Shown here: in pieces, positions 1 to 64,000 of the stretch
Numbering within the stretch: position 1 is the first letter of the stretch
Layout: each line of letters begins with the position of its first letter
Source of the DNA: an uncultured Alphaproteobacteria bacterium
Lineage (GTDB): Bacteria > Pseudomonadota > Alphaproteobacteria > RF32 > CAG-239
Length of the DNA: 64,000 bases
NCBI GenBank assembly: GCA_944391315.1
Contig: CALXTD010000004.1
Span: forward strand, 3,973-67,972
Direction of reading: 5' to 3'
The notes under the pieces: generated by a model
What the model was told of the DNA's origin: nothing
Database searches by the model: none
The model's input: only the letters and a program-made list of their open reading frames with translations
Program-made: the position numbers and the translations under genes

Positions 1-1583
1 TGGCTGTGGCTGGTACATCTGAAGGTGTGCTGATGGTTGAGTCTGAGGCTCAGGAATTGTCTGAAGAAACCATGCTTGGCGCCGTTATGTTCGGATTTGA
101 AAACTTCCAGCCGGTTATTGCCATGATTAACGAAATGGTTAAAGAAGCCGGAAAGCCGCGTTGGGAAATGCCGAAATTTCCGCCGGAGTTTGATGAACTC
201 TATAACAAACTGGAAAAAGGCTTTATCTCTAAGTTTGAAGAAGCTTTCAAAGAAACCGATAAATTGAAACGTGGTGAACTCGTTGCTCAGGCTTCTGAAG
301 AATTTAAGGCAACCCTTGATCCGGAAAATGAGTTTGACCAAAAGTTTGCTCAAGACGCTATTGAAAAATTGATGCACAAAGTTGTTCGCGAAAAAGTTTT
401 GACAACCGGTAAACGTATTGACGGTCGTGATACCAAAACTGTTCGTCCGATTTGGTGCGAAGTTGATGTTTTGCCGATGGCTCATGGTTCAGCTATCTTT
501 ACTCGTGGCGAAACTCAGGCTTTGGTTGTTACAACTTTGGGTACGGGCGAAGATGCTCAAATTGTTGACGGTTTGATGGAAGAATATAAAGAAGACTTTA
601 TGCTGAACTATAACTTCCCGCCGTTCTCGGTTGGTGAATGTGGTCGTATCGGTAGCCCCGGACGTCGTGAAATCGGTCACGGAAAATTGGCTTGGCGTGC
701 TATTCACCCGATGATGCCGAAAAATAAAGATACATTTCCTTATACTGTTCGCGTTGTTTCTGAAATTTTGGAATCAAACGGTTCTTCTTCAATGGCAACG
801 GTTTGCGGAACAACCATGTCTTTGATGTCTGCCGGTGTGCCAATGGCTAAACCGGTAGCCGGTATTGCTATGGGCTTGATTAAGGAAGAAGATGGTCGTG
901 TGGCCGTTTTGACCGATATTCTCGGTGATGAAGACCACCTCGGCGATATGGACTTTAAGGTTGCCGGTACAAAAGACGGTGTTACCGCTTTGCAGATGGA
1001 TATTAAAATCACATCAATCACCAAAGATATTATGAAAACCGCTTTGGCTCAGGCTCATGAAGGTCGTATCCATATTTTGGGTGAGATGGCAAAGGCTATT
1101 TCTGAACCGCGTCCTCATGTTTCGGACAAAGCGCCGCGTATTGTTGCAATTAAGATTCCGGTTGATAAAATTCGTGAAGTTATCGGTTCAGGCGGTAAAG
1201 TTATTCGTGAAATTACCGAAAAAACGCACTGCAAAATTGATATCAGCGACGATGGTGTTATCAAAATTGCTTCGCTCAAAAAAGAAGACGGTGATGCTGC
1301 TCTTGAATGGATTACCGGTATTGTTGCTGAGCCGGAAGAAGGCAAAATCTATCATGGTGTTATTACCAAGATTATGGATTTTGGTGCTTTTGTTCGTTTT
1401 CTCGGAACAACCGAAGGTTTGGTTCACATTTCCGAAGTCAAGAATGAGCGCATTGCTTCCGTTTCCGACTTCTACAAAGAAGGTGACTCAATTTGGGTAA
1501 AATGTCTTGGCACGGACAATCGTGGCAAGGTTAAGCTTTCCGCAAAGAGAGTTAATCAGGAGACAGGGGAAGACCTCGAATAA
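1..1583 (+). CDS. pnp: Polyribonucleotide nucleotidyltransferase (PNPase), C-terminal ~525 aa; N-terminus lies upstream of the window
   Basis: Frame open to window edge (track ORF 6..1583); RNase PH motifs TRGETQALV and [13 protein letters not shown] motif [11 protein letters not shown]1 domain [15 protein letters not shown]. Confidence 0.95.
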
Positions 1584-2001
1584 AAAAGTTCGTATAATGG
1601 TCGATTAGTGCGTTGTCTGCGGGTCAAAAGTGTCCTCACGTACTACTCTGTACGCTGCGGTACTTTTGCCCTTGACGCCTACTACTCGACTCATTCTCCG
1701 AACTTTTTGAAAAGTCATCTAGAGGCATTTTACGCTGTCTCGAAAAATTCATGTACTACTTTGTACACTAAAATTTTTCTCTCAGCTAGAAATGCCTCTA
1801 TCTGTACTATTATCCCCAGTTTTAAGTCGTAGAAAAGCTCGTATAACGGGCAACTAATACAGATTTAGCTGGTCTCCGACATCCTCACGTACTACTCTGT
1901 ACGCTGCGGTGTCGTCGCCCTAAAATCTTATTATTTGCCTCGTTTTCCAAACTTTTACAAAGTTTGTATAGCGTGCAACTAATACAGTGTTATCAAGCTG
2001 G
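1584..2001 (+). repeat. Array of long imperfect-palindrome units (A 1584-1708, B 1709-1823, C 1824-1956, half unit 1957-2001) starting right after the pnp stop codon
   Basis: Each unit folds on itself around loop GTACTACT(C/T)TGTAC; termini AAAAG(T/C)TCGTATAA.. and ..TTCTCCGA(A/C)CTTTT; units A and B recur at 60522-60775. Confidence 0.85.
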
Positions 2002-2009
2002 CAAATATT

Positions 2010-2582
2010 CTACAAATGTTGTTTTTGGCCGATGAGGTTGGAATAAGCGGCCATGCCTTTTTCCAGCAAAGTCGGCAGGGTTTCGCTTATCATATCAATC
2101 TCAGCAAAAATGGTTTCTTTATCTGCTTTTGAAAAGCCGCCTAAAACATAGTTTACAACTTCTTCGCCGTGTCCTTGTGGGTGGCCGACACCAATGCGGA
2201 TGCGGTTGTAATTCGGCGTAATTGCGGCATCAATGGATTTGAGCCCGTTATGTCCGCCGGCGCCACCACCAAGTTTGGCTTTGAGCTTGCCAACAGGTAA
2301 GTCCATGTCGTCATGGATAACCACGATATTTTGCGGCAAAATCTTATAAAAAGAAGCGGCTTTAACGACAGAATTGCCGGACAGATTCATAAAAGTTTGT
2401 GGTTTTAGCAAATAAACTTTTTCATTGCCGATTTTTCCTTCGGCAATGAGGCCGTCAAATTTGTTTTTAAACGTTCCGAACGCATAGTTTTCATGCAGAG
2501 CGTCGGCCGCCATAAATCCGACATTGTGGCGGGTGGCTGAATATTCTGCTCCGGGGTTTCCTAAACCGACAATCAAAAACAT
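2010..2582 (-). CDS. pth: Peptidyl-tRNA hydrolase
   Basis: 190 aa; N-terminal signature LIVGLGNPGAEYSATRHNVGF. Confidence 0.95.
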   Translation of the reverse strand: MFLIVGLGNPGAEYSATRHNVGFMAADALHENYAFGTFKNKFDGLIAEGKIGNEKVYLLKPQTFMNLSGNSVVKAASFYKILPQNIVVIHDDMDLPVGKLKAKLGGGAGGHNGLKSIDAAITPNYNRIRIGVGHPQGHGEEVVNYVLGGFSKADKETIFAEIDMISETLPTLLEKGMAAYSNLIGQKQHL

Positions 2583-2595
2583 ATTTTTTTACCTT

Positions 2596-2623
2596 CAAAA
2601 AAAACGGGAGCTAAACTCCCGTT
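2596..2623 (-). terminator. Hairpin plus T-run between rplY and pth (possible partial terminator)
   Basis: Minus strand reads ACGGGAG-TTTAG-CTCCCGT followed by TTTTTTTT. Confidence 0.5.
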
Positions 2624-2693
2624 CTATGAGCAATTTATCATCGCAAAGCCCATCCGAGAGAAGCATAGTGGACGACTTTCACGATGAAGAGAC

Positions 2694-2984
2694 TTACTTT
2701 CTGAGAAAATCGACGTGAATAGCTCTGTCGCTAACCGGATGGAATTGAACATCCTGACATTTAACGGCATAGTTTTTGCCGTCAACGTTAACGTCAATAT
2801 CAAAGCTGTATAAGCCAGCCATATCCAAAGCTTTTTCAACTTGAACAGGGTCAAGACTAATCATGACCGGAGCTTCTTTTCCACCATAAATTACGGCAGG
2901 AATACGGCCCTCACGACGACATGCGCGAGCTGCCCCCTTACCTGCTGTTTCACGCTTTTTAGCATTAAAAATTAAATCAGCCAT
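2694..2984 (-). CDS. rplY: 50S ribosomal protein L25, short form (96 aa)
   Basis: N-terminus KKRETAGKGAARACRREGRIPAVIYGG typical of L25; sits upstream of pth as in many bacteria. Confidence 0.85.
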   Translation of the reverse strand: MADLIFNAKKRETAGKGAARACRREGRIPAVIYGGKEAPVMISLDPVQVEKALDMAGLYSFDIDVNVDGKNYAVKCQDVQFHPVSDRAIHVDFLRK

Positions 2985-3200
2985 TTTAAAATTCCTTTAT
3001 TAAAAAAAACAAATTTTATGCCTTAAAACCTCCAGGGGTGTTCTAAAGCAAGTTCTGTTTACCTCTTATTTGTTTAAAATGCAAGAACTTTTTTGTAAAA
3101 ATGTTTGATTTTGCAAAAAAATACAGGGCTTTGGGGCTCTGTATTTTTTTTGTTTTTTTTATTCTTCGATTTTCAAGTATCATTTTATGCTTAAAAGGTC

Positions 3201-3230
3201 AAACAAAAAAAGGAGAGCTTAAAGCTCCCC
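3201..3230 (-). terminator. Rho-independent terminator overlapping the stop codon of the 3219..3716 gene
   Basis: Minus strand GGGGAGCTTTAAGCTCTCC followed by TTTTTTT. Confidence 0.5.
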
Positions 3231-3716
3231 TTGATGTTTAATTTCCGTCGGTTCGACGATGATTTCATTTTGTTTGCATAACAAAACCGTAACCGGTATG
3301 ATGTCGTTATATTTATAATCGGCATGCAATGGGCAGAGCAATCTGGCTGGAAAGACTTCTGCAGTGTTGTTAATAGCTAGTTCACCGTAGATCTTTTTGC
3401 CATAAAAGGTGGTAATGCGAAAGAAGAGGGTGCCGCTGTGCAAAATTAATTTGAATTTTGCTTCTGCCATTTTTATAGAGATAAACCCTATTATTACTGT
3501 TATGACAATGAATAGTAAAAAATATGGATTTGCCTTCTCATTGCCTGCAAAGTAAAAAAATGACAGAAAACCTAAAACAAATATCCAGAATCCGTTCCAC
3601 ATTTTCCATAAGGTTTGTTTGATAAAATTCCAAAATGGTTGCTTGAATGCTACATAGAAGAAGCTGATGACAATGACCGCGATAGGAAGCAGTACAAAAA
3701 TTTCTAAAGTGCTCAT
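3219..3716 (-). CDS. Hypothetical membrane-anchored protein (3 predicted N-terminal TM helices, soluble C-terminal part)
   Basis: 165-aa ORF with hydrophobic stretches LLPIAVIVISFFYV, FWIFVLGFLSFFYF, FLLFIVITVIIGFISI; own terminator; no family recognised. Confidence 0.55.
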   Translation of the reverse strand: MSTLEIFVLLPIAVIVISFFYVAFKQPFWNFIKQTLWKMWNGFWIFVLGFLSFFYFAGNEKANPYFLLFIVITVIIGFISIKMAEAKFKLILHSGTLFFRITTFYGKKIYGELAINNTAEVFPARLLCPLHADYKYNDIIPVTVLLCKQNEIIVEPTEIKHQGEL

Positions 3717-3818
3717 AAAAATAAGGTATTATAAATTAATAACTAAAATAATAATTCTCTGATTTTTAGGTAGCACTTTATGTCAAAAATGTCAAATAAA
3801 AATTTATGCTTCGTTTTT

Positions 3819-4289
3819 TTAGCCTTGAGGGAAGAGGTGGGTTTGGCGTAAGCCTTCACCCAAGACCATGGCTGCCGAAACCGCCATATTAATCGAACGA
3901 GCGTTTTTGTTCATCGGGATTAATAGTCGAGCATCAACAGTTTCATGAACTTCTTGTGGAACGCCGGCGCTCTCTCTGCCCATTAAGATAATGTCATTTT
4001 TCTTAAAATTGAACTCGGTATAAGGGTTTGATGCATGGGTGGTCATTAAAACCAAGCGCCCGTATTCTTCGGGATGTTCTTGGCGAAACGCTAAGAAATC
4101 TTGCCAAGAATTATGCCGGCGGTAGGATACTTGTTCCAAGTAATCCATACCGGCGCGGCGCATGGCTTTTTCATTAAAAATAAAGCCGCAAGGTTCAATG
4201 ATATCCAGAGCAACGTCTAAACAAGCCCCAAGCCGCAGCAATGTGCCGGTGTTTTGCGGAATGTCGGGTTGAAACAAAGCCAAGCGCAT
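3819..4289 (-). CDS. trmL: SpoU/TrmH-fold tRNA 2'-O-methyltransferase, TrmL-like
   Basis: 156 aa; motifs LMGRESAGVP and IPM..ARSINMAVSAAMVL; size fits TrmL. Confidence 0.8.
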   Translation of the reverse strand: MRLALFQPDIPQNTGTLLRLGACLDVALDIIEPCGFIFNEKAMRRAGMDYLEQVSYRRHNSWQDFLAFRQEHPEEYGRLVLMTTHASNPYTEFNFKKNDIILMGRESAGVPQEVHETVDARLLIPMNKNARSINMAVSAAMVLGEGLRQTHLFPQG

Positions 4290-4305
4290 CTTTTCACCTT
4301 ATTCT

Positions 4306-5418
4306 TTATACATTAAACAAGAAGAGCAAGACATCACCGTCCTGAACGATATATTCTTTGCCTTCGGAGCGGACTTTTCCGGCTTCTTTGCAGCCTTGTT
4401 CGCCACCAAATTTGATGAAGTCATCAAAGGCGATGGTTTCGGCGCGGATGAAGCCTTTTTCAAAGTCAGAGTGGATGATTCCGGCGCATTGCGGAGCTTT
4501 TGAGCCTTTGATAAAAGTCCATGCACGGACTTCCTTCGGGCCGCAAGTGAAGTAAGTTTGCAAGCCTAAAAGCTTGTAACCGGCGCGGATAATCTTGGCT
4601 AAGCCGGTTTCTGACAAGCCTAAAGAGTCTAAAAATTCTTTTTTCTCTTCTTCATTATCAAGCTGAGCAACTTCGGACTCGATTTCTGCTGAAATAATGA
4701 CCGCTTCGGTTCCTTCCTTTTTAGCACGTTCTTCAACTTGTTTAGAAAAATTATTGCCCTCAGCTGCGGAGGCTTCATCAACATTGCAGACATATAAAAC
4801 CGGCTTTGAGGTTAAAAGTTGGAGCATTTCGTATTGTTTATAGGCCTCTTTATCTGATTTATCCGGTGCGGCAGAACGAGCCGGCTTGCCTGCGCGAAGA
4901 GCTTCGATAATCGGCTCCATAACTTGGGCGCGGATTTTGGCTTCTTTATCACCACCGGTTTGGGCTTTTTTCTTGGTTTGTTCAAAGCGTTTTTCCAAAG
5001 ATTCCAAGTCGGCAATCATTAACTCGGTTTCGACAATGTCGGCATCACGGATGGGGTCGACTGAGCCTTCGACATGGGTAATGTTATCATCTTCAAAACA
5101 ACGCAAAACATGAATAATCGCGTCAACCTCGCGGATGTTGGCCAAGAACTGGTTGCCTAAGCCTTCGCCTTTAGATGCACCTTTTACCAATCCGGCAATG
5201 TCAACAAATTCAAGCTGAGTCGGCGTGACCATGCGTGGTTTTACAATCTCGGTCAGTTGTTTTAATCTTTCGTCCGGAACGGCAACGCGGCCGGTGTTTG
5301 GCTCAATCGTGCAAAACGGAAAATTTGCTGCCTGTGCCGCAATCGTTTGTGTTAAAGCGTTAAACAACGTCGATTTTCCGACATTTGGCAAACCGACAAT
5401 CCCGCAATTAAAACCCAT
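4306..5418 (-). CDS. ychF: Ribosome-binding ATPase YchF
   Basis: P-loop [18 protein letters not shown]; C-terminal [24 protein letters not shown]. Confidence 0.95.
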
Positions 5419-5499
5419 TAAAAAAACTCCTTAAAAACAAAATCTTAAAAATTGATTTGGTTATAACCGAATTCAATCGAGATTGCAACCGCTTTTTTG

Positions 5500-5528
5500 T
5501 TGACAAGGATTGTAAAATTTTATATTCT
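5500..5528 (+). promoter_or_regulatory. Sigma70-like promoter candidate for the 5569..6108 gene
   Basis: TTGACA at 5500-5505; TATATT/TATTCT 15-17 nt downstream. Confidence 0.4.
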
Positions 5529-5568
5529 TAATCCAATTCTTTATTACTCTTTTTATTATTTTAAAATT

Positions 5569-6108
5569 ATGAAAGAAAATCGTGTTAAAAAAGCTTTAGA
5601 AATGCGCTTTTGGGGGCTGGGAGCCAAGCATCGGATTAAGCGTTTGTTGAATGGTATTTTGGATAGTGAGAAAACTTCGGTCCAACCTTTGTCTGAAGAT
5701 GAGGTTATGGCTTTGTTGAAATGTATGTCTTTGTCTAATCCTGAATATCGGCCTCGTGAATTTTGGGATGATTGTTTTGAGCGAATTGCTCCGTATATCG
5801 TTCTTTCTTTGTATGAAAAACCATTGAATTTTATTTCAACTTATGGGTATTTGCAAGACACTTTCTTGGAAATTTTACGCAAGGGAGGGCTATACGACAA
5901 TCTGAAGTTTCAACAAAAATTATGTGAGGTTGATGCTTGTATGCGACCCAAGTTTGCTAACTTGCTTTGGGGATATGCTCGGCGATGGTCTTTGCCTCAG
6001 ACATTGGAAAAGGAGATAGTGTCTGATAAAAAATATGCCCAAGTGAAGTCAGCTTATTCTTCTGCTAGAAATATTACCGAAAGAAAAGGTGCAATTGCTC
6101 CTAAATGA
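5569..6108 (+). CDS. Hypothetical protein (179 aa)
   Basis: ATG at 5569 inside track ORF 5497..6108 (upstream part is AT-rich promoter-like sequence); followed by a terminator; no family recognised. Confidence 0.55.
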   Translation: MKENRVKKALEMRFWGLGAKHRIKRLLNGILDSEKTSVQPLSEDEVMALLKCMSLSNPEYRPREFWDDCFERIAPYIVLSLYEKPLNFISTYGYLQDTFLEILRKGGLYDNLKFQQKLCEVDACMRPKFANLLWGYARRWSLPQTLEKEIVSDKKYAQVKSAYSSARNITERKGAIAPK

Positions 6109-6117
6109 TTTTATTTT

Positions 6118-6148
6118 AGCCGCTGAAGAAAATTCAGTGGCTTTTTTT
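6118..6148 (+). terminator. Rho-independent terminator
   Basis: AGCCGCTGAA-GAAAA-TTCAGTGGCT followed by TTTTTTT. Confidence 0.7.
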
Positions 6149-6219
6149 GTTGACTTTTGTCTAATGTGGGATATATTAAGCTCAATTCACTTTATTATTA
6201 ATGCTTAAATTATTTTAAT

Positions 6220-7005
6220 ATGAAACAGTATCTTGAATTACTCAAAGACATTATGGAAAACGGTCATGATAAGGAAGATCGCACAGGTACAGGAACACGC
6301 TCTGTTTTTGGGCGTAGTATGAGGTTTGATTTGTCGCAAGGGTTTCCACTACTGACAACAAAGAGAATGTTCCTCAAAGGCGTGATTTCCGAGCTGTTAT
6401 GGTTTGTCAAAGGGGACACGAATATTGAGTTCCTGCATGACAATGGTGTTCATATCTGGGACGAATGGGCTGACGAAAACGGTAACCTCGGGCCTATTTA
6501 TGGTGCGCAATGGCGCAACTGGGATAATTTCGGAATTGACCAATTGAAAAAGCTGGTTGAAGACATCAAAAACACGCCGGATAGCCGCCGTCTCATTGTT
6601 TCAGCTTGGAATCCGACGCAGCTTGATGAAATGGCTTTGCCGCCGTGCCACATGATGTATCAATGCTATGTGCAAGACGGAAAGCTGTCGCTCATGATGT
6701 ATCAGCGTAGCGGGGACATGTTTCTTGGTGTGCCGTTCAACATTGCCTCTTATGCTTTACTGACTATGATGTTGGCGCAAGTCTGTGGGCTTGAAGTTGG
6801 TGAGTATATTCATGTTTTGGGTGATGCTCATATCTATAAAAACCACTTTGGGCAGGTGAAAGAGCAACTCTCTCGAGAGCCTTATCCGCTGCCAAAAATG
6901 GTTTTGAATCCAGCTGTTCGTGAAATCGATGGTTTTACGCTTAAAGATTTTACGCTGGAAGGGTATCAGTATCATCCGGCGATTAAGGGGAAAGTTTCGG
7001 TTTAA
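6220..7005 (+). CDS. thyA: Thymidylate synthase (ThyA type)
   Basis: [12 protein letters not shown], catalytic [30 protein letters not shown]. Confidence 0.95.
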
Positions 7006-7023
7006 ATCTCTTCCTTTGTTTCG

Positions 7024-7051
7024 GGGTTGCCTTTGGGCAGCCCTTTTTTTT
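7024..7051 (+). terminator. Rho-independent terminator after thyA
   Basis: GGGTTGCC-TTTG-GGCAGCCC followed by TTTTTTTT. Confidence 0.7.
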
Positions 7052-8411
7052 ATTTTATCAGAAGGCGCTGGGTGCGGGAAATACTGGAAGTGATTTTTCT
7101 GATATTCTCAGAGAGTTCCATATTTTCATAAATATACAATGCGTCGTGAAAATATTCCATGGCTTCTTCAAAATGAGAATTGCCGCCGCCATTTTGCCCA
7201 AGTTGATAATGAATGTTACCAATGGCTTCTTGGATATGTGCCCAAGCCAGCGGATTGCGTCGTTCGGTAACCACCTTTTGTTGGTTGCGGTAGCTGTTAA
7301 TTGCCACTTCGGAAATTTCGCTGCTGTGGGTTATGCTTCCCAGTAAAGCAAGCATTTTTCCTAACTGTCCTTGAAGCTCGGCCCAAAAATTTGGAAATAG
7401 TGCGAAGGTGTATATTTTTTCAGCTTCTCTTAGGTGAAAAACAGCATCTCTTAAAGCCTGCAAATCTTCTTTTTGTTTCCAATAATTATAATACAGATTT
7501 GATAACTTGTAAGATATGTAGCCGTAGTCGTAAGCATAAGTGTATTTGCTTAAATATTTTTGTGCTTGGCGGTAATAGCTGATTGCACCGCGGTAGTAAT
7601 TAATCGGGTTGCGCGTTGTGCATTGTGCCGCCGAATCGTATAGTTGCCCAAAGTGGTAATATATGCAGCCCAGATGAATCGGATTGCTGATTAAATCTTG
7701 TTTTTTTAGGGCGGCATTCAAAAGCTGGTTTATGGTGCGGAAGTTTCTGCCGTCTTCTTCTTCGTGCGCGTAACTCAGATATATTATGCCTAAGAAGTTT
7801 AATATATAAGGCAGATATTCTTCAGGCATGTTTTTTGCCGAATCATCTTTTGTCAGGTTATAAATCGTTCTTTTTAGAAGGTAACGGCGGTAGATTCTTT
7901 GTTGTGCGTCAAGAGGACTGATGGCGCTGAGGATGGCTCCGTTTATCAAATTATGAATGGCTGGCGGAAATAAAGCCGGATTTTCTAAGAATGAGGCCGG
8001 TATGTAAAGGCTGTCCAGCAAGCTGACAAAGGATTTATCCTCGGTTTCATATTGTTTTCCGGTTTGAAAATTGAGTCTGATTTTATCGCCTTCTCTTTTG
8101 CCCCAGATGATGACATCGGCTTTGGTGCGATCAAGAAGAGATTGTCCTCGGTCTATCAGGTCAAATATGGTGCGGCTTTCCAGTGATAATATATTTTGCG
8201 GATAGTCGTGCTCATAGTAAAAACTTTTGAAGTAGTCGGCATCTCCAAGCAATCGAGCCAGCACTTTTCCTGAATCATTTTCTACATTGTCAGCAAACTC
8301 TATAACACCGACAGAAAAATATATGTGTTTGTAGTCTGAAAGGTTTAAGGGTTTTTCCTTGGCCTTTTGCTGGGGATATAAAAGACTGAAAAGCTTTTGC
8401 ACTAAGTTCAT
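7050..8411 (-). CDS. Hypothetical Tyr-rich, TPR-like helical repeat protein (453 aa)
   Basis: Long ORF; repeated Y/A-rich helical segments (YYRGAISYYRQAQKY, AMEYFHDALYIYENM); family not recognised. Confidence 0.6.
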   Translation of the reverse strand: MNLVQKLFSLLYPQQKAKEKPLNLSDYKHIYFSVGVIEFADNVENDSGKVLARLLGDADYFKSFYYEHDYPQNILSLESRTIFDLIDRGQSLLDRTKADVIIWGKREGDKIRLNFQTGKQYETEDKSFVSLLDSLYIPASFLENPALFPPAIHNLINGAILSAISPLDAQQRIYRRYLLKRTIYNLTKDDSAKNMPEEYLPYILNFLGIIYLSYAHEEEDGRNFRTINQLLNAALKKQDLISNPIHLGCIYYHFGQLYDSAAQCTTRNPINYYRGAISYYRQAQKYLSKYTYAYDYGYISYKLSNLYYNYWKQKEDLQALRDAVFHLREAEKIYTFALFPNFWAELQGQLGKMLALLGSITHSSEISEVAINSYRNQQKVVTERRNPLAWAHIQEAIGNIHYQLGQNGGGNSHFEEAMEYFHDALYIYENMELSENIRKITSSISRTQRLLIK

Positions 8412-8415
8412 TGGT

Positions 8416-9462
8416 CTAGTCTTTCGTCTTTAGCCCGTCGGCGAAGTTGCTGACATTGGTTTTAATGTCATTTATTACTGTGCTATTAATTTCTTTTAAT
8501 GTCGGGATAGCTTCTTTCCAGTGCCAGAGGCGATGGAAAAACCAGATGCAGCTCATGAGTGCAAATATCGGCAATGAATATGCGTTTGGAGCAAAAGCCG
8601 AAAATCCTCCCAATATGATTAAAAGCAATAAGAGTTTGCTGATGGCGGCTGTTGTTTCTGCAGGTGTTAAGCCGCTTAATCCGATTAAATAATAGTCAGA
8701 GTTTTGGGATAATTGATTTTTATTGCCTCTTGTTAAGAAGTAACGTCCGAGGCTGATGATTATTTGATAAGCAAAAAACATATTGAAGCAGAGTATGCAG
8801 CTGCCGGCGCCTTCAGTGGCGGCTTTTAAGTTAAACCATGCTAAAATAAAACCAAGTGCCCAGCTATCTGCTTTTGATAATTTTAGTTTTGCGGGGTAGT
8901 TGTCAAATAATTGCCAAGCGCTAAAAATGCTAATAGCGCATAGAGCCATGATGCCTATGAACAAAGGAGCTCCGCCAATTAGGCTGAGAATGCCAATGCC
9001 GCCCAAGACCCCAAGGCTTTGTGCGCCGGTTATGCCATTGGTGGTGCTTAGCCAGCTAAAGCAATAAGCATAAATCGTCCAGAGCAAGATGAGTGTGCTT
9101 CTGTCCGCCCAAAAGTCTAATTCTCCATTAAATATCATGCCATTGGCAGGAAGTGTGAAACTAGCAATTTCGGCACCGAGAAAAAGTATTAATAGATTGA
9201 GCTTAGGAAATTTTTGGAGCAAAATGTAAAGAACAGCACTGATGGCAGCTAGAGATGGAATTTCCCAGATATAAAGCGCCGAGATAAAATCGGTTTGAGG
9301 CGGCAGTGCAAAATAGAGGCTCATCCAGCCGGCAAAAATTGCGGTCCACAAAAGCCAAAATGTTCCTTTGCCATTGTTGGCAGAGATTTGTTTTAATCCG
9401 ATAAAGCTTCCTAAAAAGCACAGGATTATGGCGATTGTAATTGCTATTAAGCTTTTTTCCAT
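8416..9462 (-). CDS. Hypothetical polytopic inner-membrane protein (348 aa, ~9-10 TM)
   Basis: Almost entirely hydrophobic ORF ending 4 nt upstream of the TPR-like gene; no catalytic motif recognised. Confidence 0.6.
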   Translation of the reverse strand: MEKSLIAITIAIILCFLGSFIGLKQISANNGKGTFWLLWTAIFAGWMSLYFALPPQTDFISALYIWEIPSLAAISAVLYILLQKFPKLNLLILFLGAEIASFTLPANGMIFNGELDFWADRSTLILLWTIYAYCFSWLSTTNGITGAQSLGVLGGIGILSLIGGAPLFIGIMALCAISIFSAWQLFDNYPAKLKLSKADSWALGFILAWFNLKAATEGAGSCILCFNMFFAYQIIISLGRYFLTRGNKNQLSQNSDYYLIGLSGLTPAETTAAISKLLLLLIILGGFSAFAPNAYSLPIFALMSCIWFFHRLWHWKEAIPTLKEINSTVINDIKTNVSNFADGLKTKD

Positions 9463-9538
9463 AAGCGCTTGGGCCTCAAAATTGTTCTCATCCTTGTTAT
9501 TTTATATTATGTTTTCTTTTGAGCTTCAACTATTACAA

Positions 9539-10456
9539 TTAGGTTATACTAAGATATGTGTGATAAATTTTTTTAAGCCCTTGCGCCAGATGTTCTACAT
9601 TGCAGTCGTTGCGTCGGCTGTAGCGTAAGATGTAGTCGCAGAAAAAGCTGTATTCGCCGCTGCGGTTTTGGTTTAGGCTTTCAATCAGCGGAAAGGTGTA
9701 ATTGGCAGGGGTTGATTTTGCCATTTCAAGCAGCTTTTCTGCCGAAACAGTGCTTTTTTCGACCTCGGATACACTGCTGATTTCTTTGAAATATTGTTCC
9801 AGCAAGGCTGTGTCGCTCTTGTTTTTGAATATTTGATTTATGTTTTTGCCGCAGACGGCGCAGGCCAGAGAACAGCCCATATAGCAATAGAGCTTTTTTT
9901 TTGATTCATTGGGCGTGTCATTATTGAACTTTATTCCCGAAGGTGAAAAAAGTTTTTCGAGTTTGCGGCTGGTTTCTTTTTCGGGTAAGGAATAAAATAT
10001 CAGTTCCGGTATTTTTCCGTAAGCAAAAATATGGTTGCTTTTGCGGTTGACCCAGCCATCAAACCAGACTTGTATGACGTTTGTTTCCAGATTCCTTTTT
10101 ACCAGGGTAATGTCTTCGCACAGAGAAACGCAAACGGTGGGGCAATGAGCTAGTTTTTCTTTGCCCAGTCTGAATATGTCTGCATTTATATCTTGTGGAT
10201 TGGAGGCGATAATGACGAGTTTGCCTTCTTCCTTGGTCCAGAAAGAAGTGGTGAATCTTATGTCGCCTTTTTTGATGCCCGAATCTTCTTTTATATTAAA
10301 GTCGGTTCCGCTTAAGTTGCCCTCATCGCGTTTGTCGGTTAGGACGATAACTCGTTCTCCTCCAAGCTGAAATTTTGAAGCCAGATACAGCCCCACAGCG
10401 TTTAGTCCTAGAATGTATATCGGTTTTTCTTTCGTTGTGGTTTTGTTTTCAATCAT
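9539..10456 (-). CDS. Hypothetical protein with degenerate Rossmann-like N-terminus (ketopantoate-reductase/ApbA-like?)
   Basis: IYILGLNAVGLYLASKF..RVIVLT resembles a GxGxxG dinucleotide fold with the second Gly replaced; start overlaps rsmB stop by 4 nt. Confidence 0.5.
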   Translation of the reverse strand: MIENKTTTKEKPIYILGLNAVGLYLASKFQLGGERVIVLTDKRDEGNLSGTDFNIKEDSGIKKGDIRFTTSFWTKEEGKLVIIASNPQDINADIFRLGKEKLAHCPTVCVSLCEDITLVKRNLETNVIQVWFDGWVNRKSNHIFAYGKIPELIFYSLPEKETSRKLEKLFSPSGIKFNNDTPNESKKKLYCYMGCSLACAVCGKNINQIFKNKSDTALLEQYFKEISSVSEVEKSTVSAEKLLEMAKSTPANYTFPLIESLNQNRSGEYSFFCDYILRYSRRNDCNVEHLAQGLKKIYHTYLSIT

Positions 10457-11733
10457 CTTTCTTTTACCTTTTGCAGTTTTGCTATAAAAAACGAATCCAG
10501 TCCGCCGTATTCGGAGAGCATGTAACTTAGAGTGGATACATAGCCTTCCGGAGTGATGGCTTCTTGCAGAGAGGCCGGACCTTGATGTTTGATGTCGGCT
10601 TCTTGCAATTTTATCAGCTGAAAGCAGTTGTTTTTTTCAAGAAAACGACGGATTTGGCTTTTGCCTTCGGCTTTAGCTAAAGAGCAGACGCAGTAGACTA
10701 AATTGCCGCCGGTCTTTAGGGCCTTGTCGCTTTCTTGTAAAATCAAACGCTGTATTTCAGCCTGTTTTTTGATGTCGGATAAGCTTTTATGCTGCAGAAT
10801 CTCGGGGTGGCGGCGAAATATGCCGGTTGCCGAGCAGGGAGCATCAAGTAAAATATGGTCGTATTTTTCGCCCTGAAAATTTTGCAAAAAACTTACGGCA
10901 TCTGCACACACAATTTCTTCAGCTTCTAGATGTAATCTTTCTAAATTTTTTTTCAATGTTTCAAGTCGGGGAGCAGACGAATCGAGTGCCGTTACTTTTG
11001 CTCCGGCAGAAATAAGCTGTGCCGTTTTTCCTCCGGGGGCAGCGCAGAGGTCAAGAATCCGTTTGTTTTTGATATCACCCAGAGTTGATACGGCCAAAGT
11101 GGCAGCAAAGTCTTGTACCCACCATGCGCCTTCTTGATAGCCTTCCAAGCCGGTTATTGAGCCTTTGGATAAGGTTGCGATACTGTTATTAGCTATTTGT
11201 TTTCCATCTAATTTTTCGGCCCAAAGTTCGGGCGATTGCTTGGTTGTGATGTTTAGCGGCGGTTCACCTTTTTGCGCGGCTGTTTCCATCTTTTTGATTT
11301 GTTCAGGCGTGTAGTCCTGCTTTAATATTCTTAAAAAGTTTTCAGGAAAAAAAGGGGTTGGTTTTAAGCTCTTAGTTTTGTGCTCAGCGACTTTTCTTAA
11401 AACGGCATTGACCATGCCGCTTTGAAACTTTCCGCCATATTTTTTGCAAAGTTCAACCCATTCATTTATGGCGGCATAGGCCGGTGTTTGCATAAAGCGT
11501 AATTCTGCCGCTCCGAGTAATAAGATGATTTTGGTCGTTTGTTCTTTGGGCGGAAGAGGCTTTTTTATATATTGTTTGAGAATCGACTCCAGTTCAACCC
11601 AGTGACGAAACAGACTTTGTGACAGCATTTTAATAAAACCGGAATCTTCTTCCTTGGCATCTATTTGCATAAGTGCTTTTTCTTCAAGGCATTTATTCAC
11701 TGCTTTTAGTGTTTTTTCTCGTGCGTTTATCAT
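10453..11733 (-). CDS. rsmB: 16S rRNA (cytosine-C5)-methyltransferase RsmB/Sun
   Basis: NusB-like N-terminus; SAM motif DLCAAPGGKT; ILLDAPCSATGIFRRHPE; catalytic Cys region LVYCVCS. Confidence 0.9.
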   Translation of the reverse strand: MINAREKTLKAVNKCLEEKALMQIDAKEEDSGFIKMLSQSLFRHWVELESILKQYIKKPLPPKEQTTKIILLLGAAELRFMQTPAYAAINEWVELCKKYGGKFQSGMVNAVLRKVAEHKTKSLKPTPFFPENFLRILKQDYTPEQIKKMETAAQKGEPPLNITTKQSPELWAEKLDGKQIANNSIATLSKGSITGLEGYQEGAWWVQDFAATLAVSTLGDIKNKRILDLCAAPGGKTAQLISAGAKVTALDSSAPRLETLKKNLERLHLEAEEIVCADAVSFLQNFQGEKYDHILLDAPCSATGIFRRHPEILQHKSLSDIKKQAEIQRLILQESDKALKTGGNLVYCVCSLAKAEGKSQIRRFLEKNNCFQLIKLQEADIKHQGPASLQEAITPEGYVSTLSYMLSEYGGLDSFFIAKLQKVKER

Positions 11734-11853
11734 CTTTTTTCCTTCTTTTGGGATTTATTTTAGTTCTTTTAGGGTTAATTGCAAGTTAAACCCTTGAGTT
11801 TTTTCTATTTGCTTTTATAATAGTGACGAATTTTTTTTATTGAGGATAGAGTT

Positions 11854-12309
11854 ATGAAAAAATATTTATGCTTGTTTGTCGGACTGTTGATGTTAAACGG
11901 ATGTTCTTATCTGCGTGAGGTTTGGCCTTTCGGAGATGAAAAAACTGCGGAAAACCAAACTAAAGAAGCCGTTGTTGAGAAGGCTGATGCCCTTAAAGTT
12001 AATCCTTATTTGTGGCAGGCTTCTCTTGATAAGCTTTCTTTTATGCCGCTGGCGTCATCTGATGCCGAAGGCGGCGTGATTGTTACTGACTGGAAGACGT
12101 TTTCTAATAATGAGCAGTTTAAGGTTGTGGTACATGTCTATTCTCAAAAGTTGCAAGCAAACAGCCTTAAGGCGGAAGTTTATAAAAGACGACTTAAGAA
12201 CGGAGCGTGGGTTGACGATACCGTCGATAACCGACTCTCCGCTGAAACCGAAAATGCTATCTTGATGCAGGCCAGAGAACTGTATCATCGTGATGTTATG
12301 ACACGTTAA
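11854..12309 (+). CDS. Lipoprotein, DUF3576-like
   Basis: Lipobox LMLNGC; NPYLWQASLDKLSFMPLASSDAEGGVIVTDW matches my recollection of the DUF3576 signature; upstream of leuS. Confidence 0.65.
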   Translation: MKKYLCLFVGLLMLNGCSYLREVWPFGDEKTAENQTKEAVVEKADALKVNPYLWQASLDKLSFMPLASSDAEGGVIVTDWKTFSNNEQFKVVVHVYSQKLQANSLKAEVYKRRLKNGAWVDDTVDNRLSAETENAILMQARELYHRDVMTR

Positions 12310-12328
12310 TATTTAAGGATTATTTAGT

Positions 12329-14815
12329 ATGACAGGAAATACACACTATAACGGTTGCGCCTCTTTTGAGGAATGGCAAAAACAATGGGATGTTGAAGAC
12401 CGTTATAATTTTAGAACAATCGAATCTAAATGGCAGAAAATTTGGGATGATGAAAAGGCTTATAAGGTTGATGTCGATAAGTCTAAAGAGAAGTTTTATG
12501 CTTTGGTTGAATTCCCTTATCCTTCCGGTGCCGGACTTCATGTCGGACACCCGCGCTCTTATACCGCGCTTGATGTGATTGCGCGCAAAAAAAGAATGCA
12601 GGGATTTAATGTTCTTTATCCGATGGGGTTTGACGCCTTTGGTTTGCCGGCAGAAAATTATGCCATTAAGACCGGTGTTCATCCGGCCGTTTCAACCAAG
12701 AAAAATATTGAAACTTTTACGCGTCAGCTGAAGTCACTCGGTTTTAGCTTTGATTGGGACAGAAGTTTTGCCACTTGTGATCCCGAATATTATAAATGGA
12801 CACAGTGGATGTTTATTAAGCTGTTTGAAAAAGGCTTAGCTTATAAAGATAAAATTGCCATTAACTGGTGCCCGTCTTGTAAAGTCGGATTGGCAAACGA
12901 AGAGGTTGTCAATGGATGTTGTGAGCGCTGCGGTGCTCAGGTTGTGCGCCGTGATAAAGAACAGTGGATGGTGGCTATTACCAAATATGCTGACCGTTTG
13001 ATTAATGATTTAGATGATTTGGATTTTATCGACCGTGTTAAATCTCAGCAAGTTAATTGGATTGGGCGTTCTGAAGGTGCTGAGCTTGATTTTGAGCTGT
13101 GCCTTGATGACGGAACACCGCTGGAAGGTAAAAAGCTTAAGGTCTTTACAACGCGTCCGGATACTGCTTTTGGTGTGACCTATATGGTTATGGCGCCGGA
13201 GCATGAATTTATTGCTGAACTGATGCCGCGTTTTGCTAATCAGGAAGATATTAAAAACTATGTTGCCGAGACGGCTAAGAAGTCTGATTTGCAGCGTACG
13301 GCCGATGATTCTAAAACCGGTGTTGAACTCAAAGGAATTAAAGCTAAGAATCCATATAATGGTGAGCTTATTCCGGTCTTTATTTCTGATTATGTTTTAA
13401 CCGGATACGGAACAGGTGCGATTATGGCGGTGCCGGCGCATGATCAACGCGACTATGATTTTGCTAAGAAGTTTAATCTGCCGATTATTCAAGTTTTGGA
13501 AGGCGGCGATATTTCTGAAAAAGCATGGGAAGAAGACGGTGCTCATATTAATTCCGGCTTTTTGAACGGAATGAACAAAGAAGATGGTATTCGCGCCGCT
13601 ATAGATTTTGCCGCTAAAAATAATTTCGGTAATGCCAAAGTGAACTATAAGCTGCGTGATTGGGTCTTTTCTCGTCAGCGTTATTGGGGTGAGCCTATTC
13701 CGATGGTTTATTGTGAGCATTGCGGTTGGCAGCCAATTCCGGAAAATCAGCTGCCGTTGACCTTGCCGGAAGTGCCGGATTATTTGCCGAATGATGAAGG
13801 CGAATCGCCTTTGTCAAAAGCTGGGGCTTGGCTTGAAACAACTTGTCCGAAATGTGGCGGAAAGGCTCGTCGTGAAACCGATACCATGCCAAACTGGGCC
13901 GGTTCGTCTTGGTATTTCTTGCGCTATTGTGATCCACACAACGACAAAGAATTTGCTTCTAAAGAAGCTTTGGATTACTGGATGCCGGTTGATTGGTACA
14001 ATGGTGGTATGGAGCATACAACCTTGCACTTGCTCTATTCTCGTTTTTGGCACAAGTTTTTGTATGATTGCGGGCTTGTTCCGACTAAAGAACCATACAA
14101 AAGACGTACGTCTCATGGTATGATTTTGGCTTCAAACGGTGAGAAAATGTCAAAGTCACGCGGCAATGTTATTAATCCTGATGATATTGTCGATGCTTAT
14201 GGGGCCGATACCTTCCGTTTGTATGAAATGTTTATCGGACCGTTTGATCAAACTGCTATGTGGTCTGATGAAAGTTTGATGGGCGTTTATCGTTTTGTAA
14301 ACAAAGTTTATGGTTTGTTTAAAAAGGTAAATAAGTCTGCCGTTGCTTCTGAAAAAGATTTGCGCGCTATGCACAAGTGTATTAAAGAAGTGACCGAGAG
14401 AATCGACCAGATGAAGTTTAACACAGCGGTTTCTTCTTTGATGACTTATGTAAATTATTTGTCAGACAAAGCTGAAATTGCACCTGAGCTTTATGAAAAT
14501 CTGATTGTGTTGCTCTGTCCGTTTACGCCGCATTTGTCTGAAGAAATGTGGGCGCGCCTCGGACATGAGGGGCTGGCGGTTATGGCTGCTTGGCCGAAGT
14601 TTGATAAAAACTTGGCTGAAGATAGTGTTGTCACAATCGCTGTTCAGCTTAACGGCAAAATGCGTGGCACAATTGAAATGCCAAAAGATACGCCTCAGAA
14701 CGAGGTTGAAGCAGCGGCGCTCAATTTGGATAATATTCAGCGTCAGACAGCTGGAAAGACAATTCGTAAAGTGATTGTCGTTCCAAATAAAATCGTTAAT
14801 ATTGTGGCGGCTTAG
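12329..14815 (+). CDS. leuS: Leucine--tRNA ligase
   Basis: 828 aa; HIGH-type motif HVGHPRSY; KMSKS present (GEKMSKSRGN); Zn-module CPSC..CERCG. Confidence 0.97.
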   Translation: MTGNTHYNGCASFEEWQKQWDVEDRYNFRTIESKWQKIWDDEKAYKVDVDKSKEKFYALVEFPYPSGAGLHVGHPRSYTALDVIARKKRMQGFNVLYPMGFDAFGLPAENYAIKTGVHPAVSTKKNIETFTRQLKSLGFSFDWDRSFATCDPEYYKWTQWMFIKLFEKGLAYKDKIAINWCPSCKVGLANEEVVNGCCERCGAQVVRRDKEQWMVAITKYADRLINDLDDLDFIDRVKSQQVNWIGRSEGAELDFELCLDDGTPLEGKKLKVFTTRPDTAFGVTYMVMAPEHEFIAELMPRFANQEDIKNYVAETAKKSDLQRTADDSKTGVELKGIKAKNPYNGELIPVFISDYVLTGYGTGAIMAVPAHDQRDYDFAKKFNLPIIQVLEGGDISEKAWEEDGAHINSGFLNGMNKEDGIRAAIDFAAKNNFGNAKVNYKLRDWVFSRQRYWGEPIPMVYCEHCGWQPIPENQLPLTLPEVPDYLPNDEGESPLSKAGAWLETTCPKCGGKARRETDTMPNWAGSSWYFLRYCDPHNDKEFASKEALDYWMPVDWYNGGMEHTTLHLLYSRFWHKFLYDCGLVPTKEPYKRRTSHGMILASNGEKMSKSRGNVINPDDIVDAYGADTFRLYEMFIGPFDQTAMWSDESLMGVYRFVNKVYGLFKKVNKSAVASEKDLRAMHKCIKEVTERIDQMKFNTAVSSLMTYVNYLSDKAEIAPELYENLIVLLCPFTPHLSEEMWARLGHEGLAVMAAWPKFDKNLAEDSVVTIAVQLNGKMRGTIEMPKDTPQNEVEAAALNLDNIQRQTAGKTIRKVIVVPNKIVNIVAA

Positions 14816-14822
14816 TCAGGAG

Positions 14823-15377
14823 ATGAGAATGCGGAAATCGGCTCTGATTTTAATCTTGTTCCTTATTACTGGATGTGGTTTTTCTCCACTGTATGTGGAG
14901 CGCGAATCCGGAAGTAAGTGGTATTATGATGCCAATTTTAATCCCTCTATTATTGAGGAAATGCAACAGATTAAAGTCGAGCCGATTGCCGATCGTTTTG
15001 GACAACAGCTGCGCAATAATCTTCTGGATTCTTTGACGCCGAAAGGAACGCCTAAGAATCCTAAATATCGTTTGTTTGTTAAACTGGCAAGTAAACGAAC
15101 TTATGACCAGGCTATTCGTCAAGATATTACCGCTACTCGCCGAATGGTGGTCTTTAAGGTTACGTATTATATGATGGAAGGGACGGAAAAGCTCTTTACC
15201 AGTAATAGCATAGCCTATACCAGTTATGATATTTTGAAGAATCCTTATTCAACAACCGTGGCAGAGCAAAAGGCTGATACAGATGCGGCAAAAATTATCG
15301 GTGATGATATTGCTCTGCGTATAGGTGCTTATTTCCACTCAGTTATTACAAAGCAGGGGTCAACCAGTGATATTTAA
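14823..15377 (+). CDS. lptE: LPS-assembly lipoprotein LptE (RlpB)
   Basis: ATG 14823 gives MRMRKSALILILFLITGCGF with lipobox; conserved leuS-lptE-holA order. Confidence 0.75.
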   Translation: MRMRKSALILILFLITGCGFSPLYVERESGSKWYYDANFNPSIIEEMQQIKVEPIADRFGQQLRNNLLDSLTPKGTPKNPKYRLFVKLASKRTYDQAIRQDITATRRMVVFKVTYYMMEGTEKLFTSNSIAYTSYDILKNPYSTTVAEQKADTDAAKIIGDDIALRIGAYFHSVITKQGSTSDI

Positions 15378-16413
15378 GTCTCCGCAAATTGACCGCTATT
15401 TGAAAAAGCCGGACAATGCCGTTAAATTTTGGCTGGTTTATGGCTCAAACGAAGGCCTGATGTCGGAATATGTGCGTAATCTGACAAAGGCTATCAGCCC
15501 TGATATTTATGATCCATTTCAGGTTGTATATCTTAACGGAGAAGATGTGAATGCTGATGCCGGTTTGCTTATCGGCGAATTTAATGCTCAATCTCTGATG
15601 GGGGGACGTCGGGTTGTTGTGATCAAAAACGCCGACAATAATCTGACTAAAGTTCTTAAGTCTTTATTTGATGATGCAAAGTCGGACACACTTTTAATTA
15701 TTTATTCGGCGTCTTTGAATAAAAAGTCTTCTTTGGTGAAGTTTGCCGAAGATGCTGAGTTTGCCGGTGTTGTTGCTTGTTATGAAGACCGCGATGAAGA
15801 TGTTTTTTCAACAGTCAGGACCTTTTTGAGTGAAAACGGTGTGTCTGTTGGAAATGAGGCGCTGCAGCTTTTATGCGCGCGACTTTCTAATGACCGAAAA
15901 AGTAATTTGGGTGAGCTGGAAAAACTGGTGACTTATCTCGGAGACAAGAAAACGGTTTTGCCTGAAGATGTGCGGGCGGTGGTTAGTGATACGGCTTCTT
16001 CTTCGACCGATGACGTGTGTTTTTTTGCTGCCAGTGGTTTGAAAGACAAAACGCTTCAAGCTTATCAACGTTTGTTGAATGAAGGGACTGATCCGGCGCA
16101 AGTGGTGCGTTCTTTGTTTTATCATTTTCAGAAGATTTTGGTTTGTCTCGGGTCTATGGAAAATGGTGACACGATTGACACAGCAGTTAAAAAGCTGGTG
16201 CCGAGGATTATTTTTTTCCGCGAATCTAGTTTCAAAAAACAGCTTAGCATTTGGAATCGTGATCGTGTTTTTAGTGTTTTGGAATTGCTCTATAACTGCG
16301 AAAGAGATACGCGTAATGCGGCTATGCCGGTTGAGGAGATGGTTAGTTATTTGTTGATGCAGGTTTCTTCGGCCGCGGCTAATGCTGCCGCAAAACTCAG
16401 CCGAGGTTATTAG
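15367..16413 (+). CDS. holA: DNA polymerase III delta subunit
   Basis: Track ORF 15325..16413; likely GTG start 15367 overlapping lptE stop; LVYGSNEGL near N-terminus; position after lptE. Confidence 0.8.
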   Translation: MIFKSPQIDRYLKKPDNAVKFWLVYGSNEGLMSEYVRNLTKAISPDIYDPFQVVYLNGEDVNADAGLLIGEFNAQSLMGGRRVVVIKNADNNLTKVLKSLFDDAKSDTLLIIYSASLNKKSSLVKFAEDAEFAGVVACYEDRDEDVFSTVRTFLSENGVSVGNEALQLLCARLSNDRKSNLGELEKLVTYLGDKKTVLPEDVRAVVSDTASSSTDDVCFFAASGLKDKTLQAYQRLLNEGTDPAQVVRSLFYHFQKILVCLGSMENGDTIDTAVKKLVPRIIFFRESSFKKQLSIWNRDRVFSVLELLYNCERDTRNAAMPVEEMVSYLLMQVSSAAANAAAKLSRGY

Positions 16414-16705
16414 GCAATATTTTTTCCAGCTGTTTTTGAGAAATCTGCCCTTGGATGTGAAATAGTTTATAGCCTTTTTTTATTAGGCTGCGTCCATAGA
16501 GGCGATTGTAGTAAAAACCTAAAATAGGTGATGCCGCACCTAAGGTGCAGAGCCACAAGGTTAAAAACAAAAGGCTCTGTTTCAAATTGCGGTGGTACAG
16601 CGGAACCAAAAAGCAAAACAGCAATACGCTCCAAGAATAACCGGTCGATACGGTTTTTAACTTCTCGGTGCGAGGGTTTTTTAAGATAAGTTCAGCTTTT
16701 TTCAT
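16397..16705 (-). CDS. Small 2-TM membrane protein (DUF2628-like?)
   Basis: 102 aa; GYSWSVLLFCFLVPLYHRNLKQSLLFLTLWL pattern; family call tentative. Confidence 0.45.
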   Translation of the reverse strand: MKKAELILKNPRTEKLKTVSTGYSWSVLLFCFLVPLYHRNLKQSLLFLTLWLCTLGAASPILGFYYNRLYGRSLIKKGYKLFHIQGQISQKQLEKILPNNLG

Positions 16706-16809
16706 TTAAAGTTCCTTGCTGATTTTCGTGCTTGCTTTCTTTATAGACTTTATTTATAAAAAAATAAAGCAAAATAAGAGGGTTAAATTTTTTATTGTGG
16801 AATTTTGTA

Positions 16810-17505
16810 ATGTATAGCGAAAAGTTTCAAAAATTTATTGATATGTGGCGAGTGGATTTTGCCATTGAGCGCACGATTGATGAAAAAGTTTGTGTTGATC
16901 GTGATGGCAAGCCGCTGCCGTGGTATACTTATCCGGCAATAGAATATTTGTCGCAATTTGATTATAGTGATAAAAAAATTTTTGAATTTGGTTGCGGAAA
17001 TTCATCTTTGTTCTGGGCGGCGCGCGCCAAAAATGTGGTGAGTATTGAAGATAATCCAAAGTGGTTTGATAAGTGGCAACACGAATTTAATGAAGAGAAT
17101 CTGGATGTGCGCTGGCGTGATGAAGGCGAAATTTATGAGAATGCTATATTTGAAGATGATTGTCGCTATGATGTGATTGTGGTTGATGGTAAAAGGCGTG
17201 CCGAATGTGCTAAAGCCGCAGTTAATGCCCTTGCTGATGGTGGGCTGATTATTTTAGATGATAGCGACCGTATTAACACCAGCCAAGAATACAAAGATGC
17301 GGTTGCGGCTTTGAAAGCAGCCAATTTGCTGCAAGTCGATTTTTATGGTTTTTGCCCGATGAATAATTATACTAAAACAACGTCTTTGTTCTTCTCTCGG
17401 AATTTTGATTTTAAGTCAAAAGATGATGTTCAGCCGATTAATGGTTGGGGAAATTTGTGGAGCTTGTCACGGCGCGAGCGCAAAGAACGTTATAAGGAAA
17501 GCTAA
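16810..17505 (+). CDS. Class I SAM-dependent methyltransferase, substrate unknown
   Basis: Motif I IFEFGCGNSSLFWA and acidic IEDN 20 aa later; ATG 16810 within track ORF 16795..17505. Confidence 0.65.
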   Translation: MYSEKFQKFIDMWRVDFAIERTIDEKVCVDRDGKPLPWYTYPAIEYLSQFDYSDKKIFEFGCGNSSLFWAARAKNVVSIEDNPKWFDKWQHEFNEENLDVRWRDEGEIYENAIFEDDCRYDVIVVDGKRRAECAKAAVNALADGGLIILDDSDRINTSQEYKDAVAALKAANLLQVDFYGFCPMNNYTKTTSLFFSRNFDFKSKDDVQPINGWGNLWSLSRRERKERYKES

Positions 17506-17547
17506 AAAAATAACCTTAGAGTTTGATGCTCTAAGGTTATTTTTTTA
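17504..17547. terminator. Bidirectional terminator between convergent genes
   Basis: AAAAAAATAACCTTAGAG-loop-CTCTAAGGTTATTTTTTT. Confidence 0.75.
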
Positions 17548-18621
17548 GTCCTCTAGGTAAAGGCTGCTGTGTTTGTAATTTTCAATGGCGTGGCGAATCA
17601 GGACGCCGATAATGGCTGCCAAAGGAACCGCAATCATCAAGCCTAAAAAGCCCAGTAAAACACCGCCGGCCAGTAAGGCAAACATTATCCATACCGGATG
17701 AAGGCCAACGCTGTCGCCGACTAATTTCGGGGTTAGGAAGTTGCCTTCTAAAAATTGGCCGACGACAAATACGCCGACAACTTGAGCAATTGGGCCTAAG
17801 CTGTCAAACTGTGCAAAGGCAACGCCTAAGCTGACCAAAAAGCCGGTAATGCTGCCGACATAAGGAATGAAAGAGATGACGCCGGCGATAAAGCCAATTA
17901 AAACACCAAGTTCCAGACCAACAAAGTAAAGTCCGGCAGAGTAAAAAGTACCAAGCAAAATGCAGACGCTTAATTGTCCGCGGATGAAGCCGGCTAAAGT
18001 ACGGTCGATTTCTTTGGCTTGAATACGAATCGATTTTTTTGATTTGCGCGGCAATAAGCTATCAATCTTTTTGATGAAGCCATCCCAGTCACGTAACATA
18101 TAAAAGGCAACAACCGGCGTAATAAGCAGCAGAGAAATAATGTTCATCAGAGCGAATCCGCTGGTGATGACGCCTTGCAAAACTTTGCCAAAGAGTTTTA
18201 AGTTATTGGCCATATTGCTCTTTAGGTAACTTTTGACTTTGTCAGCATCCAGAGCAGGGATATTTTTTTGCAAGTCATTAATCCATGGTTCAAGCTTTTG
18301 GGTTAATGATGCCAAATATTCCGGTACAACAGAGATAAAGCGCGTGATTTGATCGTTGATTACGCCAAGGAGCAAAATGACGGACGGTACAATGATGAGC
18401 ACTAAAGCCAGCAAAACGAGAAATGTGGCCAAAGTGCGGTTCATGCCCCATTTATTTATTTTTCTGACCCATGGGTCAAGCAGATATCCGATGATGATGC
18501 CGGCGACAAATGGCAATAAAACCGAGCGCAAAATGTATAGTCCATAGCAAAAGAGGATGAATAGAGCGAGCCAAAACATCCAGTTGCGATTAGCGGTTAA
18601 GGGTTTATCGGCGGTCATCAT
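17545..18621 (-). CDS. AI-2E (PerM/YhhT) family transporter
   Basis: 358 aa polytopic protein; C-terminal GLMIAVPLAAIIGVLIRH-type segment typical of the family. Confidence 0.75.
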   Translation of the reverse strand: MMTADKPLTANRNWMFWLALFILFCYGLYILRSVLLPFVAGIIIGYLLDPWVRKINKWGMNRTLATFLVLLALVLIIVPSVILLLGVINDQITRFISVVPEYLASLTQKLEPWINDLQKNIPALDADKVKSYLKSNMANNLKLFGKVLQGVITSGFALMNIISLLLITPVVAFYMLRDWDGFIKKIDSLLPRKSKKSIRIQAKEIDRTLAGFIRGQLSVCILLGTFYSAGLYFVGLELGVLIGFIAGVISFIPYVGSITGFLVSLGVAFAQFDSLGPIAQVVGVFVVGQFLEGNFLTPKLVGDSVGLHPVWIMFALLAGGVLLGFLGLMIAVPLAAIIGVLIRHAIENYKHSSLYLED

Positions 18622-18624
18622 GTT

Positions 18625-19677
18625 TTATGCTCCCGTGCTGAGGTTATAATATCCGTTCATATCCTGAAGGTTTAAGCGATAAGCCTTTAAGGCGGTAATC
18701 AAGTCATAAATTTGACCGATGTATTCCAGACGGAATTGGACTTTGCCTTTGCCCATGGCTTCAATTTTCACACTGCTTATTTGGGGAATGTTTTTGAGCT
18801 GGTTTTCGGTTTTAATCCAATCAGATAATTTTTGATAGCTGAACATTCCGATTAATTCCTGCCGGCTTGTGTCGGAGGCAAAGTTTTGTTCCTGAATGGT
18901 GCTGTCGATATAAGCAGCGACCTCGGGAATCGCTTTTTGGAAAAGCTCAGGGCTTCTTTCTCCGCTGATGTCTATGGTTTTTGATGGTTGGCCGTTGTAG
19001 GACATGATGTTTATTCTTAAGCCTTCAATGCCATTATAAACCGCATCTAAAACATAGATGTTGCGGGTGTTGAGGTGGCTGGCAACAAGGTCTAATGCTT
19101 GGCCGTTGAGTTGGAGCGCTTTGTTGCCGTCTAAAACAGAATAAACCATGCTGTCGGCTGGAACGGATATATAATTGTTCTCGCTGCCGGTTTGGGGTGA
19201 TTGTTCCCAAGCTTTGCGCCACTCGTTGCGGCTTTCCCACAGCAGAGGAGAATCGCCGGAGAATTCACGGAATACGGGAACAACAATGATGTTTGAAGCT
19301 GTGCGGATAACGTAGTTTATCCCTTGTTCTTCCATATAAGCTTTAAGCAGGTTATTATTTATGCGGACTTTAAGCGTGGCGATATAACGCACGTTTGAGG
19401 CTTTTTCTGAGACGACCTCAGCTTCTTGAATGAAATTTACCAGTTGATCATCGGTTAAGTTTGACAGGCGCGCTAATCCCTCGCTGTCAGTAGACTTTCC
19501 GGCAACGGTCAAAAAAGCTTTGCGATAAGCTTCTTTCATGCCTTTTTCTCGGGCGGAGGCGGCGTCTTCGGCTGTGATGTCTATGCTGACTTCCGCAACA
19601 TATTTTTCACTGCTTTCTGCGTTGGCTGTGTGTATGATGCCAAAGCTCATCAATAGGGCTAAAATTATTTTGTGCAA
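18625..19677 (-). CDS. Secreted hypothetical protein, DUF2066-like
   Basis: Signal peptide MHKIILALLMSFGIIHTANA; size and layout recall DUF2066; family call tentative. Confidence 0.5.
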   Translation of the reverse strand: MHKIILALLMSFGIIHTANAESSEKYVAEVSIDITAEDAASAREKGMKEAYRKAFLTVAGKSTDSEGLARLSNLTDDQLVNFIQEAEVVSEKASNVRYIATLKVRINNNLLKAYMEEQGINYVIRTASNIIVVPVFREFSGDSPLLWESRNEWRKAWEQSPQTGSENNYISVPADSMVYSVLDGNKALQLNGQALDLVASHLNTRNIYVLDAVYNGIEGLRINIMSYNGQPSKTIDISGERSPELFQKAIPEVAAYIDSTIQEQNFASDTSRQELIGMFSYQKLSDWIKTENQLKNIPQISSVKIEAMGKGKVQFRLEYIGQIYDLITALKAYRLNLQDMNGYYNLSTGA

Positions 19678-19688
19678 GGTAATGCTCC

Positions 19689-20105
19689 TTATCCGACAAT
19701 TTCTGTTTCGCTGAAGAAAAATCCAACTTCTCTTTTGGCTGATTCAGGCGAATCTGAACCATGTACCGAATTTTTTTCTATTGAGAGAGCAAAGGTTTTG
19801 CGAATCGTGCCTTCTTCTGCAACGGCAGGATTGGTTGCGCCCATAATTTCACGGTAGTGCGCAATCGCGTTTTCTCCTTCCAATACCTGAACAACAACCG
19901 GACCTGATATCATTTGTTGGACCATGCTGTCAAAAAAGACTTTATCTTTTAATTCATGATAAAATTCTTCGGCTTGGTTTTGAGTTAAGCGAATCCGCTT
20001 TTGGGCAACAATGCGTAAGTCTGAGGCTTCTATCATTGTGTTGATTTGGCCGGTGATGTTGCGTGCGGTGGCGTCCGGTTTGATGATTGAAAGTGTTCTT
20101 TCCAT
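19689..20105 (-). CDS. ndk: Nucleoside-diphosphate kinase
   Basis: [12 protein letters not shown]; active-site NSVHGSDS. Confidence 0.95.
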
Positions 20106-20274
20106 GGTTTTTATCTACCCTTCCTATGCGGTTAAAATAATCGTGCTCCAAAAATTTATTTGATGTTATTCTATTTACATTAAAAAATCAAAAGTTTTTT
20201 GTGGACAATTTGCTTGAAGCATTGTTTATTAGTTTTAGCAAAATTTTTTATATTGTTTTTTTAAGGATAATGTC

Positions 20275-21279
20275 ATGGCTTATAGTAAATATTTGCGCGG
20301 ATTGATGGATAAAGCAAAGCTGTTGCATAAGACTATTGTTTTACCTGAGGGTGAAGATTTGCGCATTTTGGAGGCGGCTCATATTATTGCTTCTGAAAAA
20401 GTGGCAAAAATTATTATTCTCGGTGATGAAGATGAAATCAAAAATCATTTTGCTTCCAAAGGCTGGGGTTTAGATGATATTTCTATTGTTAAGCCGGAAA
20501 ACTCTCCGCATTTGCAGGAATATACCAATTTGTTGTATGAACTGCGCAAGGATAAAGGTTTAACGCAAGAAGATGCCGCAAAATTAGCTCTTAATTATAA
20601 CTATTTTGGAACACTGATGATTAAGGCCGGTCATGCTGACGGTATGGTTTCGGGCGCTAATCATTCAACTGCTGATACCGTTCGTCCGGCTTTGCAGATT
20701 ATTAAATCTGCCAAAAAAGGTCGCTCTGTTTCTTCTTGTTTGATTATGGTTTCAAATGACAAGCCTTATCTGTTTTCGGACTGTGCCATCGTGATTAATC
20801 CGACAGACCGCGAAATGGCAGACATTGCCCTTGATGCTGCAGAAAGTGCTTTGAAGTTTGGAATCGAGGCTAACGTAGCCATGTTGTCTTATTCAACTTA
20901 TGGATCCGGTAAAGGTGATGGGGTTGATAAAGTTAAACGTGCAACCGAGTTAGCTAAAGCCGATTTGAAGAGTGATGAATATAAAGATTTGCCTATTCGA
21001 ATCGATGGAGAAATGCAGGCTGATGCTGCCCTTGATGAAGTTGTGGCTAAGAAAAAAGCTTCTGCCAGTGAAGTTGCCGGTAAAGCCCGCGTTTTAATCT
21101 TTCCGTCACTTGAGGCCGGAAATATCGGTTATAAACTTTTGCAACGTCTTGGCGGTTGTGAGGCTTATGGTCCCATGCTTCAAGGGTTGAATGCTCCGGT
21201 TAATGATTTGTCTCGCGGAGCGTTGGTAGATGATATTGTTGGTGTTATTGCCATTACGGCTTTGCAGGCACAAAAGTAA
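20275..21279 (+). CDS. pta: Phosphate acetyltransferase (short PTA_PTB-only form)
   Basis: IVLPEGEDLRILEAA; SGANHSTADTVRPALQII; adjacent to ackA. Confidence 0.92.
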   Translation: MAYSKYLRGLMDKAKLLHKTIVLPEGEDLRILEAAHIIASEKVAKIIILGDEDEIKNHFASKGWGLDDISIVKPENSPHLQEYTNLLYELRKDKGLTQEDAAKLALNYNYFGTLMIKAGHADGMVSGANHSTADTVRPALQIIKSAKKGRSVSSCLIMVSNDKPYLFSDCAIVINPTDREMADIALDAAESALKFGIEANVAMLSYSTYGSGKGDGVDKVKRATELAKADLKSDEYKDLPIRIDGEMQADAALDEVVAKKKASASEVAGKARVLIFPSLEAGNIGYKLLQRLGGCEAYGPMLQGLNAPVNDLSRGALVDDIVGVIAITALQAQK

Positions 21280-21291
21280 CGGGAGGTTTGG

Positions 21292-22473
21292 ATGAAAAAA
21301 ATTTTGGTTCTTAACTCAGGTTCTTCTTCTCTGAAATATCAGCTTTTTGATGTTGAAGGCGATAATTATACCGTTGTGGCAAAAGGTAATGCTGAGAGAA
21401 TCGGTATTTATGGTTCTTTTGTCAGCATTAAAGCCGGTGATAATGATAAGGTTATTAAAGAAGTGGCTCTGCCTTCTCATAATGAGGCTATCCGCGAAGT
21501 TTTGAATCTTTTGCTGGGCAGTGTTTTGAAAAGTCTTGATGAACTTGATGGTGTCGGTCACAGGGTGGTTCAAGGCGGAAGCTATTTTGACCGCTCAGTT
21601 TTGGTTGATGATGAAGTTTTGCAAAAAATTGATGATCTATCAACTTTAGCACCGCTGCATAATCCGGCTGCCGTTCTTGGTATTAAGGCGGTTAAAAATG
21701 CATTGCCGAATGTGCCGCAAGTTGTGGCTTTTGATACGGCTTTTCATCAGACAATGCCGCGTGCCGCTTATTTGTATCCGTTGCCTTATGAACAATATAG
21801 CGAGCATCAAATTCGTCGCTATGGTGCTCACGGAACATCTCATAAGTATGTTTCCGAAGCTGCGGCTAAGCTTATGGGCAAAACCGGAAAATTTGTGACT
21901 TGTCACCTTGGTAACGGAGCTTCAATCTCTGCTGTGGTTGATGGCAAGTGTGTTGATACGTCTATGGGATTTACGCCTTTGGCCGGTATTATGATGGGAA
22001 CTCGTTGCGGTGATATTGATCCGTATATTCCGCTTCATATTATGAAATATCAGCGTAAAACCGTTGATGAGGTTAATGATATGCTGAACAAACAAAGCGG
22101 TATGCTTGGTTTGTGCGGTTATTCTGATAATCGTGATGTTGAACAAAAGTGCAAGGAAGGTGATGAAAAAGCTCTTGCCGCGATGGAAGTTTATGTTCAC
22201 ACGATTATTCGTTTTATCGGGTCATATATCGCAGTTATGGGCGGTGTTGATGCGATTATCTTTACGGCGGGAATCGGCGAAAATGCACCTTCTTTACGTA
22301 AGGAAATTTGTAAGCGCTTGGCTTATCTCGGAATTGGGCTTAATGAAGAGAAAAATGCTTTGAGAGGCGAAACGGTCGAGATTTCGACTCCGGATTCTAA
22401 CGTTAAGGTCTTTGTTATTCCGACAAACGAAGAGCTTATGATTGCCAAAGATACGGTCAATTTGGTAAAATAA
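21292..22473 (+). CDS. ackA: Acetate kinase
   Basis: ILVLNSGSSSLKYQLF; AFDTAFHQTMP; RRYGAHGTSH; FTAGIGENA; IPTNEELMIA. Confidence 0.97.
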   Translation: MKKILVLNSGSSSLKYQLFDVEGDNYTVVAKGNAERIGIYGSFVSIKAGDNDKVIKEVALPSHNEAIREVLNLLLGSVLKSLDELDGVGHRVVQGGSYFDRSVLVDDEVLQKIDDLSTLAPLHNPAAVLGIKAVKNALPNVPQVVAFDTAFHQTMPRAAYLYPLPYEQYSEHQIRRYGAHGTSHKYVSEAAAKLMGKTGKFVTCHLGNGASISAVVDGKCVDTSMGFTPLAGIMMGTRCGDIDPYIPLHIMKYQRKTVDEVNDMLNKQSGMLGLCGYSDNRDVEQKCKEGDEKALAAMEVYVHTIIRFIGSYIAVMGGVDAIIFTAGIGENAPSLRKEICKRLAYLGIGLNEEKNALRGETVEISTPDSNVKVFVIPTNEELMIAKDTVNLVK

Positions 22474-22486
22474 TTTGTTTTTTGGA

Positions 22487-22521
22487 AAGGGCAGGACTTT
22501 TTAAGCCATTGCCCTTTTTTT
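22487..22521 (+). terminator. Terminator candidate after ackA
   Basis: AAGGGCA..(16-nt loop)..TGCCCTT followed by TTTTT; large loop lowers confidence. Confidence 0.45.
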
Positions 22522-22582
22522 AATATAATTACAGATTATATTTTTTTCTGACCGTTAAAAAAATTTTTTTCAGGAGGAACTT

Positions 22583-23089
22583 ATGAATAAATTTTCTTTT
22601 GCTTTGATTGCCGCTCTTTTGGCTAGCGGAAGTGCTATGGCAGAAATGTCTGCCGAGGCGCAAAATGTCCCTTCTTCAAATCAACAAGAAGTGGAAGTTT
22701 TTGGTGAAGCCGAAAATGCTAATGGAACAGAAAATGTTATGTTTTTAGAGCAAAGCAACAGTAACGAAAATCCTCTTGGAAATCCGATTGTTGAGCAGCC
22801 TACCGATAATTCATCAAATGCATCAGCAGGAATGACAGCAGATGCTTCGACTCCGGATGTTTCGGTTGCTCCAGCGGCTCCGGCACCGTCTAATGTTGTT
22901 TCAGAGTCTGAGCCTCAAGATCCGACTATTGCTCAAGAGCCGAATCCGGCACAGGTTAATAATCAGATTCAAAACACGCTTTATGAGTCTGATGGTAGAA
23001 TTTATGATGTTCAATCTTATCCGGACACGGATGTTGAGCGGATTCAGGCTGAACCTCAACCAACCATTACGGATTATCCAACATATTAA
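22583..23089 (+). CDS. Secreted low-complexity (Asn/Gln/Pro/Ser/Glu-rich) protein
   Basis: Signal peptide MNKFSFALIAALLASGSAMA; RBS AGGAGGA upstream; strong terminator downstream. Confidence 0.6.
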   Translation: MNKFSFALIAALLASGSAMAEMSAEAQNVPSSNQQEVEVFGEAENANGTENVMFLEQSNSNENPLGNPIVEQPTDNSSNASAGMTADASTPDVSVAPAAPAPSNVVSESEPQDPTIAQEPNPAQVNNQIQNTLYESDGRIYDVQSYPDTDVERIQAEPQPTITDYPTY

Positions 23090-23105
23090 TGTATTGAAAA
23101 TTCAG

Positions 23106-23141
23106 AAAAACCTCACTTTTTAACAAAAAGTGAGGTTTTTT
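23106..23141 (+). terminator. Rho-independent terminator
   Basis: AAAAACCTCACTTTTT-AAC-AAAAAGTGAGGTTTTTT. Confidence 0.8.
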
Positions 23142-23252
23142 GTCAAAAAAAATAATTTTAGGGCTAGCATTGTCTTTAAAAATGTGATATATTGTGCGCG
23201 TCAAAGGGCGAGAGAGCTCTCGCATTAATCATTTTATAATAGGTTTGAAGGA

Positions 23253-23765
23253 GTGATGATGAATAAAAAACTTTCTTCGGGTATTGCTTTTAATTCAGGG
23301 GATTTTGTTGTATATCCAGCTCATGGTGTCGGTAAAGTTTCTGATATTTCTAAGCAGAAAATTGCCGGTTCGGAATTGGAATTGATTGTGGTTAATTTTG
23401 ATAAAGATAAAATGACACTTCGTATTCCTATGGCAAAAGCAGATACCGTCGGGTTGCGTAAAATTTCTGAAGCGTCGACTATGGATGATGCCGTTAATGT
23501 TCTTAAAGGCAAGGCAAAGGTTAAAAAGATTATGTGGTCGCGTCGTGCTCAGGAATATGAAAACAAAATTAATTCCGGCAATCCGATTGCCATTGCTGAG
23601 GTTGTTCGCGATTTGTATCGTCAGGATAATTTGGCCGAGCAGTCTTATAGCGAACGTCAGATTTATGAGCAAGCTCTTGGTCGTCTTGCTAATGAATATG
23701 CCGTTTGTCACAATATTTCTTCAGACGAGGCTACTCAGAAATTGATAGAGGTTTTGGCTAAGTAA
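23253..23765 (+). CDS. carD: CarD/CdnL family RNA polymerase-binding transcription regulator
   Basis: FNSGDFVVYPAHGVGKV..I...EL.VV.F N-terminal domain typical of CarD_CdnL_TRCF. Confidence 0.85.
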   Translation: MMMNKKLSSGIAFNSGDFVVYPAHGVGKVSDISKQKIAGSELELIVVNFDKDKMTLRIPMAKADTVGLRKISEASTMDDAVNVLKGKAKVKKIMWSRRAQEYENKINSGNPIAIAEVVRDLYRQDNLAEQSYSERQIYEQALGRLANEYAVCHNISSDEATQKLIEVLAK

Positions 23766-23789
23766 AAAATCTTTTATCTTCCATGGTTG

Positions 23790-23815
23790 GAGGGGCAGTT
23801 GCCCCTCTTTTTTTG
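23790..23815 (+). terminator. Rho-independent terminator after carD
   Basis: AGGGGC-AGTT-GCCCCT followed by CTTTTTTT. Confidence 0.75.
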
Positions 23816-23977
23816 TTATCGAATCGAAAAATTTATATTTTTTAAAATCAATAGTTTTTTTTGCTCTTGCAAATATGTGTGGATAATGCTGTGAACAAGT
23901 TGTTATCCGGTTGCTTCATTATTTTTCAAAATTTAAAATTTATTTGTAATTGTTTCTTTTCAAGGATTTTTTTTGAA

Positions 23978-24409
23978 ATGATAAATGAAGAAAATTTTGT
24001 AACTTCGGCAACAGATGATATTGTTATTTCAGCTTGCACGGTTGAGTTGGAGCAAGATGAAAAAGACTTTGAAAACAAAGATAAATTTGTTTACGGTTAC
24101 TATTTGTGTATTGAAAATAATTCTTCAGAAAAAATTCAGCTGGTTGGTAAAAACTGGAATATTACCGACGCAAAGGGAAATAATTTTCGTGATGATTCTT
24201 TAGGCTTTAAGGGTGAGATTCCGACACTGGAGCCCGGAGAATATTATGAATTTACAAGTGTGGCGCCTTTATCAACGCCAAGCGCGGTTTTTTACGGGAG
24301 CTGCAAGGTGTTTAAGGAAGGTTGCGGCGTTACCGAAGATGTTAAGGTTCCGACATTTTTGCTGGGGAATCGTTCTGATTCTTTGGAAACACCGCTGGTA
24401 TTGAATTAA
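23978..24409 (+). CDS. apaG: ApaG (DUF525) domain protein
   Basis: ATG 23978 (MINEENF); YGYYLCIENNSSEKIQLVGKNWNITDAKGN..GFKGEIPTLEPGEYYEFTS matches the ApaG pattern; upstream part of track ORF 23861 looks non-coding. Confidence 0.8.
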   Translation: MINEENFVTSATDDIVISACTVELEQDEKDFENKDKFVYGYYLCIENNSSEKIQLVGKNWNITDAKGNNFRDDSLGFKGEIPTLEPGEYYEFTSVAPLSTPSAVFYGSCKVFKEGCGVTEDVKVPTFLLGNRSDSLETPLVLN

Positions 24410-24415
24410 GCCTTC

Positions 24416-25816
24416 TTATTTGTTTTCAATCAACTGATTATATTCAGATTTTTTGTGAGCCAGCATTTGGCCGTTTTCGCCTTCAAGCGGAGCGAACTTG
24501 CGGGCAATCGTGTATTGCGGCAAATGTTGTTTGATTTCTGAAATATCCTGATTCCAAGCGGTTGGGCGAATGCGGATTTTTTTGCTTTGTCCGGCGGAAA
24601 CGCGCGGGGTGATTTCACCGCTGTCGGCGTCTTCAAATTCGCTTAATCTTAGTTTGATATTTTCCAGACTGTTTGGTGCTAAAAACTCAATTTCCTCATC
24701 GCTGTTGATGTAATTGCGAAGCTCAAAGATGGCGTCATCGCCTTGCCATTCAACAATCGAGCCGGCAAACAACCAGTCGCCTAATGTGCGGGTGTATTCG
24801 TAGTTTTGGCTGATGTTGGTGAGCTTTCCGTCGTGGAATCCGAGGCAGTAGCCGCGGTTTTGAAGAGTTTCTAATTCACCCATGTATTTTGTATAATCCC
24901 ATTCTTGCGGATTGTTATACCAGTCATCAATCGCTTTACGGTAAGTGCGAGCAACAATGCCGGCGTAGTATTCGGTTTTGTTGCGGCCTTCGACTTTGAG
25001 CGAATCCATACCGATGCTCAATAAGTCAGGTAAGCGCGGCAGCAAGCACATATCTTTTGAGTTTAAAATATAACCGCCGTGTTCATCCTCGACGACTTCA
25101 TAATATTCTCCGGGGCGGAATTCTTCTTCCAGCAAAAATTCAAAGCTGTCTTTGTTGTTTTCATCAATCACCAGTTCTTTTATTGTGCCGTCTTTGAGGC
25201 GGAGGTGAAGTTTGTAATGCCAACGGCAGCAGTGTGCGCATTTGCCTTGATTGGCGCTGCGGTCAGCTAAATAGTTGGAAATCAGGCAACGTCCGGAATA
25301 AGACATACACATGGCGCCATGCATAAAACATTCAAGCAAAACATCGGGGCAGTCTTTGCGGATTTGCTTCATTTCTTCAAAAGTGACTTCACGTCCTAAA
25401 ACGCAGAGTTTGGCGCCTTGTTGCTGCCAAAACTTTACGGCCAGAGATGAACAGATATTGGCCTGTGTTGAAACAAATAAATTTAGTTCCGGTGCGTGTT
25501 CTTTGACATACATGAAAACTCCAGGGTCGGCAATCAGAACGCCATCGGGTTTTAATTGGCGCAGGGTATCAACAAAGGTTGGAAGTTTTTCAACGTCGCG
25601 GTTGTGCATGAACAAGTTTAATGTCAGGTATATTTTTTTGCCACGTTCATGAGCAAAGGCTATGCCTTCTTGTAAATCTTCCATGGTCATTTTTGATTGT
25701 GCGCGCAAGCACATATCCGGCGTGCCGGCGTAAACGGCATCGGCACCGTATAAAATGGCGGTCTTTAATTTTGTCAGCGAGCCGGCCGGCAAGAGTAATT
25801 CAGCTTTTTGCAGCAT
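24416..25816 (-). CDS. Peptidase U32 family protein (YegQ/TrhP-like RNA hydroxylation factor type)
   Basis: ELLLPAGSL..LKTAILYGADAVYAG N-terminus; Cys cluster MHGAMCMSYSGRC..GKCAHCCRWHY. Confidence 0.85.
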   Translation of the reverse strand: MLQKAELLLPAGSLTKLKTAILYGADAVYAGTPDMCLRAQSKMTMEDLQEGIAFAHERGKKIYLTLNLFMHNRDVEKLPTFVDTLRQLKPDGVLIADPGVFMYVKEHAPELNLFVSTQANICSSLAVKFWQQQGAKLCVLGREVTFEEMKQIRKDCPDVLLECFMHGAMCMSYSGRCLISNYLADRSANQGKCAHCCRWHYKLHLRLKDGTIKELVIDENNKDSFEFLLEEEFRPGEYYEVVEDEHGGYILNSKDMCLLPRLPDLLSIGMDSLKVEGRNKTEYYAGIVARTYRKAIDDWYNNPQEWDYTKYMGELETLQNRGYCLGFHDGKLTNISQNYEYTRTLGDWLFAGSIVEWQGDDAIFELRNYINSDEEIEFLAPNSLENIKLRLSEFEDADSGEITPRVSAGQSKKIRIRPTAWNQDISEIKQHLPQYTIARKFAPLEGENGQMLAHKKSEYNQLIENK

Positions 25817-25898
25817 TTTTTTATTCCCAGTTAGTCTTTCCTTAAATCTTTTGTTCGCATACTAACATAAAAATTTATATTTTAAAGGATTTAATGCT

Positions 25899-26807
25899 AT
25901 GAAAAAAGTTATGGTTCTGATGGGCGGCTTTTCGGCCGAACGTGAGGTTAGCCTTGTCAGCGGAAAAGGTGTGGCCGAGGCATTGCGTCACAAAGGTTGT
26001 GAGGTTTTGGAATATGATTTGCGGGATGCATGGAATCTGATTGAAGTTTTGCGCCGCGAAAAGCCAGATGTCGTGTTTAATGCTTTGCACGGCAATTGGG
26101 GCGAAGACGGTGAAATTCAAGGTCTGTTGGATTTGTTGCAAATTCCTTATACGCATTCCGGTCTTAAAGCCTCGGCCGTTGGGATGGATAAAGCGCTTAC
26201 CAAGCTAGTGGCGGCTGATTGCGGAATAAAAATTGCCGAATCCGAGAAAATGACTTTTGCCGAATTTAAGAAGCTCGGAACGAAAATCCCTCTGCCTTAT
26301 GTGGTTAAGCCGGTGGCTGACGGTTCAAGCGTCGGCGTGTTTATTGTAAAAACGCAAAAAGATGTGGCTCAGGTTGTTTATCCTGATGAACAGGCTCTTA
26401 TTCTTGTTGAAAAATATATTGCCGGACGCGAATTGACTTGTGCCGTGTTTGGTAATCGCGCCTTGGCGGTTACCGAGCTTTGTCCGCAGACAGATTTTTA
26501 TGATTATCAGGCAAAATACACAACCGGAATGACAAAGCATGTTTTGCCGGCAGATTTGCCCCAAGCGGTTGAAGATAAAGTCAAAGATTATGCTTTGCGC
26601 TTGCATCAGGCATTGGGATGTAATATGCTGTCACGTAGTGATTTTCGTTATAATGACGAAGACGGTGTGGTTTTGTTGGAAGTTAACACAAACCCCGGAA
26701 TGACGCCGCTTTCTTTGGTGCCGGAGCAAGCAAAATATTGCGGGATTTCGTATGAAGACTTGTGCTATCGTTTGGTGATGGAAGGTGCAAAAACTCGAAA
26801 ATTATAA
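25899..26807 (+). CDS. ddl: D-alanine--D-alanine ligase
   Basis: GGFSAEREVSLVSG; VVFNALHGNWGEDGEIQGLLDLLQIPYTHSG; LLEVNTNPGMT. Confidence 0.95.
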   Translation: MKKVMVLMGGFSAEREVSLVSGKGVAEALRHKGCEVLEYDLRDAWNLIEVLRREKPDVVFNALHGNWGEDGEIQGLLDLLQIPYTHSGLKASAVGMDKALTKLVAADCGIKIAESEKMTFAEFKKLGTKIPLPYVVKPVADGSSVGVFIVKTQKDVAQVVYPDEQALILVEKYIAGRELTCAVFGNRALAVTELCPQTDFYDYQAKYTTGMTKHVLPADLPQAVEDKVKDYALRLHQALGCNMLSRSDFRYNDEDGVVLLEVNTNPGMTPLSLVPEQAKYCGISYEDLCYRLVMEGAKTRKL

Positions 26808-26818
26808 GGGGTGAGGTT

Positions 26819-27754
26819 ATGAAAAATGTTATCGTCGTTATTGCCGGTCCGACGGCTTCGGGAAAATCAGGGCTTGCTCTTGATGTGGCTGAGGCTTTTG
26901 GTGGTGCGGTGGTTAATGCTGATTCAATGCAGGTTTATGCCGATACGCCTCTTCTTTCCGCTTGTCCGAGTGATGATGATAAAAAGCGCGTTCCTCACTA
27001 TCTTTATCAGATGTGGCCGGCGGCAAAAAATGGTTCGGTCGTTGATTGGCTCAGTGAAGCTGAAAAAGTTATCCGTCTTTTATGGTTTCAGGAAAAAATT
27101 CCGGTTGTGGTTGGCGGAACGGGGCTTTATCTTGACAATTTGATTAACGGAACAACGCCTATTCCGGAAACATCTTCTGAAGTGCGGTTGAAAGTTGCTC
27201 AGATTTTGAATGAAAAAGGAGTTAATGGGCTTCATCAAATGCTGGCGGTTTATGATGAAGAAACGGCGCAGCGGCTTTCTCCGAATGATACAACGCGTGT
27301 TCGTCGAGCCATGGAAGTTTTTTATGATACAGGAAAGCCACTTTCTTATTGGCACAGCTTGCCAAAAATAAAAAGGCTTCCCGAGGCGCGTTTTTTTAGT
27401 GTTAAGCTGGTTCCATCTATTCGTGAATTGGAGGAAAATTGTTCCGTTCGGTTTGATAAGATGATTGAACAAGGCGCATTAGACGAAGTTAAAAAGCTTT
27501 CTGCTCTTCAGTTGAATGAAAAACTGCCGGCGATGCGCGCACTCGGTGTGCCCGAACTTTTGCGTTTTGTGCGACAAGAAATTTCTTTGCAAGAGGCGGT
27601 GGCTTTGGCAAAATTGCATACGCGTCAATATGCTAAACGTCAACGGACTTGGTTTAATAATCAAATGTTGGCTGATATTTTGTTTGAGCATTGTTATCGC
27701 GGTGAAAAAGAGCTTTTGGAAAATCTTATCGAAGGTGTGAAAAAACTGTTATAA
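26819..27754 (+). CDS. miaA: tRNA dimethylallyltransferase
   Basis: ATG 26819 gives MKNVIVVIAGPTASGKS P-loop; VVGGTGLYL. Confidence 0.93.
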   Translation: MKNVIVVIAGPTASGKSGLALDVAEAFGGAVVNADSMQVYADTPLLSACPSDDDKKRVPHYLYQMWPAAKNGSVVDWLSEAEKVIRLLWFQEKIPVVVGGTGLYLDNLINGTTPIPETSSEVRLKVAQILNEKGVNGLHQMLAVYDEETAQRLSPNDTTRVRRAMEVFYDTGKPLSYWHSLPKIKRLPEARFFSVKLVPSIRELEENCSVRFDKMIEQGALDEVKKLSALQLNEKLPAMRALGVPELLRFVRQEISLQEAVALAKLHTRQYAKRQRTWFNNQMLADILFEHCYRGEKELLENLIEGVKKLL

Positions 27755-27816
27755 ATTCTTGCAAGTATTGTATTATCGTTATACATATAATAATCAATTT
27801 GTATTTAATTTTATGA

Positions 27817-28878
<1,062 letters not shown>

Positions 28879-28951
28879 TTTTTTAATCAGAGTCGATGAA
28901 AGAGGCGGTTGAGCCTCTTTTGTCGGCTTTTTTACTTTTATCAGAGGTGTC

Positions 28952-29833
28952 ATGAAACGCAGAAGAGTCTTGTTTATGCAATTAAGCCAAATTCGGCAGT
29001 TGCTTAAAAAGTTTGCTCTGGTGATTTTGTTTCTTATTGCGTTTGTGATGATGTTGCTTAATAAAACAGATACGGCTCTTATTGACAAGACTTCTTCCGT
29101 CGCGACTGATGTTGTTACCCCTGTGGTTGATGTGTTGATTTTACCAGCACGGCTTTTGGCTAATGCTTATGATTATCTTAAAGATTTATCTTTAGCTCAT
29201 AAAGAAAATCAGTTTCTTAAGGCTGAGAATCGTCGTTTGCGCTTGGTGAGCGAAAGAGCTCGTTCTCTCGAAATAGAAAATCGTCTTTTAGCAAAACTTT
29301 TAAACTATGCACGTCCGGATGAAGAAAATCTTGTGACGGCCCGCGTTGTGGCTGAAGAGGGTGATGCTTTTTCTCATTCGCTTATTGCCTATACAGGCAA
29401 AGATTCTACTGCTCAGAAAGGGCAGATTGTTTTGACCGAAAAAGGCGTAGTCGGTAGACTTGATAAAGTCGGGCAGCTTTATAGCAAAATTCTTATGATT
29501 ACTGATATTAACTCACGAATTCCGGTGATGATAGAAAATACGCGTGTTCGTGGAATTTTGGCCGGTGATAATGAGCTGAATCCAAAGCTTGTTTTTACGC
29601 CGCTGTCGGCAAATATTCAAGAAGGTGACAGAGTTGTTACTTCCGGTGTGGCAGGCGTTTTCCCTGCAGGGTTGCCGGTGGGCGTGGTTTCTCATGTGTC
29701 TAAGCGTGAGATAAGGGTATTGCCGTTTGCGGATTTGAATAAAGTTGAGTATGTGAAGATTGTGTCTTTTCCTTTGGAAAGTCAGGAAGTCCTTTCCGAG
29801 ACAGTTGTTGATGAGGAGGCTGTCAATGAATGA
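28952..29833 (+). CDS. mreC: Rod-shape determining protein MreC
   Basis: N-terminal TM, coiled-coil ENQFLKAENRRLR, position between mreB and mreD. Confidence 0.88.
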   Translation: MKRRRVLFMQLSQIRQLLKKFALVILFLIAFVMMLLNKTDTALIDKTSSVATDVVTPVVDVLILPARLLANAYDYLKDLSLAHKENQFLKAENRRLRLVSERARSLEIENRLLAKLLNYARPDEENLVTARVVAEEGDAFSHSLIAYTGKDSTAQKGQIVLTEKGVVGRLDKVGQLYSKILMITDINSRIPVMIENTRVRGILAGDNELNPKLVFTPLSANIQEGDRVVTSGVAGVFPAGLPVGVVSHVSKREIRVLPFADLNKVEYVKIVSFPLESQEVLSETVVDEEAVNE

Positions 29834-30344
29834 GGACTGGGATGAGGCGCTTAAGCTCTCAATACAAAAAATGCTGCCTTTGCTGACATCTATTATTTGG
29901 GTAGCACTTTCTTATATGCCGTTTGATTTTTTGTTGCCGACAAATATTCATGCTAATGTGGCGGTTATTTGCGTTTATTATTGGGTTTTGCATCGACCGG
30001 ATGTTTTTAATCTGTTTTCGGTGTTTTTTTTAGGTCTGTTTGAAGATGTGTTAACTTCCGCTCCTTTGGGCTCAAGCATATTTCAGCTCTTGCTTTTGTA
30101 CGTGCTTGTCGGCTATATGGTTAAATATTTTAACGGAAAGTCTTTTGAGCTTTTGTGGCTTGGGTTTTTGCCATTGGCTTTTGTTGTGATGTTTGCTCGG
30201 TGGTTTGTGGTTTCTATTTATTATGCTGACTTTTTGCCTTTTGCTTTATTGATGTTTTCTTTTTTGTTGACGTCAGCCGTTTATCCTTTGGTGACATTGG
30301 TAAATGTTGGAATTCAGAATAAGCTTATGACGGACGAGGCGTGA
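29826..30344 (+). CDS. mreD: Rod-shape determining protein MreD
   Basis: ATG 29826 overlaps mreC stop (ATGAATGA); hydrophobic 172-aa product; operon position. Confidence 0.8.
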   Translation: MNEDWDEALKLSIQKMLPLLTSIIWVALSYMPFDFLLPTNIHANVAVICVYYWVLHRPDVFNLFSVFFLGLFEDVLTSAPLGSSIFQLLLLYVLVGYMVKYFNGKSFELLWLGFLPLAFVVMFARWFVVSIYYADFLPFALLMFSFLLTSAVYPLVTLVNVGIQNKLMTDEA

Positions 30345-30345
30345 T

Positions 30346-32169
30346 ATGAATCGTGATAATGATAAAGGTAAAGTTCTTCTGAAGCGCTCGCTGATTATGG
30401 CTTGCGGTATGGCGTTTTTGTTGTTGTGCATTATCTTTAGGCTTTATTATTTGCAAGTTTATCAAGCAGATAAATTTAAAATGTTGGCTGATGAAAACAG
30501 AATCTCAACACGTCTTTTGATTCCGCAGCGTGGTATTATTTATGACAGAAATGGTGTTGTGTTAGCAACAAATGAGCAAAATTTTCAGGCCCTTATTGTG
30601 GCGGAACAGACTGCAGATGTTCAGCAGACACTTGATTCTTTCAAAAAGATTATGCCGCTTGAGGATTTTGAAGAAGAGCGGATTAAGCGAGATTTGAAAC
30701 GAAACAAGAGCTTTGTTCCGATTAAGGTTAAAGACAATTTGACGTGGGAAGAGGTGTCTAAAATTCAGCTTAATGCGTCTGAGTTGCCTGGGATATTTAT
30801 TGATGAAGGGCTGAACCGTTATTATCCTTATGGTGAAAAGATGGCTCAGGTTCTTGGTTATGTGGCAGCTGTTTCCGACACGGATGTTAAAGATGATCCG
30901 TTACTTGAAGTGCCGGGGTTTCAAATCGGTAAGTCCGGTATTGAAAAGTATTTGGAGAAAAGATTGCGTGGAAAAGGCGGTATTCTTAAAATGGAAGTTA
31001 ACGCCTATGGGCGCGTTATGAAAGAAATTGAGGAAACAGAAGGTGTTCCCGGTGAAAATATTACCCTTACGCTTGATGCAAGATTGCAGGAGAAAGCCTT
31101 TGATGCCTTTGGTGAAGAAAGTGGCGCTGCGATTTTGCTTGATGTTCATAGCGGTGAAATATTGTCTTTTGTTTCGACACCCGCCTTTGATCCTAATGCT
31201 TTTACGCGTGGATTGAGCCATCAAGAGTGGAATGCTTTGCAGACTAATGAGAAAAAGCCTCTGATTAATAAAGCCATTCAAGGACAGTATTCTCCTGGGT
31301 CGGTTTTTAAGCCGTTGGTCGCTCTTGCCGGGTTGGAATCAGGCGCTATTAAGCCAGATACTCGTTATTTTTGTGCCGGAAAAATGTTGCTCGGCGATCA
31401 CCCTTTTCACTGCTGGAAACGAGCAGGTCATGGTTATTTGGGGGTAGTGGAAGCATTAATGCATTCTTGTGATATTTATTTTTATGAAACGGCTCAACGC
31501 ATCGGAATTGATAAAATTGCTGAAATGGCTCGTCGTTTTGGGTTGGGTCAAAAAGTAAATATCGGACTTGAACATGAAAAAGCCGGACTTATTCCTGATA
31601 AAGAGTGGAAGTTAAAACGTTTTGGCGAACCTTGGCAGGTCGGTGAAAGTCTTATTTCCGGAATTGGGCAAGGATATATCTTGGTAACGCCTTTGCAGCT
31701 GGCGACAATGACGGCTCGTCTTGTTAATGGTGGTTATGAAGTTGTTCCGACGTTTTTCCCGATTGATGATCGGACGCTTCTTAAAATTAAGAAAATTAAT
31801 GTATCTGATGTTTTTCTTGATATTGTGAAACAAGGTATGTTTGATGTTGTGAACCATATTCATGGTACGGCATGGGCTTCACGGTTTGATTATAAGGGAA
31901 TGAAAATGGCCGGTAAAACAGGGTCGGTTCAGGTTCGTCGTATTACGCTGAAAGAGCGTCAGAGCGGTATTATTAAGCAAAAAGATTTGCCTTGGAAATA
32001 TCGTGATCATGCTATCTTTATTGGTTATGCTCCGGCAGATAATCCGAAATATGCCGTGGCTGTTGTTGTTGAGCATGGTGGTGGTGGTTCTTCCGTGGCA
32101 GCACCTATTGCCAGCAAGATTTTGTATGAGAGTTTGGTTTTGGATCCGATTGATTATCGCAAGCATTAA
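30346..32169 (+). CDS. mrdA: Penicillin-binding protein 2 (elongasome transpeptidase)
   Basis: SxxK (SPGSVFKP), SxD (HSCDIY) and KTG (GKTGS) motifs; follows mreD. Confidence 0.95.
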   Translation: MNRDNDKGKVLLKRSLIMACGMAFLLLCIIFRLYYLQVYQADKFKMLADENRISTRLLIPQRGIIYDRNGVVLATNEQNFQALIVAEQTADVQQTLDSFKKIMPLEDFEEERIKRDLKRNKSFVPIKVKDNLTWEEVSKIQLNASELPGIFIDEGLNRYYPYGEKMAQVLGYVAAVSDTDVKDDPLLEVPGFQIGKSGIEKYLEKRLRGKGGILKMEVNAYGRVMKEIEETEGVPGENITLTLDARLQEKAFDAFGEESGAAILLDVHSGEILSFVSTPAFDPNAFTRGLSHQEWNALQTNEKKPLINKAIQGQYSPGSVFKPLVALAGLESGAIKPDTRYFCAGKMLLGDHPFHCWKRAGHGYLGVVEALMHSCDIYFYETAQRIGIDKIAEMARRFGLGQKVNIGLEHEKAGLIPDKEWKLKRFGEPWQVGESLISGIGQGYILVTPLQLATMTARLVNGGYEVVPTFFPIDDRTLLKIKKINVSDVFLDIVKQGMFDVVNHIHGTAWASRFDYKGMKMAGKTGSVQVRRITLKERQSGIIKQKDLPWKYRDHAIFIGYAPADNPKYAVAVVVEHGGGGSSVAAPIASKILYESLVLDPIDYRKH

Positions 32170-32178
32170 GAGGAAAAA

Positions 32179-33327
32179 ATGTATAAACCTTATGAAACAA
32201 GTTTTCGTGCGCAGAGAATGTCAATTAAAGAAAAATTGATGAATATCAGTTTTTGGTATGTGTTCTTTATTTGTCTTTTAGCGGCTATCGGGGTAACGAT
32301 GCTTTATTCTGCAGCTAATGGAAGTTGGTCTCCTTGGGCGATTAATCAGCTTATACGTTTTGGTGTTGGCTTGGGGGTGATGATTGTTTTTGCGCTTATC
32401 GATATTCGCTTGTTTATGCGCTATGCTTATGTGTTTTATTTCTTTACGCTTATTCTCTTGTTTATTGTTGAAGTTAGCGGACATGTTGGAATGGGAGCGC
32501 AACGCTGGATTAATTTTGGTTTTTTCAAACTTCAACCTTCCGAATTGATGAAAATTGCGCTTGTCTTGGCCTTGGCGCGATATTTTCATGCCTCTTCTTT
32601 GCAGAGTATTGAAAGTGTTAAGGGAATGGTTCCGCCTTTGTTGTTGGCCTTGGTTCCGGCCGGATTGGTTATTATTCAGCCTGACTTGGGTACAGGATTA
32701 ATGCTCATTATGACGACAACTGCAATTTTCTTTTGTGTTGGGGTTCAGATATGGAAATTTGCGGTGCTGGGGGTGGGAGCTGTGGTTATGGCGCCTATCG
32801 CTTGGCATTTTTTGCATGATTATCAGAAGAATCGTGTTCTTACTTTTCTTAATCCGGAGCGTGATCCTCTTGGGGCGGGATATCATATTATTCAGTCTAA
32901 AATTGCTTTGGGCTCAGGTGGTGTTTTTGGTAAGGGGTTTCTTAAAGGAACACAGAGCCATCTTAACTTTTTACCGGAAAAGCATACAGACTTTATTTAT
33001 ACCATGCTTTCTGAAGAATTTGGTATGATTGGGGCTGTTTCTATCATTTTAATTAATTTTTGCATTATTGCTTATGGTTATTCTTTTGCTTTCAAGAGCA
33101 GCAGCTATTTTGGTAAAATTTTGGCCATTGGTTTAACGACAAACTATTTTTTGTATGTGTTTATTAATACAGCGATGGTTTTAGGACTTATTCCGGTGGT
33201 TGGTATTCCGCTTCCGCTTATTTCTTATGGTGGAACGGTGATGCTTTCTATTATGGCAAGCTTTGGAATTTTACTTTCGGTTCATATTAACCGTAATATT
33301 TCTGTCGGAAAAGAGTCCTCTTTTTAA
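32179..33327 (+). CDS. rodA: Peptidoglycan glycosyltransferase RodA (SEDS family)
   Basis: LQPSELMKIAL; GLIPVVGIPLPLISYGGT; follows mrdA. Confidence 0.95.
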   Translation: MYKPYETSFRAQRMSIKEKLMNISFWYVFFICLLAAIGVTMLYSAANGSWSPWAINQLIRFGVGLGVMIVFALIDIRLFMRYAYVFYFFTLILLFIVEVSGHVGMGAQRWINFGFFKLQPSELMKIALVLALARYFHASSLQSIESVKGMVPPLLLALVPAGLVIIQPDLGTGLMLIMTTTAIFFCVGVQIWKFAVLGVGAVVMAPIAWHFLHDYQKNRVLTFLNPERDPLGAGYHIIQSKIALGSGGVFGKGFLKGTQSHLNFLPEKHTDFIYTMLSEEFGMIGAVSIILINFCIIAYGYSFAFKSSSYFGKILAIGLTTNYFLYVFINTAMVLGLIPVVGIPLPLISYGGTVMLSIMASFGILLSVHINRNISVGKESSF

Positions 33328-34040
33328 TAGCCCAGACGTTGTTCCAGCTCAACAAGGCTTTGTGCCGAAAGGTATGGGTTGCACTGTTTTTCGTCTTTTA
33401 AGCAATAGGGGCCGGCTGGCAAGCCTTTTTTTAGGTTGTTTTGGGCTAGTTCAAGGTATTTGATGACTTCAGGGGCGTTGTTGCTTATTCTTAACGCATC
33501 TCTGGCACCGTAAAGTGTGTATTCGTGTCCGGGGTAAAACATGACATTATCCGGAAGGGCTTTTATTTTTTGTAAGGATGCCCACATTTGTTCGATGGTT
33601 CCTTCAAAAATGCCACCAATGCAGAGGTTGAATAAAACATCTCCGGTAAATAGTGCTTTATCTTTTGCAAAATACCACAAGATGTGTCCGATTGTATGTC
33701 CGTTGGTGCTTATGATTTGTGCCGGTGTTTCTCCTAAATTGAAGGTTTCTCCTTCTTTTATTCCGATATCTATTCCGGGGATGCGGGCAGCGTCAGCAGC
33801 ATGTCCGACAATGCGGGCATGGAACAGAGATTTGAGTTCAAGATTGCTGTCTGTATGGTCAAAATGGTGGTGCGTATTTAGGATGTATTCCGGCTGTATA
33901 TTTTGCTGGCGGCAGGTTTCAATTATGGGTGCAGATTCCGAAGGGTCTATTATTGCACTTATGCCACTTTGTTCATCTGTTATTAAATAAGAATAGTTAT
34001 CCATTGTGCCGGCACGGCAGAGAATTGGTGTTATTTTCAT
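33324..34040 (-). CDS. gloB: Hydroxyacylglutathione hydrolase (glyoxalase II)
   Basis: Metallo-beta-lactamase motif THHHFDHTD; YPGHEYT; 238 aa. Confidence 0.88.
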   Translation of the reverse strand: MKITPILCRAGTMDNYSYLITDEQSGISAIIDPSESAPIIETCRQQNIQPEYILNTHHHFDHTDSNLELKSLFHARIVGHAADAARIPGIDIGIKEGETFNLGETPAQIISTNGHTIGHILWYFAKDKALFTGDVLFNLCIGGIFEGTIEQMWASLQKIKALPDNVMFYPGHEYTLYGARDALRISNNAPEVIKYLELAQNNLKKGLPAGPYCLKDEKQCNPYLSAQSLVELEQRLGY

Positions 34041-35722
34041 TAGAAATAATCCTCCGGACGTATTTCATCTATTTGATTGGGCGAAATGTATTGCTCTGCG
34101 TATTCTTTATAGACCCCGCTTTCTATAAATACATGATATAAATCCGGATCAATGTGGCCTTCATTTTTCATGTCTTTCATTATGCGTAATACTTCGCTTA
34201 ATTTTTTTGGCTCTTTGTAGGGGCGATCGCTGGCTGTTAAGGCTTCAAAAATATCAGCGATAGCCATGATTTTTGCAGGTATAGACATTTGTTCGCCGGT
34301 TAGGCCATTGGGGTAGCCTTTGCCGTCAATGCGTTCATGATGAGCGCCGGCATATTCAACAACTTTTGAAAGCTCTTTGGGGAAATGGATGGCTTTTAAC
34401 ATGTCTATGGTTACGACAATGTGTTCGTTAATCTTTTCTCTTTCTTCTTTGGTGATTGTTCCTCTGGGGATTTCAAGGTTGTAAAGTTCGCCGTAATTAT
34501 AGCCTTTGCTTATTAAATCCGGTCGATTTTGCAGGAGTTCTTCGTATCCAGGGTTTTGATAAGCTCTCATATCTTTAATATTTTCTCTTTCGCTCCAAGA
34601 AAGGCCCTTGGTTCTGTCAAAGTATCTCATGAATTTGATTTCGGTTAATTTTTCCAGTCTGCGAATATCTGCTTCTGTTACCGGGGTGTCGCCGGTATTG
34701 CAACGTGCGATGAAGCTAAAGTCATCTTCCAGTTGTTTGACTTTGCCGATAAATTCTTTTTGGAGTTCTTCTTGGCTTTCTGTATTTGCAAGGCGTTTCT
34801 TTAGATATTCGATATGAGCATCTCGGCGCAGAATTTCGAATCTGTCGCGGATTTCATGGATGCGGTTATATATGGTTTCAAGCTTGGTGGCTTTGTCGAC
34901 GATATATTCCGGTGTTGTGATTTTTCCGCAATCATGCAGCCAGGAGGCAATGTTTAGGGCATACCAATCATCGCGGCTCATTTCAAAATTCTTTAAGGGG
35001 CCGCTGGTTTGTTGTACGGCGGCTGTTGCAAGCATTCGGGCAATGACCGGAACTCTTTGGCAGTGTGCACCGGTATAAGGTGATTTTGCATCAATAGCGC
35101 GTGCCAGAACCTCAATAAAAGATTCCAAAAGTTGGTTGTAAGATGCACGAAGTTGGCGGTTTTCCAGTGTTATGCCAATGAGTGATGCGATGGACTGGAG
35201 TTGTTTTTGCATCTCTTGATTATAGGATATAATTTTTCCGTAATTGTCTTTAGCATTTATCAGCTGTATGACGGCGATGAGATGTCCTTTGCGATTGATA
35301 ATCGGGAGTGACAAACAAGAGACAACCGTGTAGTTTTTTTCTGTTTCAAAACGTTTGAACAATTTGTTATCGTAATCACTTGAAGAAAAGACATTTGCAG
35401 AGTTAACTATCTCTTTATTATAAGCGCAGCTTTCGGCCATGCTTTTTATTGGTTTGTTCTTTAATTCCGGAAGGTATATGGTGGCGTAAAGCGAGATGTT
35501 GTCGCTGCCGACTTTATTAATGTTCAGGCTGTTTATGCGTGTGACTTCCAGATTGAAAAAGTTGTCATCATTAAGAATGTAAATGAAAATGCCATCGGAC
35601 TGGCTTGTGCTTTGTGCGTAGCCTAAAATTTGTGACAAGACGACATCATAGTCTTTTTCTTTTAGGATTTTGTTGTTTAATTCCAGCAATTCGGAAAGTT
35701 GGGTTTCTGCTGATTCTGCCAC
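34040..35722 (-). CDS. GAF-domain HD-GYP phosphodiesterase (c-di-GMP turnover type)
   Basis: WLHDCGK and HHERIDGKGYPNGL motifs in the C-terminal half; N-terminal GAF-like region; stop overlaps gloB start (TAATG). Confidence 0.85.
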   Translation of the reverse strand: MAESAETQLSELLELNNKILKEKDYDVVLSQILGYAQSTSQSDGIFIYILNDDNFFNLEVTRINSLNINKVGSDNISLYATIYLPELKNKPIKSMAESCAYNKEIVNSANVFSSSDYDNKLFKRFETEKNYTVVSCLSLPIINRKGHLIAVIQLINAKDNYGKIISYNQEMQKQLQSIASLIGITLENRQLRASYNQLLESFIEVLARAIDAKSPYTGAHCQRVPVIARMLATAAVQQTSGPLKNFEMSRDDWYALNIASWLHDCGKITTPEYIVDKATKLETIYNRIHEIRDRFEILRRDAHIEYLKKRLANTESQEELQKEFIGKVKQLEDDFSFIARCNTGDTPVTEADIRRLEKLTEIKFMRYFDRTKGLSWSERENIKDMRAYQNPGYEELLQNRPDLISKGYNYGELYNLEIPRGTITKEEREKINEHIVVTIDMLKAIHFPKELSKVVEYAGAHHERIDGKGYPNGLTGEQMSIPAKIMAIADIFEALTASDRPYKEPKKLSEVLRIMKDMKNEGHIDPDLYHVFIESGVYKEYAEQYISPNQIDEIRPEDYF

Positions 35723-35796
35723 GCTTTTTCTCCTTCTTCAAAGAGTTGTTTTTCTTTCAATATAAAGTCTTTTCCTTAATATTTAATCAACAAAAT

Positions 35797-35827
35797 AAAA
35801 AAACCGAAGATACTTCTTCGGTTTTTT
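35797..35827 (-). terminator. Terminator of the 35870..36076 gene (bidirectional shape)
   Basis: AAAAAAACCGAAGA-TACT-TCTTCGGTTTTTT. Confidence 0.75.
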
Positions 35828-35869
35828 AAGTTATGCCCCTAATTCTATAACTGTATTGGTTTTTGTTTT

Positions 35870-36076
35870 TTAGTGTGTTTTGGCTGCAGCTTCTCTCATT
35901 GCAGTTTTAACAGCGATTTCTTTTTCAGCTTTGCTGAGGATGTTTGCAGCTTCTTTGGCGTCAAAATTTCTTTCTGCATTGCTGGCTAGTGTTTTGGTTC
36001 CACCTTTGGTGAAAAACTTTTTAGCTTCTCCGTTACCGAAAATTTTTGCGGCGTTTTCTTTAGTAATATTTGACAT
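35870..36076 (-). CDS. Small Lys/Ala-rich hypothetical protein (68 aa)
   Basis: RBS GAAGGAG upstream of ATG; own terminator; no family recognised. Confidence 0.5.
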   Translation of the reverse strand: MSNITKENAAKIFGNGEAKKFFTKGGTKTLASNAERNFDAKEAANILSKAEKEIAVKTAMREAAAKTH

Positions 36077-36274
36077 AACTTTTCTCCTTCACATGTTTTT
36101 ATTATTTATTTTTGCCTCTCTCTTTTGTCTATTATCTCAATAATTTTAATCTTTGTCAAGAGGTTTCAACCAAAAAAGTGCAAAAATAATTAAGTATTTG
36201 CTTTATTTATACACGATTATATACTTAATTCAATAATGAATCTTTAATTTTTCAAAAAAAACGGAGCTTTTTTT

Positions 36275-37864
36275 ATGTCTTTGTTTAAATCTGTGGCAAC
36301 TTTCGGCGGTTTTACCCTTGTTAGTCGTGTGACCGGTTTTATCCGCGATATGGTGTTGGCAAATTTTTTGGGTGCCGGAAAAATCGCAGATGCTTTTTTT
36401 GTGGCGTTTAAGCTGCCGAATCTGTTTCGTAGTCTTTTTGCCGAAGGTGCTTTTACTTCTGCTTTTGTGCCGATGTTGTCTTCAAAAATGGTGGCGGAAG
36501 GGCAAAATAAAGCCATTGTGTTTGCTTCTCAGGCTATTTCGGTTTTGACATTCTTTTTGCTGATTTTTACAATTATTATGGAATTTTTTATGCCGGAGTT
36601 GATGCTGGTTTTGGCTCCGGGGTTTGCTGACGATCCCGAAAAGCTTGAATTGGCGACGGTTTTATCTCGATTGACTTTTCCTTTTTTGCTCTTTATTTCA
36701 ATTGTTTCTTTTCAATCAGGGATTTTGAATGCTTTGAACAAGTTTGCTGCGCCTGCCGCGGCGCCGGTTATTCTGAACCTGATGATGATATTTTCAGTTT
36801 TTATCTTTGTGCCTTTGGGTGAAACTCCGGCTCATGGAATCGCCTTTGGCGTTAGCTTTGCCGGTGTGTTGGAAATTTTGTGGCTGGCCTTTTTTCTTAA
36901 GCGTGCCGGTGTGGTTATTCGCCCGCAATGGAATATTCGTCGATTGATAAAACACGAAGATATTAAAACTTTGTTCAAGCGTATTACTCCGGGGGTGTTG
37001 GGTGCCGGTGTTTATCAGATTAATATGATGGTTGATACAATCATTGTTTCTTTGGTGGGAACAGGTGCTATTTCTTGGCTTTATTATGCGAATCGGTTGC
37101 AGCAGCTTCCGCTTGGTGTGATTGGTGCTGCTATTAGTGTGGCTTTGTTGCCTATCTTGTCTAAAAGCATTAAAACCGGCGATGCCGAAGAAACGAATCG
37201 TCTTCAATCTCGTGCGGTTGAATATGGGGCATTGTTATCTTTTCCGGCGGCGGTGGCGCTGATTGTTTTGGCTGAGCCGATTGTTAATATCTTATTCCAG
37301 CATGGAAAATTCGGTGCTCATGAAACACAGATGACGGCCTATGCCGTGATGGCTTATTCGGTCGGGTTGCCGGTTTATGTGTTGGTTAAAGCTTTGACCC
37401 CTAATTTTTTTGCAAGAGGCGATACGAAGACGCCGGTTAAATATAGTATTGTAGTCTTTGTTTGTAATATGGTGTTTTCTATTCTTTTAATGAAACCGTT
37501 TGGGCATGTCGGGGTGGCCTTTGCGACAACTTTGGCAGCCTTTGTGTCTTTTTATCAATATAAAAGAGGGTTGAAAAAACGCGGCTACTGGAAGTTTAGC
37601 AAAGAGTTGAATATCAAAATTTTTTATATTTTGTTGTCTTCATTGATAATGGGGGCGGTGCTTTACGGAGGACTGTTTACTCTGAATCATGCTTTTGGTG
37701 ATTGGTTGGCTTTGGCTTATTGGAAAAAATGCGGACTTTTTGCAGTTTTGTGCATTTTGGGTGTTGCAAGTTTTGGGATTATGGCTAAACTAACTCATAT
37801 ATTTGATTTTAATGAGCTGCGTCGCTTGTTGCCGCATAAGGGAAAAGTTAATGCTGAAAAATAA
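36275..37864 (+). CDS. murJ: Lipid II flippase MurJ
   Basis: RDMVLANFLGAGKIADAFFVAFKLPNLFRSLFAEGAFTSAFVP signature; 529 aa polytopic. Confidence 0.93.
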   Translation: MSLFKSVATFGGFTLVSRVTGFIRDMVLANFLGAGKIADAFFVAFKLPNLFRSLFAEGAFTSAFVPMLSSKMVAEGQNKAIVFASQAISVLTFFLLIFTIIMEFFMPELMLVLAPGFADDPEKLELATVLSRLTFPFLLFISIVSFQSGILNALNKFAAPAAAPVILNLMMIFSVFIFVPLGETPAHGIAFGVSFAGVLEILWLAFFLKRAGVVIRPQWNIRRLIKHEDIKTLFKRITPGVLGAGVYQINMMVDTIIVSLVGTGAISWLYYANRLQQLPLGVIGAAISVALLPILSKSIKTGDAEETNRLQSRAVEYGALLSFPAAVALIVLAEPIVNILFQHGKFGAHETQMTAYAVMAYSVGLPVYVLVKALTPNFFARGDTKTPVKYSIVVFVCNMVFSILLMKPFGHVGVAFATTLAAFVSFYQYKRGLKKRGYWKFSKELNIKIFYILLSSLIMGAVLYGGLFTLNHAFGDWLALAYWKKCGLFAVLCILGVASFGIMAKLTHIFDFNELRRLLPHKGKVNAEK

Positions 37865-38861
37865 GTTTGCGGACTTTGGGAAAAATATTGTTTCTCGTTT
37901 AAAGAGGTTTCGGACGACCGGTGATGGTTTGTTGCGCGGGTCTTCTTTGTTTCTGAAGTCTTGGGGGCGTTTGCTCGCTATTGTCGGTGGGCTTGTTTTT
38001 TGCTTGTATTATCCCATCGGGGCTTATTTGATTCATCATATTGATAAAAATGTTGATTATGATGTCAGACCCGATAAGTCGACACAGTCTGCCAGTGTGG
38101 AAATGGCGGCCTCTATCATTAATCGCGAAGTTAATGAAAATATGTGGACGCCGAATCTGCCTTTTTTCTTTCCTTCTTATTTTTTGGATGATATGCCGAA
38201 CTTTCAATTAGGTGTGATTTCTGCCGTACAGACTTCCGTTAGTGCTTTGAGCCAAAAGATTTCTCCCGATAATGTTCCGGCAGATAAAGATTATCCACTC
38301 AAGGCTGCTGCTGAGCTGTTATCTTATCCGGGGACGATTTGGCTGCTTGATCCTCAGAATAAAATTAAGCCGGTGCCTTCTTCTGCAAGGCAATATCGAA
38401 AAGCAAGGCGCGAGCTTTTACTGTTTAATCAGAAATTGGCACAAGGCGAGGCATTGTTTTATCGTAGTCCGCAGGATTTGGCCTTTATATTAAAAAAGGT
38501 GTCGGCGGTTTTGAAAAAATCAGAGCATGATTTGGCTGTTCAGGTTCGAGAATATAGCTCATCCTTTTGGGATATGAAAGCTGATGATGTTTTCTTTTTT
38601 GTGCAGGGGCAGGCTTATGGATTTTTGCTGATGATGAAGGCTTTAGCCGTTGATTATCGCGAACAGATTGTTGACTTGGGGCTCTATGAAGAGTGGACTC
38701 ATCTGCTTAAAGCTTTGGAAAACGGCGTTTTGATTTCTCCATTATGGGTAAGAAATGCCGATGAAAACAGCTCTTTTGCTCCGAATCATCTTGATTATTT
38801 GCGCCTTTATTTGTTAAAAGCTCAGATTTTAGCAGATAAGCTTCAACGGCGGTTGTCTTAG
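37851..38861 (+). CDS. Membrane-anchored hypothetical protein, DUF2333-like
   Basis: ATG 37851 overlaps murJ end; one N-terminal TM; family call from memory, tentative. Confidence 0.55.
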   Translation: MLKNKFADFGKNIVSRLKRFRTTGDGLLRGSSLFLKSWGRLLAIVGGLVFCLYYPIGAYLIHHIDKNVDYDVRPDKSTQSASVEMAASIINREVNENMWTPNLPFFFPSYFLDDMPNFQLGVISAVQTSVSALSQKISPDNVPADKDYPLKAAAELLSYPGTIWLLDPQNKIKPVPSSARQYRKARRELLLFNQKLAQGEALFYRSPQDLAFILKKVSAVLKKSEHDLAVQVREYSSSFWDMKADDVFFFVQGQAYGFLLMMKALAVDYREQIVDLGLYEEWTHLLKALENGVLISPLWVRNADENSSFAPNHLDYLRLYLLKAQILADKLQRRLS

Positions 38862-38880
38862 TTTTTTAGGAATTTTTATT

Positions 38881-39417
38881 ATGCTTATTGAAACTCAAAT
38901 TACTCCCGATGCTGATGTGATGAACTTTTTCCCAAACCAGCACCTTTTAGAAAAAGGGCAGGCGGAGTTTGTTGACGCAAAGTCTTTGCGTAAGTCTCCT
39001 TTGGCCGAGGCCTTGGTTGATTTGGGGCAAATTGTTTCCGTTTTTATTGCGCCGGATATGGTTTCGGTTAAGAAAGAATCCTCAGCTTCGTGGGAGGATT
39101 TGAAGCCGTTGGTTATGGCGGAGATTATGGATTTTTTAGCAACGGGAGAAAAGGTTGTTCTGTTTTCTGATACGGCTAAAGATGATGAGATTGTTGCTAA
39201 AATTAAAGGTCTTTTGGATGCAAGAATCCGTCCGGCGGTTAAGCAAGATGGTGGAGATATTGCCTTTTTGCGCTATGAGGACGGAATCGTTTATGTTGAG
39301 ATGAGAGGCGCTTGTGCCGGTTGTCCTTATGCGGCCGTTACCCTTAAAGAAGGGGTTGAAAAGATTTTGAAAACTTATATTCCGGAGGTTAAAGCTGTCG
39401 AAAATTCTAAGGCATAG
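38881..39417 (+). CDS. NifU-like Fe-S cluster scaffold/carrier (Nfu_N + NifU C-terminal domain)
   Basis: C-terminal CAGCPYAAVTLKEGVEKIL with CxxC; IRPAVKQDGGDI. Confidence 0.85.
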   Translation: MLIETQITPDADVMNFFPNQHLLEKGQAEFVDAKSLRKSPLAEALVDLGQIVSVFIAPDMVSVKKESSASWEDLKPLVMAEIMDFLATGEKVVLFSDTAKDDEIVAKIKGLLDARIRPAVKQDGGDIAFLRYEDGIVYVEMRGACAGCPYAAVTLKEGVEKILKTYIPEVKAVENSKA

Positions 39418-39472
39418 TTTATTCTTATTTTGTTTTTGTACGCTTTTTTTCTTTTCATTTGTAGGAAAAGCG

Positions 39473-40276
39473 ATGGCGTTAGATGTGCCAAAAGTTTCAG
39501 CAGCAGAGCTTGAAAAAATTTTCAAAGAAAATGATTATAACAATTTTCTTTTGCCCAAAAATTGGCAATATCCGAGCATATTTGTTGAGACGCTGCCATA
39601 TGATTATACTTCCATAAAATCAGAGATGGAGCAGAGGCGTCTTTTTATTATGACCTTGATTCCCCTTGCGCTTAAGCTTAATCAAGAAATTCTTTTTGAA
39701 CGAAATGTGATTCTTTACCTCAACTATAAATATCAAACAGATGCTCTTGATAAGACAGATATTGCTATTATTGAGAATTTTGCCCGTCAGTATGACTATT
39801 TTACTCCGGAAAAGGGAGAGGAAAGAATTGCTCTTTTGTTACAAGAATTGTTGCGCAGAGTTGATGCGGTTCCTCCTTCGATTATGATTGCGGCGGCGGC
39901 TCTGAATACAAATTGGGGTAATGCTAAGTTTTTGCCGGCGTCAAATTCTTTGTATCGTGAGTTGGTTTGGTATTCTGATGAAGGGTTAATTCCTGAAGAT
40001 GAAACAGAAGAAACAGAATATCGTATTAGGATTTTTCCATCATTGTATGATTCTATGAAGTCTTTTGCATTGCGGCTTAATTCTTCTGTTGATTTTCCGG
40101 AGTTTCGGTGGCTTAGAAGTCGCCAGCGTTATGGCGGGCAAGTTCTTTCCGGAAAGTTTTTGATTGCTTTTTTGGTCTTTGCTTCCGAAATTGAAAATTT
40201 TGTGGGAATGATGGATTATATTATTACGTTTTATAGGCTTAATGAGGTTGATCAGTTTGCTGTCTTAAAGGATTAG
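39473..40276 (+). CDS. Glucosaminidase-domain (Bax/FlgJ C-terminal-like) protein
   Basis: IMIAAAALNTNWGNAKF..SNSLYRELVW resembles the Bax-type glucosaminidase core; tentative. Confidence 0.55.
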   Translation: MALDVPKVSAAELEKIFKENDYNNFLLPKNWQYPSIFVETLPYDYTSIKSEMEQRRLFIMTLIPLALKLNQEILFERNVILYLNYKYQTDALDKTDIAIIENFARQYDYFTPEKGEERIALLLQELLRRVDAVPPSIMIAAAALNTNWGNAKFLPASNSLYRELVWYSDEGLIPEDETEETEYRIRIFPSLYDSMKSFALRLNSSVDFPEFRWLRSRQRYGGQVLSGKFLIAFLVFASEIENFVGMMDYIITFYRLNEVDQFAVLKD

Positions 40277-40367
40277 CTATTTGATTAATCTTGTTACAAA
40301 AGTTTAATATTTTTTTATAAAAATTAGTTGTACAATGGTTTTATAGAAATAAAATGGGTGTTGCGCT

Positions 40368-41477
40368 ATGTCAAATAATAAAGAGCTTTCACAAGAAGAT
40401 GTTAGCCGTTTGGAGCTTAATCCTTCTGCTGAAAATAAAATTATTACCGTGAATAAGCTTTCTTCACTTTATAGTCAACCTAATTTGACTTTGCGCGAAA
40501 GAAAGCTGGCTGAAGATATTTTCCGTATTATGGTGGAAGATGTTGAGGTTAAAGTACGGCAGATATTGTCTGAATGCTTAAAAAACGCAAAAGATATTCC
40601 TCATGATTTGGTTAAAAAACTTATTTCTGACGAAAACAGCGTTTCTATTCCGTTCATTAAATATTATCAAGGGCTGAGCGATGCTGAGTTGATAGATATT
40701 ATTAATGCTCAAAATATTGACAAGCAAAAAGCCGTGGCTCAGCGCCGCAATTTGTCAAATGAAGTTTCGGGCTATATTGTTGATTATTGTCCGGAAGATG
40801 TTGTGGTTACACTTATTTCTAATAATTCAGCGAATATTCTTGAAAATACTTTTCAAAAGATTATTACAAAATATGATCATAATGAAACGATTAATCGTTG
40901 TTTGGTTTATCGCGAAGAACTGCCGGTTACCGTTATTGCAAAGATTTTGAATTCTTTGTCCGAAGACTTGAAGAAGCGTTTGATTTTGAAGCATAATCTT
41001 CCGGTTGATTTTGCAACTGACATTATTGAGGAAGTTAAAGAAAAAGTTACGCTTAAAGTTTCGGCTGAATATAGTACAGATAAGCAAGTAGAAGCCTTGG
41101 TTCATGAGCTTTATGCTTCTAATAAATTGACGCCTTCTTTGGTTGTTCGCTCAATTTGCATGGGTGATTTGAAGTTTTTTGAATATGCGATTGTTTATCT
41201 TTCAAATACGCCGATTGTTGAGGTTCGCAAAATCTTGTTCAATACACAGCTTGATTTTGTGGTTCGTAATCTGCTTCGTAAAGCCTTTATTCCGAAGAAC
41301 TTTTTTCCGGCTGTTTTTAGCGCGCTGAAGGTTATTAAGGAAATTCGCTTTGATTTGCGTAATAGCAGTAATCAGACCTTTACACACAAGGTTATTGAGC
41401 GAATCTTGTCTTATGCTAATGTTGATGAAGAGTTGGATAAAAAAGATATTGAATATCTTATCTCAAAAATTAATTGA
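40368..41477 (+). CDS. Conserved hypothetical, DUF2336-like helical repeat protein
   Basis: 369-aa all-helical ORF; resembles the alphaproteobacterial DUF2336 family from memory. Confidence 0.5.
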   Translation: MSNNKELSQEDVSRLELNPSAENKIITVNKLSSLYSQPNLTLRERKLAEDIFRIMVEDVEVKVRQILSECLKNAKDIPHDLVKKLISDENSVSIPFIKYYQGLSDAELIDIINAQNIDKQKAVAQRRNLSNEVSGYIVDYCPEDVVVTLISNNSANILENTFQKIITKYDHNETINRCLVYREELPVTVIAKILNSLSEDLKKRLILKHNLPVDFATDIIEEVKEKVTLKVSAEYSTDKQVEALVHELYASNKLTPSLVVRSICMGDLKFFEYAIVYLSNTPIVEVRKILFNTQLDFVVRNLLRKAFIPKNFFPAVFSALKVIKEIRFDLRNSSNQTFTHKVIERILSYANVDEELDKKDIEYLISKIN

Positions 41478-41515
41478 AAGCACCGGCTGGCTTCTTAGAT
41501 GCTTGTCTTAAATAT

Positions 41516-41568
41516 AAAAATAAGCTGCGGCGTTCATTTTTTTAGGTGACGCGGCAGCTTATTTTTTT
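41516..41568 (+). terminator. Terminator-like hairpin
   Basis: AAATAAGCTGCGGCG..loop..CGCGGCAGCTTATTTTTTT. Confidence 0.5.
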
Positions 41569-41791
41569 AGGCTTGGGAGGATAAAGTATTTTTATAATGC
41601 GGGGCGCGATATGTGAAAATACCCATAAGACACCATGCTCCGACATAAACTAATCCAATCCATAAGTTCCAAGAAAATAACAATACGCTGATTGTTGCAA
41701 CTATTAAAACAAGCAGCAAAGTGTAAAGAAATGTTTTCATAATATGTAAAATTATAGTGTTTAGAACTGGAGAATACAATATTTTTGACAA
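41567..41791 (-). CDS. Possible small 2-TM membrane protein
   Basis: Hydrophobic LLLVLIVATISVLLF and IGLVYVGAWCLMGIF; likelier start MKTF at 41740; weak support. Confidence 0.35.
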   Translation of the reverse strand: MSKILYSPVLNTIILHIMKTFLYTLLLVLIVATISVLLFSWNLWIGLVYVGAWCLMGIFTYRAPHYKNTLSSQA

Positions 41792-41807
41792 AATGCAAGC
41801 TTTTTGT

Positions 41808-42461
41808 TTAAATTAATTTATTTATTTCTGCGCGGAGCTCTTCCAGTCCGATGTTTTTTTCAGAGCTGGTGGCAATAATTTCATTGTATGCGGCAGCGTG
41901 ATTTTTGACTTCGTTCAATATGCTTGTTTCTTGATTCTTTAGTGCTTTGAAGCTTATTTTATCCACTTTAGTTAAAACAATTTGGTAAGTTACGGCAGCT
42001 TTGTCGAGCATTTCCATGACTTCTTTATCAACCTTTTTTAGGCCGTGGCGTGAATCGATAAGCAAAAATACGCGCCTTAGATTTACTCTGCCTCTGAGAT
42101 AGTCAAATATGAGTTTTTGCCATTGTTTTACCAAACTTTCCGGAGCCTCAGCATAGCCATAGCCGGGGAGGTCAACAACATGAATTTTATTGTTGAGATT
42201 AAAGTAATTCAGCTGTTGGGTTCTTCCGGGAGTGCTTGATGTTTTTGCCAATTTTTTTTGATTAAAAAGGGCGTTTATAAGGCTTGATTTGCCGACATTA
42301 GAGCGGCCAGCAAAGGCGATTTCTTCAAGCTCGGATAAGGGAAGCTGCGACAGATTGGCAACGCTTAAGACAAAGCTTACGGGCTCTTTGAACAGAGCAT
42401 TGCCGGCGGCTTTTTCTTCCGGTGTAAATCTGTCGCGCGTTTCTTCCATTTTAGACTCCAT
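41808..42461 (-). CDS. engB: Ribosome biogenesis GTPase EngB/YihA
   Basis: G1 AGRSNVGKSSLINAL; G3 DLPGYGYA; TKVDK. Confidence 0.93.
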   Translation of the reverse strand: MESKMEETRDRFTPEEKAAGNALFKEPVSFVLSVANLSQLPLSELEEIAFAGRSNVGKSSLINALFNQKKLAKTSSTPGRTQQLNYFNLNNKIHVVDLPGYGYAEAPESLVKQWQKLIFDYLRGRVNLRRVFLLIDSRHGLKKVDKEVMEMLDKAAVTYQIVLTKVDKISFKALKNQETSILNEVKNHAAAYNEIIATSSEKNIGLEELRAEINKLI

Positions 42462-44136
42462 ATTTTCTCATTATCAGTTTTTGCTGGATGATGGACAAGA
42501 TATTGGTCAAGGTCCAATAGATAACCAATCCGGATGCAAAATGTCCGAGCATGAAGGTAAAGATTATCGGAAGCCATGTGAATATGCGAGCCTGATCTTT
42601 GTTCATCGGGGCCGGATTTAGTTTTTGTTGAATATACATGGTTAAGCCCATGATAATCGGCCAAACACCGATGTTCAGCAAGCTTGGAATCGGTAAATGC
42701 GACCAAACCGAAATTGTCAGAGGATCCGGTGCTGACAAGTCTTTTATCCAGCCGATGAATGGTGCATGACGAATTTCAATAGCGATATTCAAAACTTTAT
42801 ACAGAGAGAAGAATACCGGTATTTGTATTAACAGCGGCAAGCAACCGGCAGCCGGATTTATCTTTTCTTTGCGATAAAGAGCCATGGTTTCTTGCTGGAG
42901 TTTCATTTTGTCATCGCCATAGCGTTCTTGCAGGGTTTGAATCTTTGGCTGCAATTTCTTCATCTTTGACATGCTCTCATAAGATTTGCCGGCAATCGGG
43001 TACATGGCAATTCTCAACAAGGCTGCAAACAGCAGGATTGCCCAGCCCATGTTGCCAATCAAATTGTATAAAAAGTCAAGAATGTAGAAAAACGGCTTGG
43101 TTAAGAAGTAGTACCAGCCAAAGTCTACGGCTAGGTCAAATTTTGGAATATTGTAGTGATTTTTGTAATCATCAAGCAACTTGATTTCTTTTGCACCGGC
43201 AAAAAACTTAATGTTTTTGGTGGCAACAGCGCCTTGAGCGATTTTGGTTGCTTCTCCAAGGTAGTCGACTTGATATGATTTTTCATTATTGCGACGGGTT
43301 TTGACGGTGTTTTTTTCGCTGCCATCCAAGATAAAGGCGCTGAACCAATAGCGGTCAGAGAAGCCGGCCCAGCCGTTGGCTGTGGTGAATTTTTCGCTTT
43401 CTCCGGGGTCTAGGTCACTGAATTTTATTTCATGAAGGTTGTTGTCCAAAACGCCGGTGATGCCTTGGTGCACTACGGCATTTGAACTTGCATCTTGATC
43501 CGGACTATGGGTAATTAAGCCATAAGGATAGAGCGTTATATCTTTATTAGAGTTGTTTTCAACGCTGTCAGCAATGGAAAACATATAATTTTTATCAAGG
43601 GTGATGGTGCGAACAAATCTTAACCCTTGTCCATTGTTCCATTCCAAAACAATCGGGCTGTCAGGGGTGAGTTCTTTGCCTTTTACCTGCCAGATGGTTT
43701 TGCTGTTAGGGACACGGACGCCGGCCTGTGTGCTCAACCAGCCGAACTCGGCAAAGTAGGGGCTTTTGGTTTGTGCCGGTGTTAAGAGCTCTACGTCGGG
43801 GCTGTCCGGTGATAAAGTTTGTTTGTATTTATCAAGCATTAAATCATCAAAACGAGCACCTTCAACACGGATTGAGCCTTTAACCGCGGCGTTGCTGATT
43901 TTTATTCTTGGGTTTTGTTGCAAGACTTGCTCAACCGGATAGATTTCCTCTTCGGCAGAAAAGGTGTTTGCAGCTATTGGTTCTTGCTTTTCAGAGATGA
44001 CTGCATTTGTTTGTGCTTCTGCGGCAGGAGCCGGTTGTTCCGGTTGCGGAAATAGGTAGCGGCTGGCAATAATGACCAATGCGCAGAGGATGGTTGCCAG
44101 TATTATTCCTTTGGTGTTATTTTCTTCATCGTACAT
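42451..44136 (-). CDS. yidC: Membrane protein insertase YidC
   Basis: 561 aa; GWAILLFAALLRIAMYPI..KMKKLQPK..; C-terminal Oxa1 core; operon position. Confidence 0.95.
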   Translation of the reverse strand: MYDEENNTKGIILATILCALVIIASRYLFPQPEQPAPAAEAQTNAVISEKQEPIAANTFSAEEEIYPVEQVLQQNPRIKISNAAVKGSIRVEGARFDDLMLDKYKQTLSPDSPDVELLTPAQTKSPYFAEFGWLSTQAGVRVPNSKTIWQVKGKELTPDSPIVLEWNNGQGLRFVRTITLDKNYMFSIADSVENNSNKDITLYPYGLITHSPDQDASSNAVVHQGITGVLDNNLHEIKFSDLDPGESEKFTTANGWAGFSDRYWFSAFILDGSEKNTVKTRRNNEKSYQVDYLGEATKIAQGAVATKNIKFFAGAKEIKLLDDYKNHYNIPKFDLAVDFGWYYFLTKPFFYILDFLYNLIGNMGWAILLFAALLRIAMYPIAGKSYESMSKMKKLQPKIQTLQERYGDDKMKLQQETMALYRKEKINPAAGCLPLLIQIPVFFSLYKVLNIAIEIRHAPFIGWIKDLSAPDPLTISVWSHLPIPSLLNIGVWPIIMGLTMYIQQKLNPAPMNKDQARIFTWLPIIFTFMLGHFASGLVIYWTLTNILSIIQQKLIMRKYGV

Positions 44137-44219
44137 TAAAATAGCTCCGTTTTGATGAATTTGTTATATTCTAGAATCTGTTTTGAAATTTAATCTATAT
44201 TTCTAAGAAACGCAAGGGT

Positions 44220-44483
44220 TTAATCTTGTTTTTGCTTTTTTGGGGGGACGGGGTCGTATCCTTGACCGCCCCAAGGGTGACAACGCAGTATTCTTTTGGT
44301 GCCGAGCCATAGGCCTTTGATTATACCATGGGTTTGGATGGCTTCAATCATATATTGTGAGCAGGTTGGGCGATAGCGGCATACGCCGGGGAAAAACGGT
44401 GATATATACCTTTGATAAAGTTTAATCAGGATTATCAGAAGAAATTTCAGAAGTTGAGTCAGCAAGCTTTTCAGTGTTTGCAT
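44220..44483 (-). CDS. yidD: Membrane protein insertion efficiency factor YidD
   Basis: [32 protein letters not shown]...[17 protein letters not shown]; start 44483 (or 44516) overlaps rnpA end. Confidence 0.9.
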
Positions 44484-44844
44484 TATTTTTTTCTTCTTTG
44501 AGGCTGAGTTTTGCAAGTTTTTTTAATCCCCATTTTAGGTCTTGGCAGAGGTCTTTGTATGGGCAATCGGCGGTATTATAGCGTCCGATTAATACATAGG
44601 TATTATTCATTTGTGCTGATTGCGGAAATATCTCTCTTACGGCAGCTCTTAAGCGGCGGCGCGCTCGATTGCGAACATGGGCTTTGCCGATTTTTTTTGT
44701 GGTGGTATAGCCGACAAAAACGTTTTGTTGCTCTGGTGATAAATTTTGAGCCGCCTGCAAGATGACTGTAGATGTTACCACCCTTAGTCCCTTGTTGGCG
44801 ACTCTGACGAAATCTTTACGTTTTTTTAGTGTTAAAATTTCCAT
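44422..44844 (-). CDS. rnpA: RNase P protein component
   Basis: ATG 44844 ([12 protein letters not shown]); [20 protein letters not shown] motif; track ORF start 44892 would overlap rpmH. Confidence 0.9.
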
Positions 44845-44860
44845 TTGCTTGGCGATTGCT

Positions 44861-44995
44861 CTAAGCTGAAATTTTAGCACGTCCTCTAGCACGGCGCGCT
44901 GCTAATACTTTGCGTCCGTTTTTGGTGGCCATGCGTGCACGGAAGCCGTGACGGCGAGCTCTTACCAATTTACTTGGCTGATAGGTACGTTTCAT
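44861..44995 (-). CDS. rpmH: 50S ribosomal protein L34 (44 aa, not in ORF track)
   Basis: Manual translation of minus strand: [44 protein letters not shown]; upstream of rnpA. Confidence 0.93.
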
Positions 44996-45125
44996 TTCAT
45001 TTCTCCGGTTAAATGCGAGGCTTGTGCCTCTGGTTATTTATTTTTAGTTAAGCTCAGGTTTCTGAGCCTCGGAAACGCCTAATTTATAATGGGTTATTCT
45101 TTGATTGTCAAGAAAAAACTCTTTG

Positions 45126-45160
45126 CAAAAATAAAGACCGGAAATCCGGTCTTTATTTGG
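45126..45160 (-). terminator. Terminator of the BI-1 family gene
   Basis: AAATAAAGACCGG-AAAT-CCGGTCTTTATTT with T-run on minus strand. Confidence 0.75.
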
Positions 45161-45169
45161 TTTTTATGT

Positions 45170-45895
45170 TTAGCGGCGGTCACCAAACAGGCGAAGCAAC
45201 GCAATGAACATATTGATGAAGTCAAGGTAGAGCGCTAAAGCTCCGGCAATGGCTTTTTTGGTGTAACTGTCAGAAGAATCTCCTTCAAAATACATTTGAC
45301 GAATCTTCTGCGTGTCGTAGGCTGTTAAACCAGTAAAAGCAATAACAGCTAAGATAGACAAGGCATAAGACAAGCCAGGGCTTTGCATGAATATATTTAC
45401 GATAGAGGCAATGACAATTCCCCAAACGCCCATAATTAAGAAAGAGCCCATAGCTGTTAAATCTTTTTTAGTGGTGTAGCCGTATAAGCTCATTGACCCA
45501 AACATGGCGGCCGTAATCAAAAAGATACGAGCAACGCTGGCGCCGGTATACATCATCAATGTCGGAGCGAGAGAAATTCCCATTACGGCAGAAAATCCCC
45601 AGAACAGTCCTTGAACCTGACGGCTGGTGCCTTTGACCAAAACCCAGTTAAAAGCAAAAACCATAATCAGCGGGGCAAACAAAATTATCCAGCCTAAGCC
45701 TGACATGCCGGTGGCATAGCCTTGGGCATTAAAGCTGAAAAACATTTTTAACAATGAAGGTGAATTTAATAACACATAAGAGGCCAATGCCGTAACAGCA
45801 AGTCCTCCGGCCATGAAATTATATACTTTAAGCATATAGGTTCGTAAGCCTTCGTCAATAACCGAACGGGCCTGGGTGTTGGTGTTTTCTATCAT
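45170..45895 (-). CDS. Bax inhibitor-1/YccA family membrane protein
   Basis: ATG 45895 preceded by AAGGAG; 7-TM layout; C-terminal ALALYLDFINMFIALLRLFG typical of the family. Confidence 0.85.
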   Translation of the reverse strand: MIENTNTQARSVIDEGLRTYMLKVYNFMAGGLAVTALASYVLLNSPSLLKMFFSFNAQGYATGMSGLGWIILFAPLIMVFAFNWVLVKGTSRQVQGLFWGFSAVMGISLAPTLMMYTGASVARIFLITAAMFGSMSLYGYTTKKDLTAMGSFLIMGVWGIVIASIVNIFMQSPGLSYALSILAVIAFTGLTAYDTQKIRQMYFEGDSSDSYTKKAIAGALALYLDFINMFIALLRLFGDRR

Positions 45896-45977
45896 TAATG
45901 TTTTCTCCTTTAGTATAAGGTGTTGTATGTTATTTATTTTTAATATAGGGTGTTTTTTTGCTAAAATCAATAGCGCA

Positions 45978-46688
45978 TTATTCGTAGCCGTATAACTCTT
46001 TTCCGTGCTCTTTTAGCCAGCGTTCTCCTTGTTCATAATCCGGACAAAGCTTGGCGACGCACTGCCAAAAGCTGCCCGAATGATTTTGATGTTTGAGGTG
46101 GGCCACCTCGTGTACCATTAGGTAGTTGATAACAAAGTCCGGGGCTAAGGATATGCGCCAATTGTAGTTCAAATTGTTTAGGCTTGAGCAACTTCCCCAG
46201 CGCGACTTGGTGTCTTTTATGGTGATATCATTTATTTCCTCGCCCAATTTCTTGGCGTATTTTTTTGAGCGTTTGTAAAATTCGTCTTTGGCCTTTTTTT
46301 TAATGAAGTCTTTAATGCGGCGATGCATGAATTCTTCTTCGCCAGAGACAAGGAGGTTTTCTCCTTCTATTTTGACGCCTAAGCGTCTTTCCGGAGCATG
46401 TTTTATTTCAAGGGCTTTGCCAAACAGGCTTATTTTTTCACCATTAAAAAACAAGCGTCGTTCGGGGAGCTTTTGCAGGGTTGTTTTTACCCATTCTTCA
46501 TGATTTTTGATAAATTCAAAGGCTTTTTTTTGACTGCAATAGCGCGGAAGTGTCAGGACAACAATTCTTTCCTTGCTGTCTATTCTCAAGGTTAGTTTTT
46601 TGGCTCGGGCTGACTTGTTGACCTTTAGCGGAAAGTCAAATTCTTGCTCGAGGTTATAGGTCTTGCCAGTCAATAATGTAATTTTCAT
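45978..46688 (-). CDS. YgjP-like zinc metallopeptidase (DUF45/M48 superfamily)
   Basis: HExxH in LMVHEVAHLKHQNHS; N-terminal FPLKVNKSARAKKLTLRI typical of YgjP. Confidence 0.8.
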   Translation of the reverse strand: MKITLLTGKTYNLEQEFDFPLKVNKSARAKKLTLRIDSKERIVVLTLPRYCSQKKAFEFIKNHEEWVKTTLQKLPERRLFFNGEKISLFGKALEIKHAPERRLGVKIEGENLLVSGEEEFMHRRIKDFIKKKAKDEFYKRSKKYAKKLGEEINDITIKDTKSRWGSCSSLNNLNYNWRISLAPDFVINYLMVHEVAHLKHQNHSGSFWQCVAKLCPDYEQGERWLKEHGKELYGYE

Positions 46689-47166
46689 AGTCTTCTATTC
46701 CTGTTTCCGAAACCGTGTTGCGGTTGCGAATCGACATTTGTGCCTCATGAACGGTATCTGCTCGTCCGGTTAGCAGTGGGTGCCAGTCAGGGAGAGGGTG
46801 ACCGTTGTCTAACAGCCAATAGGCGCAGGTCTTGGGCAACCACCGCGGTTTTTCGCGAATCGCCGCAAGGTCAATGTCTCGGCAGTCAGAGACTTTTTCA
46901 AAGCGGTGTTCGTAGATTTTGCAGAGGCAGTTTTGGCAATCTAAAAAGCGGCAGCGGGTGTTGGTGAACTTGATTTTTCCCTTAATTTCGATTTTGTTCA
47001 AGCAGCATTTGCCGCAGCCGTCACAGAGAAGCTCCCATTCTTCTTTGCTCATGTCTTCGAGTTTTTTCTTTTCCCAAAAGCGGGTGGCAATCAGCTTTTG
47101 ATTGTTGAAACGGGTTTGCGGCGAAAAAGCCTCTTCTTCAAGCGGGTAGTCTTTGTTGTTTGCCAT
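46654..47166 (-). CDS. ycgN: YcgN (UPF0260) family Cys-cluster protein, long paralog (170 aa)
   Basis: FWEKKKLEDMSKEEWELLCDGCGKCCLNK..TCAYWLL..G..LPDWHPLLTG..IDWQDL parallels E. coli YcgN as I recall it. Confidence 0.8.
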   Translation of the reverse strand: MANNKDYPLEEEAFSPQTRFNNQKLIATRFWEKKKLEDMSKEEWELLCDGCGKCCLNKIEIKGKIKFTNTRCRFLDCQNCLCKIYEHRFEKVSDCRDIDLAAIREKPRWLPKTCAYWLLDNGHPLPDWHPLLTGRADTVHEAQMSIRNRNTVSETGIEDYENYIIDWQDL

Positions 47167-47558
47167 TATAGGTCATCCCAATCAACAATATGGTCTTCAA
47201 GCTCGTTTTCAGAGACTTCCGTTTCAGATATGCAGCGGCCTTTGATGCTGCTGAAAGGTGCAGGTTCACGCCCTTCGGCAAGGCGGCGATAGGCACAACT
47301 ATCCGGCATCCAGCTGATGTTTTTGATATTGTCTTTGGTGAGTTTTAAACATTCAGGGACAAGCTCACAGCGGTTTTCGTATACAGAGCAACGTCCATGC
47401 TCTTGGTCATAATATTTGCAGACAATGTCGGTATAAAAGATTTCTTCCGTTTCATCGTCTTGGAGTTTTAGCAAGCAGCATTTGCCGCAGTGGGTACAAA
47501 TGTTTTCCCATTCTTTTTCGGTATAGTCTTCAAGTTTTTTGGACAAGGTCTTTCTCAC
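47166..47558 (-). CDS. YcgN (UPF0260) family Cys-cluster protein, short paralog (130 aa)
   Basis: EKEWENICTHCGKCCLLK..SCAYRRLAEG..VDWDDL; stop overlaps next start (TAATG). Confidence 0.75.
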   Translation of the reverse strand: MRKTLSKKLEDYTEKEWENICTHCGKCCLLKLQDDETEEIFYTDIVCKYYDQEHGRCSVYENRCELVPECLKLTKDNIKNISWMPDSCAYRRLAEGREPAPFSSIKGRCISETEVSENELEDHIVDWDDL

Positions 47559-47619
47559 TTTAATCTTTTTGTAAGTAACTTGCGCTATAATAGCATTGTT
47601 TTGATAAAGGGGAAGAAAA

Positions 47620-47931
47620 ATGTTTAAATGGCTGGCGAATTTAATTATTAAAACTCCGATTCAAGGAACTTGTTCTTGCTGTGAGGCTAAAAAAGAGCGC
47701 TTGCGTCAGATGCAGAAGGTTATTTTGAACGAAGAAAATCCGAATCCGGAAATAGATGAGGATTCTTCTTGCTCAGGCTGTTGTTCTTGCTCGAAACCGG
47801 AAGCCACCCCTTATGAAGGGCTAAACCTTTCGTCTTCGATGCAGGGGCGATTTGAGTTTAATCAAGAAAGCGGCATGTTTAAACGCACGGTTGAGTATTC
47901 GACCGAACAGGATGATAAGTCCGCTGATTAG
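47620..47931 (+). CDS. Small Cys-cluster hypothetical protein (103 aa)
   Basis: RBS GGGGAAG upstream; clusters CSCCE and SSCSGCCSCS; acidic tail; no family recognised. Confidence 0.5.
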   Translation: MFKWLANLIIKTPIQGTCSCCEAKKERLRQMQKVILNEENPNPEIDEDSSCSGCCSCSKPEATPYEGLNLSSSMQGRFEFNQESGMFKRTVEYSTEQDDKSAD

Positions 47932-48000
47932 CATATAACAAACGCGGAAAAACATCAGCCCGAAAATTATCAGTGTATTTTTGATTTCGCTCATTTGGGG

Positions 48001-49482
48001 TTAACCTATTTGGTCAGGAAGGTTTTCTTCTCTGATTAGGTTGCCGAACTGGGCAAATTCGCCATTCCAGAAGAGCTGAACCGTGCCGGTTGGGCCGTGA
48101 CGCTGCTTTCCGATGATAACTTCACCAATGTTTTCGGTTTTTCTGATTCTGGTCTCCCATTCTTCTACGCGGTTTTGGAAGTGTTCGGGTGTTTCTCCGG
48201 CGTGTTGTTTGGGTTCTTCGTTTTTAATATAATAGTTTTCGCGGAAAACAAACATAACGATATCAGCATCTTGCTCGATAGAGCCTGATTCTCTCAAGTC
48301 GGACATAACCGGACGTTTGTCGTCTCGTTGTTCAACACCGCGGTTTAATTGTGACAAGGCTATTACCGGAACGTTTAATTCCTTAGCTAAAATCTTTAAA
48401 CCACGGGAAATTTCAGAAAGTTCTTGCACGCGGTTGCCTTCGTTCTTTTTATTGCCGCTGCCGCTAATTAATTGGATATAGTCGATGACGATTAAGCCAA
48501 GTCCTTTATTGCGTTTTAGACGGCGGGCGCGGGTGCGAATCGTGTTTATGTTTACCCCAGGGGAATCATCAATGTATAACGGAATATTTTCCAGCTCGCG
48601 GACACCGGCGGCGACTCTGATGAACTCAGATTCTTCAAGTTCTCCGGTTCTCATTTTGTGGCTGCTGGTTTGGGTTACCGTTGATAAGATACGGCTGGCT
48701 AACTGGTCGGCAGACATTTCCAGTGAGAAAAAGGCGACTCCGCGATTTTTAGGATCGACTTCGCTTTCTTTGGCTCGGCTCATATATTCGGCAACATTAA
48801 AAGCAATGTTGGTGGCCAATGCGGTTTTTCCCATTGCAGGACGGCCAGCTAAGATGATTAAGTCTGAGTTATTCAGTCCGCCGGTTTTGGCGTCAAGAGC
48901 GTCTAATCCGGTAGGCAAACCTGATAATTTGCCTTCTTTTTGATAGGCTTGTTCAATTAAACTTAAGGAGTTGGTTAAAGCCTCACCGAATGAGACAAAG
49001 CCGCCGTTAATATCTCCTTGATTAGACAATTCAAATAAGCGTTTTTCGGCTTGTTCTATTTGAGTGTTGGCGTCGCTGTCAAGGTCTTCTTCCATGGCAG
49101 AGTTTACAATGTCGTACCCTGTGGCGATCAGTTCTCTTCTTAGATATTTGTCATAAATAAATTGTCCATAGTATTCGACATTTGTTAAAGGAGAGGCGCT
49201 GTCTGCTAATTTTAACAAGTATTTGTGGCCGCCGACTTCGTTTAGGCTGCCTTCTTGTTCAAAGTAGTTTTTTAGGGTGATGACGTCGGCAATGTGACCT
49301 CTTTGTATTAGCTTTGAGATGACCTCAAATATCTTTGCATGGATTGAATCAGCAAAGTGAAAGGGTTTTAAGTATTCGGAGACTTTTTCAAAGGCTTTGT
49401 TATTGACCAATATTGCACCGAGAAGCGCTTGTTCAGCTTCTAAGTTTTGCGGCAATACAGCGTTATCAGGTTTTGTCTCCAT
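48001..49482 (-). CDS. dnaB: Replicative DNA helicase DnaB
   Basis: LPQNLEAEQALLGAIL; Walker A GRPAMGKTALA; VIALSQLNR; no intein-sized insertion. Confidence 0.97.
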   Translation of the reverse strand: METKPDNAVLPQNLEAEQALLGAILVNNKAFEKVSEYLKPFHFADSIHAKIFEVISKLIQRGHIADVITLKNYFEQEGSLNEVGGHKYLLKLADSASPLTNVEYYGQFIYDKYLRRELIATGYDIVNSAMEEDLDSDANTQIEQAEKRLFELSNQGDINGGFVSFGEALTNSLSLIEQAYQKEGKLSGLPTGLDALDAKTGGLNNSDLIILAGRPAMGKTALATNIAFNVAEYMSRAKESEVDPKNRGVAFFSLEMSADQLASRILSTVTQTSSHKMRTGELEESEFIRVAAGVRELENIPLYIDDSPGVNINTIRTRARRLKRNKGLGLIVIDYIQLISGSGNKKNEGNRVQELSEISRGLKILAKELNVPVIALSQLNRGVEQRDDKRPVMSDLRESGSIEQDADIVMFVFRENYYIKNEEPKQHAGETPEHFQNRVEEWETRIRKTENIGEVIIGKQRHGPTGTVQLFWNGEFAQFGNLIREENLPDQIG

Positions 49483-49580
49483 TTATTTTGTCCTTAAGTT
49501 TTTTTAGTTCTGTCGTATGATGGCAAAAAAAATTTTTCTTGGCAATGCTTATTTTTTCTCCCCTTTGTGGATTGTGGGGA

Positions 49581-49611
49581 TAAAAAATCCCGCTCTCTGG
49601 TGAAAGCGGGG
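49581..49611 (-). terminator. Terminator after rpmB
   Basis: Minus strand CCCCGCT-TTCACCAGAG-AGCGGG followed by ATTTTTT. Confidence 0.7.
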
Positions 49612-49637
49612 TCAAACAATTTTCTAATTGTTTTAGA

Positions 49638-49913
49638 CTAAGCTTTGCTTATTTGCTTTTTGATTTTAACAGCTTCAGCAGAAAGTTTGCTGTTAGATGT
49701 TGATTCCAAATAAGCGTCTAAGCCGCCATTGTGCTCAATAGAACGCAATGTCTTAGAGCAAATTTTTAACTTAAATACTTTGCCAAGCTTTTCACTCAAA
49801 AGTGAAACAACCTGAAGATTCGGCAGAAAACGACGGCGGGTTTTGTTGTTTGCGTGGCTGACATTGTTGCCGCTCATTACGCCGGTGCCGCTGATTTCAC
49901 ATTTTTTTGACAT
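49638..49913 (-). CDS. rpmB: 50S ribosomal protein L28
   Basis: ATG 49913 after AAGGA; MSKKCEISGTGVMSGNNVSHANNKTRRRFLPNLQ. Confidence 0.93.
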   Translation of the reverse strand: MSKKCEISGTGVMSGNNVSHANNKTRRRFLPNLQVVSLLSEKLGKVFKLKICSKTLRSIEHNGGLDAYLESTSNSKLSAEAVKIKKQISKA

Positions 49914-50020
49914 GGTTTTTTCCTTAAATTTTCTTAACAAAACAAAAACTCGTTGCCTCTTAATAGACGCAAATTTGCTTAGAGTCAAGTGAAAAATTAT
50001 TATTTCTTGTTGTTTTTGCA

Positions 50021-50059
50021 AAAAAACAGCGTATTTCCGCTTTGGAAAATACGCTGTTT
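50021..50059 (-). terminator. Terminator of the 50067..50426 gene
   Basis: AAACAGCGTATTT..loop..AAATACGCTGTTT with flanking A/T runs. Confidence 0.7.
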
Positions 50060-50066
50060 GATGTTT

Positions 50067-50426
50067 TTAATCCGGTTTTTGACCGTTAATTTCCTCGATA
50101 ATACTCAGAATTTTCTCAGCTGCGGCTTTTTCTTTTGTGTCTTTATTGTAGCTCTTTAAACTATTAAGTGTTTCAATATGAATATGGTATTTTGCCGCAT
50201 ATTCTCTGATTAATTGTTTAACCTCGTTACATTTTTTTTGAGCACTGAGTGTTGGATAGGTTCTACAGATTCCTCTTTCATGTAGTTGAAGGTAGCGGCA
50301 CATTCTGTAAAATACGATGTTTTCGGCATTGCAACTGAGCTGATGTTCTTGAGTGTAGAGGCCAATTTTGTAAAAATTTGCAGTTGCTGCAAAGTTTTCC
50401 TCTTCTTTAAAAAATAATTTTTCCAT
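50067..50426 (-). CDS. Hypothetical protein (119 aa)
   Basis: Complete ORF with its own terminator; no family recognised. Confidence 0.5.
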   Translation of the reverse strand: MEKLFFKEEENFAATANFYKIGLYTQEHQLSCNAENIVFYRMCRYLQLHERGICRTYPTLSAQKKCNEVKQLIREYAAKYHIHIETLNSLKSYNKDTKEKAAAEKILSIIEEINGQKPD

Positions 50427-50560
50427 AAATTATAATTTTTGGGGTTAATAATATCTTTTCGTTCGCAATAGTAGCAAAGTTTGTTTCTATTGTCCAGTAT
50501 AATTGTTGAAATTTTTACTTGAGTCTTTTTTGTAAATGAATTATTACTGTTTTATTCAAT

Positions 50561-50637
50561 GTATCCGTAGCTCAATTGGATAGAGTGTTGGCCTCCGACG
50601 CCAAAGGTTGTGGGTTCGATCCCCGCCGGATACGCCA
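50561..50637 (+). tRNA. tRNA-Arg (anticodon CCG)
   Basis: Hand-folded cloverleaf: acceptor GTATCCG/CGGATAC, anticodon stem TTGGC/GCCAA with loop CTCCGAC, T-arm GTGGG-TTCGATC-CCCGC, encoded GCCA end. Confidence 0.93.
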
Positions 50638-50643
50638 CTTTTC

Positions 50644-50669
50644 AGCGCCCGTTCAGGGTGCTTTTTTTT
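50644..50669 (+). terminator. Terminator after tRNA-Arg
   Basis: AGCGCCC-GTTCA-GGGTGCT followed by TTTTTTTT. Confidence 0.75.
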
Positions 50670-50864
50670 AGAATAAAGGATTATATGCCCATTGCAGAAG
50701 AGCTTGCCTTGCTGCATTTTGTCGTTCACCAGTATTAATGTCATAATCTTTCTCCTTGGTTTTATAAATATATTTGCTTGGAGAAAACTTGGCAAGGGGT
50801 GGTGTTAGTTTGGGATTATTCTGTTGATGCTCTTGCACTGATGGCTTTAATCATATAGTTTTAT

Positions 50865-51683
50865 ATGCAAGTGAGGTTTTCTATGGAAATGCTTGAAAAA
50901 TATAAGTTATATAATGGTGATTGTTTTGAGGTGTTAGAAAAATTTCCCTCAGAAACGTTTGATATGATTTTTGCTGATCCTCCTTATATGTTGTCCGGTG
51001 AGGGAATCGCTTGTAAAAGCGGTAAGCTTGTTTCTATCAATAAAGGAAGTTGGGATAAAAGCAACGGCATAGAAGAAGATTTTGAATTCCATAAAAAATG
51101 GTTGTCTTTGTGCAAGCGGTTGCTTAAACCTAATGGTACTATTTGGGTTTCGGGAACTTATCATAATATTCTTTCCTGCGGGTATGCCATGCTTTTGCTA
51201 AACTATCATATTCTTAATGATATTGCATGGTTTAAGCCTAATGCCAGCCCAAACATCTCTTGCAAATATTTTACGGCCAGTCATGAAAGTTTGCTTTGGG
51301 CCAGAAAAGATAAAAAAGCCAAGCATTATTTTAATTATAAGGCAATGAAGGAAGGGTATTTTCCTAACGATTTTATCAAAAAGCCCAATATGCAAATGCG
51401 CAGTGTTTGGGCTATTGCCGCAACAAAACCCTGTGAAAAACTCCACGGACGGCATCCGACGCAAAAGCCTTTGGAATTGTTGGAACGTATTATTACGGCT
51501 TCTACCCAAGAAGGTGATTTGATTCTTGATCCGTTTATGGGGAGCGGAACGACCGGTGTGGCCGCTCTTAAGCTTGGTAGAAAATTTGTTGGGGTTGATG
51601 CTGAGAAGCAGTATGTTGAACTGGCAGAACGTCGGATTTCGGATGTTATGAATAATCCGCAAATTACGGGACTGAAATTATAA
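50865..51683 (+). CDS. Beta-class (motif IV before motif I) DNA N6-adenine/N4-cytosine methyltransferase, DpnIIB/DpnA-like
   Basis: DMIFADPPYMLSG, NGTIWVSGTYHNI, WFKPNASPNISCKYFTASHESLLWARK, HPTQKP, ILDPFMGSGTTGV, VGVDAEKQY; start may be 50883. Confidence 0.88.
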   Translation: MQVRFSMEMLEKYKLYNGDCFEVLEKFPSETFDMIFADPPYMLSGEGIACKSGKLVSINKGSWDKSNGIEEDFEFHKKWLSLCKRLLKPNGTIWVSGTYHNILSCGYAMLLLNYHILNDIAWFKPNASPNISCKYFTASHESLLWARKDKKAKHYFNYKAMKEGYFPNDFIKKPNMQMRSVWAIAATKPCEKLHGRHPTQKPLELLERIITASTQEGDLILDPFMGSGTTGVAALKLGRKFVGVDAEKQYVELAERRISDVMNNPQITGLKL

Positions 51684-51692
51684 CAGGTCATT

Positions 51693-52379
51693 ATGTATAG
51701 TCGTTTATATGATATGGCTGATGAAAAGTATCGGCTTTTTGCCTTAAAGCTTTTGCCTGATGTTTGTCAGGAAAAATTGCTTGGTGTGCGGTTGCCAAAG
51801 TTACGTCATTTGGCAAAAGAAATTGCTCGCGGTGATTATCAAAGCTTTTTGGCTCTTGAGGTGCCACCGTTATTTGAGGCGGAAATGCTGTTTGGTTTTG
51901 TTATTGGTTATGCTCCATTGTCTGATGATGAAAAATTTTCTTATCTCGAACGCTTTTTGCCGTTGATTGATAACTGGTCGGTCTGTGATAGTGTGTGTTG
52001 CTCCCTTAAATTTTCGGACAAGGATGAGCTATGGCGCTGGCTTGAAGTTAAACTTAAAGCTTGTTCTGAGCAAGAGTATGTTGTGCGTTTTTGTTTTGTG
52101 ATGATGTTAAATAATTTTGTTTCGGCTGATTACTTAATGCGAATCTTAGCTTTGGTTCGGCAATGTTCTTCGTCGGCTTATTATGTGAAAATGGCGCAGG
52201 CTTGGCTTTTGTCTGTGCTTTTTGTGGCCTTTCCTGACGAGGTGGAGGCTTTTATTTTTGATAAAAAAACCGATGCTTTACTCCTTTCGCTCACGGTACA
52301 GAAAATTTGTGATTCTCTGAGGGTAGAGCGCGGTGTTAAACAACGGTTGCGTGCGTTAAAAAAGAGTTTTGTGTCTTAG
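51693..52379 (+). CDS. DNA alkylation repair (AlkC/AlkD-like HEAT-repeat) protein
   Basis: 228 aa helical repeats; IDNWSVCD resembles the DNWDLVD motif of the family. Confidence 0.65.
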   Translation: MYSRLYDMADEKYRLFALKLLPDVCQEKLLGVRLPKLRHLAKEIARGDYQSFLALEVPPLFEAEMLFGFVIGYAPLSDDEKFSYLERFLPLIDNWSVCDSVCCSLKFSDKDELWRWLEVKLKACSEQEYVVRFCFVMMLNNFVSADYLMRILALVRQCSSSAYYVKMAQAWLLSVLFVAFPDEVEAFIFDKKTDALLLSLTVQKICDSLRVERGVKQRLRALKKSFVS

Positions 52380-53746
52380 TGCCACGGCAGTTCTGCGTGC
52401 TGGTGGCAGTAAAGATATTTAACTCCCAGTTGTTTTATGGTATAGCGATAGCCTAGTGCAACAATCAGCGAAGCTCCAATCCAAGCAATCGGGCTGGCTA
52501 GGCAAATTCCCAGATAGCCGAAGTTTGCTGCTAAAACTATTGCTGCAAAAGAGCGCAGCAGAAGTTCGGCAATGCTTGAGATAACCGGAATTGATGGTTT
52601 TCCCAGTCCTTGTAAGGCATTGCGGTAGATGAATATTTGCCCTAAGAAAAAGTAAAATAGAACGCTAATACTCAAGTAAGCTTTGGCTTGGCGAATAACT
52701 TCTTGATTGTCTTCTTTAACAAAGATTTGGACCATGTGTTCGCCGATTGTGAATATCATAAGTGCCATGAAGATACTTAGTCCCAAAGATATCATAGAAC
52801 AGTTGAAGACACCTCTTCTGATGCGGCCTATCAATCCGGCGCCGTAGTTTTGGGCAACGTAAGTGGCCATGGCAATGCCAAAAGAAACCATCGGCTGAAC
52901 GGCCAGTTGCTCTATTCTGGAGGCTGAGGTAAAGGCGGCAATTGTGGTTGGACCAAAGGAGTTGCATACGCTTTGCAAAACAATGCTGCCCAAAGCGATG
53001 ATTGAAAACTGAATTGACATCGGAATTGCGATTTCCAAATGCTCTTTGCAAAAAGCCCAGTCAAAGCGCCAGTCATTTTTGGTTATTCTTAAAATCGGAT
53101 ATTTTCTGTGAATGTGGATGTAGCATAAAATGACAGAAAGGCTTAATGCTGTTACTGTGCCGAGGGCAGAGCCTCTGACACCAAGGCCGACATATTTTAT
53201 TAAAACAAAGTTTAGGATGACATTGATAATGGTTGCAAATATCAGAAAATAAAGCGGTGTTTTGCTATCACCCAAAGCGCGCAAAATACTGGCTAATAGA
53301 TTGTAATAGACTATCATGATTAGGCCGATGGTGATGACTTTCATGAAGTCATAGGCTTGGGCAAAAATTTCTTGTGGGACATTCATCCATTGCAAAAGTC
53401 TGGGTAATATGAGCAAGGTTATGCCGCTTATGGCTAAGGTATAAATGCCGCAAATGAGGATTGATGCAGCAGCTGAGCGGCGGACATTCTTTATGTCATT
53501 AGCTCCGAATCTTTGGGCGGTGATGACCGTTAAGCCCGAGGTGAAGCCAATGGTTAAGCCCATTAGCAAAAAGAACAACGGGCCGGTTGATCCTACTGCT
53601 GCCAAAGAATTTACACCCAAAAGGCGACCGACAATAATTGTATCCGAGATGCTGTATATTTGCTGAAAAACATTACCTATCAACAGGGGAATCGTGAAAG
53701 CAATTATCAGTTTTATCGGATTGCCCGAGGTCATGTTTTGAATCAT
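52376..53746 (-). CDS. MATE family efflux transporter
   Basis: 456 aa, 12-TM; N-terminus GNPIKLIIAFTIPLLIGNVFQQIYSISDTIIVGRLLG. Confidence 0.9.
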   Translation of the reverse strand: MIQNMTSGNPIKLIIAFTIPLLIGNVFQQIYSISDTIIVGRLLGVNSLAAVGSTGPLFFLLMGLTIGFTSGLTVITAQRFGANDIKNVRRSAAASILICGIYTLAISGITLLILPRLLQWMNVPQEIFAQAYDFMKVITIGLIMIVYYNLLASILRALGDSKTPLYFLIFATIINVILNFVLIKYVGLGVRGSALGTVTALSLSVILCYIHIHRKYPILRITKNDWRFDWAFCKEHLEIAIPMSIQFSIIALGSIVLQSVCNSFGPTTIAAFTSASRIEQLAVQPMVSFGIAMATYVAQNYGAGLIGRIRRGVFNCSMISLGLSIFMALMIFTIGEHMVQIFVKEDNQEVIRQAKAYLSISVLFYFFLGQIFIYRNALQGLGKPSIPVISSIAELLLRSFAAIVLAANFGYLGICLASPIAWIGASLIVALGYRYTIKQLGVKYLYCHQHAELPWH

Positions 53747-53859
53747 CTTTTTGTGCCTCTTTTATCAGTCATAAGCGTTTCTTAATTTTTCTCTGTCAGA
53801 TGTATACAACCTTATTTTTTTATTTCAAGCTTTAATAAGTATTTTTTCTCGCTTGAAAA

Positions 53860-53867
53860 TGTATAAT
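53860..53867 (+). promoter_or_regulatory. Extended -10 promoter element candidate
   Basis: TGTATAAT about 45 nt upstream of the 53914 start. Confidence 0.4.
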
Positions 53868-53913
53868 TTGGTATGTATCTTTTACTCGCTATTTAATTGT
53901 AAAGGAATCGCTT

Positions 53914-55788
53914 ATGGCAAAATATTTATGGCAGAGATTGAAGCCCTTTTTTTATTGCTTTATTGTTTTTCAAATCATTTCCGTTTCTGGAAAGATTTTT
54001 CAGACTTATCAGGGGTTTGATTATTCTCCGTTGAGCTTGTTGTTGATGCTCGGAAGTTTGGTGCTGACATCAGTTATCGCCTTTATGTATATGATGATCC
54101 CGTTTTTGCTGTTTTTGATGTTTTTGCCGCAAAAGCGTCTTTATGGCAAGGGTGACAAGATTTTTACAACGCTTTCCTTCTTTGTTTTTGTATATATGAA
54201 TCTGTTCGGGGTTGTGGCTGAGCAAATTTTTTGGGATGAGTTTCAATCCGCGTTTAATTTTATTGCCGTTGATTATTTGGTTTATACAACCGAAGTGGTT
54301 GAAAATATCTATCAATCTTATCCGGTGAACTGGCTGCTGTTTGGCATTTTGGTGGTTACACTGGCAATTATGAAGTTTGGTTATAAATATCTGTTTCCTG
54401 CCGTGGAGGTTCCGCGTTTTGGACGTCGTTTGGCCGGTGCGGTGATTTATGTTTTGGTTTTGGTCGGGGCGTATCATGGGGTTGATATGTCGCGCCTTGA
54501 GTGGGGCAAAAACCATTATAATAATGAGGCCGGAAAACAAGGGACGTTTAGTCTGTTTAGTGCCTTTTTGAAAAATGAAATTGATTATAAAACTTTTTAT
54601 CCGGTGCAAGATAAGGCTAAAAATATGGAAATTTTGCGGTCAAAATTCGGTGGAAAGAATGTGACGTTTCTTGAGCCGGAAGAATCGATTGAGCGCAAAA
54701 TATCTTCACCTAAAAAAGAAAATCGCGCCAATGTGATTATTGTTTTGATGGAAAGTCTGAGTGCAAAATATTTGGATATGACCGAGCCTTCTCCTGAAGG
54801 AGAGCAGGTTAAACTGACGCCGAATCTGGATAAGCTTGCTAAAGAGAGCCTTTATTTTAGTCATGTTTATGCGACGGGAACACGTTCCGTTCGTGGAATC
54901 GAGGCTTTGACTTTGTCAGTGCCTCCGCTTCCGGGGATGTCTATCGTGCGTCGAGATAATAATGAAAATTTGTTGAGCATCGGTTCTATCTTTGCTGGTA
55001 AAGGTTATGACAACAAATGGATTTATGGTGGTTTCGGTTATTTTGATAATATGAATTATTTCTTCAAAAATAATCATTTCCAAGTGGTTGACCGCGGTAA
55101 ATGGGACAAGGGCGAAGTTACTTTTGCTAATGCATGGGGCGCTTGTGACGGTGATACTTATCGCAAGGTGATTAAAGAAGCCGATAAGTCTTATGCTGAG
55201 GGTAAACCGTTTTTATCGGTTATTCTTTCAATCTCGAATCATCGCCCTTATACCTATCCGGATGAAAATTTGCCGTTGAAATCCGGTAAGCATAAGCGCC
55301 GCGGGGCTGTCCTTTATGCGGACTATGCTATCGGCCAGTTTATTGAAGAAGCAAAGACAAAGCCATGGTTTGATAATACTGTCTTTGTGTTTGTGGCTGA
55401 CCATACCGCCGGTGCTGCCGGAAAAGAAGAAATTAATTTGGCCGGACATCATATCCCAGCGATACTTTATGCGCCGAAGCTGATTAAGCCGAAGAGAATC
55501 GATACGCCAATCAGTCAGATTGATGTGTTGCCAACTTTGCTCGGAATTTTGGACTTTGATTATGTCAGCCGCTTTTGGGGGCAAAATGTGCTGGCCGAAG
55601 ATTATGAATCTCGGTATTTTGTCAGCAATTATCAAAAGGTTGGTTATGTCAAAGATGGGACTGATGTTATCTTAAAACCAGTCAGACAGTTTTCATATGA
55701 AGGAAAAGAAATTTCTTCGGCCGCGCAAGAAAAGCTCAAGTCGGAAGCCATTGCCTTTTATCAAGAGGCCGAAAACTGGAAACCGTAA
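53914..55788 (+). CDS. LTA synthase/phosphoglycerol transferase-like sulfatase family membrane protein
   Basis: 5 N-terminal TM helices then sulfatase-type domain (VIIVLMESLS, ATGTRSVRG, SNHRPY, VFVADH). Confidence 0.8.
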   Translation: MAKYLWQRLKPFFYCFIVFQIISVSGKIFQTYQGFDYSPLSLLLMLGSLVLTSVIAFMYMMIPFLLFLMFLPQKRLYGKGDKIFTTLSFFVFVYMNLFGVVAEQIFWDEFQSAFNFIAVDYLVYTTEVVENIYQSYPVNWLLFGILVVTLAIMKFGYKYLFPAVEVPRFGRRLAGAVIYVLVLVGAYHGVDMSRLEWGKNHYNNEAGKQGTFSLFSAFLKNEIDYKTFYPVQDKAKNMEILRSKFGGKNVTFLEPEESIERKISSPKKENRANVIIVLMESLSAKYLDMTEPSPEGEQVKLTPNLDKLAKESLYFSHVYATGTRSVRGIEALTLSVPPLPGMSIVRRDNNENLLSIGSIFAGKGYDNKWIYGGFGYFDNMNYFFKNNHFQVVDRGKWDKGEVTFANAWGACDGDTYRKVIKEADKSYAEGKPFLSVILSISNHRPYTYPDENLPLKSGKHKRRGAVLYADYAIGQFIEEAKTKPWFDNTVFVFVADHTAGAAGKEEINLAGHHIPAILYAPKLIKPKRIDTPISQIDVLPTLLGILDFDYVSRFWGQNVLAEDYESRYFVSNYQKVGYVKDGTDVILKPVRQFSYEGKEISSAAQEKLKSEAIAFYQEAENWKP

Positions 55789-55803
55789 TCTTTAGGCAAT
55801 AAG

Positions 55804-55844
55804 AAAAATCCCTGATATTGTAGCAACAATTTCAGGGATTTTTT
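55804..55844. terminator. Bidirectional terminator between convergent genes
   Basis: AAAAATCCCTGA..loop..TCAGGGATTTTTT. Confidence 0.8.
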
Positions 55845-55850
55845 GTGGGG

Positions 55851-56918
55851 TTAAAACTCAATGACCGGACGGACATGGTAGCTGCGTTCTTTATAGTAAT
55901 TTGCGTAGTCAAAACTGGAACTGGTACTGTCGCTCAGACCATAGCTATTGCCTAAATAAGAATACCAAGCACGATAAGCTCCGGTTTCACATGATGACCA
56001 AGCGTAGGTGGTTTTTATGAATGCTGTTCCGCCTGCGTTATTGAAACCTGTGTTTATTTTGCTTTGATTATTGTAATATGAGGTAAATATTCCTGCTGCC
56101 GGCAAGCACCAATCTCCGACCTTCGTTCCTTTGGTTGTATAATTATATGCTGCCCATACTGCCGGATAGGTGCTACTGTCTCCTTGAGCTCTTATTATTG
56201 CGCTATTTTCACAACTTGCAACGTCTTGTGATGCTCCCGCTTTATAACTATAATTAGGTAAGTCTGGAATATCAATCCCGTAGCCACCCCATTCATAGCC
56301 CCCTATTGATTTCAGTGCTAAAGCTTGTCCGCATTTTCCGTCACTGGATTTATAAACCACTACTGCTATCGGAGTCTTGCCCGATACTTTATTCGCGTTG
56401 CATGTTCCATCACTGAACAAGATATCGCCAATTGCGCAGTTTGTTGCATATCCATTACATTGACCGAATTCTACTGGAATAACGCATTTTGAACCATTCC
56501 ATAAATAACCTGTAGTACACTTGCAAGCAGTATATTTTTCTCCACAAGCGGTGCCACTTCCTCCGGTTTGGTTTGCTCCTGTGCAAGCATATTGATATGT
56601 TGTCGGGCAAGTACAAGCTGTTCCATTCCATGTGTATGGGTTGCTGCAAGTGCATGACGTATATTTTCCGTCACAAGTTTCTCCAACACCACCGGCGTAG
56701 CCAGTTCCGCTGCAAGTATAGTTAAAACCCATTTCGCTACAGGTCTTCGTACAAAACCATTTATCACCCCAAGGGCATTTGACGCCGCCGTTTGGGCAAG
56801 AAGCTTCGGTATAGCCAAGGCTTGCGCAATCTGGTGTCGCCGTACAAGTCGGGGTTTGGGCGATGGCGCTTATTGGCGCGATAACTGCCGCGCTTGTCAT
56901 TAATATGATTTTTCTCAT
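55851..56918 (-). CDS. Secreted Cys-rich modular protein with DUF1566/Lcl-C-like C-terminal domain
   Basis: ATG 56918 after AGGAGAAATA; signal peptide MRKIILMTSAAVIAPISAIAQ; 20 Cys in first ~165 mature residues; C-terminus DWCLPAAGIF..YAWSS.E..AWY....G......HVRPVIEF. Confidence 0.8.
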   Translation of the reverse strand: MRKIILMTSAAVIAPISAIAQTPTCTATPDCASLGYTEASCPNGGVKCPWGDKWFCTKTCSEMGFNYTCSGTGYAGGVGETCDGKYTSCTCSNPYTWNGTACTCPTTYQYACTGANQTGGSGTACGEKYTACKCTTGYLWNGSKCVIPVEFGQCNGYATNCAIGDILFSDGTCNANKVSGKTPIAVVVYKSSDGKCGQALALKSIGGYEWGGYGIDIPDLPNYSYKAGASQDVASCENSAIIRAQGDSSTYPAVWAAYNYTTKGTKVGDWCLPAAGIFTSYYNNQSKINTGFNNAGGTAFIKTTYAWSSCETGAYRAWYSYLGNSYGLSDSTSSSFDYANYYKERSYHVRPVIEF

Positions 56919-56935
56919 CTTATTTCTCCTTCTTG

Positions 56936-57838
56936 TTATAAGCACAGCATAAACGCGCTGTTATATGGACATTTCAAAGCTCTGCCGCTGCAACTCGTTG
57001 ACTTATAGCCTAATGCCGCGCAATCGGTTATCGGCGCGGTGCAATAATAGTCATAATTAACCGCGCAGCCGGTGATATACCATTTGCCCGAGCAATCTTC
57101 GAATGCACAGTCATAGCCCTCGGGGCAAGTTGTTAATGTGCCGTTGTTATCGCAAGTCTTACATTCTCTATAAAGGGTGGTGGTGCCTGACAAACAAGTT
57201 TCTGTCCCCGCGATTGGTCCTAAATCACCGCAAATTTGAAAACCCTCGCAAGCTGCTGCCACGACTTGATATTTGGTTTGTCCATCACAATCCAAACAAG
57301 GTTCACCAAGTTGTTCATATCCGGCCGGAATCTCGGTTTCGGTATATTCCGAGCCGCAAGGGGTGCAAGTGCAGGACGCATATTTGCCGTTGCAAGCCTC
57401 GCCAACTCCGACATAGGGTTCTTCGCAAGTTACGTAATCACTTGGGCAAGTTGAGACACAATCTGAATAATAAGGGCCGTATGGACATTTCTTTCCCCCT
57501 GGGGCATACCATTCGGGGCATTCACTGACCGTAAAACCTTCATTAAAGCAGCGGTCATGAGCATTCATGTCAAAATCGGGTAAATTGCCACTGTCATTGC
57601 CACCGAACATCGCATCAGAACAAGCCGAGGTGTCATTAATAAAACAAACCGCTGCGGTTTGAAATTCATCAGAAGAAGGCAAACTTGGTGACGAAGCATA
57701 AAGGTGTGTGTGAAGTGTGTAGACAAGCTGTTCGTCACTCTTGATAACAGAATTATCAGCTCTCGCGCCGGTCGGCAAAATTCCTACCGCCAAACAAAGC
57801 GCCGCGGTCAAAACCGCCTTTTGTCGTGAGATAAACAT
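56936..57838 (-). CDS. Secreted Cys-rich modular protein (about 29 Cys in 300 aa)
   Basis: Signal-like N-terminus AVLTAALCLAVGILPTGARA; shares G.xC[ND]GKY[AT]SCTC and DCA[AS]LGY..SC....KCP modules with downstream gene. Confidence 0.75.
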   Translation of the reverse strand: MFISRQKAVLTAALCLAVGILPTGARADNSVIKSDEQLVYTLHTHLYASSPSLPSSDEFQTAAVCFINDTSACSDAMFGGNDSGNLPDFDMNAHDRCFNEGFTVSECPEWYAPGGKKCPYGPYYSDCVSTCPSDYVTCEEPYVGVGEACNGKYASCTCTPCGSEYTETEIPAGYEQLGEPCLDCDGQTKYQVVAAACEGFQICGDLGPIAGTETCLSGTTTLYRECKTCDNNGTLTTCPEGYDCAFEDCSGKWYITGCAVNYDYYCTAPITDCAALGYKSTSCSGRALKCPYNSAFMLCL

Positions 57839-58092
57839 AATACTTCTCCTATCTCGTTTGCCTTCACGACTCGATTATAGCATAAATTCGGTTTACTTTC
57901 AATGCTATTTTTTAAGAAAGGAGAAAGTGTGGTGAAAAAAATTTGTTTGTCAATTAATTTTCTGAATCATTTTAAAGTGTTAACCGATTTTTTAGACTCA
58001 GGAATCTATCATTCCCACATAATAAAAAGGAATCACGTTTCTGTTGTGGTTTTGCTTTATTTGTTTTTTGTTTTAACTTTTATAAGGAATCT

Positions 58093-60519
58093 ATGATGTC
58101 AGCACTAAAGAGAATCGGTTCCGCAGTCTTGACGCTTTTTGCGGTTTTGGCTGTTGGTCTTTCTCAAGCTTATGCTTCGGAAATTGATTTAAAAGTGCCG
58201 AGCCTTGATGTCGGATATACGCTTTTTGGTTTTAGTGTTACCGGAAGCCAAATCCTCATGTATGGTATCGGTATTTGTATCTTGGGTATGATTTTTGGGC
58301 TTTATGAGTTTTATAAAATTAAAGCTATTCCGGCTCACAAGTCGATGCTCAATGTTTCAAACACAATTTATGAAACTTGCAAAACCTATATGAAACAACA
58401 GTCCAAACTCTTAGTCCTTTTGGAATTGTTTATTGCGGCTTGCATTTTCTATTATTTCTATTATCTTAACAACACTCCGATGTCGAAGGTTTTGACCATT
58501 TTGATGTGGTCGGTTTTTGGTATTCTCGGCTCCTTCACCGTGGCTTGGTTCGGTATGCGCATTAATACTTATGCCAACTCTCGTACCGCCTTTCTGTCTT
58601 TGCAAGGAAAAGCTTATCCGGTTATGAGCCTGCCGCTGCGTTCGGGTATGTCTATCGGTGTTCTTTTAATCTGCGTTGAGCTGATTATGATGATTATGAT
58701 CTTGCTCTATGTTCCGAGAGAAAGTGCCGGTGCTTGCTTTGTCGGTTTTGCTATCGGTGAATCACTCGGTGCTGCCGCTTTGCGTATCTGCGGCGGTATC
58801 TTTACCAAAATCGCTGATATCGGTGCCGACTTGATGAAGATTATTTTCAAAATTGATGAAGATGATGCTCGCAACCCTGGTGTGATTGCTGACTGTACCG
58901 GTGATAATGCCGGTGACTCGGTTGGCCCAACCGCCGATGGTTTTGAAACATACGGTGTGACCGGTGTGGCTCTTATCAGCTTTATCGTTCTTGGTGCCGG
59001 TATGATGTATGCTCCGAACGGTGACCTTGTTTTGATGTCTAATGGTATTGATATCCAAGCTCGCTTAATCGTTTGGATTTTTGCTATGCGCGTTTTGATG
59101 ATTTTGACCTCGCTCGTTTCTTATTGGTTGAACGGTGTGTTGTCAAAAGGTCTTTACGGCTCTCAGAAAATCTTTGACTTTGAAAAACCGCTGACCAGTT
59201 TGATTTGGTTGACCTCAATCATCTCTATCTTGGTTACCTTCGGTGTTTCTTATCTGATGATTGGACCGATGGGTGCTGATTTGTGGTGGAAGCTTTCGGT
59301 TATCATTTCTTGCGGTACTTTGGCTGCAGCTTTGATTCCGGAATTTACCAAAATCTTTACCTCACCAAAGTCAAAACATGTTCAGGAAATTGTTAATTCT
59401 AGCCGCGAAGCCGGTGCTTCTTTGAACATTATTTCCGGTATTGTTTCCGGTAACTTCTCAGCCTTTTGGCAGGGTATCGTTATGGTCGCTTTGATGGCTA
59501 TCGCTTATGTTACCGCTCGTGAAGGTCTTGATGCTTATATGGTTTATCCCAGCATCTTTGCCTTTGGTTTGGTGGCTTTTGGTATGCTCGGAATGGGGCC
59601 GGTCAATATCGCTGTCGATAGCTATGGACCGGTGGCCGATAATGCTCAATCGGTTTTCGAACTTTCTCAAATCGAAAACATCAGAGGTATTAATAAAGAA
59701 ATTGAAAAAGATTTCGGCTTTAAACCTGATTTTGAAAACGGTAAACACTTCCTTGAAGCCAATGACGGTGCCGGAAATACCTTTAAAGCAACCGCTAAAC
59801 CGGTGCTTATCGGTACGGCTGTTATCGGTGCTGCAACCATGATTTTCTCAATCATTCTGTTGCTTAACTTGAAATTGTCGCTTTTGGCTCCGGAAGTTTT
59901 GTTCGGTATCATTCTCGGCGGTGCGGTTATTTATTGGTTCTCCGGTGCATCTATGCAGGCGGTTTCTACCGGTGCTTATCGCGCGGTCGACTTTATTAAA
60001 AAGCACATTAAGCTTAATACCAAAAAAGCCGCTTCGGTTGAAGACAGCAAAGAAGTTGTTCGTATCTGCACTCTCTATGCGCAGAAAGGTATGCTCAACA
60101 TCTTTATCGCTATCTTCTCATTCACTTTGGCGTTTGCTTGCTTTGATCCGAACTTGTTTGCCAGCTATTTGATTTCAATTGCTGTCTTTGGTTTGTTCCA
60201 AGCACTTTATATGGCTAATGCCGGTGGTGCATGGGATAATGCTAAAAAAGTTGTTGAAGTTGACCTTGGCGAAAAAGGTACGGATTTGCATGCGGCCGCT
60301 GTTGTCGGTGATACGGTTGGTGATCCTTATAAAGACACCTCATCCGTTGCCCTCAACCCGATTATCAAATTTACAACTTTGTTCGGTCTGTTGGCGGTTG
60401 AAATTGCCGTTTCAGCTCCGCGTCATGTATCTTTGATTCTCGGTGCGGTCTTTATGGTAATTGCCTTAATCTTCGTATGGCGTTCGTTCTATGCTATGAG
60501 GATTAATGTAAACGAATAA
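58093..60519 (+). CDS. hppA: Membrane-bound proton-translocating pyrophosphatase, divergent, 808 aa
   Basis: DIGADL..DDARNPGVIADCTGDNAGDSVGPTADGFE, GNTFKATAKP, GGAWDNAKK, VVGDTVGDPYKDTSS; extra N-terminal signal-like segment. Confidence 0.9.
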   Translation: MMSALKRIGSAVLTLFAVLAVGLSQAYASEIDLKVPSLDVGYTLFGFSVTGSQILMYGIGICILGMIFGLYEFYKIKAIPAHKSMLNVSNTIYETCKTYMKQQSKLLVLLELFIAACIFYYFYYLNNTPMSKVLTILMWSVFGILGSFTVAWFGMRINTYANSRTAFLSLQGKAYPVMSLPLRSGMSIGVLLICVELIMMIMILLYVPRESAGACFVGFAIGESLGAAALRICGGIFTKIADIGADLMKIIFKIDEDDARNPGVIADCTGDNAGDSVGPTADGFETYGVTGVALISFIVLGAGMMYAPNGDLVLMSNGIDIQARLIVWIFAMRVLMILTSLVSYWLNGVLSKGLYGSQKIFDFEKPLTSLIWLTSIISILVTFGVSYLMIGPMGADLWWKLSVIISCGTLAAALIPEFTKIFTSPKSKHVQEIVNSSREAGASLNIISGIVSGNFSAFWQGIVMVALMAIAYVTAREGLDAYMVYPSIFAFGLVAFGMLGMGPVNIAVDSYGPVADNAQSVFELSQIENIRGINKEIEKDFGFKPDFENGKHFLEANDGAGNTFKATAKPVLIGTAVIGAATMIFSIILLLNLKLSLLAPEVLFGIILGGAVIYWFSGASMQAVSTGAYRAVDFIKKHIKLNTKKAASVEDSKEVVRICTLYAQKGMLNIFIAIFSFTLAFACFDPNLFASYLISIAVFGLFQALYMANAGGAWDNAKKVVEVDLGEKGTDLHAAAVVGDTVGDPYKDTSSVALNPIIKFTTLFGLLAVEIAVSAPRHVSLILGAVFMVIALIFVWRSFYAMRINVNE

Positions 60520-60521
60520 TT

Positions 60522-60800
60522 AAAAGGTCGTATAACGGTCGATTAGTGCGTTGTCTGCGGGGCAAAAGTGTCCTCACGTACTACTCTGTACGCTCCGGTA
60601 CTTTTGCCCTTGACGCCTACTACTCGACTCGTTCTCCGACCTTTTTGTAAAGCTCGTATAACAGCACATCTAGAGGCATTTTACGCTGTTTCGAAAAATT
60701 CATGTACTACTCTGTACACTAAAATTTTTCTCTCAGCTAGAAATGCCTCTATCTGTAACTGTTCTCCGAGCTTTTGTAAATCTCGGATAACGGGCAAAGG
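60522..60800 (+). repeat. Second array of the palindromic units (A 60522-60646, B 60647-60775, first ~25 nt of a C-type unit 60776-60800)
   Basis: Same order and orientation as 1584-2001; A copies differ at 6 of ~123 positions, B cores at 2 of ~93. Confidence 0.88.
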
Positions 60801-60830
60801 GGAGATGAAATTTATATCTCTTTTTTATTT
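60801..60830 (+). terminator. Terminator candidate closing the hppA/repeat transcript
   Basis: GAGAT..loop..ATCTC followed by TTTTTT. Confidence 0.45.
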
Positions 60831-60853
60831 TTGCTTAAATCTGAAAAAAGTTC

Positions 60854-60882
60854 TTGATTTCTTATGAAGAGTTGTGTATCAA
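60854..60882 (+). promoter_or_regulatory. Sigma70-like promoter candidate for tRNA-Trp
   Basis: TTGATT, 17-nt spacer, TATCAA, about 18 nt before the tRNA 5' end. Confidence 0.4.
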
Positions 60883-60899
60883 AGTATATGAAATTTGTT

Positions 60900-60975
60900 A
60901 GGGGTATAGCTCAGTTGGTAGAGCATCGGTCTCCAAAACCGAGTGTCGTGAGTTCGAATCTTACTGCCCCTGCCA
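60900..60975 (+). tRNA. tRNA-Trp (anticodon CCA)
   Basis: Hand-folded: acceptor AGGGGTA/TGCCCCT, D-arm GCTC..GAGC, anticodon stem TCGGT/ACCGA with loop CTCCAAA, T-arm GTGAG-TTCGAAT-CTTAC, encoded GCCA; classic position upstream of secE-nusG. Confidence 0.93.
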
Positions 60976-61012
60976 ATAAAAGAACCGTCCGAAAAGACGG
61001 TTTTTTTATTGG
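60973..61012 (+). terminator. Terminator of tRNA-Trp (17-bp stem containing the T-run)
   Basis: CCAATAAAAGAACCGTC-CGAAAA-GACGGTTTTTTTATTGG. Confidence 0.75.
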
Positions 61013-61017
61013 CATTT

Positions 61018-61162
61018 AGGGGTAGTTGATGAGAACTCACGAGAAGGTGAGTTCGACGCCAAACGAAAGGCGGGCGGGAGCACGCCGGTGAGCGAAAGCG
61101 AATGAGTGCGAAGGAACAAGCATTGCGAAGCAATGTCGCGGACAATCTTACTGCCCCTGCCA
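61018..61162 (+). other. tRNA-Trp-derived tRNA-like unit 1 (acceptor plus T-arm retained, 87-nt GC-rich insert in T-loop, GCCA end)
   Basis: AGGGGTA + 22 nt + GTGAGTTCGA + 87 nt + AATCTTACTGCCCCTGCCA; identical strings to tRNA-Trp acceptor and T-arm. Confidence 0.5.
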
Positions 61163-61199
61163 ATAAAAGAACCGTCCGAAAAGACGGTTTTTTTATTGG
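61160..61199 (+). terminator. Second copy of the terminator hairpin
   Basis: Identical to 60973-61012, shifted by 187 nt. Confidence 0.7.
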
Positions 61200-61204
61200 C
61201 ATTT

Positions 61205-61348
61205 AGGGGTAGTTGATGAGAACTCACGAGAAGGTGAGTTCGACGCCAAACGAAAGGCGGGCGGGAGCACGCCGGTGAGCGAAAGCGAATGAGTGCGAAG
61301 GAACAAGCATTGCGAAGCAATGTCGCGGACAATCTTACTGCCCTGCCA
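61205..61348 (+). other. tRNA-like unit 2, 3' acceptor strand decayed (TGCCCT instead of TGCCCCT)
   Basis: Same as unit 1 until the last 15 nt. Confidence 0.45.
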
Positions 61349-61351
61349 CTC

Positions 61352-61382
61352 AAGATGAAGACGCTAAAAAGCATCTTTTTTA
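61352..61382 (+). terminator. Weak terminator-like hairpin after the tandem repeat
   Basis: AAGATG..14-nt loop..CATCTT followed by TTTTTT. Confidence 0.35.
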
Positions 61383-61396
61383 TAAAATCTTGTCTA

Positions 61397-61718
61397 ATGG
61401 TTTTCTAGAGCCGTTTGCTCAGGTCGAAAGTGTCCTCACGTACTCGTTTGTACGCTGTGGTACTTTCGCCTTTCAAACAACTCTATAAATTCCATTATCC
61501 GAGATTTTTTAAGTGCAGAATGGCTTTCTAGAGCCGTTTGCTCAGGTCGAAAGTGTCCTCACGTACTTCTTTGTACGCTGCGGTACTTTCGCCTTTCAAA
61601 CAACTCTATAAATTCCTTTATCCGAGATTTTTTAAGTGCAGAATGGCTTTCTAGAGCCGTTTGCTCAGGTCGAAAGTGTCCTCACGTACTGTTTGTACGT
61701 TGAGGACTTTTGTTTTTT
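61397..61718 (+). repeat. 123-bp tandem D-type palindromic units (61397-61519, 61520-61642, truncated 61643-61718)
   Basis: Share core CGAAAGTGTCCTCACGTACT..GTACGCTG(C/T)GGTACTTTCG with A-type units; outer arms TCTAGAGCCGTTTG / CAAACAACTCTATA are unit-specific. Confidence 0.88.
61678..61718 (+). terminator. Near-perfect hairpin plus T-run formed by the truncated third D unit
   Basis: GTCCTCACGTAC-TGTTT-GTACGTTGAGGAC followed by TTTTGTTTTTT. Confidence 0.6.
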
Positions 61719-61801
61719 AGAATTTTATTGCTAAACTTTTTAAGAGAAAAAATTTTTCTTTAGCAGTGTCTGTTTTAATCCTTGAAACAAAAAGATAGTT
61801 A

Positions 61802-61830
61802 TTGACATATCTAAAATAATTTACTATCTT
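61802..61830 (+). promoter_or_regulatory. Sigma70-like promoter candidate for secE-nusG
   Basis: TTGACA, 17-nt spacer, TATCTT. Confidence 0.5.
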
Positions 61831-61882
61831 GTCGGCAATGAGGCGGGCGCATTGGGCGAAGCGGCGCAATGTGTCTTGTCGG
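61827..61882 (+). repeat. 38-nt GC-rich module flanked by 9-bp direct repeats TCTTGTCGG in the secE leader
   Basis: TCTTGTCGG-CAATGAGGCGGGCGCATTGGGCGAAGCGGCGCAATGTG-TCTTGTCGG-TTTTTT; shares AGGCGGGCG, GCATTG, CGAAGC, GCAATGT with the 87-nt insert at 61061-61143. Confidence 0.6.
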
Positions 61883-61912
61883 TTTTTTATTTGTTTTTTA
61901 TGGATTTGTTTC

Positions 61913-62110
61913 ATGGCAAAAGTTAGTCCGATACAGTTTTTCAGACAGGTCAAGCAAGAAGTTAAAAAAGTTACTTGGCCGACAAAGAAAGAAGTTATGC
62001 AATCTTCGATTATGGTTATCATTTTGGTGGTGATTGCTGCTACTTTCTTCTTCTTTGTTGATCAGATTTTGGGCTGGATTGTTAAATTGGTTTTAGATAT
62101 TGGAGTTTAG
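61913..62110 (+). CDS. secE: Preprotein translocase subunit SecE (65 aa, single TM)
   Basis: ATG 61913; FFRQVKQEVKKVTWPTKKEV followed by one TM; upstream of nusG. Confidence 0.92.
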   Translation: MAKVSPIQFFRQVKQEVKKVTWPTKKEVMQSSIMVIILVVIAATFFFFVDQILGWIVKLVLDIGV

Positions 62111-62115
62111 GTCCT

Positions 62116-62649
62116 ATGGATGCTCGTTGGTATGTTGTAAATGTTTATTCCGGTTCGGAAAAGAAAGTGGCCGAATCGATTAAAGAGCAGGCGGTTTTGA
62201 AAGGTATGGAAGACCGTATCCTTGAGGTTATGGTTCCGACTGAAGAAGTTGTTGAGATGAAAAAGGGCGCTCGCGTTAATTCTGAACGCAAGTTCTTCCC
62301 TGGCTATGTTTTGGTTAAAATGGTTATGTCTGATGATGCTTGGCATATTATTCGTAATACGCCGCGTGTTAGCGGGTTCCTCGGAAGCCGTAACAAGCCG
62401 CAACCAATTACCGAGGCTGAGGCTCAACGTATTATCAAGCAAATGACGGAAGGCGTTGAACGTCCACGTACTGCTATTGAGTTTGAAAATGGTGAGCAGG
62501 TTCGCGTTATTGATGGGCCGTTTGCTTCCTTTGTCGGTGTGGTTGAAGAAATTGATGCCGAAAAAATGCGTCTTAAGCTTTCGGTTTCAATCTTTGGGCG
62601 TTCAACACCGGTTGAGCTTGAGTTTTCTCAGGTTGAGAAGATTAAGTAA
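62116..62649 (+). CDS. nusG: Transcription termination/antitermination factor NusG
   Basis: WYVVNVYSGSEKKV NGN start; KOW segment GEQVRVIDGPFASFVGVVEEID. Confidence 0.96.
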   Translation: MDARWYVVNVYSGSEKKVAESIKEQAVLKGMEDRILEVMVPTEEVVEMKKGARVNSERKFFPGYVLVKMVMSDDAWHIIRNTPRVSGFLGSRNKPQPITEAEAQRIIKQMTEGVERPRTAIEFENGEQVRVIDGPFASFVGVVEEIDAEKMRLKLSVSIFGRSTPVELEFSQVEKIK

Positions 62650-62667
62650 ATATTTTATGGTTAGGTT

Positions 62668-62698
62668 AAAGGGTTTCGGTTTGCCGAGCCCTTTTTTT
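62668..62698 (+). terminator. Terminator after nusG
   Basis: GGGTTTCGG-TTTG-CCGAGCCC followed by TTTTTTT. Confidence 0.7.
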
Positions 62699-62714
62699 GT
62701 AAGGAAAGGTTGCC

Positions 62715-63197
62715 ATGATTAAAAGTTTTTTGAATGAGTTTAAAAAATTTGCCATGCGCGGTAATGTGATTGATATGGCAGTCGGTATTATTATCGGCGC
62801 TGCGTTTGGAAAAATTGTGGACTCTTTGGTTAAAGATGTGATTATGCCGCCGATTGGGCTTTTGCTTGGGAAGGTTGATTTCTCCAATCTTTATTTGGTG
62901 TTGAAATCAGGGGCGAGTGATGCTGTTTATAATTCTTTAGCGGCGGCTCAGGCCGATGGTGCGGTTACGCTGAATTATGGTTTGTTTCTTAATGCCGTTA
63001 TCAGTTTTACCATTGTGGTTTTTGCGGTTTTTATTTTGATTAAAGCAATTAATAATTTGCGGGCAAAGATTGATAAAAAAGAGGCTCAAGATGCTGCTAA
63101 AGCTGCGCCTAAAACAAAAATCTGTCCTTATTGCTGTTCTGAAATTGCGGCGGCGGCCGTTAAGTGTCCAAACTGCACTAGTGATTTGAAAAAATAA
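62715..63197 (+). CDS. mscL: Large-conductance mechanosensitive channel MscL with C-terminal CxxC..CxxC zinc-ribbon-like tail
   Basis: [40 protein letters not shown]; tail [24 protein letters not shown]. Confidence 0.93.
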
Positions 63198-63228
63198 AAA
63201 AGCGGAGGTTTCGAACCTCCGTTTTCTT
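63196..63228 (+). terminator. Terminator after mscL
   Basis: Palindrome CGGAGGTTCGAACCTCCG followed by TTTTCTT. Confidence 0.7.
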
Positions 63229-63233
63229 GCTAC

Positions 63234-63268
63234 AAAAATCCCCAAAGAGTTTGTCCTTGGGGATTTTC
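63234..63268 (-). terminator. Terminator of the 63285..63905 gene
   Basis: Minus strand AAAATCCCCAA..loop..TTGGGGATTTTTG. Confidence 0.7.
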
Positions 63269-63284
63269 TTGTTTAAGTTTATTT

Positions 63285-63905
63285 TTAATATTCTTGAATG
63301 TGGCTGTTGCCGACAACATACATATTCAGATATTGATTGATGTTCTTTTCCATGCTGGTATTGAAGTCATCCATTAACTTTTTGACCATGGTGTTCCAAT
63401 ATCTTTCTTTTTCATCAATCTCAGTATGCGCCGGAATGGTCAGCTCTCTCCAAGCTTCAATGGTGGTTTCTGCCGTGCTTAAAGAATCCGGATCAGTTAC
63501 CATTAACACAGCAACAAGTTTTGCGCGATATTTGACTTTATTGGCTGTAAATAAATCCGGCGTGTTGATTTCTTCTTCAGTAACGCTAGCGTCTTTGATG
63601 ATGAATTTGGCAACTTTGTTACTGCTGAAGTCAACGGCTTCAAGTCTTTCTGAGGCCCAGATTCTAGCGGCTTTTTCAATGGATATTGGGAACAAGTGTT
63701 CAACATTCGGGCGCTGGAATGAGGGGGTGAACTCAGAGATAATGTCAACTTTGTTGACTTTTAGTTGAATCGGCGGAAGGTTGCTGAAGCTAGGATCTTC
63801 ATAACGGCTGGGTTCTGCGCGATTGTCGTTTATGCTGCTGCAGCCTTGAATGACTAATATGGCAGCAAAAACAGATAATATTTTCTTTAACATGAATTTT
63901 TCCAT
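63285..63905 (-). CDS. Hypothetical lipoprotein (about 202-206 aa)
   Basis: Lipobox AAILVIQGCSS; start 63905 or 63893; no family recognised. Confidence 0.65.
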   Translation of the reverse strand: MEKFMLKKILSVFAAILVIQGCSSINDNRAEPSRYEDPSFSNLPPIQLKVNKVDIISEFTPSFQRPNVEHLFPISIEKAARIWASERLEAVDFSSNKVAKFIIKDASVTEEEINTPDLFTANKVKYRAKLVAVLMVTDPDSLSTAETTIEAWRELTIPAHTEIDEKERYWNTMVKKLMDDFNTSMEKNINQYLNMYVVGNSHIQEY

Positions 63906-64000
63906 TCATAAAAGTTATTTTACGATTTTAGCCTATCATACGCTCTATTGATTAAAAAATCGTTATTGTTTAATCAGTTCACCTTTGGCAAAGCTATATT

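Follow-up and report, generated by a model that had tools for sequence, protein, structure and literature searches.

Arrays of palindromic hairpin units downstream of pnp in a gut alphaproteobacterium share an apical core with palindromic elements of Rickettsia

Introduction

What are the long hairpin units that directly follow the stop codon of pnp in an uncultured alphaproteobacterium, and how can their arms differ from one unit to the next and still pair? The question arises from a stretch of 64,000 nucleotides of contig CALXTD010000004.1 (assembly GCA_944391315.1), which is referred to here as the window and in which such units are arranged head to tail. A preliminary description made from the letters alone compared them with REP, Correia and RPE-type elements without recognising the family.

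Since 2000 the RPEs have been regarded as a peculiarity of Rickettsia and Wolbachia, and RPE-1 itself was reportedly introduced by Ogata et al. in 2000 and 2002. RPEs have been described from these two genera (PMC3767692) and are classed among the MITEs with an unknown target-site duplication (TSD) (PMC2229807, PMC10969869), the TSD being listed as '?' in PMC2229807. Here, we report the anatomy, distribution and strain-level variation of the window units and relate them to RPE-1 through a short apical core common to both.

Results

Hairpin arrays in the window

An array of hairpin units abutting the pnp stop was borne out by the analysis as three full units, each of them folding, and one truncated unit, and the arm pairs that had been quoted as unit-specific were recovered by repeat search. 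Further units were found at two other places in the window, one next to the H+-PPase gene and one between tRNA-Trp and secE. The features are as follows.

1581..1583, + strand: pnp stop codon TAA, fused to the A-run that opens unit A; start of the array in every strain
1584..1708, + strand: unit A, full hairpin of about 125 nt (-52.1 kcal/mol, z -8.6; nhmmer E 4e-36; core at 1634-1660)
1709..1830, + strand: unit B, with the variant core TCATGTAC..GTACACT and both termini degenerate (-35.7 kcal/mol, z -6.4)
1831..1957, + strand: unit C, full hairpin (-39.7 kcal/mol; nhmmer E 8.5e-32; core at 1883-1909)
1958..2001, + strand: unit D, 44 nt, 3'-truncated, left arm only (82% to the left arm of unit C; hmm positions 5-49)
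60521..60647, + strand: unit A', 95% identical to A (-58.3 kcal/mol), beginning 1-2 nt past the H+-PPase stop
60648..60776, + strand: unit B', intact B-type with canonical ends, 93% identical to B (-50.3 kcal/mol, z -9.9)
60777..60797, + strand: left-end stub of 21 nt, followed by a weak hairpin and a T-run
61383..61633, + strand: units E1 and E2, in tandem, a fourth subfamily (period 123, 94% matches), between tRNA-Trp and secE
61636..61712, + strand: unit E3, cut off just past the core, consisting of the core hairpin and TTTTGTTTTTT; in all strains

There is no spacer between the pnp TAA and unit A, and the left arm of this unit provides stops in three frames, at 1581, 1595 and 1606. On the other side, the convergent pth has its stop codon at 2010 on the minus strand. 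The variant core of unit B amounts to a compensatory C-G to T-A change, and its intact counterpart is B' at 60648-60776, at a locus where the order A'-B' repeats the order A-B of the pnp array. The right terminal stem of unit C matches the left-end sequence of unit D and not its own left end. Unit D is fixed, being present in all strains compared.

The arms had been described as differing completely, and units A, B, C and E are indeed distinct subfamilies; complete difference is too strong, however, as these four agree at 74-79% of aligned positions when the common core and ends are included. The shared termini were likewise recovered across the full units, except that those of unit B in the pnp array are degenerate while those of B' are canonical. 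Against an expectation of 0.24, seven copies of the loop motif GTACTNNTNTGTAC are present in the window, and the 27-nt core is present five times but never in 100 shuffles; every core and loop-motif copy lies on the + strand.

By eye, E3 reads GTCCTCACGTAC-TGTTT-GTACGTTGAGGAC followed by the T-run segment given in the list, and a promoter-like site for secE is found downstream of it at 61802-61830. E3 looks like an intrinsic terminator upstream of this site, and its escape from a simple terminator scanner is probably owing to the bulge in its stem. In the core stem of E3, G-C is replaced by A-T in some strains, which is a compensatory change. Where the core is used only as a hairpin it thus drifts with compensation, and the constraint on its sequence is relaxed. 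The tRNA-Trp region has att-like repeats of its own, which explain its islands.

Covariation and conserved unpaired bases

Each full window unit, 122-130 nt in length, folds as a single long hairpin, with folding energies of -36 to -58 kcal/mol for the + strand and -39 to -59 kcal/mol for the - strand (z -5 to -10 against dinucleotide shuffles). In an alignment of 52 non-identical units of the gut family, the consensus hairpin comprises 46 pairs, 37 of which show changes on both sides (434 cells). Paired cells make up 94.9% of this alignment, as compared with 77.4% when partners are shuffled and about 40% when partners are slid. Among the 2392 cells, 2231 are Watson-Crick, 39 are G·T (wobble on the top strand), 34 are A·C (wobble on the bottom strand) and 88 are other combinations. 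A strand-specific functional RNA tolerates G·U and avoids A·C, and the nearly equal counts are therefore the signature of a DNA palindrome rather than of a strand-specific RNA structure. The proposal that structure rather than sequence is under selection thus keeps its covariation, which is strong, but this almost purely Watson-Crick pattern is that of palindromic DNA. The bottom strand is about 3 kcal/mol more stable in every family; folding energy was dropped as a test of the RNA strand, the difference being attributed to constant core mismatches (G·A versus U·C) and the wobbles being unbiased.

Pairing of the arms could be kept by selection on a folded single strand (or on both strands), by templated correction of one arm from the other, or by both. 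Template switching at quasi-palindromes is an established mechanism of such correction, and perfect palindromes derived from either arm, found at L040 and at L052/L104, fit this route.

Certain positions are conserved as unpaired. Across the 117 elements of all families, the apical T3 stands opposite position 25, which is C in 103 and T in 14 and never A or G, and one C of the apical domain is constantly bulged. In 33 of the 52 aligned units there is a sub-terminal 3x3 pyrimidine bubble, TAT/CTC, one or two pairs inside the terminal stem, and TCT/ATC (8/52) and the mirrored CTC/TAT occur as variants. The core stem pair C6-G21 is replaced by T-A in B- and F-type units, and the terminal A-run/T-run stem is present with a sequence that differs from copy to copy (alignment columns 9-12). 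Such joint conservation of pairing and of non-pairing would be the pattern expected of strand-specific recognition of the folded form. RAYT acting on REP DNA and IntI acting on attC are known instances of folded-site recognition. In the REP hairpin, conserved unpaired bases are required for recognition of the single-stranded form (PMC3733652).

Distribution of the core and its link to RPE-1

A census of the core, suggested when the array was first described, was made by scanning the exact pattern CCTCACGTACTNNTNTGTACGCTG over one genome per GTDB species, 596 Gb in total. The apical core CCTCACGTACTNNTNTGTACGCTG(Y)GG was found at at least 115 loci, with a calculated chance expectation of about 0.3 matches (21 specified bases, 596 Gb). 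The hosts are MAGs of gut and rumen Alphaproteobacteria, at least nine Rickettsia species or symbionts, Gammaproteobacteria of the Nevskiales (Solimonas, Panacagrimonas and Steroidobacteraceae) and a small number of other taxa. Among the latter, Nitrospiria and 'Firmicutes' are represented by one contig each, both short and possibly mis-binned. Among the matches listed, the core forms the apex of an imperfect palindrome of 120-150 nt in every lineage, and the arms are lineage-specific. The pnp locus of the window is one of these loci (L008) and is found in CASFLB010000051.1 ('uncultured proteobacterium' bin.82).

The copy of Rickettsia tamurae, when translated from the strand opposite CCTCACG, gave 78.3 bits (E 3e-22) on TIGR01045, the NCBIfam model 'palindromic element RPE1 domain' with a cutoff of 30 bits; 78.3 bits is the score recorded for the Rickettsia locus L049. 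Judged by the protein model, Rickettsia core copies of the R. tamurae type are RPE-1, and the likeness to REP, Correia or RPE-type elements that had been noted is thereby supported for the last of these. Elements of gut alphaproteobacterial MAGs scored 43.3 (L103), 30.7 (L044) and 25.2 bits on the same model, and the MAG of L044 harbours window-type units as well. The window units themselves gave no match to TIGR01045 at E <= 1. A second Rickettsia family with the same core has the TIR GGTATACTCGTTTAATTTG and a left-end motif, CTCGTNTAAT, that resembles the one of the window family; in the three of its six frames to which the scan extended, no match to the RPE1 model was obtained. At the nucleotide level, RPE-1 copies could be aligned with the HMM of the gut family across the core (hmm 51-82), and for several of them the alignment continues into the right arm (hmm 51-123). 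The emerging picture would be that of a graded superfamily, extending from Rickettsia RPE-1 through RPE-1-like elements of gut Alphaproteobacteria to the window-type family, which retains the apex and the left-end motif only.

At the gathering threshold of Rfam the whole window was without a match, and a permissive Rfam scan of a window unit and an RPE-1 copy returned chance-level matches only (E <= 10). The family, which was not recognised when first described, matches neither the RPE1 model nor Rfam, but its core is that of a named one. Blastn of unit A against plasmid and phage collections gave no match, and a general association with phages was ruled out, the core pattern being present in one viral contig only. 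No report of the shared core was found in the literature, where the core string recovered unrelated primers only. The new point is an apex that is invariant across lineages and ties RPE-1 to abundant families outside the Rickettsiales.

Position and orientation relative to genes

Of 53 first units in the gut family, about 45 have the stop codon of the upstream ORF within the left arm or at the left terminus. This stop is drawn from the TAR of AYTARTNC, 25 nt before the core, from the TAA of GTATAAY, 36 nt before it, or from a TAA or TAG fused to the terminal A-run, 45-52 nt before it. For example, comparison of L078 with L013 shows an array that begins directly past a conserved TAA inside an operon spacer of 17 nt. 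Units at ORF ends substitute the last 4-11 codons and provide the stop codon: at L021 the element substitutes the last 11 or so codons of a homologue of DNA polymerase III delta, whose gene is intact at 15325-16413 of the window, and at L043 seven codons have been lost relative to L024 and L092. No internal in-frame insertion into an ORF was seen for the window-type family. Native intrinsic terminators persist 3' of many arrays, which places the units in the transcribed 3' UTR and indicates that they are generally not terminators themselves.

Counting each array once, 23 lie in convergent, 27 in tandem and two in divergent contexts. When the tandem contexts were de-duplicated by upstream gene family, the core-top strand was sense in 19 and antisense in five, one of the latter being an artefact of spurious ORFs at the third locus of the window; the sense orientation downstream of genes that had been noted in the window thus extends to a wider sample. 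Intragenic RPE-1 copies of Rickettsia, on the other hand, have the opposite orientation, which is the open-frame one, in nine cases out of nine. Selection on the encoded tail can be part of the sense bias, as by our reading translation stops 0-9 codons into a sense unit, and a unit in reverse would lengthen the protein by 24-33 codons in two frames. It cannot, however, account for the bias of units that start cleanly after a TAA.

Variation between strains

The 3' region of pnp was compared in close relatives, as had been proposed, and its arrays were found to vary between strains with an identical Pth. On contigs whose Pth is identical to that of the window, the pnp-pth spacer ranges from 340 to about 800 nt and differs in unit content, with new F and G types, B in other places and C present or absent. 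All of these arrays begin at the pnp TAA and all finish in fragment D. Arrays differ likewise between strains with an identical NusG, and in L121 the array follows lon rather than pnp. Genes may be enclosed as well: L117 has a segment of 0.55 kb with an HTH gene of 80 aa between two copies of AAAAGTTTGTAT, the break lying just past the TAT bubble, and L127 has a gene block of 1.2 kb between E units. At the second locus, L129 has one full unit more than the window, seen as an indel of 125 nt flanked by a 14-nt left-arm repeat.

Unequal recombination explains these changes in unit number. However, partial units are distributed asymmetrically: of 67 arrays that do not reach a locus edge, 15 close with a unit reduced to its left arm and none with one reduced to its right arm, and two open with a right-arm-only unit. 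About half of the trailing stubs are of the same subfamily as the preceding unit and half of a different one. Part of the asymmetry can be put down to selection, since a deletion on the 5' side would hit the gene, and room is left for a left-anchored copying process.

All changes seen between strains are confined to existing arrays and could have been produced by recombination alone; a clean new insertion was not seen among the strains. A search of metagenomes with the PNPase C-terminus for an empty pnp site led to two close relatives, one with a degenerate left arm and one with no element, both too diverged for boundaries to be drawn.

Search for a partner enzyme and a target site

A RAYT or HUH transposase, proposed earlier as something to look for, did not turn up: Pfam revealed no transposase, integrase, reverse transcriptase or HUH gene among the approximately 55 ORFs of the window, and no RAYT was found there or near the 115 loci. 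All-versus-all clustering of 3032 ORFs from these loci brought out no recurrent partner gene, the only clusters near the elements being housekeeping families and a Cys-rich repeat protein. A parent IS for the units was not found. Filled and empty pairs from gut MAGs and Rickettsia gave no consistent TSD, and a possible AAAAAC repeat surrounds one RPE-1 copy only.

Discussion

The units are probably a new family of non-autonomous, MITE-like palindromic elements within the RPE-1 superfamily, whose folded single strand is recognised by an enzyme acting in trans. A folded single-stranded intermediate would serve, or would have served, for their spread, and a structure-specific enzyme would read its apical domain and bubble strand-specifically; an HUH/Y1-transposase-like protein or a functional equivalent is a candidate for this enzyme. 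Insertion would take place at the boundary between a T and an A-run beside stop codons. Complementarity of the arms would be maintained by the requirement to fold together with templated correction between them, and the arrays would afterwards be remodelled by unequal recombination and template switching. Owing to their location the units would be co-transcribed as 3'-UTR hairpins and would be open to exaptation, as E3 may exemplify in its apparent use as a terminator. The left-arm-only stubs are not predicted by simple cut-and-paste. Points that speak against a mobile element are that no enzyme gene, no TSD and no clean new insertion were found; position in the 3' UTR and sense bias would suit an RNA function too.

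A more specific form of this reading can be put forward tentatively, as a possibility on which we would not yet rely: the invariant 27-nt apex, with its Y·Y mismatch and bulged C, may be the recognition site of a widely distributed enzyme that copies or moves DNA hairpins of about 125 nt, RPE-1 included, by a strand-specific mechanism anchored at the left end and acting at the boundary of stop codon and A-tract.

The units might instead be RNA modules selected by the host, that is, 3'-UTR hairpins that act against 3' exonucleases, as RNase III sites or in termination, with a conserved RNA-binding protein bound to the loop. Their location between stop codon and terminator, the 19:5 sense bias, the near absence from divergent spacers and the apparent terminator use of E3 would all suit such a role, and REPs too generally follow ORFs and are believed to work as RNA (PMC3733652). 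We nevertheless consider it unlikely, as wobble pairs are without strand bias (39 G·U versus 34 A·C in 2392 cells) and both strands fold, as the nine intragenic RPE-1 copies are oriented the other way, and as number and type of units are free to vary between strains. The drift of the E3 core also argues that hairpin formation alone does not explain the sequence constraint on full units. The core is at the same time a nearly perfect dyad whose half-sites are spaced by about one turn of the helix, and not only its pairing but its sequence is invariant; one could thus think of a duplex binding site for a dimeric host protein that reads GTAC-N6-GTAC in nucleoid organisation, replication or regulation, the long arms being incidental. 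We know of no operator that matches the core, and the compensatory C-G to T-A change within it, the retained mismatch and bulge and the covariation over 46 pairs point to the folded form, which makes a duplex site barely credible.

Two further explanations concern replicative copying and cassette recombination. Copying could be primed by the target, an A-run at the left end serving as primer for a template with a U- or T-tail; the copying enzyme, possibly a reverse transcriptase, would often abort, and by jumping between templates it would yield mixed arrays. Arrays that start in register at the stop codon or A-run, the 15 trailing left-arm-only units against no trailing right-arm-only ones, and the change of subfamily in half of the trailing partials would follow naturally. 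However, no reverse transcriptase or primase-like gene was seen, the template would have to be antisense RNA or one particular DNA strand, and selection against deletions on the 5' side accounts for part of the asymmetry, so that we hold this scheme to be distinctly improbable. The units could also be the folded recombination sites of cassettes of an integron-like kind, in which a gene plus its hairpin is the mobile unit and bare arrays are empty cassettes. We hold this to be highly improbable: the neighbours (pnp, pth, H+-PPase and secE) belong to the core housekeeping set and their synteny is conserved, most units adjoin one another with no cargo in between, GTTCTCC at the right end departs from R' (GTTRRRY), a search of the window for an integrase found none, and the islands of the tRNA-Trp region are explained by its att-like repeats. 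What invites the comparison is the placing of ORF stops within the left arm, which recalls attC cassettes, together with the conserved ends, variable stems and retained unpaired bases and the genes enclosed at L117 and L127.

The likeness to attC goes further: attC sites, 57-141 nt in length, also consist of a folded single strand whose ends are conserved and whose middle is variable yet self-complementary, unpaired bases define the strand, and the ORF stop is frequently inside the site; attC, however, has no conserved apical loop. As actual integron attC the units were rejected, GTATAAC matching R'' (RYYYAAC) at six of seven positions and GTTCTCC matching R' at four of seven, with no integrase found in the window.

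Among known systems, RPE-1 has the identical apical core of 24-27 nt, T·Y mismatch and bulged C included, within a long imperfect palindrome of 105-150 nt, as well as a related left-end motif (AAACTC...), and both families appear able to enter ORFs, the window type at their 3' ends. It differs in that the arms of window units are unrelated in sequence, in that these units fail the RPE1 peptide model and carry stops in all three sense frames where RPE-1 has an open frame, in their position at ORF 3' ends and in 3' UTRs with the orientation opposite to that of intragenic RPE-1, in their head-to-tail arrays, and in their host, which is a gut alphaproteobacterial MAG and neither Rickettsia nor Wolbachia. 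REP and BIME elements resemble the units as palindromic repeats 3' of ORFs in tandem and convergent spacers that form mosaic arrays. REPs, however, are 20-40 nt in length and bear a GTAG or CGTC tag, whereas the window units measure about 125 nt, are conserved at the apex and lie in a single orientation, with no RAYT found. GTAG is absent from the units as a tag, and CGTC occurs only within the left-end variant CGTCTAA, in 8 of 52.

Correia/NEMIS, ERIC and RUP elements are also 100-200 bp in length, form long stem-loops upon transcription and are found between or inside genes, and these MITEs affect the 3' ends of transcripts (PMC2229807, PMC10969869). Classical MITEs conserve their terminal inverted repeats and are flanked by a TA duplication, in contrast to the window units, which are most conserved at the apex, have variable terminal stems and gave no consistent TSD. 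The variable terminal stems would have been accounted for by insertion into the loop of a native terminator. This idea was rejected, as the stem from A-run to bubble always has 4-6 bp whereas native terminators in these genomes have stems of 6-10 bp and are still present downstream.

With these families joined, RPEs are no longer a curiosity on their own but part of a superfamily whose diverged copies number in the hundreds and are material for finding the partner enzyme by phyletic profiling and for defining the essential features of the structure. If an enzyme that moves hairpins is indeed involved, bacteria would have a mobile-element system of a new kind, and the spread of RPEs would be explained. 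At the strain level the arrays mark hotspots of rearrangement beside core genes such as pnp, pth and secE, and, as the elements truncate ORFs or give them a new termination, they also bear on the annotation of these MAGs.

Arm structure and distribution of the elements

In the second Rickettsia family, which also shares the core, the arm segments are normally non-complementary. Among Rickettsia and related MAGs, locus L040 is a perfect palindrome made from the left-arm version, and loci L052 and L104 are perfect palindromes made from the right-arm version. These three palindromes constitute direct evidence for the copying of one arm onto the other.

Gut alphaproteobacterial MAGs (loci L028, L079, L103 and L111) contain RPE-1-like elements in which the conserved core is extended (CCGGTGCTCGCGT...CGGGTCTGCGCTCCG). 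Since three of these four copies lie within long ORFs in the RPE1-coding orientation, in-frame insertions of the RPE type may not be confined to Rickettsiales. A family of Cys-rich, highly repetitive and apparently secreted proteins of up to 636 aa, all without a Pfam domain, is encoded at L002:1246-3153 (minus strand) and at 13 other gut-MAG loci. In several MAGs these genes recur within about 1 kb of elements, a proximity that probably reflects coincidental paralogy.

Insertion sites and strain variation

The pnp-pth array varies between strains. A strain-specific insert of 0.55 kb (L117:3626-4140) lies within the array, bordered on each side by a 12-nt copy of sequence from the left end of the element, and contains a gene that has its own terminator and a structured region upstream:

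L117:3846-4088, Xre-type HTH gene, 80 aa (PF12844, PF01381)

In one strain (L121) the pth-adjacent array follows the lon protease gene in place of pnp, an arrangement attributable either to repeat-mediated rearrangement or to an assembly chimera. The closest metagenome relative (L137, PNPase identity 93%) has only a degenerate left arm (GCTTAACGGGAAACCGAGCAGATTTGACCGGTGAAAATGT) 3' of the pnp stop codon (L137:2685-2730), which points to an old insertion at this same pnp site that has since decayed.

A 138-nt multi-hairpin element that is not related to the palindromic units is found in two strains (L128:3505-3645 and L130), precisely at the junction of the mscL stop TAA and the terminator A-run, with an apparent ATAAA duplication. 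The corresponding region of the window is:

63198-63284, mscL site region

As this boundary is occupied by an unrelated element and is empty in two further strains (L127 and L132), the transition from stop codon to A-run seems to be an insertion hotspot common to different elements.

Other features of the window

Additional genes and ORFs in the window are:

50865-51683, N6/N4 DNA methylase (PF01555, 212 bits)
7050-8411, 8416-9462, 18625-19677, 55851-56945 and 56936-57838, long ORFs of 300-453 aa
60900-60975, tRNA-Trp

No restriction gene was recognised adjoining the methylase, which may be an orphan enzyme of the CcrM type, and the five long ORFs gave no Pfam match at E <= 1e-5. At 60957-61348 a 187-nt unit is present in 2.1 copies of 99% identity. 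The 3' end of tRNA-Trp (AATCTTACTGCCCCTGCCA) is duplicated at the end of each copy, and these duplicates resemble att sites from integration at the tRNA. Other strains carry islands of 0.9-1.2 kb in this region; the island ORFs (187, 206 and 237 aa) have no Pfam match, and the islands are accompanied by a GTCCGTGT...ACACGGAC inverted repeat.

Follow-up and report, generated by a model that had tools for sequence, protein, structure and literature searches.

Strand-polar arrays of long hairpin repeats behind the pnp and hppA genes of a gut-lineage alphaproteobacterium, and their probable kinship with the Rickettsia palindromic element RPE-1

The window, by which we mean the whole 64-kb stretch of DNA analysed here, comes from an uncultured alphaproteobacterium, has a G+C content of ~41% and shows a positive GC skew on the plus strand along its entire length; contigs that encode a NusG protein identical to that of the window come from gut metagenomes. 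Units of ~123-126 nt are arranged in it head to tail, in three arrays. Array 1 (1584-1992) follows the pnp stop codon from the very next base and ends 17 nt from the stop codon of the convergent pth gene. Array 2 (60522-60797) begins 2 nt past the hppA TAA at 60517-60519, in agreement with an initial annotation of this DNA that had placed it just behind that stop codon, and array 3 (61384-61712), absent from that annotation, lies between the tRNA-Trp gene and secE, upstream of the latter. The genes of the window are divided roughly equally between the plus and minus strands, yet all units are found on the plus strand. The features concerned are:

3..1583, plus strand: 3' part of pnp (polynucleotide phosphorylase), an ORF with stop codon TAA at 1581-1583 whose orthologues match the RNase_PH, PNPase, KH and S1 Pfam families
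1584..1710, plus strand: unit A1, a full ~125-nt hairpin with outer stem AAAAGTTCG/CGAACTTTT, A-type interior and canonical tip (fold -54 kcal/mol, z -8.5; covariance model 142 bits)
1716..1806, plus strand: core of unit B1, with the variant tip CATGTAC-N6-GTACAC (repeat family D5, alignment, fold)
1833..1959, plus strand: unit C1, full, with C-type interior (fold; covariance model 127 bits)
1959..1992, plus strand: terminal 5'-partial unit (left arm only), which closes array 1 (repeat family D12; present in all strains examined, by strain comparison)
2010-2582, minus strand: pth, convergent with pnp, its stop codon adjoining the end of array 1
58093..60519, plus strand: hppA (H+-pyrophosphatase), an ORF with stop codon TAA at 60517-60519 (the L001/L002 orthologue matches Pfam H_PPase)
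60522..60648, plus strand: unit A2, with outer stem AAAAGGTCG/CGACCTTTT (fold -58.3 kcal/mol, z -9.9; covariance model 133 bits)
60649..60775, plus strand: unit B2, a complete B-type unit with its own outer stem AAAGCTCG/CGAGCTTT (fold -50.3 kcal/mol, z -9.5)
60777..60797, plus strand: C-type left outer end fused to the terminal partial unit, AAATCTCGGATAACGGGCAA, the scar of a one-unit deletion relative to contig L002 (three-way alignment)
60900..60975, plus strand: tRNA-Trp (CCA), between arrays 2 and 3 (tRNA match at the Rfam gathering score)
61384..61633, plus strand: units D1 (61384-61510) and D2 (61507-61633) of array 3, D-type, with a 123-nt period (repeat families D2 and D4; fold; covariance-model match, with unit D2 itself missed)
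61630..61712, plus strand: unit D3, shortened to a left arm and a converted tip, then a T-run (sequence; fold; covariance model 38 bits)

Unit B1 has lost its left outer stem, and its degenerate right outer part extends to ~1830. Unit D3 resembles a terminator; downstream of it come a promoter-like site at 61802-61830, found by promoter scan, and secE.

Each unit is a ~125-bp imperfect palindrome organised in three layers: 1) an outer A-tract/T-tract stem of the form AAAA-NNN-YG ... CR-NNN-TTTT, 2) inner stem modules, which come in several interchangeable types, and 3) an invariant, asymmetric and bulged tip, CCTCACGTAC-N6-GTACGCTGCGG, the pattern of which occurs seven times in the window against 0.33 occurrences expected by chance. 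Every window unit is predicted to form one long imperfect hairpin of ~55 bp, with RNA folding energies of -36 to -58 kcal/mol, and the complementary strand folds about as well (z -5 to -10 on either strand). The consensus hairpin is followed by TTTTT, and a simple terminator scan did not call the long units. All units are intergenic and contain stop codons in every frame. At the gathering score, Rfam returned two tRNAs only for the window, and E-value searches of both regions gave nothing near any gathering score.

The stem modules are mosaic and yet always change symmetrically, as in the unit at locus L021, where an A-type outer module is combined with a C-type middle module in both arms. A growth of the palindrome by nested insertion alone, in the manner of an onion, was rejected because one and the same outer module is found with differing middle modules. 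D3 has, in place of the usual asymmetric tip, a near-perfect 12-13-bp palindrome, GTCCTCACGTAC...GTACGTTGAGGAC, followed by the T-run, and offers one clear case of an arm-templated 'correction'. Conserved mismatches and bulges nevertheless remain at fixed positions in the units, so that copying from arm to arm cannot be the general rule, and incomplete units (b fragments and terminal partial units) are kept across strains, so that selection for folding is not absolute either.

The initial annotation had described the A-then-B series as recurring behind hppA in the same order and orientation as at pnp, and this holds for A2 (60522-60648) and B2 (60649-60775) against A1 (1584-1710) and B1 (1716-1806). 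The 91-nt B cores (repeat family D5) differ at two positions (98% identity), and an alignment of A1 and A2 recovers the six differing positions reported, four of which form two pairs of changes that preserve Watson-Crick pairing: G-T-TCG/CGA-A-C in A1 against G-G-TCG/CGA-C-C in A2, and TATAA-T-GG/CTC-A-TTC against TATAA-C-GG/CTC-G-TTC, with A2 thus in the C-G state (TATAACGG/CTCGTTC). The third state noted at the first of these pairs, C...G in B2, is likewise there. Elsewhere, the change from GGGTCAAAAG to GGGGCAAAAG turns a T.C mismatch into a G-C pair, and the tips differ by GCTGCGG against GCTCCGG. One paired difference falls in the hypervariable outermost stem and the other at a site of the next helix that is dimorphic in the family (T-A in 30 units, C-G in 17). 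A2 has the same interior as A1 and locus-specific outer parts, and because this A interior is common to both loci while the outer parts are bound to each locus, the differences between the two copies fall at complementary positions. We read them as outer parts kept by the locus around an exchanged interior, and not as two compensated point mutations.

Six contigs that share an identical Pth protein have spacers of ~340 to 800 nt at the pnp locus, with the unit orders E-b-C, B-E-b-C, E-B-E-b-C and F-E-[HTH gene], all ended by the same terminal partial unit. The outer sequence of the first pnp unit is constant across strains (AAAAAAGTTCG-TATAATGGTCGATTA ... CTCGACTCATTCTCCGAACTTTTT); it encloses an A-type interior in the window, an E-type one in the other strains. 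Similarly, the right flank of B1 is that of the pnp-locus B unit in other strains and not that of B2. On these alignments, the pnp and hppA arrays are drawn from one pool of unit types. At the hppA locus, the sister-strain contig L002, whose NusG is identical to that of the window, carries A, B, a full C and the partial unit, relative to which the window lacks exactly one unit, cleanly removed between the repeats TCGGATAACGG|GCAA at which units start. The start of a C-type unit that had been noted after B2 is therefore present for ~20 nt (60777-60797), but fused to the terminal partial unit as a deletion scar; and the proposed duplication and truncation at hppA of an A-B-C composite at least 370 bp long is contradicted both by the full C unit of L002 and by the shuffling of units at the pnp locus. 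Turnover among strains consists of whole units or unit interiors being lost, gained or swapped, the interior swaps being symmetric. Another genome carries, behind a different gene (L043), a whole unit that differs from A1 at two positions, outer stem included. The proteins encoded by DNA inserted into the arrays of other strains (ORFs of 209, 237 and 187 aa and an HTH protein) include no transposase; they matched only Xre-type HTH domains, plus Acb1 below threshold.

An alignment of 52 distinct units from the window and from metagenome-assembled genomes (MAGs) of gut Alphaproteobacteria allowed the count of compensatory against single changes that the initial annotation had called for. RNAalifold predicts 45 pairs for these units, 32 of them with double changes; pairing holds in 94.5% of the cells, compared with 39-45% in controls with the partner slid one to three columns, and 401 cells carry double changes (57-88 in the slid controls) against 27 with a one-sided change. 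G.T and A.C oppositions are about equally represented in the stems (42 and 32), i.e., there is no wobble signature on either strand. The most variable columns are the 3-5 bp beside the outer A/T tracts, and the most conserved part is the tip. Between close relatives, defined as minimum-spanning-tree edges with 1-15 differences, we counted 220 differences and 23 compensated doubles, against ~4.9 column pairs expected to be hit twice by chance; 16 of the 23 lie in the outermost stem. A strong constraint on the hairpin of this family is thus supported by the aligned sequences. Much of the symmetry needs no special mechanism, since recombination between types resolves solely in conserved blocks, which are symmetric in the palindrome. 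The earlier suggestion of either structural constraint or a copying of one arm from the other is borne out for the constraint and, in the one case of D3, for arm correction, but not for the A1/A2 pairs on which it had been built, which do not look like mutation followed by compensation.

With a covariance model built from the gut units (model R1), at least 108 matches were found in 462 kb of loci, a lower bound, as are the copy counts in general, since among the window units those of B type and D2 escape the model. Units stand head to tail behind the stop codon of a co-oriented gene, usually ahead of the ordinary terminator of that gene. In 40 of 54 first-unit records from gut Alphaproteobacteria, a co-oriented long open frame stops between -11 and +36 nt from the unit start; the TAA stop often merges straight into the A-tract of the unit, and other frames enter the unit and end at its built-in stops at +14, +25 and +36, one per frame. 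Filled and empty versions of the same site could be compared 3' of rplY (empty in L077, L078 and L081; filled in L079, L080 and L076) and 3' of ychF (empty in L077 and L078; filled in L079 and L080). The empty sites have ordinary short GC-rich terminators, and in the filled ones the unit begins at the stop codon and the ordinary terminator may come after it. At the filled rplY site, the left outer arm consists of the last Lys codon, the TAA and a G (AAAATAAG), and the right arm, CTTATTTT, is its inverted copy; a direct target duplication is absent from this comparison, the only site clearly readable in this respect. We also considered whether the outer stem could be a pre-existing terminator entered by the element, and rejected this as a general rule because the terminators of the empty sites are different and lie further downstream, and because a whole unit with the same outer stem is found behind a different gene elsewhere.

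The orientation of the units follows the GC skew. In all 41 gut loci (41/41) the unit-sense strand is the G-rich strand, and at convergent gene pairs the array is joined to the gene on the G-rich strand in 15 of 15 cases. As the genes of the window are about equally distributed over both strands, a strand bias of genes cannot explain this polarity, which is absent from the Rickettsia copies and the other outlying lineages described below. Replication direction is read here from the GC skew of 2-8-kb loci and of one 64-kb window rather than from mapped origins. The two strands of the unit are also unequal in composition: stem mismatches are Y.Y in 85 cells and R.R in 11, and the unpaired interior columns of the sense strand hold 1108 pyrimidines against 366 purines. 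Folding with DNA parameters gives the antisense hairpin the greater stability in all 52 units (52/52), with a mean difference of 5.9 kcal/mol; under RNA parameters it has the advantage in 39 units and the sense hairpin in 12.

When we scanned species-representative genomes with the tip pattern, which has 22 specified bases, the exact tip was found at 65 loci. The majority are in MAGs of gut Alphaproteobacteria from human, deer and other hosts; ten are in Rickettsia, others in Rickettsiales MAGs, and one each in Solimonas terrae, a Nitrospiria MAG and a Peribacteria MAG. At two loci of Rickettsia tamurae (L032 and L061), the tip lies within an ORF on the opposite strand that encodes ...ERSTAAYKEVREDAST..., and these ORFs match TIGR01045, the 'palindromic element RPE1 domain', with scores of 76 and 84 bits (cut-off 30); at a third Rickettsia locus (L054), no ORF of at least 60 aa spans the element. 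From the match to TIGR01045 of these ORFs, which run over it, the invariant tip is identified as the core of RPE-1, the Rickettsia palindromic element reportedly described by Ogata et al. in 2000 and 2002. Model R1 matches Rickettsia RPE-1 copies over the full length of the model with 47-60 bits, the Solimonas hairpin with 48 bits, the Nitrospiria hairpin with 66 bits, the Rickettsiales MAG loci L042, L063 and L074 with 54, 48 and 78 bits, respectively, and the Alphaproteobacteria MAG locus L059 with 40 bits. All five of the outlying copies that were folded (Solimonas, Nitrospiria, L074, L059 and Rickettsia L032) form full-length hairpins, the Solimonas copy being a GC-rich 135-nt hairpin directly after a stop codon. 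The Peribacteria match was set aside as uninformative, as it consists of the tip alone and does not fold (z -0.5). In the opposite direction, four of five translated window units had no match to TIGR01045, and D2 reached 13 bits (cut-off 30) over profile positions 18-29, which correspond to the tip only. A full-text search of the literature for the tip sequence returned unrelated primer matches only.

Taken together, we see about an even chance that these units are a selfish hairpin repeat of the RPE/REP kind that acts at the DNA level and is polar with respect to replication, by a mechanism that we infer as follows. The unit would not be an evolved RNA gene but a selfish repeat, able to spread or to be copied from site to site; its active form would be a single-stranded DNA hairpin arising during replication, with the weaker of the two hairpins sitting on the strand exposed as lagging-strand template, and the invariant tip would serve as a recognition or nucleation site for a factor. 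Complementarity of the arms might be maintained in three ways: 1) recombination between types would resolve only in symmetric conserved blocks, 2) template switching at the quasi-palindrome would correct one arm from the other, and 3) copies that do not fold would cease to propagate. The A interior at pnp may have been copied from the hppA array, or both may have a recent common source, and with the outer parts staying at their loci the seemingly 'compensatory' differences would result. As a side effect, the 3' UTRs of the pnp and hppA transcripts would include the units, which would probably act there as hairpin barriers or terminators. It is the combination of a covariation restricted to Watson-Crick pairs, an orientation tied to the skew, a weaker hairpin on the lagging-template strand and a fast turnover between strains that favours this DNA-level reading. 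We infer the mobility of the units from their distribution alone.

The main rival, as the primary cause, is a role of the RNA. The units are probably co-transcribed into 3' UTRs, and they could be functional hairpins there, as intrinsic terminators, barriers to 3' exonucleases or modulators of translation termination like stop-proximal REPs, with selection on the RNA keeping the pairs; this is possible, but in our judgement rather unlikely. It would account well for the massive covariation, for the placement of units ahead of an ordinary terminator and behind the stop codon of a co-oriented gene, for an A-tract/T-tract outer stem that runs into TTTTT, and for the resemblance of D3 to a working terminator. 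Position, co-orientation and U-tract indeed fit a hairpin role in 3' UTRs equally well, a role that is likely to be a consequence of where the units lie. Selection on RNA should tolerate one-sided G-U states, yet these are nearly absent and G.T is about as common as A.C; the sense strand, the one that would be transcribed, is the less stable and has pyrimidine-rich loops; the skew-bound orientation at 41 of 41 loci leaves the genes on the other strand, about half of all genes, without arrays behind them; the arrays vary between strains that are identical at the protein level; and in Rickettsia the tip lies inside ORFs and is read from the opposite strand.

A classical MITE, pasted into new sites by a transposase that recognises its terminal inverted repeats, would suit the size, the palindromic form and the dispersed copies of the units, as well as the near-identity, outer stem included, of A1 and the L043 unit behind a different gene of another genome. 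We hold this to be improbable: the outer stem is an inverted repeat, but the termini are the most variable part and the tip the most conserved, which would be the reverse of a MITE, the filled and empty rplY sites differ without a direct target-site duplication, and a BLAST search with A2 and B2 found no relatives in plasmid and phage collections. Still less credence, close to none, can be given to the copying of a composite A-B-C over 59 kb, followed by truncation and by point substitutions each with its compensating change, since the equal A-then-B order at both loci and the two paired differences are set against strains that shuffle single units, a pnp-locus B with a flank of its own, an interior that was swapped within a constant outer stem and a 'truncation' that is a one-unit deletion.

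Favouring the DNA-level reading, we may ask how the units compare with known repeat systems. Integron attC sites, such as the 123-126-bp repeats of Vibrio cholerae, are imperfect palindromes of similar length that occur in strain-variable arrays and are recombined as folded single strands with extrahelical bases. In contrast to the units described here, which are conserved at the tip, contiguous and free of ORFs, attC sites have their conserved part, the R''/R' boxes, at the hairpin base, with ORF cassettes lying between one site and the next. Inspected by eye, GTATAAYGG ... CRTTCTCC, the ends of the unit, depart from the R'' (RYYYAAC) and R' (GTTRRRY) consensus, and none of the neighbours of the arrays (pnp/pth and hppA/tRNA-Trp/secE) is evident as an integrase from reading the sequence. 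Both integron attC arrays and type III antitoxin arrays were rejected on anatomy.

ERIC/IRU, Correia (NEMIS), SPRITE and Bacillus bcr1 elements are likewise transcribed, imperfect intergenic palindromes, 100-170 bp in length, and among them SPRITE resembles a rho-independent terminator and bcr1 shows compensatory changes (PMC3184786). They differ in having conserved termini, several with target duplications, unlike the variable termini and the tip conserved across phyla found here, and no sequence similarity to these families was found in Rfam searches. The REP/BIME sequences of Enterobacteria and Pseudomonas are associated with RAYT transposases: they are palindromic repeats clustered in arrays at the 3' ends of genes, have been proposed to propagate as single-stranded DNA hairpins in connection with replication, and may affect mRNA stability and, when proximal to a stop codon, translation. 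REPs are, however, 20-40 bp in length with a GTAG or CGTC tag (PMC3733652), often alternate in orientation within BIMEs and occur near RAYT genes, whereas the units of the window are ~125 bp, all head to tail, and have no GTAG/CGTC tag at their ends.

There remains RPE-1 itself. Its ~24-28-nt apical motif is identical in the gut units, bulge included, both are long imperfect hairpins of ~125-135 nt, and there is some similarity in the arms, e.g., ATTAGTGCGTT against ATTTGTGCGTC, the arms being otherwise unrelated. RPE-1 is inserted in frame and is read from the opposite strand; the gut units, by contrast, lie between genes and have stops in the three sense frames, and they are arrayed and polar with GC skew, while the Rickettsia copies examined are single and non-polar. 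RPEs are regarded as selfish DNA of Rickettsia or Rickettsiales (PMC1779305, PMC10969869, PMC3733652) and as specific to these hosts (PMC1779305, PMC10969869); the present host range differs in comprising MAGs of gut Alphaproteobacteria, together with Solimonas terrae and a Nitrospiria MAG, in both of which the tip is likewise carried by a full hairpin. On the strength of the common tip and architecture, we regard the elements of the window as relatives of RPE-1 without being strict members, and the family may be read as a non-coding, intergenic branch of an RPE-1 superfamily. A non-coding, array-forming, replication-polar repeat of the RPE-1 type outside Rickettsiales is new.

In practical terms, such arrays give rise to spurious ORFs, cause assemblies to break at the ends of genes and may serve as strain markers in metagenomes; the tip offers a possible bait for its recognition factor, and an assay could be built on the polarity. 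RPEs have so far been treated as a curiosity of Rickettsia, with a mechanism for their spread lacking; what the gut lineage adds are traits that point to a DNA mechanism coupled to replication, namely GC-skew polarity, confinement between stop codon and terminator, arrays and reshuffling between strains. We put forward, as a tentative and at present doubtful extension, that RPE-1 could be a mere Rickettsia branch of a wider group of replication-polar mobile elements that move as single-stranded hairpins, characterised by 1) a bulged GTAC-N6-GTAC tip recognised by an enzyme, 2) exchangeable symmetric arms regenerated by intrastrand templating, and 3) strain-variable arrays at the stop codons of leading-strand genes, with hosts that would include free-living gut Alphaproteobacteria as well as a Nitrospiria MAG and at least one gammaproteobacterium. 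The tip of RPE-1 is conserved base for base in unrelated, non-intracellular bacteria, atop completely different arms, and if this wider superfamily were real it would provide a tractable, non-intracellular system for the 25-year-old question of how RPEs move.

The interval between tRNA-Trp (window 60900-60975) and secE, which holds a head-to-tail array of D-type hairpin units, carries a perfect 187-nt tandem duplication at window 60957-61143 and 61144-61330 (whole region 60957-61348). The final 19 nt of tRNA-Trp (aatcttactgcccctgcca) form the beginning of both copies, which also include a GC-rich stretch and the hairpin of the tRNA terminator; a third, slightly damaged copy of the 19-mer is found next, at window 61331. 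The 19-mer and 187-nt repeats look like att-type remnants of integration at the tRNA gene followed by excision. At three loci from other strains (L003, L004 and L005), the second unit of the array (D2, window ~61507-61633) is exchanged for ~1.2 kb of foreign DNA (e.g., L004 723-1934) that codes for a protein of 209-237 aa, whose sole match in Pfam, to anti-CBASS Acb1, was sub-threshold (17 bits, cut-off 27). The sequence upstream of the first unit, D1, is also unlike that of the window in these three loci, and tRNA-Trp is absent there. The tRNA-Trp/secE interval seems to be a hot spot for integration.

In some strains and species, the array that follows pnp contains a module of ~470 bp (L073 4970-5460; in L084, ~255-770 of the spacer as extracted). 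The opposite strand of this module encodes an Xre-type HTH protein of 80 aa, and the module starts directly where a truncated left outer stem (AAAAGTTCGT) ends. L073 also has a hybrid unit at 5590-5820: behind a C-type left arm and tip (…CCTCACGTACTAGTTTGTAC) come ~115 nt of unrelated DNA that contain a small terminator-like hairpin of their own, and then an A-type right arm; the breakpoint lies inside the tip. The neighbouring rplY-pth segment (window 2010-2984) is inverted in the window species relative to L076, L079 and L080. In the window, pth is convergent with pnp; the order in these relatives is pnp-rplY-pth-ychF, all co-directional. The inversion boundary is the site of the arrays.

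One unit and its flanks are nearly identical (1 difference in 130 nt) between L075, from an Alphaproteobacteria MAG, and L026, a contig in a MAG labelled "uncultured Firmicutes"; this is likely due to a binning contaminant. The window holds a further direct repeat, of 81 nt and 73% identity (46987-47067 and 47460-47540), whose copies sit in two neighbouring minus-strand ORFs (46654-47166 and 47166-47558) that are probably tandem paralogues.

At the 3′ end of ychF in L078, a site without a unit, the ordinary terminator (4275-4305) is a GTAC-centred palindrome (AAAAAAGGGCATGTACATGCCCTTTTTT), reminiscent of the variant tips, CATGTAC...GTACATG, that B- and E-type units carry. In every canonical unit (e.g., window 1634-1661), the minus-strand reading of the tip includes AGUACGUGAGGA, which agrees at 11 of 12 positions with the consensus of the sarcin-ricin loop, AGUACGAGAGGA; this likeness is probably a coincidence, because GUACG is base-paired in the tip.

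What the first reader, a model, noticed from the sequence alone, without database searches (positions are those of the whole stretch)
60957..61349. 187-bp tandem repeat seeded inside the T-arm of tRNA-Trp; each unit rebuilds a CCA-ending tRNA-like minihelix with an 87-nt GC-rich insert
The last 19 nt of tRNA-Trp (AATCTTACTGCCCCTGCCA, 60957-60975) plus the next 168 nt recur head-to-tail at 61144-61330. I find no mismatch between the two copies. A third, decayed start follows at 61331-61349. Within each unit, after a 17-bp terminator hairpin, AGGGGTA (the tRNA-Trp 5' acceptor strand) and GTGAGTTCGA (its T-stem plus half T-loop) reappear. Each unit junction therefore reconstitutes acceptor stem, T-arm and GCCA. 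The D and anticodon arms are replaced by 22 nt. The T-loop is split by 87 nt of sequence far more GC-rich than its surroundings, full of small hairpins with GAAA/GAAG-type loops (CGCC-AAACGAAA-GGCG, GGCG-GGAGCA-CGCC, GCATTGC-GAA-GCAATGT). An 8-bp hairpin GAACTCAC/GTGAGTTC competes with the T-stem, giving two mutually exclusive folds. A plain att-site duplication or slippage event would not recreate the 5' acceptor strand, and I know of no described element with this layout. Candidate explanations are a tRNA-derived structured RNA family, scars of repeated integration at tRNA-Trp, or unequal recombination between a tRNA and a pseudo-tRNA.
Basis: partly seen in the sequence, partly recalled or inferred. 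Interest (0 to 1): 0.72.

Follow-up and report, generated by a model that had tools for sequence, protein, structure and literature searches.

The report
Structured mini-cassette repeated after tRNA-Trp
The 187-base repeat after the tRNA-Trp gene is two copies of a small, protein-less, highly folded DNA or RNA element that sits at the 3' end of this tRNA in many uncultured gut Alphaproteobacteria, alongside gene-carrying cassettes, and matches no catalogued RNA family.

Summary
tRNA-Trp (60900-60975) is followed by two identical 187-nt units and a third 18-nt start.

The unit, which I call E, is not a private duplication. A structure model finds 63 copies (50 distinct) in MAGs and metagenome contigs of gut RF32-like Alphaproteobacteria. 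All that can be oriented run in the tRNA sense, and each starts right after a '...CTGCCA' end. One further copy follows a tRNA-Ser in an unrelated organism.

Conspecific contigs carry 0, 1 or 2 copies. One pair is a precise filled versus empty site bounded by CTGCCA.

E lies in a hypervariable, integrase-less cassette array between tRNA-Trp and secE. Every cassette starts with a terminator and ends with a mimic of the tRNA 3' end.

Helices P1, P3, P4 and P5 of E are supported by covariation, and the P3 loop is GNRA in about 70% of sequences. The 5' arm of E is an inverted copy of the tRNA's last 28 nt, so E is a long hairpin rather than a tRNA-like cloverleaf fragment. The T-stem fold costs 16.8 kcal/mol more than the best fold.

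Best reading: E is a miniature non-autonomous integrative cassette with a conserved structured core. No recombinase was found, and expression is untested.

The parts
60900..60975 (+). tRNA-Trp(CCA) gene with encoded CCA. Its 3' end ...CTGCCCCTGCCA is the anchor (attB-like site) of the array.
   Evidence: ARAGORN; Rfam RF00005, 68.3 bits.
60976..61162 (+). E element, copy 1 (187 nt). The unit is phased by the filled/empty-site comparison: it starts ATAAAAG and ends CTGCCCCTGCCA.
   Evidence: The model R1 hit at 61006-61162 scores 110.7 bits.
61163..61348 (+). E element, copy 2 (186 nt). It is identical to copy 1 except for one C lost in the terminal CCCC.
   Evidence: The R1 hit at 61193-61348 scores 101 bits.
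60971..61014 (+). Long hairpin and intrinsic terminator at the left junction. Its 5' arm begins with the preceding TGCCA, so the junction CCA|ATAAAA lies inside the stem. The same feature recurs at 61158-61201.
   Evidence: Inverted repeats I3 and I4; DNA fold; the stem covaries across the family.
61010..61040 (+). 5' arm: TGGCA-TTT-AGGGGTAG-TTGATGA-GAACTCAC. This is a diverged reverse-complement copy of the last 28 nt of tRNA-Trp. The same feature recurs at 61197-61227.
   Evidence: Alignment to the reverse complement of the tRNA 3' end, with shuffle controls.
61033..61054 (+). Helix P1: GAACTCAC-GAGAAG-GTGAGTTC with an all-purine hexaloop. Its 3' arm is the copy of the T-stem 5' strand. The same feature recurs at 61220-61241.
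   Evidence: (88% of cells paired).
61069..61086 (+). Helix P3: GGCGGGC-GGGA-GCACGCC, 7 bp with a conserved G.A mismatch and a GNRA loop. The same feature recurs at 61256-61273.
   Evidence: Covariation GC/AU/CG at three pairs; loop census.
61089..61102 (+). Helix P4: (T)GAGC-GAAA-GCGA(A). In other subfamilies it is longer, for example GACC-GAAA-GGTC or TCGGC-CAA-GCCGA. The same feature recurs at 61276-61289.
   Evidence: all 5 pairs show changes on both sides.
61120..61136 (+). Helix P5: GCATTGC-GAA-GCAATGT. The same feature recurs at 61307-61323.
61144..61162 (+). Right end: AATCTTACTGCCCCTGCCA, a copy of the last 19 nt of the tRNA. It is homologous to the right ends of the gene-carrying cassettes. 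Other copies lie at 60957-60975 (in the tRNA) and 61331-61348 (decayed).
61349..61385 (+). CTCAAGATGAAGACGC...TTTTTT terminator. This is the left end of a class-B ('Y-type') cassette, here truncated and followed by MITE-like repeats.
   Evidence: Comparison with L002, L051, L046, L056 and others.

Best explanation
The repeat is two head-to-tail copies of a miniature (about 185 nt), protein-less mobile cassette, E.

E belongs to a set of cassettes that accumulate immediately after the encoded CCA of tRNA-Trp, between that tRNA and secE, in uncultured gut Alphaproteobacteria.

Shown:
- E is a discrete present-or-absent unit bounded by CTGCCA.
- E has a fixed layout. It starts with an intrinsic terminator, which then serves the upstream tRNA. 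Next comes an inverted copy of the tRNA's last 28 nt and a purine hexaloop. Then comes a direct copy of those 28 nt, split at the T-loop position by a GC-rich multi-helix core. It ends with ...CTGCCCCTGCCA, which recreates the target.
- The strand that folds is the tRNA-sense strand.

Inferred:
- A recombinase encoded elsewhere in the genome inserts the cassettes at the tRNA-end sequence.
- Each insertion regenerates that sequence at the cassette's right end. New cassettes, or a second E, can therefore land next to old ones and form tandem arrays.
- The two identical copies here come either from a second insertion or from unequal exchange between the flanking repeats.
- The hairpin that presents the tRNA-end mimic as a duplex, together with the conserved core, is the part required in cis. 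It may act as folded single-stranded DNA, in the manner of integron attC sites or the CTX phage attP. Alternatively it is made as an RNA.
For: Mobility and unit boundaries:
- L003 (filled) and L004 (empty) differ only by the 187-nt element and share GC[G/C]CTGCCA at the joint.
- Copy number is 2 in the window and L001, 1 in L005, L002 and L003, and 0 at that junction in L004. All share an identical NusG protein.
- E follows the tRNA, another E, or the ends of several cassette types.
- Tandem arrays of divergent E elements occur in L032, L096 and L115.
- The E core is about 90% identical between hosts whose nusG genes are only 73-80% identical in nucleotides.
- E is confined to this locus in the 64-kb window.
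- An E-like element sits after a tRNA-Ser, with its right end matching part of that tRNA's 3' end (T-loop/T-stem AATCTCAC and terminal CGCCA).

Array:
- The distance from tRNA-Trp to nusG ranges from about 240 nt to more than 6 kb. The region holds 326 ORFs in 217 clusters.
- The cargo is diverse accessory genes.
- Every cassette starts after CTGCCA with a terminator and ends with a tRNA-end mimic.

Structure:
- 63 model hits.
- 77.9% of cells are paired, against 69.4% in shuffles (0 of 500 reach it) and 26-38% when partners are slid. 33 pairs show changes on both sides.
- In the inner helices G.U pairs outnumber A.C by 78 to 31.
- The P3 loop is GNRA in about 70% of distinct sequences.
- Folding z-scores are -5.2 for RNA and -6.6 for DNA on the + strand.
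- The 5' arm is an inverted copy of the tRNA 3' end.
Against: - No recombinase was found. None is in the arrays, apart from small serine recombinases in 2 loci. None is among the 20 window ORFs scanned.
- No circular or extrachromosomal form was seen, and the viral, phage and plasmid collections gave nothing.
- A precise deletion between 6-9-nt repeats flanking a hairpin could also arise by replication slippage.
- GNRA loops and G.A pairs fit an expressed RNA at least as well as a DNA recombination substrate.
- The high conservation of E could reflect purifying selection on an RNA gene rather than transfer.
- The alignment used for the pair counts was fitted to the model, which favours the structure. 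Helices P2a and P2b are weak (49-56% paired).
Confidence: 0.5

Rival explanations
1. E is first of all an expressed structured small RNA gene linked to tRNA-Trp. Its 9-bp closing stem with a 3' GCCA overhang lets tRNA-processing enzymes such as RNase P and the 3' trimming nucleases define its ends. Copy number changes by ordinary duplication and deletion. This reading does not exclude mobility.
For: - Covariation in P1, P3, P4 and P5.
- GNRA loops, G.A pairs and purine-only P1 loops.
- G.U exceeds A.C on the tRNA-sense strand.
- The G+C-rich core sits in an AT-rich spacer.
- The length is constant at about 180-190 nt.
- Every copy is followed by a terminator.
- The best fold keeps an acceptor-like stem with a free GCCA.
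- The core is more conserved than nusG.
Against: - No promoter-like site lies in or before E.
- A strong terminator lies directly upstream of each core.
- With the upstream TGGCA included, the CCA end is paired.
- The 5' strand of the closing stem is often mismatched across the family (pairs 20-346 and 21-344).
- No Rfam family matches.
- The presence/absence pattern, the scattered positions within arrays and the right end shared with protein-coding cassettes all need a DNA-level process anyway.
Confidence: 0.27
2. The units are inert scars: decayed attR-type remnants left by repeated integration and deletion of larger islands at tRNA-Trp.
For: - The locus is an integration hot spot with several decayed tRNA 3'-end copies.
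- No integrase remains in the arrays.
- The third start in the window has lost one base.
Against: - Scars would not keep a constant length, four covarying helices and GNRA loops in 50 distinct sequences.
- Scars would not stay about 90% identical across hosts whose nusG genes are 73-80% identical.
- Scars would not recur as intact units at different positions.
Confidence: 0.08
3. E is a tRNA-Trp pseudogene or a permuted or split tRNA-like gene whose T-loop carries an 87-nt insertion.
For: - The T-stem halves flank the insert and change together with the host tRNA (GTGAG/CTTAC, GAGGG/CCTTC, GTGAG/CTCAC).
- AGGGGTA can pair with TGCCCCT.
Against: - ARAGORN and the Rfam tRNA and tmRNA models are negative.
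- Enforcing the T-stem gives -40.9 kcal/mol against -57.7 for the best fold.
- P1, which competes with the T-stem, is the conserved helix.
- One subfamily lacks the T-stem 3' strand.
- The 5' segments are explained as one inverted copy of the tRNA 3' end.
Confidence: 0.07
4. The second copy is an assembly artefact or a trivial private slippage event.
For: - Identical 187-nt units are longer than short-read k-mers.
- Other conspecific contigs show one copy.
Against: - The unit-to-unit junction must exist in the reads.
- The same two-copy layout is in L001, which differs from the window by 2 mismatches.
- Tandem arrays of non-identical E elements exist in L032, L096 and L115 and cannot be artefacts.
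- In any case the single unit is itself the feature of interest.
Confidence: 0.05

Closest known systems
Tandem accretion of integrative elements at tRNA genes, including non-autonomous elements flanked by att sites but lacking recombination genes (CIME-type elements; tycheposon-type arrays). Comparison from my own knowledge.
   Same: - The array is anchored at a tRNA 3' end.
- Each unit is bounded by a copy of the tRNA 3' end, which regenerates the target.
- Units stack head to tail.
- Cargo is diverse.
- The units carry no integrase.
   Different: - E is only about 185 nt and has no genes.
- E has a conserved multi-helix core and an inverted copy of the target.
- No helper element or integrase has been identified.
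- Exchange maps to the last 6-9 nt (CTGCCA), not to the T-loop or anticodon loop.
Integron cassettes and attC sites, including ORF-less cassettes.
   Same: - Small cassettes without recombinase genes form an array at one site.
- The recombination site is conserved in structure more than in sequence.
- It is a hairpin, and the cassette boundary lies a few bases inside the stem.
- Non-coding cassettes exist.
   Different: - No IntI gene lies next to the array.
- There are no GTTRRRY core sites.
- ORFs show no orientation bias (28 on + and 30 on -).
- The anchor is a tRNA gene.
- Each cassette brings its own terminator.
Folded single-stranded attP of CTX phage and other elements that exploit host Xer recombinases (IMEX). 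Comparison from my own knowledge.
   Same: - Two inverted copies of the target fold into a hairpin that mimics the duplex chromosomal site.
- Insertion regenerates the target.
- Tandem arrays are common.
   Different: - The target is a tRNA end, not dif.
- No phage genes are present.
- Use of single-stranded DNA is only inferred here.
tRNA-like RNAs: tmRNA, viral 3' tRNA-like structures, mascRNA and YrlA.
   Same: - An acceptor-like helix closes a larger structured RNA.
- The RNA has an NCCA 3' end.
- It carries T-arm-derived sequence.
   Different: - No tRNA or tmRNA model matches.
- The T-arm fold is disfavoured.
- There is no tag ORF.
- Expression is unknown.

Membership tests
tRNA or tRNA pseudogene | A cloverleaf recognised by ARAGORN or by Rfam RF00005. 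| tested here: not met
   Only 60900-60975 is called. No tRNA hit lies in 60976-61349 even at E<=10.
tRNA-like minihelix | A T-stem formed between GTGAG and CTTAC, stacked on the acceptor stem. | tested here: not met
   The enforced T-stem fold gives -40.9 kcal/mol against -57.7 for the best fold. One subfamily lacks CTTAC. P1, which competes with the T-stem, is conserved.
tRNA-like minihelix | An acceptor-like 5'/3' helix with a free NCCA end. | tested here: inconclusive
   It is present in the best fold of the window copy. Across the family, cells are 76% paired in this helix, with two positions mostly mismatched. GCCA can also pair with the upstream TGGC.
tmRNA, including the two-piece alphaproteobacterial form | A tRNA-like domain plus a tag reading frame, detected by ARAGORN or the Rfam tmRNA models. 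| tested here: not met
Any Rfam 15 family | A covariance-model match at or near the gathering score. | tested here: not met
   Only chance-level hits at about 17-21 bits, against gathering scores of 40-82, overlap E. There is none in 7 related loci.
Integron cassette / attC | An IntI tyrosine recombinase gene next to the array. | tested here: not met
   No Phage_integrase hit appears among the families reported for array ORFs or for the 20 window ORFs scanned. One search lists only 25 of 77 families, so a single hit there could have been missed.
Integron cassette / attC | Inverse core and core sites RYYYAAC ... GTTRRRY at cassette ends. | tested here: not met
   Cassette boundaries read ...CTGCCA|ATAAAA or ...CTGCCA|NTCAAGAT.
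Integron cassette / attC | Cassette ORFs co-oriented with respect to the array. | tested here: not met
   28 ORFs on + and 30 on -.
Integrative element at a tRNA gene (attL/attR repeats) | Direct repeats of the tRNA 3' end flank the inserted DNA, and the tRNA gene stays intact. | tested here: met
   19-nt repeats lie at 60957, 61144 and 61331. The same holds for all cassettes.
Integrative element at a tRNA gene (attL/attR repeats) | An integrase is encoded in the element. | tested here: not met
   None found. This makes E non-autonomous if it is mobile.
Non-autonomous att-flanked element (CIME-like) | Insertion polymorphism with precise boundaries at the att repeats. | tested here: met
   L003 against L004. 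Copy number is 0, 1 or 2 among conspecific contigs.
Non-autonomous att-flanked element (CIME-like) | Mobilisation by a helper recombinase. | not testable with these tools
   This needs whole genomes of carrier strains or experiments.
MITE | Terminal inverted repeats, a target-site duplication and dispersed copies. | tested here: not met
   There are no copies elsewhere in the window. All 63 copies lie after a tRNA-type CCA end.
IS200/IS605-derived element (PATE) | Conserved subterminal hairpins at both ends and a Y1 transposase in the genome. | tested here: inconclusive
   Insertion 3' of a short motif without duplication would fit this family. However, the left hairpins vary in sequence and no tnpA was seen.
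Type III toxin-antitoxin RNA repeats (ToxI-like) | Short tandem RNA repeats directly upstream of an endoribonuclease toxin gene. | tested here: not met
   No adjacent ORF is present. The next genes are secE and nusG.

The most novel reading that the evidence does not exclude
E and its sister cassettes may reveal an undescribed cassette-capture system that uses the 3' end of a tRNA gene as its docking site.

In this reading, the substrate is a folded single strand (DNA or RNA) that displays a duplex mimic of the tRNA end. E is its minimal form: all cis-acting structure and no cargo. The recombinase, or an RNA-templated enzyme, would be encoded elsewhere in the genome and be of a type not yet linked to tRNA targets.

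The element after tRNA-Ser in L102 suggests the design can be retargeted by copying another tRNA's 3' end.
Probability: 0.2. Interest if true: 0.85.

Novelty: new variant of a known kind. Interest (0 to 1): 0.64.

Why it matters
If E is a mobile mini-cassette, it would be among the smallest site-specific integrative units I know of. It would also show how an element can carry its own target mimic and a terminator that protects an essential single-copy tRNA.

It also exposes an integrase-less, highly variable accessory-gene array next to secE-nusG in a poorly known group of human and animal gut bacteria.

If E is an RNA, it is a new conserved structured RNA class with well-supported helices and no known function.

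In either case there is now a defined family of 50 distinct sequences and a working covariance model. The predictions are clear: circular or junction reads, a recombinase whose presence tracks the arrays, or a discrete transcript.

Tried and rejected
**Searches that found nothing**
- Rfam at permissive thresholds, on the window region and on 7 related loci. Nothing beyond tRNA.
- DNA searches with the insert or the whole unit. IMG/VR gave 0 hits, the phage collection only chance 30-45-nt matches and the plasmid collection none.
- Viral scans for the Y-type cassette ends. One gave 0 hits; the other gave 5 chance hits, four of them one conserved stretch shared by related contigs.

**Recombinase hunt**
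- Pfam on 127 array ORF representatives, on two further batches of array ORFs, and on 20 window ORFs.
- No tyrosine integrase, IS110-type or HUH enzyme was reported. Three small serine recombinases occur in two loci only.

**Ideas considered by eye and dropped**
- Hammerhead ribozyme. The TTGATGAG...CGAC resemblance is not conserved in other subfamilies.
- Sigma-54 or sigma-70 promoter inside E. No consensus is present.
- T-box-like UGGN pairing with NCCA. There is no Rfam T-box hit.
- Two-piece tmRNA or permuted tRNA. ARAGORN is negative.
- Coding potential on the minus strand. ORFs of 107 and 122 aa have no Pfam hit, and family members differ by 1-nt indels.

**Other**
- Two literature searches found no description of this locus or element.
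- The MAFFT plus RNAalifold consensus recovered only the terminator, P1 and P3. P4 and P5 needed the hand-set structure and model-based re-alignment.
Full report
**1. The observation**

ARAGORN and Rfam place tRNA-Trp(CCA) at 60900-60975. TRF and the repeat finder give a 187-nt unit in two copies, 60957-61143 and 61144-61330, at 100% identity. A third start follows at 61331-61348 and has lost one C.

The insert has 53-59% G+C against 24-45% around it. It occurs nowhere else in the window.

The neighbours are an H+-pyrophosphatase gene upstream and secE-nusG-mscL downstream.

**2. Strain variation**

An exact-protein look-up with NusG returned ten metagenome contigs of the same species.

| Contig | State at this locus |
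|---|---|
| L001 | Two units, as in the window; 99.97% identical over 6.1 kb |
| L005 | One unit, flanked by intact 19-mers |
| L002 | A roughly 0.9-kb gene-carrying block between the tRNA and a single unit |
| L003 and L004 | Share the same left flank (...AAAGTTTGCGCTGCCA) and right flank (CTCAAGATG...); only L003 has the 187-nt unit between them |

The unit, which I call E, is therefore a discrete indel. It starts ATAAAAG, ends ...CTGCCA, and is bounded by a CTGCCA repeat. It was not 'seeded' in the T-loop.

**3. Host and locus**

A genome-collection scan with NusG identified the host group as uncultured gut Alphaproteobacteria and returned 80 loci.

The distance from tRNA-Trp to nusG runs from about 240 nt to more than 6 kb. 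At the short end the tRNA lies directly before secE (L063, L019 and L023).

The region holds 326 ORFs in 217 clusters. Their functions are diverse and accessory. They include AbiEii-like ATPases, restriction and methylase domains, Fic, and efflux proteins.

Cassette boundaries are stereotyped:

- Each block begins right after a ...CTGCCA with an A-rich tract and a terminator hairpin. Class A starts ATAAAAA. Class B starts NTCAAGATRAAGACGC.
- Each block ends with a tRNA-end mimic. Gene-carrying blocks end AGTCCGTGGATTG...CCTGCCA. E ends GTCGCGGACAATCTTACTGCCCCTGCCA. The two endings are clearly related.
- Some gene-carrying cassettes end differently, sharing little beyond the terminal (GC.)CTGCCA...AAAGTTTGCGCTGCCA (L003, L004, L042) and ...CAGGGGGTCTTACTGCCCCTGCCA (L012, L041, L115).

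The window's 'native terminator' at 61349-61385 is the left end of such a class-B block. It is interrupted by MITE-like repeats.

ORFs show no orientation bias (28 on + and 30 on -). No integrase was reported among the array ORFs. Three small serine recombinases occur in two loci only.

**4. The E family**

BLAST and nhmmer found E in many loci. A metagenome scan with the P1 hairpin pattern added 31 contigs.

A covariance model built from 13 sequences finds 63 copies, 50 of them distinct. In every locus where a tRNA or nusG fixes the orientation, the copy lies on the tRNA-sense strand.

Positions and arrangement:

- E follows the tRNA, another E, or the end of another cassette.
- Divergent E elements stand in tandem in L032, L096 and L115. 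Tandem arrays are therefore a property of the family, not an accident of this strain.
- Length is held at about 180-190 nt.
- The E core is about 90% identical between hosts whose nusG genes are 73-80% identical in nucleotides.

Copying of the host tRNA:

- The T-stem copies follow the host tRNA in L066 (GAGGG/CCTTC) and L106 (AACCTTAC). In L102 the element sits after a tRNA-Ser(TGA) of an unrelated AT-rich organism.
- In L040 the element's T-stem copy disagrees with the host tRNA. Exchange must therefore lie 3' of the T-stem.

**5. Structure**

Pair counts on the model-based alignment:

| Measure | Observed | Control |
|---|---|---|
| Cells forming a standard pair | 77.9% | 69.4% in shuffles (0 of 500 reach it); 26-38% when partners are slid |
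| Pairs with changes on both sides | 33 | 23.6 in shuffles |

- P3 swaps GC, AU and CG at three pairs and keeps a G.A mismatch.
- P4 and P5 also covary.
- P1 is conserved, with G.U in 21 sequences.
- P2a and P2b are weak.

Other structural evidence:

- In the inner helices G.U outnumbers A.C by 78 to 31. This points to the tRNA-sense strand as the one that folds.
- The P3 loop is GNRA in about 70% of distinct sequences, and the P1 loop is all purine.
- Folding energies are far below shuffles: z = -5.2 for RNA and z = -6.6 for DNA on the + strand. The opposite strand gives a weaker z-score as RNA (-4.3) and an equal one as DNA (-6.6); its absolute folding energy is 5-10 kcal/mol less favourable.

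The 5' arm (TGGCA, a 3-nt bulge, AGGGGNAG ... GAACTCAC) aligns to the reverse complement of the tRNA's last 28 nt. E is therefore a long imperfect hairpin, and its 3' arm is the tRNA-end copy, split at the T-loop position by the GC-rich core. The same 5' arm can instead pair with the upstream CCA end through the terminator, which puts the junction inside a stem of about 30 bp.

The tRNA-like T-stem fold is 16.8 kcal/mol worse than the best fold. An acceptor-like closing stem with a free GCCA does appear in the best fold.

**6. Interpretation**

The data fit a miniature non-autonomous integrative cassette best. Its right end recreates the target, which allows head-to-tail accretion. Its left end supplies a terminator to the upstream tRNA.

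Three things are not shown:

- the enzyme;
- the physical form of the substrate (duplex DNA, folded single-stranded DNA or RNA);
- whether E is transcribed.

An expressed structured RNA remains a strong rival and is compatible with mobility. Inert scars, a pseudo-tRNA and an assembly artefact are each disfavoured by specific tests listed under the rival explanations.

**7. Comparison and novelty**

The closest known systems are these:

- tandem accretion of integrative elements at tRNA genes, including att-flanked elements that lack an integrase;
- integron cassettes with structured attC sites;
- the folded attP of CTX phage.

E differs from all three in four respects. It is only about 185 nt. 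It has a covarying multi-helix core. It contains an inverted copy of its target. No recombinase is nearby.

No Rfam family, phage, plasmid or viral contig matches it. Two literature searches found no description.

I rate it a new variant of a known kind. There is roughly a one-in-five chance that it marks a new tRNA-end cassette-capture mechanism.

Noticed in passing
window 60521-60800, 61396-61710 and about 1577-1815: A repeat family of 123-126 nt with MITE-like features and internal hairpins (...GGTCGAAAGTGTCCTCACGTACT...GTACGCTG.GGTACTTTCGCC...). Two to three copies lie upstream of tRNA-Trp, 2.6 tandem copies lie downstream, and at least one copy lies elsewhere in the window. In L003, L004 and L005 a copy sits inside the left end of a cassette.
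   Followed up: partly
L011-L068 (for example L046:2161-5796 and L056:394-5796); window 60976-61900: The tRNA-Trp to secE spacer is a hypervariable array of small cassettes, from about 0.04 kb to more than 6 kb, holding 217 ORF clusters. Each cassette starts with a terminator and ends with a mimic of the tRNA 3' end. No integrase lies in the arrays.
   Followed up: partly
L046:2161-2340, L056:394-560, L024:3762-3930: A conserved non-coding module of about 170 nt follows the terminator of class-B cassettes. It holds three GTCCGTG boxes, two direct and one inverted, together with the box at the cassette's right end. The layout resembles arm-type recombinase binding sites. No Rfam family matches.
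   Followed up: partly
L102:408-679 (minus strand): An E-like element (106.7 bits with the model) lies directly after a tRNA-Ser(TGA) in an unrelated AT-rich organism. Its right end copies part of that tRNA's 3' end: the T-loop/T-stem (AATCTCAC) and the terminal CGCCA match, but the acceptor 3' strand differs (CGAAGTC against the tRNA's CCCATCC).
   Followed up: partly
L030:5348-5649: A 302-nt E variant has the same ends and P1 helix but carries extra GC-rich hairpin domains in the core.
   Followed up: no
L037:748-1466, L075:4924-5600, L058:78-400: Protein-coding cargo lies between E modules: inside the core in L037, between the 5' arm and P1 in L075, and after P1 in L058. E modules can therefore flank genes.
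   Followed up: no
window 61092-61099 and 61124-61130 (and in copy 2): The core contains GCGAAAGC and GCGAAGC. From my own knowledge these are unusually stable DNA mini-hairpin sequences, which would be compatible with a single-stranded DNA form. One E subfamily has a Shine-Dalgarno-like AAGGAGG after P1 with no start codon following it.
   Followed up: no
window 50561-52379: tRNA-Arg(CCG) at 50561-50637 is followed by an N6/N4 DNA methylase gene (50865-51683) and a DNA alkylation repair gene. This may be another small insertion at a tRNA.
   Followed up: no
L041:226-1435, L045:660-1256: Small serine recombinases of 192-207 aa (resolvase/invertase type) occur in the arrays of two loci only.
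   Followed up: no
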